Below are positions 1-32,000 of a stretch of 32,000 bases of DNA, one piece after another. The DNA is from a bacterium. Lineage in GTDB: Bacteria; Bacillota; Clostridia; Christensenellales; Aristaeellaceae. The notes under the pieces were generated by a model. The model did no database searches. It was given only the letters and a program-made list of their open reading frames with translations, and had not been told where the DNA came from. The DNA lies in assembly GCA_963624325.1 (NCBI GenBank), contig CAVFPH010000002.1:28401-60400 (forward strand). The letters are read 5' to 3'. The position numbers were made by a program, and so were the translations under genes. Position 1 is the stretch's first letter. Each line of letters begins with the position of its first letter.

Positions 1-263
1 CCCCACCAATAGTCATGATTTCCGCGCAGCAGAATTTTTCTGCCGGGCAGTGCCGCTATGGCATGCAAATCTTCAATGGCGTGATCCAGCTGCATCGCCC
101 AGCTGATGTCGCCCGGAATCAGAACCACATCGTCGGCGGCCACGCGTTCACGCCAGTCATCTGCTATTTTCTGCCAATGGCCATCCCAGTGCTCGCCAAA
201 AACAGCCATCGGCTTATCATCGCCGCCTGGCAGATGCAAATCACCGATGGCATAAACAATCAT
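1..263 (-). CDS. metallophosphoesterase (calcineurin-like phosphoesterase), N-terminal part; the gene runs off the left edge
   Basis: Minus-strand translation from ATG 263-261 gives MIVYAIGDLHLPGGDDKPMAVFGEHWDGHWQKIADDWRERVAADDVVLIPGDISWAMQLDHAIEDLHAIAALPGRKILLRGNHDYWW. It carries the GDxH, GD and GNHD metallophosphatase motifs. It is absent from the ORF track because there is no stop inside the window. Its start overlaps the stop of the upstream ORF (ATGA). Confidence 0.8.
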   Translation of the reverse strand, partial: MIVYAIGDLHLPGGDDKPMAVFGEHWDGHWQKIADDWRERVAADDVVLIPGDISWAMQLDHAIEDLHAIAALPGRKILLRGNHDYWW

Positions 264-679
264 TTCTTGCCCTTTCGAGTCTTGCCGATGTTTTCTTCAT
301 CGTCGAAATCATCGTCATCCTCGTCTTCGTCCTCTTCCTCACCCAGCGCTTCAAGTGACATGGCGCCATCCGGATCTTCTTCCGTATCGGGGATGATTTC
401 ATCCATCGTGCTGATCGGATCAATATCCAGGGCAGCTTCGCCGGAAACGGGGATATCCTCGCTTTCGGTATCGTCATTATTCTCCTCGCCATTCATTTCC
501 TTGTAGCAGAAAAGGCAAACATCCTTGCCCGGCATCGCGGGATGCTCGCCGCAGACGGTGCACATTTCGATCTCGTCATGAAGGCTTTCTCCCTTCATTT
601 CCATGCGGCAGATTTTGCAGTACTGCTCTCCGTCCATAATGTAGTTCAGCTCGCAGCGAGGGCATTTGGTCAGCGTCAT
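260..679 (-). CDS. small double zinc-ribbon protein with a polyacidic C-terminal tail (function unknown)
   Basis: This is ORF 260..721, trimmed to the ATG at 679, which is preceded by AAAGGAG. The product MTLTKCPRCELNY... has two CxxC-x11-CxxC units (CPRC..CKIC and CTVC..CLFC). It ends in a tail with 34 Asp/Glu in the last 79 residues (my count) followed by KTRKGKK. Confidence 0.7.
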   Translation of the reverse strand: MTLTKCPRCELNYIMDGEQYCKICRMEMKGESLHDEIEMCTVCGEHPAMPGKDVCLFCYKEMNGEENNDDTESEDIPVSGEAALDIDPISTMDEIIPDTEEDPDGAMSLEALGEEEDEDEDDDDFDDEENIGKTRKGKK

Positions 680-829
680 CGTAAAAGCTCCTTTATGATA
701 TGCCGAACGGATTCGGCACAATTTCCTTTCATTGGAGTATTTGCCTGCATCTGAACACAGGCCGCATTCTCCGTTTGTCCAAGCGGTAATTGGGGCGCAA
801 AAACGTCACCAGTCACTTTGGCAGTGGGG

Positions 830-858
830 ATTATACTACTGTTTCAATGAGTATGCAA
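830..858 (-). promoter_or_regulatory. candidate sigma-A promoter for the zinc-ribbon/phosphoesterase pair
   Basis: On the minus strand, TTGCAT (858-853), a 17-nt spacer, then TATAAT (835-830). This lies about 145 nt upstream of the ORF start. A GCCGAA/TTCGGC hairpin (about 700-717) sits just before the SD. Confidence 0.4.
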
Positions 859-904
859 TAGCATCATGCGCAGTTTTTCTTTTTATTTACATGCTGCTTC
901 GGTT

Positions 905-1561
905 TTACGCAATCGTTACGCCCAGTCTGCGTACGATATCCAGAGCTTGCGTCTCGCTGATGGTCGCACCGCGCAGCTCCGGCGAACCGTCCGAAAGCAG
1001 AATTCCACCGATATCGCAGCTTGAAAGATCCATGCCTTTCAGCTTGGTTTTGAACAAATCCGCCCTGCTCAGCGTCACACGCTTCCATGTTGTGCGGCGC
1101 AGCTGCATCTCCGCCATGCCGGCATCGGAGCAATCACATCCCGTCAGTACCGTATCTTCCATCAAGGACTTGGAAAAGTTCGCATAGCGCATCGGTGTAT
1201 CGGATGCCGTGAGCTTTTTCAGCGAGGCATGATCAAAATTAGCTCCATTGAAACGGCAGTCAATCCACCGGCAGCGCTGCCAATAGCTGTCCGAAAAAAT
1301 ACAGTTGGAAAAATCGCAGTTTCTGAACTGCGTATCGTAAAAGGCGGCTTTTGTAAAATCACACGATTCAAATTTGCACTGCTCCAGAAGCGAATAAGCC
1401 ATATCCAGTTTTTCAAAGGAAAGATTTTCAATTGCAAACCCGCGGCACAGGATTGTGTCCAGTGGCTCATCGTCTGACATGGCGCATTCGGCAATGTTTT
1501 GAAAGCATTCTCCGGTTTCAATGGTCTGTTTATAAGCATCGGGTGAATTTGTCAGCGTCAA
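905..1561 (-). CDS. pentapeptide-repeat protein, Qnr/MfpA-sized (218 aa)
   Basis: This is ORF 905..1570. The GTG at 1570 overlaps the GGAGG itself, so the TTG at 1561 (GGAGG plus 8 nt) is the more likely start. The sequence is dominated by A(D/N)LxX-type pentapeptides (CDFSNCIFSD..., ANFDHASLKK, ADLFKTKLKGMDLSSCDIGG). Confidence 0.8.
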   Translation of the reverse strand: MTLTNSPDAYKQTIETGECFQNIAECAMSDDEPLDTILCRGFAIENLSFEKLDMAYSLLEQCKFESCDFTKAAFYDTQFRNCDFSNCIFSDSYWQRCRWIDCRFNGANFDHASLKKLTASDTPMRYANFSKSLMEDTVLTGCDCSDAGMAEMQLRRTTWKRVTLSRADLFKTKLKGMDLSSCDIGGILLSDGSPELRGATISETQALDIVRRLGVTIA

Positions 1562-1600
1562 TTTGAGCACCTCCGATGGCAGCCTGAAGTTTACAAGCCG

Positions 1601-1641
1601 AAAATAAGTAAAAGAAAGGCCTTGCCGAAATCAGCAAGGTC
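1601..1641 (-). terminator. intrinsic terminator after the tRNA pair
   Basis: Minus strand reads GACCTTGC-TGATTTCG-GCAAGGCC followed by TTTCTTTTACTTATTTT. Confidence 0.65.
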
Positions 1642-1646
1642 TTATC

Positions 1647-1723
1647 TGGTGGCTCCGATTGGATTCGAACCAATGACACTCCGGGTATGAACCGAATGCT
1701 CTAGCCAACTGAGCTACGGAGCC
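1647..1723 (-). tRNA. tRNA-Met (CAT), elongator type
   Basis: The reverse complement GGCTCCGTAGCTCAGTTGGCTAGAGCATTCGGTTCATACCCGGAGTGTCATTGGTTCGAATCCAATCGGAGCCACCA folds as a cloverleaf. It has anticodon loop TTCATAC, a GTTCGAATC T-loop and an encoded CCA. Confidence 0.9.
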
Positions 1724-1726
1724 AAA

Positions 1727-1803
<77 letters not shown>

Positions 1804-1829
1804 ATGCCGCGTCCTGCAACGCGAGATAT

Positions 1830-1858
1830 ATATTACCTCATTTTTGATCGCTTGTCAA
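1830..1858 (-). promoter_or_regulatory. sigma-A promoter of the tRNA-fMet/tRNA-Met operon
   Basis: On the minus strand, TTGACA (1858-1853), a 17-nt spacer, then TAATAT (1835-1830). This is about 25 nt upstream of the tRNA-fMet 5' end. Confidence 0.55.
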
Positions 1859-2050
1859 CTGTTTTTTTCAACATTTTTGCATTCTCGCTTCATTTCCGTC
1901 AGTTGAATCTCCTCCGTCATTTTCTTTTGAAAGATTTCGTAAGCAATCAGAGCAGGCTGGATCGTAAATTTTCAACATCTCCGAAGCAGAATTTGTAACT
2001 TTATGTTATTGCCGCCGCTATCTGATTTTTGCAAATGGCCTTGCAGCGGA

Positions 2051-2794
2051 TCAGCACCCGAAGGCACAGTCGCTGAGACCGCCGATGATCAGAATAGCCA
2101 CAATTGCCGGCAGCACAACCGTCCAGATTGTCACATCGGCCTGCAGAAGCATCAGCAGCGCCACGATCAAGGCAAACAGAAAGGTTCTTACCAGTGTGCC
2201 GATCAGGGGCAGGATCACCTTGCTCATCACCAGCTTGGCGGCGACGATCGCAAGTGCCGCTTTAATTGCGATTGTTCCGATGGCAGCAGCAGACAAAAGC
2301 TGCGTCAATGCGCCGACAATATTCTGCGTGGTCTGATCCGCGATATTCTTTTCGATCAGTCCTTGAATTACCGTTGGGAAATACACCTGACGGTAAAGCA
2401 CCCAGGCAATCATAACAGACACAAGGTTGAGGGAGCAGTAGAGTGCGCCGCGCACAAGCGGCCCGGAATACAGCGGCTTGTAGAGCAAAAAGCCCAGAAT
2501 CAGAGATACCGGAATGGTAAGTACCGATACCATCAGAAGAGACAAAATTCCCTGCAGCAGATGATCCTCCAATGATTCCGTCACCACGGCAAGGTTAGGG
2601 GCAATCTGTCCGTGCAGAAGCTGAATCAGCCGCGCTGCCAAGGCAGAGCAGGTTCTAAGCAAGGGAAAATCCTGCAGGCTGACGGCGTCCAGCCATGTCT
2701 GCGGCATCACGCCCGCCAGCAGGGACGGGAACATGATCATGATAACCGCTGCGGCTGTCAAAACCGCAATCAGAATCCATCTTACCGCCTTCAC
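2051..2794 (-). CDS. hypothetical polytopic membrane protein
   Basis: A 247-aa ORF with a GTG start after GGGAGA. It has several long hydrophobic segments (ILIAVLTAAAVIMIMF, LLMVSVLTIPVSLILGFLL, LFALIVALLMLL, VVLPAIVAILIIGG). I do not recognise a family. Confidence 0.55.
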   Translation of the reverse strand: MKAVRWILIAVLTAAAVIMIMFPSLLAGVMPQTWLDAVSLQDFPLLRTCSALAARLIQLLHGQIAPNLAVVTESLEDHLLQGILSLLMVSVLTIPVSLILGFLLYKPLYSGPLVRGALYCSLNLVSVMIAWVLYRQVYFPTVIQGLIEKNIADQTTQNIVGALTQLLSAAAIGTIAIKAALAIVAAKLVMSKVILPLIGTLVRTFLFALIVALLMLLQADVTIWTVVLPAIVAILIIGGLSDCAFGC

Positions 2795-2900
2795 TCGCTC
2801 ACATTCTCCCTTCCGAAAATCATCTTATTATATGGCAGTATGCGCGGCATTGTCAAATGAGATGGTTTTCAGGTGATCAATTTGCGAATTATTCTCGATT

Positions 2901-3221
2901 TTACTCATCTTTTTCGGCAACGGCATGCAAAAAGATGCGCTTTTCAAAAGCACCGCGCCTGCGCGCTTTTTCTTCTTTTACATTTTGCAGTGCATCTGTT
3001 TCAAAGCCGCGTGCCCTGCAAATTGCCTCGATTACCTCCAGCAGATCCGCCATTTCCTCCATGCAGGGTGTTTGGCGATACTCCTGTGCCTCCTCCAGCA
3101 GTTTTTGTTCCAATGCATCCAAATACCGTTCATCGTTCAGCGTTTCGCAGAAGGGAATCTTTCCGCTGTCGCGGATGATCTCCGGAATGCGGTCCCGCAC
3201 CAGCTTGTCGTAAATCTTCAT
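2901..3221 (-). CDS. MazG-like / phosphoribosyl-ATP pyrophosphohydrolase-like all-alpha NTP pyrophosphatase
   Basis: This is ORF 2901..3308, trimmed to the ATG at 3221, which is preceded by GGAGG. MKIYDKLVRDRIPEII...EEAQEY...EEMADLLEVIEAI is typical of the small house-cleaning NTP-PPase family. Confidence 0.7.
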   Translation of the reverse strand: MKIYDKLVRDRIPEIIRDSGKIPFCETLNDERYLDALEQKLLEEAQEYRQTPCMEEMADLLEVIEAICRARGFETDALQNVKEEKARRRGAFEKRIFLHAVAEKDE

Positions 3222-3293
3222 TGTCTGTCGCCTCCCAAAGTTTCTGTAAAAATTGTAGTCTTGCTTACCCTTTCTGTCAAGCATCCCCCGCGG

Positions 3294-3322
3294 TTGAATC
3301 GGCGGCAATATTATGGTATAAT
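3294..3322 (+). promoter_or_regulatory. sigma-A promoter with extended -10 for the HAD/tldD/pmbA/PHP genes
   Basis: TTGAAT (3294-3299), a 17-nt spacer, then TGgTATAAT (-10 at 3317-3322). Confidence 0.55.
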
Positions 3323-3355
3323 ATGGGCATCACAGGGAAAGGACGGGAGACTTCG

Positions 3356-3922
3356 GTGATCAAGGCCGTAATCTTCGATCTGGAAGGGACGCTGCTGTCC
3401 ACGCGCGAGTGCCGCATTCGCGCCTGGACACAAACGGCGCGGGAGCAGGGTATACAATGCGATGAGAAGATGCTGTGCAAAATGGCTCACGCCCGCGCTC
3501 CGCAGGCACTTGAAATCATGCTTACCCGTTCACGCCGCACCTATCAGCCGCCCGAAAAAATGGCATTGCTTGCCCGCCAAAGCGATTTGCTTGAGGCGGA
3601 GCTGACGCAGCATCAAGGCGAGCTTCTGCTGCCCGATGCCGTTTCCGTCGCGGAGGCTTGCCGTGCTTCCGGCCTGATAACCGCGGCCGTCAGCGCGGTA
3701 TCCGATGCGGACTCGCTGCTGCGCAGGCTGCAAATGCGATCCCTGTTTGATACAGCGTCGGGGGAGCTTTCATCTGCCGCTAAGCACCTTCATGTTGCGT
3801 GCGATGAGTGCCTAGCCGTATCCGTCAGCGAAGAAACCCTACGGGAGGCGCAGCGTCTTGGAATGCACTGCACATCCGAGGCGGCGAATATCCCTCAGCA
3901 GGTTTTTACAGCAAAAGATTAA
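3356..3922 (+). CDS. HAD-superfamily hydrolase (beta-phosphoglucomutase-like subfamily), atypical motif I
   Basis: This is ORF 3221..3922. The promoter at 3294-3322 lies inside the long ORF, so the start is most likely the GTG at 3356, after AAAGGACGGGAGA. The N-terminus VIKAVIFDLEGTLL matches HAD motif I, but reads DxE where DxD is expected. Confidence 0.65.
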   Translation: MIKAVIFDLEGTLLSTRECRIRAWTQTAREQGIQCDEKMLCKMAHARAPQALEIMLTRSRRTYQPPEKMALLARQSDLLEAELTQHQGELLLPDAVSVAEACRASGLITAAVSAVSDADSLLRRLQMRSLFDTASGELSSAAKHLHVACDECLAVSVSEETLREAQRLGMHCTSEAANIPQQVFTAKD

Positions 3923-3938
3923 ACAACAGGAGGAGAAC

Positions 3939-5318
3939 ATGCTGGATCAAAGAATTGCGCAGGAAGTGATCGATTGCGCATTGTCCACAGGCGGCGATTT
4001 TGCCGAGATTTTCTACGAGGACAGACTGAACAACAGCGTCATGATGCGCTCCGGCAAGGTGGAGAGCATCAACAGCGGCCGTCTGCACGGTGCGGGTGTC
4101 CGCATCTATCTGGGGCTGCGCGGTGTTTACGTATACACCAATGATACAACACGCGAAGGGCTGCTTGCCTGCGCACGCCGTGCCGCCAGTGCGCTTCATG
4201 CCGACAGCCGTATTACTGCCAACCCGCTGCGCGCAAACGAATATGTCAATTGCCACCCTGTAGCGATCCTGCCTTCTCAGGTTAAGACTGCAAAAAAGAT
4301 AGAAAAAATGCGCGCCGCGCAGAATGTTCTGTCCCAGTATGATGAAATTGTGCAGGGCATGATCCGTTACAACGACAGCGAACAGCGCGTATGGATTGCC
4401 AACAGCGAAGGTCTTTACACCAGCGATACCCGCGTTTATACCCGCATGTACATCTCCGCCATCGCCAGCAACGGCACGGAAAATCAGACCGGCGGCGAAG
4501 GCCCGGGGGCGCTGCAGGGCTTTGAAGCTTTTGACCAACGCATCGATCCCGAGGCTGCCGCTCACAAGGCGGCCAAGCAGGCCATCACCATGCTGCATGC
4601 GCCCGTCTGCCCTGCCGGCATCATGCCGGTTGTAATTGACAACGGGTTTGGCGGCGTCATTTTCCACGAAGCCTGCGGTCACAGTCTGGAAGCCACCAGT
4701 GTTGCCGTCGGTGCCAGTGAGTTTGCGGGCAAGCTTGGGCAGAAGATCGCCGCCGACTGCGTAACCGCCATCGATGACGGCACCATTCCCAATGAATGGG
4801 GCAGCGAGAACATCGATGACGAGGGTACCCCCACCACGCATCTGGTGCTGATTGAGAACGGTATCCTGAAAAACTACATGATTGACCGTCTGAACGGCCG
4901 CCGCATGCAGATGAAGCCCACCGGCAGCGCCCGCCGTCAGGATTACTCCTTTGCCCCCACCTCCCGCATGCGCAATACTTATATTGCCGCGGGCAATGAC
5001 GATAACGATGAAATCATCGCCACCATGGGCGACGGCCTGTATGCCAAGTCCATGGGCGGCGGCTCGGTCAATCCGGCCACGGGCGAATTTAACTTTGCCG
5101 TCAGCGAGGGGTATCTGGTCAAGGGCGGCAAGATCGTCCATCCCGTGCGCGGTGCATCCCTGATCGGCCGCGGCAGCGAAATTCTGACCAAGATCGACCG
5201 TGTCGGCAAGGATATGCAGATGGCGCAAGGCATGTGCGGCTCTCTCAGCGGCAGCGTGCCTACCAATGTGGGACAGCCCATGATCCGCGTCAGCTCCATC
5301 ACCGTGGGCGGCCGCTAA
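3939..5318 (+). CDS. tldD: TldD metalloprotease
   Basis: This is ORF 3858..5318, trimmed to the ATG at 3939, after AGGAGGAGAAC. It has the TldD/PmbA-family fold signature with the HEACGH metal-binding motif (GGVIFHEACGHSLE). Confidence 0.9.
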   Translation: MLDQRIAQEVIDCALSTGGDFAEIFYEDRLNNSVMMRSGKVESINSGRLHGAGVRIYLGLRGVYVYTNDTTREGLLACARRAASALHADSRITANPLRANEYVNCHPVAILPSQVKTAKKIEKMRAAQNVLSQYDEIVQGMIRYNDSEQRVWIANSEGLYTSDTRVYTRMYISAIASNGTENQTGGEGPGALQGFEAFDQRIDPEAAAHKAAKQAITMLHAPVCPAGIMPVVIDNGFGGVIFHEACGHSLEATSVAVGASEFAGKLGQKIAADCVTAIDDGTIPNEWGSENIDDEGTPTTHLVLIENGILKNYMIDRLNGRRMQMKPTGSARRQDYSFAPTSRMRNTYIAAGNDDNDEIIATMGDGLYAKSMGGGSVNPATGEFNFAVSEGYLVKGGKIVHPVRGASLIGRGSEILTKIDRVGKDMQMAQGMCGSLSGSVPTNVGQPMIRVSSITVGGR

Positions 5319-5331
5319 GGAGGATATGCAA

Positions 5332-6678
5332 ATGGAAAAGAAGATTTTCATTGAAAAGCTGCTGAAAGCTGCCCTGGACAGCGGAATTGAAGCGGCCGAA
5401 GTGTATACATCCGATCATGACAGCTTCCGCGCCATGAGCACCATGGGCGAAATCAGCGATTACGCCGTAAGCAGCCGCAGCGGGCTTTCCCTGCGCGGCC
5501 TTTATCACGGCAAAATGGGCTATGCCTCCACCGAAGCCTATGATGACGATGCTGTTTCCATGCTGATCCGCGGTGTAATCGAAAGTGCCGAATTAATTGA
5601 GGATGATGCCGTACAGGAAATCTATCACGGCGACGAAAACTATCCGCAGGTGGATAATTATGAGCCTTCCTTGGATCAGGTAACGGAAGAGCAAAAGCTG
5701 GCTCTTCTGCTTGAAACCGAAAAATGCGCCATGAACTGCGGAGATGACCGCATCAAGCAGGTACAGCGCAATATGGTTTCAACCAGCTCTGCTTCCGTGC
5801 ATATTGTCAACAGCTACGGTTTGGATCTGCAAAGTCACGACAACATGACAGTGGCCTATATTTCCGTGATCGCCCGCGACGGCGAACGCGTATCCACCGG
5901 CCTTGGGCTGGCGTGCGACCGCGATTTCAACAAGATTTCCCCCAAGAAAATGGCCGCCGATGCAGTGGAAGAAGCGCTTTTCAACCTGAATGCTGCCTCT
6001 GTGCCCAGCGGCACATATCATCTGATCATCGACAAGCGCTGCATGCCCGATCTGCTTGCCACCTTCAGCAATATTTTTTCCGCCGATCAGGCACAGCAGG
6101 GGATGTCCCTGCTGGCAGGCCGGGAGGGCGAGATGATCGCTGCCGAGTGCGTCACCCTGATGGACGATCCGCACCTGAAGGGCGGTTTTGCCTCCTCCGC
6201 TTTTGATGCCGAAGGCGTTGCAACGCAGGTAAAGGCCGTCATTGAAAACGGTCGTCTGACCACCCTGCTGCACAATCTCAAAACCGCGCGCAAGGCAGGC
6301 GTACGCAGCACGGGCAATGCCAGCAAGTACGGCTATGCTTCGCCGATTACCGTGGAGCCCAGCAACTTCTACTTTAAGCCCGGCACGCGCACGCCGGAGG
6401 AAATGATGGCCTCTATCGGCAATGGCCTGGTCATCACCGAAATGGACGGCATGCATGCCGGCGCGAACCCGGTCAGCGGTGACTTTTCCCTTTTGTCCAA
6501 GGGCTACACCATTGAGAACGGCCGCAAGGGCCGCGCAGTGGAACAGATTACCGTAGCGGGCAACTTCTATACCATGCTCAAAAACATTCGCGAGGTCGGC
6601 AGCGATCTGGAGTTCTTCGGTTCCAGCTACGGCAGCCCCTCTGTAGATGTGGGCGAAATGACGGTGGCCGGTAAATAA
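5332..6678 (+). CDS. pmbA: PmbA/TldE, partner of TldD
   Basis: This is ORF 5326..6678. The second ATG (5332) has the better spacing, GGAGG plus 8 nt. It is a TldD/PmbA-family sequence without the HExxxH-type motif, sitting directly downstream of tldD. Confidence 0.85.
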   Translation: MEKKIFIEKLLKAALDSGIEAAEVYTSDHDSFRAMSTMGEISDYAVSSRSGLSLRGLYHGKMGYASTEAYDDDAVSMLIRGVIESAELIEDDAVQEIYHGDENYPQVDNYEPSLDQVTEEQKLALLLETEKCAMNCGDDRIKQVQRNMVSTSSASVHIVNSYGLDLQSHDNMTVAYISVIARDGERVSTGLGLACDRDFNKISPKKMAADAVEEALFNLNAASVPSGTYHLIIDKRCMPDLLATFSNIFSADQAQQGMSLLAGREGEMIAAECVTLMDDPHLKGGFASSAFDAEGVATQVKAVIENGRLTTLLHNLKTARKAGVRSTGNASKYGYASPITVEPSNFYFKPGTRTPEEMMASIGNGLVITEMDGMHAGANPVSGDFSLLSKGYTIENGRKGRAVEQITVAGNFYTMLKNIREVGSDLEFFGSSYGSPSVDVGEMTVAGK

Positions 6679-6679
6679 T

Positions 6680-7360
6680 ATGTATTATTATGAACTTCAC
6701 ATGCACACCAGCGATACCAGCCGTTGCGGCAGAAGCCCGGCGGCGGATATGGTGGCAGCCTACAAGCAAAAGGGATTTACGGGCGTGGTGGTAACCGATC
6801 ATCTGATGAACGTGCAATCCCACGCAGAGCCCGAAACCGACTGGAACCGCCGTGTGGAAAAGCAAATGGCAGGATACTATGCCGCGCTTGAGGCCGGTGA
6901 AAAGCTGGGGATAACCGTCTATTGCGGCTGGGAATTGACGTATCAGGACAATGCCGAGGATTACCTGACGCTGGGGCTGAGCCCGCAGTTTCTCTATGAT
7001 CATCCCTGGCTGGAGCGCTATGATATTGAAAAATACCGTGATGCGGTACATGCTGCGGGCGGCATTCTGGTGCGTGCGCACCCCTATCGCCGCGCATGGT
7101 ACATCAAAAAGCCGTATGTCGAGCGCGAAGGCATTGCCGATGCCATTGAGGTATTCAACGGCGGCAATTCCAGTCAGGAGGAAAACGACATGGCGCTTGC
7201 CTATGCGCAAAAGCACCATATGCCAATGACGGGCGGCTCGGATGCCCATCATGTGGACGAAACCGCTCGCGGCTATATCGCCCTGGAAAAGAAAGCCGAA
7301 TCCTACGCGGAGCTGTGCGATGCCATTCGCGGCGGCAAAGCCATTGTCATGCACAAGTAA
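6680..7360 (+). CDS. PHP-domain metal-dependent phosphoesterase
   Basis: MYYYELHMHTSDTSRCG...GVVVTDH...RAHPYR...GGSDAHH matches the PHP (polymerase/histidinol-phosphatase) His/Asp motifs. The gene starts 1 nt after the pmbA stop. Confidence 0.8.
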   Translation: MYYYELHMHTSDTSRCGRSPAADMVAAYKQKGFTGVVVTDHLMNVQSHAEPETDWNRRVEKQMAGYYAALEAGEKLGITVYCGWELTYQDNAEDYLTLGLSPQFLYDHPWLERYDIEKYRDAVHAAGGILVRAHPYRRAWYIKKPYVEREGIADAIEVFNGGNSSQEENDMALAYAQKHHMPMTGGSDAHHVDETARGYIALEKKAESYAELCDAIRGGKAIVMHK

Positions 7361-7371
7361 CATAGTAAATG

Positions 7372-7406
7372 GCCCGCCGTTCACTTTGATCGGCGGGTCG
7401 TTTTTC
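7372..7406 (+). terminator. intrinsic terminator after the PHP gene, in the convergent gap with uvrB
   Basis: CCCGCCG (7373-7379), an 11-nt loop, CGGCGGG (7391-7397), then TCGTTTTTCG. Confidence 0.6.
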
Positions 7407-7422
7407 GTATACTGCTGTTCGA

Positions 7423-9429
7423 TTATCGTTTGATTCGTCTTTTCTTGCGGGTGGGCTGCGGCTTATCAACGGGCGCCTGCCCCTTCATTTCAAACAGCTG
7501 ATCGCGCAGCTTTGCCGCTTTTTCAAAATCCAGGCTGTTGGCGGCATCCAGCATCTGATCCTCCAGCTGCTGCATCAGCATTGCCCGCTCCTGATCATCC
7601 ATGGCTTGGCTGCGAGGATCCGCCTCTGCCTTATCCGTAATTTCAAGCAGGGCGCGCACCGCATTTTGCACCGATTGCGGCGTGATGCCATGCTCCTTGT
7701 TGTAGGCTTCCTGAATGGCGCGGCGGCGGTTTGTCTCGTTAATGGCACGTGCCATACTGTCTGTCAGCACATCCGCATACATCAGGACCCTTCCCTGCGC
7801 ATTGCGGGCCGCGCGTCCGATGGTCTGCACCAGGCTGGTTTCGGAGCGCAGGAATCCTTCCTTGTCCGCATCCAGGATAGCCACCAGAGAAACCTCGGGA
7901 ATGTCCAGTCCCTCGCGCAGCAGGTTAATGCCCACCAGCACATCGTATTGTCCAAGCCGCAGATCGCGTATCAGCTGCATGCGCTCCATCGTCTGGATAT
8001 CACTGTGCAGATAACGCACTCGAATGCCGCTGTCATGCAGGTATTCGGTCAGGCTTTCTGCCATCTTTTTGGTCAGCGTTGTTACAAGCACACGTTCTTT
8101 TCGGCTCACCGTTTCATTGATTTCGCCCAGCAGATCATCCACCTGTCCTGTTGCCGGGCGCACAATCACCTTCGGATCCAGCAATCCCGTCGGGCGAATC
8201 AGCTGTTCCACCGTCTGCACGGAATGCTCCGCTTCATACGGGCCGGGCGTTGCGGATACAAACACCGTCTGCCCGATGCGCGCTTCAAACTCATCAAAGC
8301 GCAGCGGCCGGTTATCATAGGCCGACGGCAGGCGAAAGCCGTAATCCACAAGTGCGGTTTTTCGTGCACGATCGCCGGCGTACATGGCCCGAATCTGCGG
8401 AATGGTTTGATGGCTTTCGTCAATAAAAACGATGAAGTCCTTCGGGAAATAGTCCAGCAGGGAAAAGGGCGGATCGCCGGGCATGCGGCCGTCAAAATAG
8501 CGGCTGTAATTTTCAATTCCCGTACAGAAACCGATTTCCCGCAGCATTTCGATATCATAGCGGGTGCGTTGGGCGATGCGCTCGGCCTCCAGCGGTTTTC
8601 CTTCGCTTTCAAAGAAAGCCACCTGCTTTTTCAGATCCTGCTCGATCACCTGAATGTTCTTTTCGCGTTCGGAGGCATTGGTGGCATAAAAGGTTGCCGG
8701 ATAAATCGCAACGTGCTGCAGCGTATGCGCCGCTTTGCCGGTTACAGGTGAAAATTCCGAAATGCGTTCGATTTCGTCACCGAAATATTCCACGCGGATG
8801 GCAAGTTCCTGCATGTTGGCAGGCATGATTTCCACAATGTCGCCGCGCACGCGGAAGGTAGAACGTCCAAACGAAATGTCATTCCGCGAAAATTGAATTT
8901 CCACCAGTCTGCGAAGCAGGTCATCCAAGGGAATCGCCATGCCGGGGCGCAGGGAAATCATCTGGCCGGTATATTCACTGGGGTCACCCATGGAATAAAT
9001 GCAGCTGACGGAAGCTACGATAATCACATCCCGCCGTTCCTGCAGGGCTGCGGTTGCGCTGTGGCGCAGGCGGTCAATTTCGTCGTTGACCGAGGAATCT
9101 TTTTCGATGTAGGTATCGGTAGAGGCAATATAGGCTTCCGGCTGGTAATAATCGTAGTAGGATACAAAATACTCCACCGCGCTGTCCGGGAAAAAAGCTT
9201 TGAATTCGCTGCACAGCTGGGCGGCCAGGGTTTTGTTGTGGGCAATCACCAGCGTCGGACGCTGGACGCGTTCAATCACGGAGGCCATGGTAAATGTTTT
9301 GCCTGATCCCGTAACGCCAAGCAGGGTTTGTGCCTTCAGCCCCTTTTCAAAGCCTTCCGCAAGTGCGGCGATCGCCTGCGGCTGATCTCCCTTTGCCACG
9401 TAGGGCGCCTTCAAGACGAATTTTCCCAT
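7423..9429 (-). CDS. uvrB: excinuclease ABC subunit B
   Basis: This is ORF 7423..9495, trimmed to the ATG at 9429, after [28 protein letters not shown]...[10 protein letters not shown] is classical UvrB, including the C-terminal UVR motif ([11 protein letters not shown]). Confidence 0.95.
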
Positions 9430-9447
9430 GGTATCCCCTTTCAAATG

Positions 9448-9461
9448 AGAATATTCATTCG
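9448..9461 (-). promoter_or_regulatory. candidate LexA-type operator (degenerate Cheo box) at the uvrB promoter
   Basis: The minus strand reads CGAATGAATATTCT, starting 5 nt downstream of the -10. The Bacillus-type consensus is CGAAC-N4-GTTCG, and here both half-sites carry the symmetric change GAAT..ATTC. Confidence 0.25.
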
Positions 9462-9466
9462 CATTG

Positions 9467-9495
9467 ATTTTAGCATGGTTCTTAGGCTTTGCCAA
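9467..9495 (-). promoter_or_regulatory. candidate sigma-A promoter of uvrB
   Basis: On the minus strand, TTGGCA (9495-9490), a 17-nt spacer, then TAAAAT (9472-9467). Confidence 0.45.
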
Positions 9496-9612
9496 GTCCC
9501 AGTTTACACGTCCAAAAAACGTTTATGTCTCACCTTATAAGTGCAAAACCCGCCGCAGCTTCGGATACCAAAGTTTTCCTTGCCGCAGCGGGTTTTGCAT
9601 CCATGATCCGTT

Positions 9613-11313
9613 TTATTCTTTTTCGCGGTAAGCTTCCGCTTCCGCCAGCATGGTGCGGGCATGCTCCATGCCGCTCCTGCTGTTTTCGCTTACGCCGCTG
9701 AGCATGCGCGCAATTTCCCGCGCACGGGCATCCCCCGTCAGTTCGGTTACGCTTGTACGCGTGCGCCCGTCGGATTCCGCCTTTTGAATCAGATAATGCC
9801 TTGTGGCCATGGCGGCAATCTGCTGCAAATGGGTTACGCAGATCACCTGCCGATAGCGCGCGATATCCCACATTTTCTGTGCCACAACCTGTGCCGTTCT
9901 TCCCGAAATACCGGTGTCGATTTCATCAAACACCATGGACGGCACGGCGGCACGTTCGGCCGAGAGTGCTTTGAGCGCCAGCATGACACGGGACAATTCA
10001 CCGCCGGAGGCAATCTTGGCCAGGGATTTCTTTTCTTCGCCGGCATTGGGTGCAATCAGGAATCGCACGCTGTCTATGCCAAGTGCGCTTCTTGCCTTGG
10101 CATCGGCGGCAACTTCCACATAAAAGCGCGTTCCGCGCATGTTCAAATCGTTTAGCTGCTGCTCCATTCGATGTGCGAAATTTTGCGCAAGCTGCTTTCT
10201 GGATTTCGAAAGTGCAGCTGCCTGCGCATCATAGGCGGCAGCCAATTCAAGGGCATGCCTGCGAAGCCTGTCAAGCTCCGCATCCATGCTTTGATACTTG
10301 GAAAGCTCCTCGCGTATGCGTTCCAGTGCGGACAGCATGTCCGCAACGGTTGCGCCGTAGCGCCGTGACAGCTTTCGGATCAAATCCAGACGTTCTTCCA
10401 CTTGACGTGCCCGTTCGGGATTATCCTCCAGCGCATCCAGCTCCCGGCGGATGGACTGACTAAGGTCTTCGGCATCATAATACAGGGATTGTGCCCGCTG
10501 GGAAAGCTGTTCATATTCTTTTCCATATCGCGCGGCCGGAGCAAGCGCGTGCATGGCCGTCCTGGCCTGCTCTGTTGCAGATCCCCCGGCGCCGGCCTCA
10601 TAGAGTGCCGCGTAGGCCTCACGCAATCCCTGCGTAATTTTTTCGGTTGCGCGGAAGCGATCCCGCTCCTGCACAAGCTGCTCTTCTTCGCCGTCTGTCA
10701 ATTCGGCATCGGACAGTTCCTGCTCCTGCGACTGCAGTTCCCGCATCCGCTCCTCGCGGTGCGTGCTTTCCTGTTTAAGCCGCTTATAGGCAAGCGCGGC
10801 ATCGTGATATTCCCGATAAGCGCATGCCACGGCGTGAATCAGATCGGCATGCGTCCCATCCCCCATGGCATCCAGACAGGAAAGATGATTTTTTTCATCC
10901 AGCAGGGATTGATGCTCGTGCTGCCCGTGCAGATCCATCAAAAGCGCGGAAAGCTCCCGCAATGCAGCCAAGGGCATGCTGACTCCCTGAATGCGGCACA
11001 GGCTGCGTCCATTTTGGTTTACCTCGCGTGACAGGGTAACGGCGCCCTCCTGCACATCAATCTCATGCTCACCCAGCCACTGCGCTGCCGCAGGGCAATC
11101 GGACAGGTCAAAAAGACCCTCGGCATAGGCTTTGTCACAGCCGGTGCGAATCAGATCCCGGTCGGCACGGCCGCCGAGGATCAGGCTCATGGCGTCCACC
11201 ACAATGGACTTGCCCGCGCCCGTTTCGCCCGTCATCACATGAAGCCCGTTGCCAAAAGGGATTTCAATTTGATCAATCAACGCGATATTTTTTATGAACA
11301 GCTGCAGCAGCAT
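9613..11313 (-). CDS. recN: DNA repair protein RecN
   Basis: A 566-aa ORF. It has an N-terminal Walker A (MTGETGAGKSI), a long coiled-coil middle region, and a C-terminal SMC-type signature (ASGGELSRVMLAL...VFDEIDTGISG). Confidence 0.9.
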   Translation of the reverse strand: MLLQLFIKNIALIDQIEIPFGNGLHVMTGETGAGKSIVVDAMSLILGGRADRDLIRTGCDKAYAEGLFDLSDCPAAAQWLGEHEIDVQEGAVTLSREVNQNGRSLCRIQGVSMPLAALRELSALLMDLHGQHEHQSLLDEKNHLSCLDAMGDGTHADLIHAVACAYREYHDAALAYKRLKQESTHREERMRELQSQEQELSDAELTDGEEEQLVQERDRFRATEKITQGLREAYAALYEAGAGGSATEQARTAMHALAPAARYGKEYEQLSQRAQSLYYDAEDLSQSIRRELDALEDNPERARQVEERLDLIRKLSRRYGATVADMLSALERIREELSKYQSMDAELDRLRRHALELAAAYDAQAAALSKSRKQLAQNFAHRMEQQLNDLNMRGTRFYVEVAADAKARSALGIDSVRFLIAPNAGEEKKSLAKIASGGELSRVMLALKALSAERAAVPSMVFDEIDTGISGRTAQVVAQKMWDIARYRQVICVTHLQQIAAMATRHYLIQKAESDGRTRTSVTELTGDARAREIARMLSGVSENSRSGMEHARTMLAEAEAYREKE

Positions 11314-11352
11314 AGCGTCCCTTTCTTGGTGCGTCAGCGCCCTGCCTGTATA

Positions 11353-11802
11353 TTATTTGAGAATCTCGTGGAATTTATCCACCACCGTCGGTGCTTCGGA
11401 CGCGCTGCGGACAGCAACAAAAATGGTGTTGTCCCCCGCCATTGTGCCCAGAATTTCCGGCCAGTGCATGCTGTCAATCGCCTCCGCCGCCGCATTGGCA
11501 CTGCCGGACAGCGTGTGGATGACAATCAGGTTTTCCGCATAGCTGATGGACAAGACGGAATCGATGAACATGCGGACAAGGCGCTCGGACACACCGTGTT
11601 CCGCCTTTGCCGCAGTGGCATATTTATAGGCACCGCTCGGCGTAAGCACCTTGAGCAAGCGCAGTTCCTTGATATCGCGGCTCACGGTAGCCTGGGTAAC
11701 ATCAATCCCCATATCCCGAAGCCGCGAAGCCAAATCCTCCTGCGTTTCGATGTCATTGTGCTCAATCAGGCTCAGGATAGCGGTCTGTCTTGCATTTTTC
11801 AT
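11353..11802 (-). CDS. argR: arginine repressor ArgR/AhrC
   Basis: This is ORF 11353..11871, trimmed to the ATG at 11802, after AAGGAGA. It contains MKNARQTAILSLIEHNDIETQEDLASRLRDMGIDVTQATVSRDIKEL (winged helix) and a C-terminal GTMAGDNTIFV oligomerisation/arginine-binding motif. The argR-recN order matches Bacillus. Confidence 0.9.
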   Translation of the reverse strand: MKNARQTAILSLIEHNDIETQEDLASRLRDMGIDVTQATVSRDIKELRLLKVLTPSGAYKYATAAKAEHGVSERLVRMFIDSVLSISYAENLIVIHTLSGSANAAAEAIDSMHWPEILGTMAGDNTIFVAVRSASEAPTVVDKFHEILK

Positions 11803-11842
11803 GGTATTCTCCTTCACACATGCACTTAGTGAAACACGGCAT

Positions 11843-11871
11843 ATTATACCATACCGAAAACGGCATTGCAA
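11843..11871 (-). promoter_or_regulatory. candidate sigma-A promoter of argR-recN
   Basis: On the minus strand, TTGCAA (11871-11866), a 17-nt spacer, then TGgTATAAT (-10 at 11848-11843). Confidence 0.5.
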
Positions 11872-11961
11872 TCATCATCATGCATATTTTATCGTATAAT
11901 GCGGCATTTATGCAATATGAGAATATCAGCCCGGGAAAACCGAAATTCCGTTAAAAATCGG

Positions 11962-11990
11962 TTGACAAAATCAGCAAATTGGGGTATCAT
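11962..11990 (+). promoter_or_regulatory. sigma-A promoter of rplM-rpsI
   Basis: TTGACA (11962-11967), a 17-nt spacer, then TATCAT (11985-11990). It is followed by a structured 5' leader of about 110 nt. Confidence 0.6.
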
Positions 11991-12106
11991 ATCCGATGCA
12001 TCAATAGACTCCGCTAGCCCCGGGAACTATTGAACAAGGTTCTGCATGCTGACCATCATGCCAGACCATCCTAAATTGCTTTGACCTTGTCAAGGAGGAA
12101 ATGTAC

Positions 12107-12541
12107 TTGAAAACCTTTATGGCAAATGCGCAGAATGTAGAGCGCAAGTGGTATGTCGTTGATGCTGACGGCATGGTGCTTGGCCGTCTGGCGACCCAGG
12201 TTGCCAATATCCTTCGCGGAAAGACCAAGCCCATCTATACTCCCCATGTGGATACCGGCGATTTCGTAATCATCATTAACGCCGACAAGGCGATCCTGAC
12301 CGGCCGCAAGCTTGATCAGAAGATTTACTACCATCACAGCGGTTACACCGGCGGTTTGAGCGAAACCAAGTACCGTGACCTGATGAACGACAAGCCCGAG
12401 TTTGCCGTTCGCCATGCCATCACCGGCATGCTGCCCAAGGGTCCTCTGGGCCGTCAGATGGCGAAGAAGCTGTTCGTCTATGCGGGAAGCGATCATCCGC
12501 ATGCCGCGCAGAAGCCCGAAACGCTCGAACTGAGCAAGTAA
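12107..12541 (+). CDS. rplM: 50S ribosomal protein L13
   Basis: This is ORF 12101..12541. The ATG at 12101 is only 2 nt from GGAGG, whereas the TTG at 12107 has 8-nt spacing and gives [20 protein letters not shown]. That matches the MKTF... N-terminus of known L13 proteins. Confidence 0.92.
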
Positions 12542-12562
12542 TGCGGAAGGAGTAATACATTC

Positions 12563-12949
12563 ATGGCTAATGATTTCAATGCTGTCGGCCGCCGCAAGTC
12601 TGCTGTGGCTCGCGTTCGTCTGGTAGCCGGTGATGGCAAGATTGTCATCAACGGTCGCGATATCGACAACTATTTCGGTTATGAAACTCTCAAAATGACC
12701 GTCCGTCAGCCCCTGGTTCTCACCAAGGTTTCCGGTTTCGACGTGATGGTAAATGTTAACGGCGGCGGCTTCACCGGTCAGGCCGGTGCAATCCGTCACG
12801 GCATCAGCCGTGCCCTCTGCAAGGCTAACCCCGAACTGCGCGGTGACCTGAAGAAGGCCGGTTTCCTCACCCGCGATCCTCGTATGAAGGAGCGCAAGAA
12901 GTACGGCCTGAAGGCTGCACGTCGTGCTCCTCAGTTCAGCAAGCGCTGA
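12563..12949 (+). CDS. rpsI: 30S ribosomal protein S9
   Basis: A 128-aa ORF ending in the canonical ...[16 protein letters not shown], with the [19 protein letters not shown] motif. Confidence 0.95.
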
Positions 12950-12972
12950 TTTCCCCTGCAATGTACTTACCG

Positions 12973-13008
12973 GCCCCGAGATCTTACGGATTTCGGGGCT
13001 GTTTTTTT
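12973..13008 (+). terminator. intrinsic terminator of rplM-rpsI
   Basis: GCCCCGAGATC-TTAC-GGATTTCGGGGC followed by TGTTTTTTT. Confidence 0.8.
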
Positions 13009-13103
13009 AGGCAAATTTCTACGGCAGGTACGCATTGCAGGGCACAGCGTATTTTGATTTTGGTGGTTTTCCAAAGAAAGTTTAAAAAAAGCAAAATTTC
13101 CTA

Positions 13104-13132
13104 TTGCAATTTGCGCGCAGCTATAGTATAAT
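13104..13132 (+). promoter_or_regulatory. sigma-A promoter of the stand-alone tRNA-Thr gene
   Basis: TTGCAA (13104-13109), a 17-nt spacer, then TATAAT (13127-13132). It ends 14 nt before the tRNA 5' end. Confidence 0.55.
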
Positions 13133-13146
13133 AATCATGTTGTCGC

Positions 13147-13222
<76 letters not shown>

Positions 13223-13225
13223 GAG

Positions 13226-13250
13226 AACCTGCAGAAATGCAGGTTTTTTG
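13226..13250 (+). terminator. intrinsic terminator after tRNA-Thr
   Basis: ACCTGCA-GAAA-TGCAGGT followed by TTTTTG. A second, weaker hairpin lies at 13301-13324 (CCTCTGCAAA-AGAA-TTTGCAGAGG followed by CTTTTC). Confidence 0.75.
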
Positions 13251-13360
13251 TTTTCCAAAGGAAGCAGCAGGTATCCGTGCCATCAGGCACTGCATGCCGG
13301 CCTCTGCAAAAGAATTTGCAGAGGCTTTTCATATTTGATACTTTCGCAATCTTTTTGTGC

Positions 13361-13389
13361 TTTACATTATGCCGTGTTCGCGGTATAAT
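13361..13389 (+). promoter_or_regulatory. candidate sigma-A promoter of the sugar ABC operon
   Basis: TTTACA (13361-13366), a 17-nt spacer, then TATAAT (13384-13389). Confidence 0.5.
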
Positions 13390-13400
13390 AATGTATGTAG

Positions 13401-13419
13401 TGTGAACGTTATGTTCACA
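13401..13419. promoter_or_regulatory. perfect 7-5-7 inverted repeat, candidate repressor operator
   Basis: TGTGAAC-gttat-GTTCACA begins 12 nt downstream of the -10 hexamer, between the promoter and the SD of the binding-protein gene. Confidence 0.4.
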
Positions 13420-13454
13420 TAGGCAAAAAAAGTTCGGATATGGAGGACATGAGT

Positions 13455-14717
13455 ATGAAAATGCGTTCTGTTCTCGCCGCCCTGCTGGCTGTTGTGATGC
13501 TGCTTGGCATCACCGGCGTTGCCGCCGCGGATGAGAAGGTCACTGTGAGCTTCTGGGTCACCTTCACCGATGCTCAGCTTGAGTATCTGCAGAAGACTGC
13601 CGAAAGCTTCAATGCGTCCCAGGATAAGTACACTGTCGAAATCCAGCAGCAGCCCAACTCCGGTTTCACCAGCAATGTTTACACTGCTGTTGTGAACGGC
13701 GTAGGCCCCGACATCATCTTCAATTACGCTTCCGAAGCTTCCAAGTATGTCTCCGCCGGTCTGGTTGCTGACCTGGACGAGTACATCTACGACGAAGAAA
13801 TCGGTATTGAAAACTTTGACGAGCAGCTGCCCGAGTATCTCTTCGCCGAGATCAACGGCTTTGAGGATGGCCACATCCACTATCTGCCCGGCGCCACCAC
13901 CGGCCCCATCCTGTACTACAACAAGACCATGTTCGAAGAACTGAATCTGACCGTTCCCTCCACCTGGGAAGAGCTGGTTGAGGTTTGCAAGGCCATCAAG
14001 GCCGCCAAGGGCGACGATGTGCTGCCCTTCGGTATTGACTCTCCCGTGGACCTGGTTCAGACCCTGTTCATGGAAGCCGGCTACACCTACATCGACACCG
14101 AGAACAAGTGCGTTGGCTTCGCCGAGGGTGAAGCGGTTGCAACCTGGCTGGGTGAGCAGCTGACCTCCGGCCTGTTCTCCAAGGATGCTCCTTCCGGCGG
14201 TTACTTCTCCGCTGACTTCAACACCGGCAAGGTTGCCATGTACTACGGCTCCTGCGCGGGCGTTCCCTACATCCAGCCCGATGGATTCGAGTATGACGTT
14301 GCCCCCGCTCCTTCCTCTACCAGCGAGTACAATTCCTACACCATCTGGAACCGCGGCCCCATCGTCTTCAAGTATGAAGGCCAGGAAGCCCGCGCCGAAG
14401 GTGCTTATGAATTCGTGAAGTACATGCTGGCTACCCCCGAAATCAGCGAAGGCTGGGCCGAGGCCATGATCGCCATGACCCCCTGGGTATCCGCGCAGCA
14501 GGTGGAAGGCTATGACGCTTTCATCGCTTCTCAGCCCGCTCTGGCCGCTGTTCAGGCCCGCGCCGACATCGCCGTATCCCTGCCCTCCGTCACCGGCTCT
14601 TCCGAGTGCCGCGATGCGATGAAAAACCTGGTTATCGCGCTGCAGGGCGGCACCGAGCCCGCCGCCGCGCTGGCTGACTGCGTAGCCGTTTGCAACGCTG
14701 CGCTGCAGGGCAACTGA
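13455..14717 (+). CDS. ABC transporter extracellular solute-binding protein (family 1, carbohydrate type)
   Basis: This is ORF 13440..14717. The ATG at 13455 has GGAGG plus 8 nt. The product has a signal peptide MKMRSVLAALLAVVMLLGITGVAAADEK with no lipobox Cys. The rest resembles CUT1-type sugar binding proteins, and the gene is followed by matching ABC components. Confidence 0.8.
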   Translation: MKMRSVLAALLAVVMLLGITGVAAADEKVTVSFWVTFTDAQLEYLQKTAESFNASQDKYTVEIQQQPNSGFTSNVYTAVVNGVGPDIIFNYASEASKYVSAGLVADLDEYIYDEEIGIENFDEQLPEYLFAEINGFEDGHIHYLPGATTGPILYYNKTMFEELNLTVPSTWEELVEVCKAIKAAKGDDVLPFGIDSPVDLVQTLFMEAGYTYIDTENKCVGFAEGEAVATWLGEQLTSGLFSKDAPSGGYFSADFNTGKVAMYYGSCAGVPYIQPDGFEYDVAPAPSSTSEYNSYTIWNRGPIVFKYEGQEARAEGAYEFVKYMLATPEISEGWAEAMIAMTPWVSAQQVEGYDAFIASQPALAAVQARADIAVSLPSVTGSSECRDAMKNLVIALQGGTEPAAALADCVAVCNAALQGN

Positions 14718-14730
14718 TAAAGTACACTTC

Positions 14731-14766
14731 GGAGAACCGGAATTGCTCCGGTTCTCCCTTTTTTCT
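14731..14766 (+). terminator. intra-operon intrinsic terminator/attenuating hairpin after the binding-protein gene
   Basis: GGAGAACCGG-AATTGCT-CCGGTTCTCC followed by CTTTTTTTC. Confidence 0.7.
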
Positions 14767-14856
14767 GTATTGCGGATGGACAGGGCACAGTGCCTAAGGA
14801 CTTTGTACCGTATCCATACGCAATATCACTATTTACGGAAGGCGAGGTTCGCACCC

Positions 14857-15924
14857 ATGCAAGTAAGACTTGAGGACGTCACCAAAAAATTTCCCGGCGT
14901 AACGGCGGTTGATACCTTTTCCGTTACCCTGCCGGATGGCGAGCTGATTTGCCTGCTTGGCCCATCCGGGTGCGGCAAATCCACCATTTTGAATATGCTC
15001 TCCGGCATTCTGCCGGTGTCCGGCGGCAATATTTACTTTGATGATGACAATGTAACCAAACTGCCGCCCGAAGAGCGCGGCATCGGGCTGGTATTTCAGA
15101 ATTATGCCCTCTACCCGCACATGACCGTGCTGGAAAACATCTGTTTCCCGCTGGAAATCAAGCGTGTGCCCAAGGATGAGCGCGTTGCCCGCGCCACCGA
15201 GATGGCCAAGCTTGTACATGTGGATATGCTGCTTAACCGCAAGCCCAAGGAGCTTTCGGGCGGCCAGCAGCAGCGTGTAGCCATTGCCCGCGCGCTGGTC
15301 AAAGAGCCGCGTCTGCTGCTGCTGGACGAGCCGCTTTCCAACCTGGATGCGCGTCTGCGCCTTGAAATGCGCGAGGAAATCCGCCGCATTCAGCTGCAGA
15401 CGCAGGTTACCACCATTTTCGTCACCCACGATCAGGAAGAGGCCATGTCCATTTCCGACCATATCGTGCTGATGAAGAAGGGCGTCATGCAGCAGTTTGA
15501 CAAGCCGCAAACCCTCTATGATGAGCCTGCCAACCAGTTTGTAGCCGATTTTCTGGGCAACCCGCCCATCAACAACCTGCCCGGCATCGTGAACGACGGC
15601 GTCTTTACAACCGATGACGGCAAGGCAAGTGTCGCGCTGGCCATGCTCAAAAATGTACCCGACGGTGCAAAAGTAAACCTGTCCGTGCGCAGTGAGAGCT
15701 TTGTTGTTCAGCCCGGCGGCACCCCGGAAACCCTCAGCTGCCAGGTAACGGGTGTGTTCAAGACCGGCAAGGAGGAAATGGCTTCCTTCCTGTTCGGCGA
15801 TGTCCCCTTCCGTGCCTACATCGACCTGGAAGAAGGGCTGCGAAAGGGGCAGACCGTATCGCTGGGGCTGAAAAAGCGCGGCGTGTTCGTGTTTGACCGT
15901 GAAACGGGGAGGCGCCTTGTATGA
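14857..15924 (+). CDS. ABC transporter ATP-binding protein, MalK/MsmX/UgpC type
   Basis: This is ORF 14743..15924, trimmed to the ATG at 14857, after GGAAGGCGAGG. It has Walker A GPSGCGKST, the signature LSGGQQQRVAIARAL, Walker B LLLLDEPLS, and a C-terminal MalK-like regulatory domain. Confidence 0.9.
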   Translation: MQVRLEDVTKKFPGVTAVDTFSVTLPDGELICLLGPSGCGKSTILNMLSGILPVSGGNIYFDDDNVTKLPPEERGIGLVFQNYALYPHMTVLENICFPLEIKRVPKDERVARATEMAKLVHVDMLLNRKPKELSGGQQQRVAIARALVKEPRLLLLDEPLSNLDARLRLEMREEIRRIQLQTQVTTIFVTHDQEEAMSISDHIVLMKKGVMQQFDKPQTLYDEPANQFVADFLGNPPINNLPGIVNDGVFTTDDGKASVALAMLKNVPDGAKVNLSVRSESFVVQPGGTPETLSCQVTGVFKTGKEEMASFLFGDVPFRAYIDLEEGLRKGQTVSLGLKKRGVFVFDRETGRRLV

Positions 15925-17471
15925 CCCAGAAACTGCCCTTCAAAGAGCCCCCGCGCAGGCGGCACAGCAACACAAGGCGGCTGATGTTTCACTTGTGGCT
16001 GTTTGTCTTGCTTGGCACGGCGCTGCTCGCTCTTGGCATTGTCGGGCGCGTAAAATTGCACGGCATCTATGAGCAGCAGCTGCTTGCAAAGCGCAGTGAT
16101 GCGCTGATTACCAACTCTACCGATCTGGTTAAATCCACGGCTGAGGCCCTTGCGGGCACAAACAACAGCCTGCGCACCAAGATTTCCAGCGGTCTTAGCA
16201 CCAAATCCCGCTCCGTCAAAAATACGGCTTCTCAAATGCTGACCGACGGAAGCAGCTCCGAGGAAACGCTGGAATACATTGTGGATACCCTGTCCCAGGC
16301 CGCGGTTTCCAAGCTGAAGGATAGCGATGAGGCGCAGGCCGCGCTCAAAGCCGCCGTATCCGAAAAGCTTGCGGCGGAGCGTGACAATATCATTTCCACC
16401 GTCATTGCAGACGCAGAAGCAGATATCTCCACCATGTCCGTTGAAGATGTGCGCAAAGATCTGACGGCAAGCACATCCGGTTATGCCATGATGTACTACA
16501 GTGTTCTGATGCTGTGGGTGGGCGGCGTGCTGCTTGGGCTGGCCGCCGGACTGGCATTGGTGCGGATTTTCGGCAGCGCCGATCTGCACAAGAAGGTCAC
16601 CGATATCATTGAGCCCATGGATTACCTGCTGCCCTTCTTCCTGGGCGTAGTCGTGTTTACCCTGTACCCCATGGTACGCGTTTTCATCATGGCCTTCCAG
16701 CAGCGCTATAAACTGACGGGTGAATTTTCCGGCTGGGGATTCGGCAATTTCACAGACGTACTGCAGGGCATCGGCACAAAGCTTCCGCAGGCCATCGGAA
16801 ATACATTTGTGTACGTCATACTGACCGTGCCGATTTCTACCGTAATTGCCCTGCTGCTTGCTTATCTGCTGAACCAGAAAATCAAGTTCCGCGCCCTGTT
16901 CCAGACGGCTTACTTTCTGCCGATGGTCACCAGTGCCACGGCCGTCGGTCTGGTTTGGAAGTACATGTTCCAGGAAAATTACGGCCTGATCAACTGGCTG
17001 CTGTCCCTTTTTGATGTCGCAAAGATTCCGTGGCTGACAAAATCCGCCTACTCCATGGCTGTCATGGTCATCTACGGCATTTGGGACTCTCTGCCCTTTA
17101 CGATCATCCTGCTGATTTCGGGGCTGCAGAATATTGACGATCATTACTACACCGTTGCAAAGGTGGATGGTGCCCGGGCAAAGCGCATTTTCTTCCGCAT
17201 TACCGTGCCCCTGCTCTCCCCTACCATCGGTCTGGTGCTGATCATCAACAGTATTTCGGCCTTCAAGGTGTTCAACTCCGTCATTGTGCTGTTCTCCGGC
17301 AATCCCGGGCCGAACAACAACATGTACACCATGACGTACTACATATACGAGCAGATCAACACCAGTCTGGAATACGGCCGCGCCGCCGCAGCTTCCCTGA
17401 TCCTGTTCGTCATCATCCTGCTGTTCACCATGCTGCAGCGCTTTGTGCAGCGCCGCTGGACCTATAATTAA
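15921..17471 (+). CDS. ABC sugar permease (MalF/UgpA-like core) with an N-terminal extension of about 225 aa
   Basis: The ATG overlaps the ATPase stop (ATGA) and is preceded by GGGGAGG. The C-terminal ~290 aa are a typical CUT1 permease, with the EAA-type loop VAKVDGARAKRIFFRITVPLL. The N-terminal part consists of a basic tail, a TM segment, about 150 aa of Ala/Ser/Glu-rich sequence, and a second TM segment. Confidence 0.85.
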   Translation: MTQKLPFKEPPRRRHSNTRRLMFHLWLFVLLGTALLALGIVGRVKLHGIYEQQLLAKRSDALITNSTDLVKSTAEALAGTNNSLRTKISSGLSTKSRSVKNTASQMLTDGSSSEETLEYIVDTLSQAAVSKLKDSDEAQAALKAAVSEKLAAERDNIISTVIADAEADISTMSVEDVRKDLTASTSGYAMMYYSVLMLWVGGVLLGLAAGLALVRIFGSADLHKKVTDIIEPMDYLLPFFLGVVVFTLYPMVRVFIMAFQQRYKLTGEFSGWGFGNFTDVLQGIGTKLPQAIGNTFVYVILTVPISTVIALLLAYLLNQKIKFRALFQTAYFLPMVTSATAVGLVWKYMFQENYGLINWLLSLFDVAKIPWLTKSAYSMAVMVIYGIWDSLPFTIILLISGLQNIDDHYYTVAKVDGARAKRIFFRITVPLLSPTIGLVLIINSISAFKVFNSVIVLFSGNPGPNNNMYTMTYYIYEQINTSLEYGRAAAASLILFVIILLFTMLQRFVQRRWTYN

Positions 17472-17486
17472 GGAGGTGCAAGCGCC

Positions 17487-18926
17487 ATGAAAAAGACTTC
17501 ATTAAAGGTGCAGATCGGTACGCTTGCCCTCATTCTGGGCGCCGTGGTCCTTGTGCTTGCACTTGTCGGGCTTCTGACCGCCGCATCCCGTGTTCCCGTT
17601 ACCGATGCCGACCGTCTGCAGGAGGCAGAAAGCTGCGAAGCGACGCTGGCGACCCTACATAAGCTTGTTACCGCGCAGATCGATGACGTGGTGGAATACT
17701 ATCATGACCAGGCAGAGCAGGCCGAGGATGCGTCCTTGCAGCAGCAGTACAGCGAACGGGAAACGCTGTTTTCGAGCCTCTACGATGAGCTGAGCGACGG
17801 CAAGCCGCTGAGCGATGAAACGTACAAAAAGATTTACCGCATGCAGTCCATCAACGCCGTCGATGCCGAGGTCACGCCGCTGAATATCCTGCAAAACACG
17901 CTCAATTCGATGATGGAGAACCAGAGCAAAGCAGCTGAAGCGCGTGCGGCAATCACCACGGATGAGGCTGTCCTCCGGGAGCAAATTGCCGGGCAGGGAG
18001 AAAACACGGATTCTCAGATCAATCGTTTCCCCTACTATGCGGGAATCGTTTTGGGCGCCATCTGCATGGTGCTCGGGTTCATATTCAACCATACCTACCG
18101 CGTACGCTATACGCTGAGCCACATTTTCCTCTACCTTATGCTGATACTCGGCGCGCTGATCATGGTTTTCCCCTTCTACTGGATGATCTCCTCCTCCTTC
18201 AAAACACGCATCGAGGTTAACAGCTTCCCGCCCGAATTTTTCCCAAGCAACCCCTTCAACATTGACAATTACCGCATTGCCTTTAAGCAGGCGCCATTCG
18301 CCCGTTATTTTCTGAATTCCGTCATCGTCTGTGCCTGCAGTGTTGCAATTGTCACCTTCACCACCATTCTGGCGGCTTTCGCATTCTCAAGGCTGAAGTT
18401 TCCGGGGCGTGAATTTATCTTTTCCGCCCTGCTGAGCATGATGATGCTGCCCTTTGAAATGCTGGTTATCACCAACTATACCACCATCATCCGCCTAAAC
18501 CTGAACGACAGCCTGCCCGCCCTGATTATCCCCTTCATTTCCTCCATCTTCTACACCTACATCATGCGCAACTTCTTTGCCTCCATACCGGACAGCCTGT
18601 ACTGGTCGGCCCGTGTGGACGGCTGCAGCAACTGGCGCTACCTGTGGAAGGTAATGGTTCCCATCGGCCGTCCCTCACTGGTTACCGTCGTTCTGCTGAA
18701 CGCGCTTGCCAGCTGGAACAGCTTCATGTGGCCCTTGCTGGTCATTAAAACCACTAAGAATCGTACTTTGCCGTTTGGATTGTATGCATTCACCACTGAG
18801 GCCGGTTCTCAGCAGGAATTGATCATGGCTGCCTCCACTGTCGTTGTTCTGCCCATGATCTTGCTGTTCCTGTTTGCACGCAAGCAGATCCTGCGTGGTG
18901 TTGCACGCGGCGGCATCAAGGGATAA
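17487..18926 (+). CDS. ABC sugar permease (MalG/UgpE-like core) with an N-terminal extension of about 200 aa
   Basis: The ATG follows AAGGAGG. The C-terminal ~280 aa are a typical MalG-like permease (SARVDGCSNWRYLWKVMVPIGRP). The N-terminal part is a TM segment, about 150 aa of Glu/Gln/Ala-rich sequence, and a second TM segment. Confidence 0.85.
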   Translation: MKKTSLKVQIGTLALILGAVVLVLALVGLLTAASRVPVTDADRLQEAESCEATLATLHKLVTAQIDDVVEYYHDQAEQAEDASLQQQYSERETLFSSLYDELSDGKPLSDETYKKIYRMQSINAVDAEVTPLNILQNTLNSMMENQSKAAEARAAITTDEAVLREQIAGQGENTDSQINRFPYYAGIVLGAICMVLGFIFNHTYRVRYTLSHIFLYLMLILGALIMVFPFYWMISSSFKTRIEVNSFPPEFFPSNPFNIDNYRIAFKQAPFARYFLNSVIVCACSVAIVTFTTILAAFAFSRLKFPGREFIFSALLSMMMLPFEMLVITNYTTIIRLNLNDSLPALIIPFISSIFYTYIMRNFFASIPDSLYWSARVDGCSNWRYLWKVMVPIGRPSLVTVVLLNALASWNSFMWPLLVIKTTKNRTLPFGLYAFTTEAGSQQELIMAASTVVVLPMILLFLFARKQILRGVARGGIKG

Positions 18927-18982
18927 TTGTTCAAGGCTTTCACGGTTCGCCAAAGTACTCTTGCATGTATGATGATTCTGTG

Positions 18983-19020
18983 AAAAACCTCCTGCCGTCG
19001 TATGGCGGCAGGAGGTTTCT
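18983..19020. terminator. bidirectional intrinsic terminator (first of two) between convergent genes
   Basis: CCTCCTGCCG (18988-18997) pairs with CGGCAGGAGG (19006-19015). The stem is flanked by AAAAA upstream and TTT downstream. Confidence 0.7.
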
Positions 19021-19031
19021 GTATCTGCATG

Positions 19032-19067
19032 AAAAAAAGCAGGGTTATAATCACCCTGCCGTTTTTT
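19032..19067. terminator. bidirectional intrinsic terminator (second of two)
   Basis: AAAAAAA-GCAGGGT-TATAATC-ACCCTGC-CGTTTTTT, so there are U-tracts on both strands. Confidence 0.75.
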
Positions 19068-19076
19068 GTGTGGATA

Positions 19077-20606
19077 TTATTCTTCGCTCTTGGTTTCCGC
19101 AGCGGTATCCGCAGCGGTATCGGAATCGGTGTCAGAAGCCGGGTTGGCGGAAGTCACGGTAAACGTGGCGTTGGAAGCCGCGGTATCCGTTTCGTCCGCA
19201 GCCGTCAGAGAATCGATCACATCCTGATAAACCGTAATCTCCATATCGGCCTTCCACTCTGTCAGGCCGGCAGTGTACGCTTCATTGACCTTGCTGTTTA
19301 CCAGATAATCAGCGATTTCCTCGTGAATTTCATCCGTCATCACAAGGCCGCCTTCCATATCGGCCAGATAATAGAGCACATGCACGCCGTAGCTGCCGAT
19401 TACAGGATCACTGTAGTCGCCGACCTTGGCCATTTTGTCCTGGAAAGCGCCCTGCGTGAAGGCCGAATCATAAATGATGCTGTCCTTATGCACGGGATAG
19501 CCGGCTGCCAGCGTCTCTTCATCCTGCATGCCGGGATCCTCACCGTATTCCGCAACCAGGGTCTGGAAGCTCTCTCCCTTTTCAAGGCGGGCGTAGATGT
19601 CATCCAGCTTAGGCTGAACATAGGCAAGCACCGCTTCACGGGCGGCATCCAGCGCGGTCTGCGCGGCAGCAACCGCCTCGGCATCGGGGGTTTCGGCGCC
19701 TTCGGCCTCATCATAGGCATTCTGCGCTGCGGTGTAGGCCGTAAGCAGGTCATCATCAACGGTCAGCAGGATGTGCAGGATGGCACGGTATCCTTCCGGA
19801 ACATACCAGCTCTCCGCACCGTAATACTGCGTGTAGTACTCATAGAGCGGCACGTTGCCCTCGTACTGCTCACGATACTGCTCGCCGTACTCATTGAAGA
19901 CAGCGGTGATCTCATCCTCGGTGGGCGTGTAGCCGTTGGAAAGCTGATCATCCAGGCGATCATATTCTGCCTCAAGCATCAGGTTATTTGCAATCTTCTC
20001 CTGGGTGTAGCCGTAGCTTTCGTAGTAAGCAACCGCCTGAAGGCGCAGGCTGTCACGCTGCTCCTGCGTATCCTCGGTCAGGTAGTTTTCGATGTAGGAG
20101 CTGATCATTTCTTCCCAGTCTTCAGCCGCCTCATTATCAAAAGCAGCCTTTTCCTCATCGGTAAACTGATCCAGACCGGCCTTGGTGATGTAATGCGATA
20201 CAATCTCCTGGTTGACCAGGTATTCTACGGCATAGTCATAATCGTTTTCGGTATCGGTATAGCCGTAGTAGTAGAGCAGCTCGGCATAATACTGCGCATC
20301 GGACAGCAGAATTGCCTTGCCGTCCACAACGGCCAGCACGGTGCTGTCATCGGCAGTATCCTCTTCGGCATCTGCCGTGGTATCCGGAGCATCAGTTGCC
20401 TCGGTGATGGGCGTTGCGGCGGGAACCTCAGTGGGAGCCTCGGTGGGAGCTTCGGTAGGAGCTTCGGTGGGAACCTCGGTCACAACCGGAGCGGCGGTGG
20501 GATCGGCAGCTACCTGCTTGGCATCCCAGGGTTTGATAATCAGGAGTGCGGCGGCGATAACAACCAGCACCGCACACAAGACAAGGATTGGTTTCTTGGA
20601 TTTCAT
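19077..20606 (-). CDS. membrane-anchored PrsA/SurA-like peptidyl-prolyl isomerase (parvulin domain)
   Basis: This is ORF 19077..20666, trimmed to the ATG at 20606, after AGAGGGGAAGAAAAC. It has an N-terminal anchor (MKSKKPILVLCAVLVVIAAALLI) and a TEAP repeat linker. The parvulin-like block is AILHILL...LEKGESFQTLVAEYGEDPG...KVGDYSDPVIGSYGVHVLYYL. The C-terminal tail is Asp/Thr/Ala-rich and acidic. Confidence 0.75.
   Translation of the reverse strand: MKSKKPILVLCAVLVVIAAALLIIKPWDAKQVAADPTAAPVVTEVPTEAPTEAPTEAPTEVPAATPITEATDAPDTTADAEEDTADDSTVLAVVDGKAILLSDAQYYAELLYYYGYTDTENDYDYAVEYLVNQEIVSHYITKAGLDQFTDEEKAAFDNEAAEDWEEMISSYIENYLTEDTQEQRDSLRLQAVAYYESYGYTQEKIANNLMLEAEYDRLDDQLSNGYTPTEDEITAVFNEYGEQYREQYEGNVPLYEYYTQYYGAESWYVPEGYRAILHILLTVDDDLLTAYTAAQNAYDEAEGAETPDAEAVAAAQTALDAAREAVLAYVQPKLDDIYARLEKGESFQTLVAEYGEDPGMQDEETLAAGYPVHKDSIIYDSAFTQGAFQDKMAKVGDYSDPVIGSYGVHVLYYLADMEGGLVMTDEIHEEIADYLVNSKVNEAYTAGLTEWKADMEITVYQDVIDSLTAADETDTAASNATFTVTSANPASDTDSDTAADTAAETKSEE
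20421..20482 (-). repeat. about five tandem 12-nt repeats inside the parvulin gene, encoding (P)TEAP/TEVP linker units
   Basis: The plus strand reads cctcagtgggag / cctcggtgggag / cttcggtaggag / cttcggtgggaa / cctcggtcacaa. The product contains VVTEVPTEAPTEAPTEAPTEVPAATP. Confidence 0.7.
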
Positions 20607-20764
20607 TGTTTTCTTCCCCTCTTCTTTTCGACCATATAGATTGATCGCCTGCCTATTATGGCACAATCGGCAGGCAGGTGCAAGTGTTTTCTTCCTTTTG
20701 CGAAAATGTTACAAACCAGACACATTTTTCGCCCGTCACGGTTTGCAATTCGCAGCTGTTTCCG

Positions 20765-21223
20765 TTATAATGGAACTGTATTATCTGCCCGCCGCGCCCC
20801 GAAAAAATCACGCAGCAGCTGTGCGCATTCCTGCTCCAGCACGCCGCCCATGCACGCTGCACGGTGGAAGAAGGCCGGGTCGTGAGGCAGATCATACACA
20901 CTGCCGCAGCATCCCTGCCGCGCATCATATGCGCCGAACACACAGGCATCCAGCTGCGCCATCACAATCGCGCCGGCGCACATCGGGCAGGGTTCCAGCG
21001 TTACGTAAAGCGTACAGCCCTTCAGCCGCCTTGTGTGCAGCGCACGGCAGGCACGCTCGATTGCCAGTATCTCGGCATGGGCCAATGGGTTGTCCTGTGC
21101 TTCGCGCTCATTATGCGCGCAGGCGATTACCTGCCCGTCCCGCACGATTACTGCACCCACGGGCACATCCGTACCGCTCAGTGCGGCCTGTTCAAGTGCC
21201 AGGCGCATAAATTGCTCATGCAT
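20765..21223 (-). CDS. tadA: tRNA adenosine(34) deaminase
   Basis: This is the 3' part of ORF 20765..22000, from the ATG at 21223 after GGGGGAGAAGC. It gives 152 aa with the HAEILAI and LEPCPMCAGA zinc-deaminase motifs. Confidence 0.9.
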   Translation of the reverse strand: MHEQFMRLALEQAALSGTDVPVGAVIVRDGQVIACAHNEREAQDNPLAHAEILAIERACRALHTRRLKGCTLYVTLEPCPMCAGAIVMAQLDACVFGAYDARQGCCGSVYDLPHDPAFFHRAACMGGVLEQECAQLLRDFFGARRADNTVPL

Positions 21224-21283
21224 GCTTCTCCCCCCTGCTTTGCATTCTACCATGACAGCCCGCAAAGGGCAAGGAGGTTTTTT

Positions 21284-21844
21284 ATGACGAATTCCGTACT
21301 CGATACCATTGCCGCCCGCAGGAGCCATCGTGCTTATCAGGATACCCCCATTACGCAGGAGCAGCTGGATGTGCTGCTCACCGCCTGTCTGCAGGCGCCC
21401 AGCGCCGTCAACAAGCAGCCATGGCATATCTCGGTTGTGCGTGATCGGCAGCTGCTTTCCGATATCAATGATGCTACCCGTGACGGAATGCAGCGGAAAA
21501 GTGCCGATCAGCGCAGCCCCCGCTTTGAGGATAAAAAGTTTGATGTTTTCTACGGCGCGCCCCTTGTGTTCTTTTTGTCTGCCGATCCGACTTGGCGCTA
21601 CAGCATGATGGATTGCGGCATCGCGGTAGAAAACATTGCCTTGGCTGCCGAAAGCATCGGGCTGGGCAGTGTTATTCTGGGTCTGCCCCGAGAAGCCTTT
21701 GTCAGCGAGCGCGCCGAGGAATTCCGCCGCCGCTTGTGCTTCCTGCCAAATGAAGACTTTGCCATTGCAATTGCCGTCGGCGTCCCCGCGGATACCAAGG
21801 CCGCGCACCCCATTCACGATGGACACATCAGCTACGTCGGTTAA
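21284..21844 (+). CDS. nitroreductase-family (FMN) oxidoreductase
   Basis: This lies inside ORF 20864..21844, from the ATG at 21284 after AAGGAGG. MTNSVLDTIAARRSHRAYQDTPITQEQLDVLL...PSAVNKQPW is the typical nitroreductase N-terminus. Confidence 0.85.
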   Translation: MTNSVLDTIAARRSHRAYQDTPITQEQLDVLLTACLQAPSAVNKQPWHISVVRDRQLLSDINDATRDGMQRKSADQRSPRFEDKKFDVFYGAPLVFFLSADPTWRYSMMDCGIAVENIALAAESIGLGSVILGLPREAFVSERAEEFRRRLCFLPNEDFAIAIAVGVPADTKAAHPIHDGHISYVG

Positions 21845-21854
21845 GCGGCTGTCC

Positions 21855-23027
21855 ATGCGGCGCTTTTTATGCTGTCTGCTGCTGATCGTATTGCTGCTTT
21901 CATGTGTTGTCAGCACAAATGCCGCTGCCGATACCGCCACGCACCTGTTTGCGCTGAATATCGGCAAGGCTGATTGTCTGCTTCTGCTGACGGAAAGCAA
22001 GGCCTACCTGATTGATACCGGCTGGGAGCGCACCAGTGCTGCCATGCTCGAGCTGCTGCGCAGGAACAGCATTACCCACCTGGACGGCGTGTTTCTCTCC
22101 CACTGTGACCGGGACCATTACGGCGGCCTCTCCGCGCTGGCACAGAGCGATATTCAGGTGGATGCCTGGTATGCCTCCTCCATCTATTATGATATTCCGG
22201 GCAGCGGTCATCCCATGATTGCGGCTGCCGCGCAGCGCGGGCAGGAGGTTGCCTGGCTAAGTGCAGGGGACAAAATCGACATTTCCGATTCCGCCTCCTT
22301 CACCGTGCTGGGTCCGCTGACGCAGAACACGGAAAATGAAAACAACAACTCCCTGGTGCTGTACGTGCAAACCGCCGACGGCAGCATTTTGCTGACCGGT
22401 GATATGAAGCTGGATGAGGAATATGCCTTGCTGTCGGCCGGCGTCGTGCCTGCCTGCGATGTGCTGAAGGTTGCTTTTCATGGGGACGGCAGCGCGACAA
22501 GCAGCAGCTTTCTGCAGACAGTGTCGCCCCAGGCGGCAATCATCTGCACATCCACATTGGAGGAAGCGGATACCCCCGCGCATTCGCTGCTGAAATCTCT
22601 CGGCCGTCTGGATATCCCCTATGCCGTCACGCAGGACAGTACCCGGGGCATTGAGGTGACGCTGTCGGGCGGCACTGTCACATTGAGCGATATCGTATGG
22701 GATCTTCCCGATTACTCATCCTGCGTGCGAATGCAGTTTAACAGCACGGATCACATCCTGACGCTTTTGAACAGCAGCACGGAAGCGATTTCCCTATCCG
22801 GCTGGACGCTGTACGCAGCCCGCAGCAAGACCTGCTTTACCCTGCCGGATGATGCCTTGCTGCCAGCCAACGGCGTTTTCAAGATCGGTGCGCGCATCAC
22901 GGAAAAGGATGTATCGCTCCGCCTTGATGTCAAGCGGCTGTGGAACAAATCCCACTACGATCAGCTGATGCTCTACGATGCATCAGGCGCGTCGGTAGCC
23001 GTGATTGACAACGGCATGCCGGAATAA
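21855..23027 (+). CDS. secreted ComEC-type metallo-beta-lactamase-fold hydrolase fused to a lamin-tail-like (LTD) domain
   Basis: This lies inside ORF 21636..23027, from the ATG at 21855. It has a signal peptide (MRRFLCCLLLIVLLLSCVVSTNAAA) and MBL motifs (LSHCDRDHYGG, LLTGDM, AFHGDGS). The C-terminal ~110 aa resemble an LTD (LNSSTEAISLSGWTLYA...FTLPDDALLPANGVFKIG). The RBS is weak, and the gene starts 10 nt after the nitroreductase stop. Confidence 0.7.
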   Translation: MRRFLCCLLLIVLLLSCVVSTNAAADTATHLFALNIGKADCLLLLTESKAYLIDTGWERTSAAMLELLRRNSITHLDGVFLSHCDRDHYGGLSALAQSDIQVDAWYASSIYYDIPGSGHPMIAAAAQRGQEVAWLSAGDKIDISDSASFTVLGPLTQNTENENNNSLVLYVQTADGSILLTGDMKLDEEYALLSAGVVPACDVLKVAFHGDGSATSSSFLQTVSPQAAIICTSTLEEADTPAHSLLKSLGRLDIPYAVTQDSTRGIEVTLSGGTVTLSDIVWDLPDYSSCVRMQFNSTDHILTLLNSSTEAISLSGWTLYAARSKTCFTLPDDALLPANGVFKIGARITEKDVSLRLDVKRLWNKSHYDQLMLYDASGASVAVIDNGMPE

Positions 23028-23075
23028 AATTTTCATTCTATCGGTCGTATCATGCTTTCTGATGGAGGCTCATTT

Positions 23076-26000
23076 ATGCGTATTACCCGCAGATTCATCA
23101 CGATGCTGCTGTTTTTGCTGTCACTGTGCCTGCCCGTTTTTTGTGCCCGTGCTGCATCCGGGCAAATCAGCGGCTATGCCTGGCAGGCTCAAAGTGGGGA
23201 TAAAACCTATGATGCCGAGGATCACGCCCTGACGGGTGTGTCGGTCACGCTTTGCCGCGCGGAAGACGGGGCCGAAATCGCTCAGCAGACGGTAAACCGC
23301 AGCGGTGCATACGCCTTTATGGGCCTTGATGCGGGCAATTATTATCTGTCCGTCAAACTGCCGACGGGCTATCAGTTTATTGAGCCTTGCGACGGCGGAA
23401 GCATTATGCTTCCAGCAGACGGCGAAAGCAGCACCTCTGCAGTGTTTGCCCTTGCCGACAATCAGGTGATTGACAATGCGCACATCGGTGCATCCAAGTC
23501 TGTAGGTCATCTGCGGGTTTATGCCTTCGTGGATAAGAATGCGAACGGCGGGCGCAGCAATGCTGAGGATATGCTGCGCGGCGTCCAAACGGAATTGTAT
23601 TACCAGTATCAGGGCGAATGGGTCATGGTGGCCTCCTATACCACGGACAAGGACGGCTGCGCTACCTATTGGAGCATGACTCCCGGCACATATCGCATGC
23701 GTGTGGTGCTTCCCAATCCCTATATTATCGGTCCTCTGGGCGAAAAGATCAATGCCTGGTACAACTGTTTTCCGCCCTGTGACAGCAGCGACGGCTGGTC
23801 CGAACCCTTTGAAGTACCCAAAGGCAACAGCATCAACCTGGGGCTGGGTGCGGTAAGCACCGGCAGCTTAAGCGGCAGCCTTTGGTATGACGAAAATGCG
23901 GATGGCAAGCATGATGCCGCCGAACACGGGTACGCAGGCGCCGTCATTACGCTTGACAGTGATGAAGCCGGTGTTCATCGCTCGTTTGAAAGCACCGATG
24001 ATGGAACCTTTTCATTTGAGCGTTTGCTTGCAGGCACTTATACGCTGACCGTCACGCTGCCCGAAACCGCCATGTTTACCCTTCCCGGCGGGGATTCACT
24101 GTTTTCAAATGGCTATGCCTTCTGCCAGTCTGCCGATATCCCCATCACAACAGGCGAATCAACCGTCCTGCAATCCATCGGCATTATGGATGCCACCTCC
24201 CTTGAAATTCACTTTTATCATGATCTGAACGCAGACGGTACAATCGACGCGGATGATCTGCCGTTTTCCGGCGCAGCGGCCGAAATATTGGATGAGCAGG
24301 ATGCCGTGCTGCTTACGGCCGTCTCGGACGGTGACGGCATTGCTCGCTTCCCGGTAGTCCGCGGCGGCGATGTCCGCATACGCTGCACGCTTCCGGACGG
24401 CCAGGTATTTACCGTTGAAGGCGCGGAAAACGACTTTGTTTCGCTTGCCGCGCAAAGCACAATTACCCTGACGCACGATCTGGCGCATGGAGCTGCCGAT
24501 ACGCTTTATGCCGGCGTTACGCTGCCTGCGCAGATATCGGGCATGCTGTTCCTGGATCAAAATGTTTCCGGGGTCATGGACAATGGCGAGCAAGGGCTGG
24601 CCGATATCACAGTTCAGGCCGTCAATATGCGCGGGGAAGTTACAGCCGAAACCGTCACGGATGCATCCGGACGCTATCATTTTGACAGTCTGCTTCCCGC
24701 TTCCCATGCGATACGCTTTTTGCTGCAGGATGCCTATGTATTTGTGGAGCTTTCCGAGACGGGCGCAGAAACGGAAAATCACGTGATTCTGCAAACAGCC
24801 GAGTACGGCGAAACCGCCGAGGTCTCTCTTGCCCCCGGCCAGACAGCTGCGCATATCGATGGCGGCATTTTCAGAAGTGCAACGGTCTCCGGCCGCGTGC
24901 TGCTGGACTCGGGCATTCCCGCTCTGCCGCTGAGCGGCGGGCTTTCCGGCGTATGCGTCACCCTTTTGGATGAATATGGCGCCCCGGTTTCGGATACCAC
25001 CACCACCTATACCGACGAAAACGGCGATTATTATCTGAAAGGTGCGCTTCCCGGCACTTATTCTCTGGAATATACCCTGCCTGCGAATACAGCCTTCACC
25101 GTGCCAATGACGGAAAGCGAGGTTTGGTATTCCGAGCCGTTTACGCTTGAAGCCGCGGATGACCTGACCCAAAGTCCCCTCTATGCCGTTCCGACCGGCA
25201 GCCTGTCGGGCATTTTCTATCAGGATACCGATTTGAACGGCACCTACGATGCAGGCGAGCCTGAAATTGCCGACATCACGCTGACCGCCCACAACATGGA
25301 TTTGGATATCACCTACGAGGTTCGCTCCTTGGATAACGGGCAGTACATTTTTGATTCTCTGCGCCCCGGAGCCTATACCCTGTCCGTTGCATTGGAGGAT
25401 TCCATGTGCCTTGTAACGGACGCTTCCTCGCCCTTTACGGCCACGCCAAATTCCTCGGCGCGGGCGGAGCTGTCCATCGGAGCGGGAGATCATCAGCAAT
25501 ATCGAAATATTGCCGCTGCCTATACCGCCAGCCTTGCGGGAACCTTGTTTATGGACAGCGGGAACAACAATCATTTGGACGAGCAGGACGAGGGAGCCGC
25601 GCAGATTCCCGTTACGCTGAAGGCCGTAAACAATCCGCTGTCCTACACATTTCTGACCGATGAAAGCGGCATTTTCTCCCTGTCCGCCATTGCGCCGGGT
25701 GATTATCGGCTGTATGTTTCCCTGCCGACGGATTGCATCCCCGCCGACGGCAATCCTGCCGTACTGACGGACGGATTCTGGGTGTCAGATGTCCATATCG
25801 GAAGCGGCGATCAGGCTGATCTTACCTATGCCATATTGCGATATGCGCGTGCAGCGGGACATGTATGGAGCATGGACGGCTCCCTGACCGGCGTATCCAA
25901 CCGCGCAGTCACGCTCTACCGGGATGGAAATGCGCTGTCCACCGTCACCACAGATGCCGACGGTGCCTTTGAGTTTTTGCAGCTGAAACCCGGCCTTTAT

Positions 26001-26597
26001 TCCTTCTCCTGCGACCTGCCGGACGGGAATTACCGCTTTGCAAGATCGGTTGATACCGCAGTGCGCGTCAGCCTGATTACCGCTGACCAATCAACCATTA
26101 CCGATCAGATCGGTTATTCGGATGCGGTTGAAATCCCCATGGGGCAGGATGTTGACAGCTGTGATTTCGGCATCGGTGCACTTGGAAAGCTGGGCGACAC
26201 GGCCTGGCTGGACGAAAACGGGAACGGCATGCAGGATGAAGGCGAGCTGCCTGTCCCCGGCATTGAAATTGCCCTGTACCAGTACGGTGAGCTGATTGCC
26301 GAGGCCGCCACCGATCAGTATGGCCATTATCTTTTCATTGATCTGTACCCCGGCACATACACCGTGCAGGTGACCATGCCCAAGGAGCTTAAAACCACCA
26401 TTCATCAAACGGACTATCCCCTGGTTGCCAGCGTTCTGCCCGAGTCCGATGAGCTGACCGTGGAGGCAGCGGGCATCATTGTGCCCAGCAACGGCCGTAA
26501 TCTAAGCTGCGATTTCGGCTTCGTGCTGCGCACGGAGGGCAAATATCCGGAGGGCATGAGCACCATGCTATCCAGTATTTGGGATGGCGATTTCTGA
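23076..26597 (+). CDS. large secreted protein with about ten SdrD-B-like / Cna-B-type Ca-binding repeat domains
   Basis: This is ORF 23052..26597. The ATG at 23076 has GGAGG plus 8 nt. There is a signal peptide (MRITRRFITMLLFLLSLCLPVFCARAAS). Modules of about 110 aa recur with the pattern hSGxhahDxNxDGxxDxxExGhxGVxVxL...TDxxGxYxFxxLxPGxYxL (for example DENADGKHD, DLNADGTID, DENGNGMQD). I see no LPXTG, SLH or C-terminal TM segment. Confidence 0.8.
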   Translation: MRITRRFITMLLFLLSLCLPVFCARAASGQISGYAWQAQSGDKTYDAEDHALTGVSVTLCRAEDGAEIAQQTVNRSGAYAFMGLDAGNYYLSVKLPTGYQFIEPCDGGSIMLPADGESSTSAVFALADNQVIDNAHIGASKSVGHLRVYAFVDKNANGGRSNAEDMLRGVQTELYYQYQGEWVMVASYTTDKDGCATYWSMTPGTYRMRVVLPNPYIIGPLGEKINAWYNCFPPCDSSDGWSEPFEVPKGNSINLGLGAVSTGSLSGSLWYDENADGKHDAAEHGYAGAVITLDSDEAGVHRSFESTDDGTFSFERLLAGTYTLTVTLPETAMFTLPGGDSLFSNGYAFCQSADIPITTGESTVLQSIGIMDATSLEIHFYHDLNADGTIDADDLPFSGAAAEILDEQDAVLLTAVSDGDGIARFPVVRGGDVRIRCTLPDGQVFTVEGAENDFVSLAAQSTITLTHDLAHGAADTLYAGVTLPAQISGMLFLDQNVSGVMDNGEQGLADITVQAVNMRGEVTAETVTDASGRYHFDSLLPASHAIRFLLQDAYVFVELSETGAETENHVILQTAEYGETAEVSLAPGQTAAHIDGGIFRSATVSGRVLLDSGIPALPLSGGLSGVCVTLLDEYGAPVSDTTTTYTDENGDYYLKGALPGTYSLEYTLPANTAFTVPMTESEVWYSEPFTLEAADDLTQSPLYAVPTGSLSGIFYQDTDLNGTYDAGEPEIADITLTAHNMDLDITYEVRSLDNGQYIFDSLRPGAYTLSVALEDSMCLVTDASSPFTATPNSSARAELSIGAGDHQQYRNIAAAYTASLAGTLFMDSGNNNHLDEQDEGAAQIPVTLKAVNNPLSYTFLTDESGIFSLSAIAPGDYRLYVSLPTDCIPADGNPAVLTDGFWVSDVHIGSGDQADLTYAILRYARAAGHVWSMDGSLTGVSNRAVTLYRDGNALSTVTTDADGAFEFLQLKPGLYSFSCDLPDGNYRFARSVDTAVRVSLITADQSTITDQIGYSDAVEIPMGQDVDSCDFGIGALGKLGDTAWLDENGNGMQDEGELPVPGIEIALYQYGELIAEAATDQYGHYLFIDLYPGTYTVQVTMPKELKTTIHQTDYPLVASVLPESDELTVEAAGIIVPSNGRNLSCDFGFVLRTEGKYPEGMSTMLSSIWDGDF

Positions 26598-26610
26598 TAT
26601 TTTTACGCAA

Positions 26611-26643
26611 AAGCCGCCTGTCGGATGAACTGCAGGCGGCTTT
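26611..26643. terminator. intrinsic terminator between convergent genes
   Basis: AAGCCGCCTG (26611-26620), a 12-nt loop, CAGGCGGCTT (26633-26642), then TTCGCGTTT. Confidence 0.65.
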
Positions 26644-26654
26644 CGCGTTTGAAA

Positions 26655-27668
26655 TTACAATCCCCAATAGATATTCATCAGCGTTGTCAGGGCCACATAA
26701 CCCAGATACAGCAGGATAATCGATTTATGGCTGAGGATCAGCGCCAGATATTCACGAAACGCTGCCGCCGGAACATAATACAATGCTGTCCGTCCGCCAA
26801 CGCCCTGCGCATCCATTTTCATTTCGCGTGCCAGAAAAGATGCACGAAGCACATGATAGTCGCTGGTGGCAATCAGAAACCGTGCATCGCCGCCATCTGC
26901 CTGCATAAGCTCCTTTGAAAATTTCAGATTTTCGCGCGTGGTGGTGGAGCGATCCTCTTTCAATATCTGTTCATTCGGGATCCCGCAGGACAGCAGATAG
27001 CGCTTCATTGCCTCTGCCTCGGATACAACCTCATTTTTTCCTTGCCCGCCCGAAACGATCAGCTTGGCCCGGCATCCGCCGCGGCGATACCACCGGACAG
27101 CGGCATCCAATCTGCTTTTCAAAAGCGGCGTAACCGTTCCGTCCTTTCGAATGGCACACCCGAGAACCGCAATATAGGGGCAGTCCAGCGGCTTCTTCAG
27201 CCGCTTGTATACCGGGGTGTACAGGAAGAATCCGCCCAGTGCCAAGGGAACGTACATCACCAGCTTCATCATAAACGTTGTACACAGCACCGCCATTTCG
27301 CTTCCGGAAACATAGCCAAAACAGTCCTGATACCAGATGCCGGCACCAAGCAGGGTCAGAAAGCCCCAGAAAACAGGCTGAATGTGCGTTTTTGAAAAGC
27401 CCTCGTGTTTCAGTACGATCACGCCATCCGCCAGCAAGGCAAGCCCTGCGCCGCAGAGGCTGAAGAGGATCCCATACACAAAGCACACGGCAACGGCGCT
27501 TCCGATCTTGGTATACATTACCGCATAGATAAGTGTCAGTGCGCCATAGAACAGCGACATTTCCAAAAGAAACCCGTTGATCAATCGGCGCGGTTCCCGC
27601 CGGATCAGCAAAAAAGCCAGCAGCAAAAAAACCGCTGCCGCGCTGCCGTAAATCAAAACATAGTTCAT
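26655..27668 (-). CDS. membrane protein with a C-terminal DUF218 (YdcF/SanA/ElyC-like) domain
   Basis: A 337-aa ORF. The N-terminal half has several TM segments. The C-terminal half reads IAVLGCAIRKDGTVTPLLKSRLDAAVRWY...LIVSGGQG...SEAEAMKRYL...EDRSTTTRENLKFS...ATSDYHVLRA, which is typical of DUF218. Confidence 0.75.
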   Translation of the reverse strand: MNYVLIYGSAAAVFLLLAFLLIRREPRRLINGFLLEMSLFYGALTLIYAVMYTKIGSAVAVCFVYGILFSLCGAGLALLADGVIVLKHEGFSKTHIQPVFWGFLTLLGAGIWYQDCFGYVSGSEMAVLCTTFMMKLVMYVPLALGGFFLYTPVYKRLKKPLDCPYIAVLGCAIRKDGTVTPLLKSRLDAAVRWYRRGGCRAKLIVSGGQGKNEVVSEAEAMKRYLLSCGIPNEQILKEDRSTTTRENLKFSKELMQADGGDARFLIATSDYHVLRASFLAREMKMDAQGVGGRTALYYVPAAAFREYLALILSHKSIILLYLGYVALTTLMNIYWGL

Positions 27669-27718
27669 AGATGGTTCTCTCCCTTCAGTGCTGTCGAGGC
27701 AGAAATTCCCCGCATTAT

Positions 27719-27753
27719 AACGCGCCTGCAGGGGAAATTCTTGCAGGCGCGTT
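27719..27753 (-). terminator. 12-bp GC-rich hairpin after metI, without a U-tract
   Basis: AACGCGCCTGCA, an 11-nt loop, TGCAGGCGCGTT. There is no T-run on either strand, so it may act as an RNA-stability element or a weak terminator. Confidence 0.35.
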
Positions 27754-27767
27754 GCTATGTTCTGACC

Positions 27768-28478
27768 TTATTTGCGGATTCGCTTGTCCAGCTTCACAGA
27801 AAGACGCGTACCGATGCTCTGGAAGAGCTGCACCAGCACAACCAGCACGATTACCGCCAGGATCATTACGGGATAGTTATATTTGTTATAGCCGTACATG
27901 ATGGCCAGCTTGCCCAGTCCGCCTGCGCCGATTGCGCCGCCCATGGCAGAATATCCCAGGATTGTGGTAACTGCAATGGCAGCGTTGTTAATCAGGGAAG
28001 GGACGCTTTCGGGCAGCATCACTTTGCAGATGATCTGCAAAGGGGAGGCACCCATGCTTTGCGCCATTTCGATGATGTTCGGGTTGACCTCACGCAGGCT
28101 GCTTTCCACCAGGCGTGCAACAAAGGGAAATGCTGCCACGACCAGCGGCACGATAGACGCAACCGAGCCGTAGGACTTGCCCACAATCAGGCGCGTCAGG
28201 GGGACTACCAGGATCATCAGGATCAAAAACGGCACAGAGCGCAGAAGATTAATCAGTACATTCAGCACCCGAAGCACCGCTTTGGGCAGCGGAAGGACGC
28301 CCTTCTCCTCGCCAACCACCAGCAATATGCCAAGCGGCAGCCCAAGCACCAGGGCAAAGGCAGTGGAGAGCACGGTTACATAGAAGGTTTCCCACAAATA
28401 ATAGAGCACGCCGTTCTTGGTCAGATCCAGCAGAAGCTCCAGCGCGGTTTCCCATTTTTTAGCCGTAAACCAGTTCAT
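27768..28478 (-). CDS. metI: methionine ABC transporter permease
   Basis: A 236-aa ORF whose ATG lies 1 nt after the metN stop. It has a MetI-type layout (LWETFYVTVLSTAFALVLGLPLGILL, EAA-like loop IEMAQSMGASPLQIICKVMLPE). Confidence 0.9.
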   Translation of the reverse strand: MNWFTAKKWETALELLLDLTKNGVLYYLWETFYVTVLSTAFALVLGLPLGILLVVGEEKGVLPLPKAVLRVLNVLINLLRSVPFLILMILVVPLTRLIVGKSYGSVASIVPLVVAAFPFVARLVESSLREVNPNIIEMAQSMGASPLQIICKVMLPESVPSLINNAAIAVTTILGYSAMGGAIGAGGLGKLAIMYGYNKYNYPVMILAVIVLVVLVQLFQSIGTRLSVKLDKRIRK

Positions 28479-28479
28479 C

Positions 28480-29478
<999 letters not shown>

Positions 29479-29502
29479 AGGGTTTCCTCCAATCACACAT
29501 GC

Positions 29503-29529
29503 GCACCGGCAGGAAACCCCTGCCGGTGC
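29503..29529 (-). other. intercistronic 11-bp stem-loop between metQ and metN
   Basis: GCACCGGCAGG, a 5-nt loop, CCTGCCGGTGC. There is no U-tract. Confidence 0.5.
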
Positions 29530-29551
29530 GGCACTTGGTGTCTGTTGTATT

Positions 29552-30397
29552 TTACTTGGTCAGGCCCAATACGTCAAGGGTAGTCTGACGGCCGCCGTAC
29601 AGGCCCATGGGCTCAACGTGTACAACGGATACGGAAACCAGCTTGGTGCCGTTCTCGGCATTGAAGTCGTCCAGGTAAGGCTGATGCTGGAAGTAGTTGG
29701 CATCGATTTCGCCGCTGTCCACAACCCGGTTGGGCTGTACATAGTCGGTGAATTCTACGATTTCCAGTTCAACGCCCTTGGCAGCCAGGATTTCCTGAGC
29801 AACCTTGAGGATTTCGGCATGGGGAGTGGGAGAAGCGGCAACGGTGATCTTTTCGCCCTTCAGCGCATCGTAATCGACAGTGGCATCATAGCCGTCGGTG
29901 GGATTTTCAATGGTGCTTACCACAGAACCGTCATAGGTTTCGGCGATAAAGTCGGCAACCTGCTGGCTTTCCAGCGCGGCAACCAGGGCCAGGATCTTGG
30001 CAGAATTCTCATTGCCTTCCTTGACGGCCAGGATGTTGCCGTAAGCGGAGTAAGAACCTTCGATCAGAAGGGAATCCTTTACGGGGTTCAGGCCCGCATT
30101 GATGGCGTAGTTGGAGTTGATCACGGCGTAGTCCAGGTCGGGCAGCTGAACGGGCAGCTGAGCGGCTTCAATCTCGATGACTTCAACATTGTTGGGGTTC
30201 TCTACGATATCACGGATGGTAGCCTGAATGCCGGCACCCTTAGCCAGCTTGATGATGCCGTTGGCTTCCAGCAGCAGAAGAGCACGGGCTTCGTTGGTCG
30301 TGTCATTGGGAACGCCGATGGTAATGGTGTCAGCCAGCGCGGCGGTGAAAGACAGGGACAGGGCCAGGGTCAGCAGGATGGCAAGCAGCTTTTTCAT
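29552..30397 (-). CDS. metQ: methionine-binding protein, MetQ/NlpA family
   Basis: A 281-aa ORF whose ATG follows AAAAGGAGAAACC. It has a signal peptide (MKKLLAILLTLALSLSFTAALA) and NlpA-family motifs (ITIGVPNDTTNEARALLLLE, VEFTDYVQPN, ANYFQH). It sits directly upstream of metN and metI. Confidence 0.9.
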   Translation of the reverse strand: MKKLLAILLTLALSLSFTAALADTITIGVPNDTTNEARALLLLEANGIIKLAKGAGIQATIRDIVENPNNVEVIEIEAAQLPVQLPDLDYAVINSNYAINAGLNPVKDSLLIEGSYSAYGNILAVKEGNENSAKILALVAALESQQVADFIAETYDGSVVSTIENPTDGYDATVDYDALKGEKITVAASPTPHAEILKVAQEILAAKGVELEIVEFTDYVQPNRVVDSGEIDANYFQHQPYLDDFNAENGTKLVSVSVVHVEPMGLYGGRQTTLDVLGLTK

Positions 30398-30530
30398 GAT
30401 GGTTTCTCCTTTTAATTTTGTTTTGTTGGGAAACGAAGCAAACGGGAATGCGTGTAAGGAGCGTCACATTCGTTTGCTGAAACGATTGGTGAGAATCAGG
30501 CAGCGGCACATGGGCGAATCCTCCTTTCGG

Positions 30531-30568
30531 AAATCAAAAACGGGGAAGCTCGATGAAGCTTCCCCGTT
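30531..30568 (-). terminator. intrinsic terminator (attenuator) inside the metQNI 5' leader
   Basis: The minus strand reads AACGGGGAAGCT (30568-30557), loop TCATCG, AGCTTCCCCGTT (30550-39), then TTTGATTT. It lies 40 nt after the leader-ORF stop and about 130 nt before the metQ ATG. Confidence 0.8.
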
Positions 30569-30631
30569 CGAAAACCGAATGGCACGATGAGCGCTCACAG
30601 GTGAACGCTTACCGTTTAGAAAGCACATCGA
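30550..30631 (-). promoter_or_regulatory. candidate antiterminator pairing of the Met attenuator
   Basis: UCGAUGUGCUUUC (30631-30619, codons 25-29 of the leader ORF) can pair with GGAAGCUUCAUCGA (30563-30550). That target is the distal part of the terminator 5' arm, the whole loop, and the first nt of the 3' arm. The pairing is 6 bp, a 1x2 internal loop, then 6 bp including one G-U. It is mutually exclusive with the terminator. Confidence 0.5.
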
Positions 30632-30704
30632 TGAAGGCACAGCGACGCATGCACATGTACATGTACATCTGCATCATCATGTTGTCCATCGCCATACGCT
30701 TCAT
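30609..30704 (-). CDS. Met-rich leader peptide (31 aa) of the metQNI operon
   Basis: The minus strand reads AAAGGAG, 9 nt, then ATG AAG CGT ATG GCG ATG GAC AAC ATG ATG ATG CAG ATG TAC ATG TAC ATG TGC ATG CGT CGC TGT GCC TTC ATC GAT GTG CTT TCT AAA CGG TAA. This translates to MKRMAMDNMMMQMYMYMCMRRCAFIDVLSKR, with 10 AUG in 31 codons. The ORF lies between a promoter and a terminator, and is too short for the ORF track. Confidence 0.6.
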   Translation of the reverse strand: MKRMAMDNMMMQMYMYMCMRRCAFIDVLSKR

Positions 30705-30747
30705 AACGGTGCGCTCCTTTCCTCAGTGATCAACCGTTTATGCGGGT

Positions 30748-30776
30748 ACTATACCAGCCCGGAAAAGAATTGTCAA
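30748..30776 (-). promoter_or_regulatory. sigma-A promoter (extended -10) of the Met leader/metQNI transcript
   Basis: On the minus strand, TTGACA (30776-30771), a 17-nt spacer, then TGgTATAGT (-10 at 30753-30748). It starts 43 nt downstream of the serS stop. Confidence 0.6.
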
Positions 30777-30819
30777 GGGGTTATTTTGTACTTCTGTTGT
30801 ACTTGCATAATATGGGCAA

Positions 30820-32000
30820 TTACTTTCCGATTACGTCCACGCCCATGTACTTGCGCAGAACTTCGGGCACGGTAACGCTGCCGTCGCTGTTCTGGTAGTT
30901 TTCCAGAATCGCCGCCACGGTACGGCCTACAGCCACACCGGAGCCGTTGAGCGTATGGCACAGCTGCGGCTTGGACTTGGGATCCTCGCGGTAGCGGATG
31001 CCTGCACGGCGTGCCTGGAAATCTTCGCAGTTGGAGCAGGAGCTGATCTCCACATAGCGGTTATAGGAGGGCATCCACACTTCGATATCATAGCACTTGG
31101 CGGCAGAGAAGCCCATATCGCCCGAGCACAGCGCCACAACGCGGTAGGGCAAGCCCAGCAGCTGCAGCACCTTTTCGGCCTGGCGGGTCATGGATTCCAG
31201 CTCCTCATAGCTCTGCTCGGGCTTGGTAATCTTGACCATTTCGACCTTGTTGAACTGGTGCTGACGGATCAGACCGCGGGTATCGCGGCCGGCGCTGCCA
31301 GCCTCCTTGCGGAAGCACGCGCTGTAAGCGCAGTGACGGATCGGCAGATCCTTGCCGTCCAGAATCATATCGCGGTACAGGTTTGTCACGGGTACCTCAG
31401 CCGTGGGAATCAGGAAGGTATCCTGATCCAGCTTATAGGCATCCTCTTCAAACTTGGGCAGCTGGCCCGTACCGGTCATGGTGCTGCGGGTAACCATATA
31501 GGGAGGCAGAACCTCAACATAGCCGTCCGCCGCATGCGTATCCATAAAGAAGTTAATCACCGCGCGTTCCAGCCGGGCACCCAAACCGCGATACACGGTG
31601 AAGCGGGCACCGCTGATTTTGGCAGCAGCATCGAAATCCAGAATATTCAGGTCGGTGCCGATATCCCAGTGCGCCTTGGGCTCCCACTCAAAGTGACGCG
31701 GCTCGCCCCAGCGGCGCTGCTCCACATTTTCACTGTCGTCCTTGCCGACGGGAGTACCGGCCGACGGATAGTTGGGCAGGCGCATAACGAAATCGTTGAT
31801 GTACTCCTCAATTTCCTTCACTTGCGCATCCAGTGCCGTTACCTGATCGCCCAATGCGCGCATTTCATCCATGATCGGCTGTGCATCGCCGCCCTCACGC
31901 TTGATCTGCGCAATGCGCTTGGACTCATCATTGCGGCGTGCCTTCAGCGTTTCCACTTGGCTGAGCAGCGCGCGGCGCTCTTCTTCCTTTTTCAGGAATT
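30820..32000 (-). CDS. serS: seryl-tRNA synthetase, N-terminus outside the window
   Basis: This is ORF 30820..31956, and the frame stays open to the window edge (...[22 protein letters not shown]...). It has class II aaRS motifs ([43 protein letters not shown]). Confidence 0.9.

Follow-up and report, generated by a model that had tools for sequence, protein, structure and literature searches.

A putative methionine-codon leader-peptide attenuator upstream of the metQ-metN-metI importer genes in Clostridia

Within the window (the whole 32,000-nt stretch of DNA analysed), the metQNI importer is likely controlled by a ribosome-mediated leader-peptide transcription attenuator. The leader is predicted to report on charged tRNA-Met and probably also on charged tRNA-Cys. 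A Met-codon-dependent attenuator of this kind had been proposed in the first-pass annotation of this DNA, and the proposal was supported: the Rfam, folding, conservation, covariation and promoter checks all gave the predicted outcome.

Organization of the leader region

The leader is located on the minus strand. A sigma-70-type promoter (30748-30776) consists of TTGACA at 30776-30771, a 17-nt spacer and a TG-extended TATAGT at 30753-30748. With 11 of 12 matches, it was the sole promoter-like site in a scan of 30200-31000, which accordingly revealed no second promoter downstream of the terminator, an arrangement that, had it accounted for all metQ transcription, would have contradicted the proposal of the first-pass annotation. 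The promoter lies 43 nt upstream of the leader ORF, and from the position of the -10 element the length of the 5' UTR was estimated at approximately 37 nt. The Shine-Dalgarno (SD) sequence AAAGGAG (30720-30714) is followed after 9 nt by the ATG at 30704. The leader ORF itself (30609-30704) comprises 31 codons plus the stop codon, MKRMAMDNMMMQMYMYMCMRRCAFIDVLSKR, and contains 10 AUG codons. Promoter, SD sequence and ORF were thus found exactly as first annotated, including the position of nine of the AUG codons within codons 4-19.

Codons 4-19 (30648-30695) form the putative regulatory codon run, consisting of nine AUG codons and one UGC, with the dense part at codons 9-19 (30680-30648). A second Cys codon is present at codon 22 (30641-30639). 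Simulating the window 200 times with a second-order Markov model gave at most six AUG codons per 16 compared to the nine observed, and the second-highest ATG count per 16 codons in any frame of the window was five. The clustering of AUG codons in the leader ORF is far beyond chance.

Downstream of the ORF, an intrinsic terminator is predicted at 30531-30569, GAACGGGGAAGCUU-CAUC-GAGCUUCCCCGUUU followed by UUGAUUU. Presence, position and U-tract (reaching 30531) agreed with the first-pass annotation; the stem, however, which had been given as 12 bp, spans 14 bp (30569-30538, seven of them G-C) according to the terminator tool. The start codon of metQ at 30397 lies 133 nt past the U-tract. The putatively regulated operon (27768-30397, minus strand) comprises metQ (29552-30397), metN (28480-29496) and metI (27768-28478). 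By NCBIfam, the products were assigned to the MetQ/NlpA family, to MetN (TIGR02314, E = 7e-108; the protein carries a NIL domain) and to MetI (NF008049, at its cutoff). Past the terminator, a further small ORF (30511-30464) was examined as a candidate second leader and rejected: its stop codon is lost in a sister strain and a counterpart is absent elsewhere.

Comparison with Rfam covariance models yielded no S-box, T-box or other family matching the leader at E <= 10 (30300-30900); the best match, with an E of 0.62, covered the terminator only. The same threshold returned no SAM-I/S-box, SAM-II, SAM-III, SAM-IV, SAM-V, SAM-VI or SAM-SAH aptamer in the leader of the window, and no Trp_leader, His_leader, Leu_leader, Thr_leader, Phe_leader or Lactococcus leu/phe leader within 30300-30900. 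At the Rfam gathering threshold, neither the window nor 20 homologous leaders (21 Met-leader loci) contained any Rfam element, consistent with the earlier expectation that neither a SAM riboswitch nor a T-box would be found. Six sister loci carry a T-box with an AUG (Met) specifier at the equivalent position upstream of metQ. As the RF00230 model detects the T-box in these six loci, the negative T-box result for the leader in the window is meaningful. A tandem riboswitch in leaders with a long spacer was also considered and discarded, as no Rfam match occurred in the 20 loci.

Conservation of the leader and composition of the codon run

The predicted layout is conserved across many gut Clostridia. 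Among 80 metQ relatives in Clostridia genomes, 41 are preceded by a promoter, an SD sequence, an ORF of 28-46 codons with 5-10 clustered AUG codons (median 8) and a terminator, while the remainder of the peptide drifts, which is the pattern anticipated by the first-pass annotation. Neither a Met leader nor a T-box was found at 32 of the 80 loci. An equivalent promoter (>=9/12 matches) is located 27-59 nt upstream of the start of the small ORF in 42/42 leaders compared to 2/42 control segments, and TTGACA is perfect in 40 of the 42. SD sequence and ATG are properly spaced in about 40/42 leaders, and the terminator begins 18-44 nt past the leader stop codon in essentially all 42. All AUG codons of a leader ORF share one frame, which indels preserve (for example in P0216). 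In an alignment of the peptides, the only near-invariant columns are Met.

Clustered-AUG ORFs were found only directly upstream of metQ and on the sense strand. The order sORF-metQ-metN-metI was retained in 4/4 contexts examined, which had three different upstream neighbours, and in each of them Lipoprotein_9, ABC_tran+NIL and BPD_transp_1 domains are encoded downstream of the small ORF. Profile searches with the leader peptide returned 166 matches at E <= 0.01, forming 86 clusters at 50% identity, all of them unnamed. The assembly collection contains one family member in 1605 of its blocks. To look for Met-run leaders ahead of other genes, metagenome contigs were scanned for ATGATGATGATGNNNATGNNNATG irrespective of context; the matches listed were all (ATG)n microsatellites from environmental and eukaryotic contigs.

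Across the family, the codon run consists of 54.5% Met and 14% Cys codons. The middle codon of M-x-M is UGC in 43 cases and UGU once; other middle codons are UAC (10), CGC (7), GCC (2), GUC (1) and AUC (0). The third position of this codon is nearly always C, and 59% of the x codons render AUG-NNN-AU self-complementary. The run itself is self-complementary and is predicted to fold as a hairpin of -12.0 kcal/mol in the window (z = -2.1), with a family median of -11.5 kcal/mol and z < -1.5 in 21/27 leaders. Judged from the sequences, the codon pattern of the run is partly RNA-driven, and some codons of the run are not sensor codons. We considered whether the Cys codons are a mere by-product of the palindromic AUG-NNN-AU. 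This was rejected, as UGC (43) by far outnumbers the equally or more pairing-competent CGC, UAC, GCC, GUC and AUC, and as a further 37 Cys codons located 3' of the run would be left unexplained. The UGC bias in itself lends partial support to the by-product reading.

Alternative pairings of the leader RNA

The 5' strand of the putative antiterminator, region 2 (30617-30636, CUUCAUCGAUGUGCUUUCUA), lies inside the final approximately seven codons of the ORF. Its conserved core is GCUUUCU/C, and this conservation accounts for the '(V/A)LS' motif common to the peptides. The 3' strand, region 3 (30550-30563), combines GGAAGC from the 5' arm of the terminator with CAUCGA from its loop and the beginning of its 3' arm. 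The first-pass annotation had proposed pairing of 30631-30619 with 30563-30550, and this helix exists in the window. When a ribosome position at the Met run was masked, folding of the nascent RNA gave the proposed antiterminator, again as expected. The informative fold was the one in which everything 5' of the ribosome front was masked and only nascent RNA was folded; confusing long-range pairs resulted when the entire leader was folded thermodynamically with 30 nt masked as ribosome-covered. Under the folding rule used, a clear antiterminator was not found in the divergent leaders L021, L046/74/76 and L053.

Covariation was assessed by an alignment-free comparison of duplex energies between strands of the same leader (own) and strands of different leaders (cross), with permutation p-values that ignore phylogenetic relatedness. 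For the whole 2:3 strand, own and cross energies were -16.4 and -12.9 kcal/mol, respectively (p = 5e-5, 36 leaders), and for the outer helix alone -8.0 and -4.2 kcal/mol (p = 1e-5, 19 leaders). The outer, non-conserved part of the helix occurs in at least 12 different sequences. In a column-based count on a MAFFT 'mini-leader' alignment, which excluded five leaders because their sequence anchors were ambiguous, 59% of the cells were paired, and slid controls were at least as high; helix registers vary, those of the outer antiterminator helix differing between subfamilies. Since the column count was no better than the slid controls, the case for covariation rests on the own-versus-cross energies. 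By this measure the predicted antiterminator pairing 2:3 covaries, in agreement with the antiterminator helix initially postulated.

Region 2 can also pair, likewise with covariation, with the SD sequence and start codon of the leader itself. This putative anti-antiterminator strand, region 1 (30698-30723, AGGAAAGGAGCGCACCGUUAUGAAGC), includes the SD sequence and spacer together with the start codon (30704-30702) and the codons that follow. The 1:2 duplex has a calculated energy of -16.4 kcal/mol in the window. Own and cross energies were -15.3 and -11.4 kcal/mol (permutation p = 2e-5, 19 non-redundant leaders, relatedness ignored); a further test of this pairing gave p = 5e-5. Compensatory pairs are exemplified by L002 (GGAAAGCAAC/GUUGCUUUCC) and L049 (GGAGAGC/GCUCUCC). 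Region 1, the hairpin formed by the Met run and the Cys enrichment of the run were absent from the first-pass annotation.

A further hairpin, which includes the stop codon (30584-30615, ACGGU-A-AGCGUUCA-CCUG-UGAGCGCU-C-AUCGU), is nested within the antiterminator helix. For the spacer in the window, the calculated folding energy is -17.9 kcal/mol (z = -3.6). Most family members have such an intervening hairpin of different sequence (median -10.5 kcal/mol; z < -1.5 in 13/27), which may function as a pause or scaffold hairpin.

The gap between the last AUG of the run and region 2 is 15 nt in the window, with a family median of 17 nt. Region 2 ends at the stop codon in the window and a median of 5 nt before it in the family. 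A stop codon occurs 0-20 nt past the region-2 core in the ORF frame of 24/27 leaders compared to 9/27 and 7/27 in the other two frames. The spacings of run, region 2 and stop codon fit ribosome footprints.

Proposed mechanism, alternative explanations and relation to known systems

Taking together the sequence elements and their conservation, the geometry and the covariation of the 2:3 and 1:2 pairings, we infer translation of the leader, stalling at AUG and UGC codons, a response to methionine and roles for the two extra hairpins. According to this model, a strong constitutive promoter would produce a leader RNA in which four segments interact: the SD sequence and start codon (1), the last approximately seven codons with GCUUUCC (2), the 5' arm and loop of the terminator with GGAAGC (3), and the 3' arm (4). 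A ribosome would load once the SD sequence has been transcribed. With ample Met-tRNA, it would cross the 8-10 AUG codons and region 2 and reach the stop codon just behind; as the ribosome would cover region 2 when region 3 emerges, 3:4 would form and transcription would terminate before metQ. At low levels of Met-tRNA or Cys-tRNA, the ribosome would stall in the run, approximately 17 nt upstream of region 2, which would lie just past its leading edge. Being positioned between regions 1 and 2, the stalled ribosome would hold them apart, so that the freed region 2 would pair with region 3 around the nested hairpin, no terminator would form and the importer would be transcribed. Without a ribosome, 1:2 and 3:4 would form together, leading to termination with the ribosome binding site (RBS) closed.

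This arrangement raises the question of how an attenuator can function when the amino acid that it senses also initiates the leader peptide. As Met also initiates the leader, severe starvation might result in loss of ribosome loading and thus, instead of read-through, in termination (1:2 plus 3:4). A possible answer to this initiation problem lies in the pairing of region 2 with the RBS of the leader itself. Tentatively, the leader could be a combined sulfur amino acid sensor that depends on elongation at AUG (Met-tRNA), elongation at UGC (Cys-tRNA) and initiation (fMet-tRNA); the third input follows from region 1 being the leader's own SD sequence and start codon. We regard this reading as possible rather than probable. 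If correct, it would solve the problem of a sensed amino acid that doubles as the starter of the sensor peptide and would represent a design unlike every textbook attenuator, in abundant human-gut Clostridia.

The attenuator might be coupled to translation and yet not sense Met-tRNA, responding instead to general translation capacity or to ligand-induced arrest of the nascent peptide (by free Met or SAM, for example) as in TnaC, SpeFL or plant CGS1. The architecture by itself shows just that ribosome position decides termination, and with the RBS as region 1 the switch would be sensitive to the rate of initiation. An action of Met-rich nascent chains within the exit tunnel is conceivable; however, AUG number and clustering are the only near-invariant feature of the family, which lacks a defined arrest motif, and sister lineages place a tRNA-Met-sensing T-box at the equivalent site. 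In addition, arrest by ligand would turn the importer on at high levels of Met or SAM, which is the wrong sign for uptake. We therefore consider this explanation very unlikely.

Still less probable is that a trans-acting factor, such as a TRAP-like protein binding AUG repeats, reads the AUG-rich stretch as an RNA element, or that the stretch is a SAM/Met aptamer, with the ORF being incidental. TRAP in Bacillus acts on triplet repeats, and the run indeed consists of triplet repeats spaced 0 or 3 nt whose hairpin is more stable than shuffled sequences; the near-constant C at the third position in M-x-M likewise points to a constraint at the RNA level. An incidental ORF, however, would not be expected to have a well-spaced SD sequence and ATG, a single AUG frame with in-frame indels, frame-specific placement of the stop codon, and its RBS itself as region 1. 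The leaders lack a complex conserved structure and have no Rfam match, and the sequence between the AUG codons drifts freely. Moreover, as the run lies approximately 17 nt upstream of the antiterminator strand, a factor bound there would not mask that strand.

Least probable of all is a functional Met/Cys-rich micro-protein, metal- or redox-active or a partner of MetNI, that is co-expressed with the importer while the terminator only sets stoichiometry: the peptide family is conserved and widespread with a conserved C-terminal 'LS' motif, and MxM and CxxC-like patterns are reminiscent of metal-binding motifs, but the peptides (28-46 residues) are unconserved outside the Met/Cys positions, 'LS' follows from pairing of the RNA core GCUUUCC with both the terminator arm and the SD sequence, and covarying alternative RNA structures over the coding region with a strong terminator behind are unexpected for an ordinary gene.

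Sensing of Met-tRNA by a translating ribosome thus remains our preferred explanation. Canonical leader-peptide attenuators are specific for Trp, His, Phe, Leu, Thr or Ile/Val, with Cys candidates being recent, and the control of methionine genes is ascribed to MetJ/MetR, S-box/SAM riboswitches or T-boxes. Our literature search revealed no description of a Met-sensing leader-peptide attenuator. Where the first-pass annotation had suggested a candidate new regulatory class, the novelty lies in the amino acid specificity; the class itself is not new, as the mechanism is that of classical leader-peptide attenuation. On this basis, the Met leader is predicted to be a new amino acid specificity of the classical mechanism. 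If true, a conserved Met-codon leader with at least 86 sequence clusters would be added to the canonical list.

The Met leader shares with trpL, hisL, pheL, leuL, thrL and ilvL of Proteobacteria a promoter-proximal small ORF with clustered cognate codons, mutually exclusive 1:2, 2:3 and 3:4 segments, a terminator before the first structural gene and a fold that would be chosen by the ribosome. It differs in the signal, Met and possibly Cys being outside the textbook specificities, and in the target, which is an importer instead of a biosynthetic operon. In trpL-type leaders region 1 comprises the regulatory codons, whereas here it is the leader's own SD sequence and start codon. Further differences from the classical attenuators are the location of region 2 within the coding sequence, 5' of the stop codon, the extra hairpin nested in the antiterminator, the codon run being itself a hairpin, the occurrence in Clostridia and the lack of sequence or covariance-model similarity.

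With the Met T-box upstream of metQ/metNPQ in Firmicutes, the Met leader has in common the position, the genes and, as predicted output, antitermination at uncharged tRNA-Met. In contrast, the T-box contacts uncharged tRNA directly by means of Stem I and the T-box sequence, without any need for translation; both elements are absent from the Met leader, in which the proposed reader is the translating ribosome. If true, these Clostridia use classical attenuation where relatives have a Met T-box, a natural case of sensor replacement. S-box (SAM-I) and other SAM riboswitches similarly attenuate transcription of methionine and sulfur genes in Firmicutes. They do so by a structured SAM aptamer, whereas the Met leader has no aptamer and the proposed signal is the supply of aminoacyl-tRNA.

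Leader ORFs with Cys codons have been reported as cys-operon leader peptides in Actinobacteria (PMC1262725), as the cysS uORFC-8-2 motif in Rhodobacterales (PMC8632094) and as the polycysteine small ORFs of mycobacteria, which are leaderless, have consecutive Cys codons near the stop codon but no intrinsic terminator and regulate cysteine biosynthesis (bioRxiv 10.1101/834739; PMC1262725). Here as there, codons for a sulfur amino acid in an upstream small ORF would tie expression to supply via stalling, as has been proposed or shown for the Cys systems. These contain Cys codons only, whereas AUG dominates in the Met leader and Cys is secondary. The Met leader falls outside the mycobacterial polycysteine class, as it has a 5' UTR, an SD sequence, a strong terminator and a covarying antiterminator.

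Leader-peptide candidates in Gram-positive bacteria include the His leader of Bacillus hisS/hisZ (PMC2965389; Firmicutes), the Corynebacterium ilvB uORF (PMC10272879; Actinobacteria) and the Acholeplasma aroF uORF (PMC8632094). They share with the proposed mechanism of the Met leader a ribosome-mediated choice between terminator and antiterminator, which replaces T-boxes in some lineages; their specificities are different, their sequences are unrelated and none involves Met.

Since the Met-leader motif is absent from Rfam, a model would help to annotate gut-microbiome genomes and to interpret metatranscriptomes. The ORFs of the family are annotated as 'hypothetical protein' or left unannotated, and a sequence identical to the leader peptide of the window is already public under the label 'hypothetical protein'.

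The serS-metQ spacer and its leader

The leader fills the spacer between serS (30820-31956) and metQ (ATG at 30397) on the minus strand, and the parts listed in the first-pass annotation, namely a promoter, an SD sequence, a Met-rich ORF and a terminator, were all found there. The promoter (TTGACA-17-TGnTATAGT, 30776-30748) matches at 11 of 12 positions, and no second promoter-like site occurs within 30200-31000. It is followed by an SD sequence, AAAGGAG (30720-30714), located 9 nt ahead of the ATG at 30704, and by a leader ORF of 31 codons, MKRMAMDNMMMQMYMYMCMRRCAFIDVLSKR, ending at TAA 30611-30609. The intrinsic terminator has a stem of 14 bp (30569-30538) instead of the 12 bp assigned earlier, and its U-tract extends to 30531. 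The genes downstream encode a binding lipoprotein of the MetQ/NlpA family, MetN (TIGR02314, E = 7e-108, with NIL domain) and MetI. Nine ATG codons occur within 16 codons of the leader ORF, which is far beyond chance: across all frames of the 32-kb window the runner-up has five, and 200 second-order Markov simulations reached six at most. As had been anticipated, no known RNA family was recovered from the leader, where an Rfam scan at E ≤ 10 gave only chance matches to the terminator hairpin. At gathering thresholds, the only Rfam matches in the whole window were three tRNA genes (1650-1803, minus strand, and 13147-13219, plus strand).

The serS gene is truncated at the window end, its NCBIfam match starting from model position 47 (homologues have 421 aa). 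A terminator was not detected in the stretch separating the serS stop from the leader promoter, so that transcription of serS could run on into the leader. Directly past the leader terminator lies a second small ORF, MCRCLILTNRFSKRM (30464-30511, minus strand), with a strong SD (AGGAGG) and ATG. Its stop codon is lost in the locus of a sister strain (L087) and in most family members the available space is too short for such an ORF; it is probably non-functional.

Conservation in Clostridia

We compared 80 loci, each with a gene for a MetQ relative (62-78% identity), taken from one-genome-per-species contigs of Oscillospiraceae, Lachnospiraceae and other Clostridia MAGs. The conservation called for by the first-pass annotation was borne out: in 41 of the 80, the 800 nt preceding metQ contain a short ORF with five or more Met per 16 codons. 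When whole loci were scanned on both strands, such short ORFs were confined to this site, other matches being antisense frames of long genes. The leader ORFs comprise 28-46 codons, almost all with a good SD and ATG, and in essentially all leaders a strong terminator begins 18-44 nt past the stop. A sigma-70-type promoter (≥9/12 positions) precedes the start codon by 27-59 nt in 42/42 leaders, the window included, with a perfect TTGACA in 40, whereas only 2/42 control segments from inside metQ reached a comparable score.

The peptide consensus is MKxxxxxxMMMMxMCMxxMCMxxxAxxxxxLSxxx, in which Met columns alone are nearly invariant. The exact window peptide is present in public protein collections under no other name than 'hypothetical protein'. 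A profile search with a cutoff of E ≤ 0.01 yielded 166 unnamed relatives of 31-71 aa, one of them on at least 1000 contigs, and when 1.84 billion representatives were searched exhaustively with HMMER, 86 clusters at 50% identity, with lengths of 29-95 aa, were recovered. In all four genomic contexts looked up, the gene order was sORF, Lipoprotein_9, ABC_tran+NIL and BPD_transp_1, while the upstream neighbours were of three kinds (serS, MatE and alanine racemase), indicating that the sORF is part of the transporter operon. The leader hardly varies among strains of the window's species, and the rare differences either preserve pairing or strengthen it; a UCU to UCC change, for example, turns an antiterminator U-G into C-G. 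A variant of the window peptide (P0216) lacks two codons (ATGTAC) in frame, and rare variants (P0002, P0005, P0007) show single Met-to-Thr/Leu/Ile changes. Slippage that preserves the reading frame probably drives the evolution of the (ATGTAC)/(ATGTGC) repeats.

Pairings and geometry of the leader RNA

The leader RNA was divided into the SD/start-codon segment (region 1), the last ORF codons (region 2), the terminator 5' arm and loop (region 3) and the terminator 3' arm (region 4). For folding, all sequence to 12 nt beyond the last AUG of the Met run was masked, and the nascent RNA was folded as far as the terminator loop. In nearly every leader, GCUUUCC in region 2 paired with the terminator 5'-arm core GGAAGC/GGAAGG, which accounts for the common peptide motif '(V/A)LS' (codons CUU UCx); codons 5' of it paired with the terminator loop and the first part of the 3' arm. 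For the window, the fold reproduced the antiterminator helix proposed earlier (30636-30617 with 30563-50, minus strand).

Covariation was tested without alignment, by pairing each ORF 3' segment with its own terminator arm or with those of other leaders; a column-based pair count on a MAFFT alignment, in which subfamilies were out of register, gave pairing in 59% of cells, a level also reached by slid controls. Own pairings were more stable (-16.4 versus -12.9 kcal/mol, 36 non-redundant leaders; permutation p = 5e-5, phylogeny ignored). For the non-conserved outer helix alone, each distinct sequence being represented once (19 leaders), the values were -8.0 versus -4.2 kcal/mol (p = 1e-5, phylogeny ignored), and the own partner ranked within the top four of 19 in 15 leaders. 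Compensatory outer-helix pairs include UCGAUG/CAUCGA, UUCAAAUG/CAUUUGAA, CAAAAAAA/UUUUUUUG, GAUAUGC/GCAUAUC, UCAAAG/CUUUGA and GGUCAUUU/AAAUGACC, and the variety of helices suggests that compensatory changes in the predicted 2:3 pairing arose independently many times.

Region 2 also pairs with region 1 (30723-30698 in the window, -16.4 kcal/mol), a segment absent from the first-pass annotation. With region 1 taken as -25 to +12 around the start codon, own pairings reached -15.3 versus -11.4 kcal/mol for cross pairings (permutation p = 2e-5, phylogeny ignored); compensatory examples are GGAAAGCAAC/GUUGCUUUCC, GGAAAGCUGA/UCAGCUUUCC, AGAAAGCAU/AUGCUUUCU and GGAGAGC/GCUCUCC. This covarying 1:2 pairing indicates a complete four-segment attenuator in which the leader RBS is the anti-antiterminator. 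Two additional folds are typical of the leaders. The Met run forms its own hairpin (median -11.5 kcal/mol; z < -1.5 in 21/27 leaders), and a hairpin of variable sequence lies between stop and terminator, nested in the antiterminator (30615-30584 in the window, minus strand; -17.9 kcal/mol, z = -3.6).

Among 27 leaders, the run contains a median of 8 AUG codons, all in a single frame and with in-frame length variants. At the median, 17 nt separate the last run AUG from region 2, region 2 ends 5 nt ahead of the stop codon, and the terminator follows the stop by 29 nt. A ribosome covers roughly 12 nt 3' of its A site, and the 17-nt gap would thus place region 2 just beyond the cover of a stalled ribosome. 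A stop codon 0-20 nt past the region-2 core occurs in the ORF frame in 24/27 leaders versus 9/27 and 7/27 in the other frames. This frame preference, the single frame of the AUG codons and the in-frame length variants speak for translation of the leader ORF.

The run consists of 54.5% Met and 14% Cys. Cys accounts for 44 of the 118 x positions in M-x-M triplets (UGC 43, UGU 1), the UGC:UGU ratio elsewhere in the leaders being 41:22, and AUG-NNN-AU is self-complementary for 59% of the x codons. Both the UGC bias and this self-complementarity indicate that RNA structure shapes the run. Even so, UGC (43) far exceeds equally or more pairing-competent codons (CGC, 7; UAC, 10; GCC, 2; GUC, 1; AUC, 0), and 37 more Cys codons follow the run. 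Cys co-sensing by the leader is plausible.

Proposed mechanism and known systems

Taking together the leader parts, conservation, RNA pairings, geometry, T-box niche and Cys pattern, we consider it likely that the leader acts as a ribosome-mediated Met-codon attenuator of metQNI. In Met-replete cells, the ribosome would read across region 2 to the stop, allowing 3:4 pairing and termination. Under Met (or Cys) limitation, it would stall in the run, leaving region 2 free and held apart from region 1; region 2 would then pair with region 3, and metQNI would be transcribed. With no ribosome, 1:2 and 3:4 would form, resulting in termination and a closed RBS. As Met is also required for leader initiation, the response to severe starvation is an interesting point. 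Conservation, covariation and geometry thus support the original reading of a Met-codon leader-peptide attenuator. Ligand-dependent arrest by the nascent peptide, a trans-factor or aptamer acting on the AUG repeats, and a functional micro-protein encoded by the short ORF are all disfavoured by the frame-specific features, by the RNA-level origin of the conserved motif in the peptide and by the logic expected when an importer is regulated.

Attenuation by the Met leader would work like that of trpL/hisL, and every structural hallmark of this mechanistic class was found; the leader belongs to none of the Rfam leader families, T-boxes or SAM riboswitches. Of the 39 loci without a Met ORF, six have a T-box at the same position, with GAA-N-AUG-G in the specifier loop in 6/6, and no Rfam element was found in the 21 Met-leader loci scanned. 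The Met leader hence occupies the same niche as a known methionine sensor. The other 32 loci, with neither Met ORF nor T-box, mostly have short intergenic gaps, and an apparently decayed leader relative occurs in one. Such a relative, MGKDTAAAARMCMCRSSLHVLSVIK, lies ~350 nt upstream of metQ in locus L038 (locus position 3001), with only three Met codons and the 'VLS' antiterminator codons retained. In locus L048, a TwoAYGGAY RNA (2718-2882, minus strand, 103 bits) is located on the opposite strand between the Met T-box and metQ.

No report of a Met-codon leader peptide was found in searches of openly accessible full-text literature. His leaders have been described in Bacilli (Naville and Gautheret 2010, PMC2965389); Trp, Cys and Leu leaders in Actinobacteria, with an explicit negative for methionine (Seliverstov et al. 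2005, PMC1262725); and uORFs for Cys (cysS), Phe (aroF) and Ile/Leu/Val in surveys of the Breaker laboratory (PMC5737381, PMC8632094, PMC11109978). The nearest sulfur-amino-acid analogue is the polycysteine sORFs of mycobacteria (bioRxiv 10.1101/834739). The leader would represent a new specificity and a distinctive region 1 within a known attenuation mechanism, and is widespread in gut Clostridia.

Past metI on the same strand, the window's species carries a gene for a DUF218/ElyC-like membrane protein (26655-27668, minus strand), which does not belong to the conserved sORF-metQNI unit of other lineages. A 1181-aa ORF (23052-26597, plus strand) with a signal-peptide-like N-terminus and many ~90-aa repeats with recurring 'GxYxF/L' motifs is probably a surface-protein gene.
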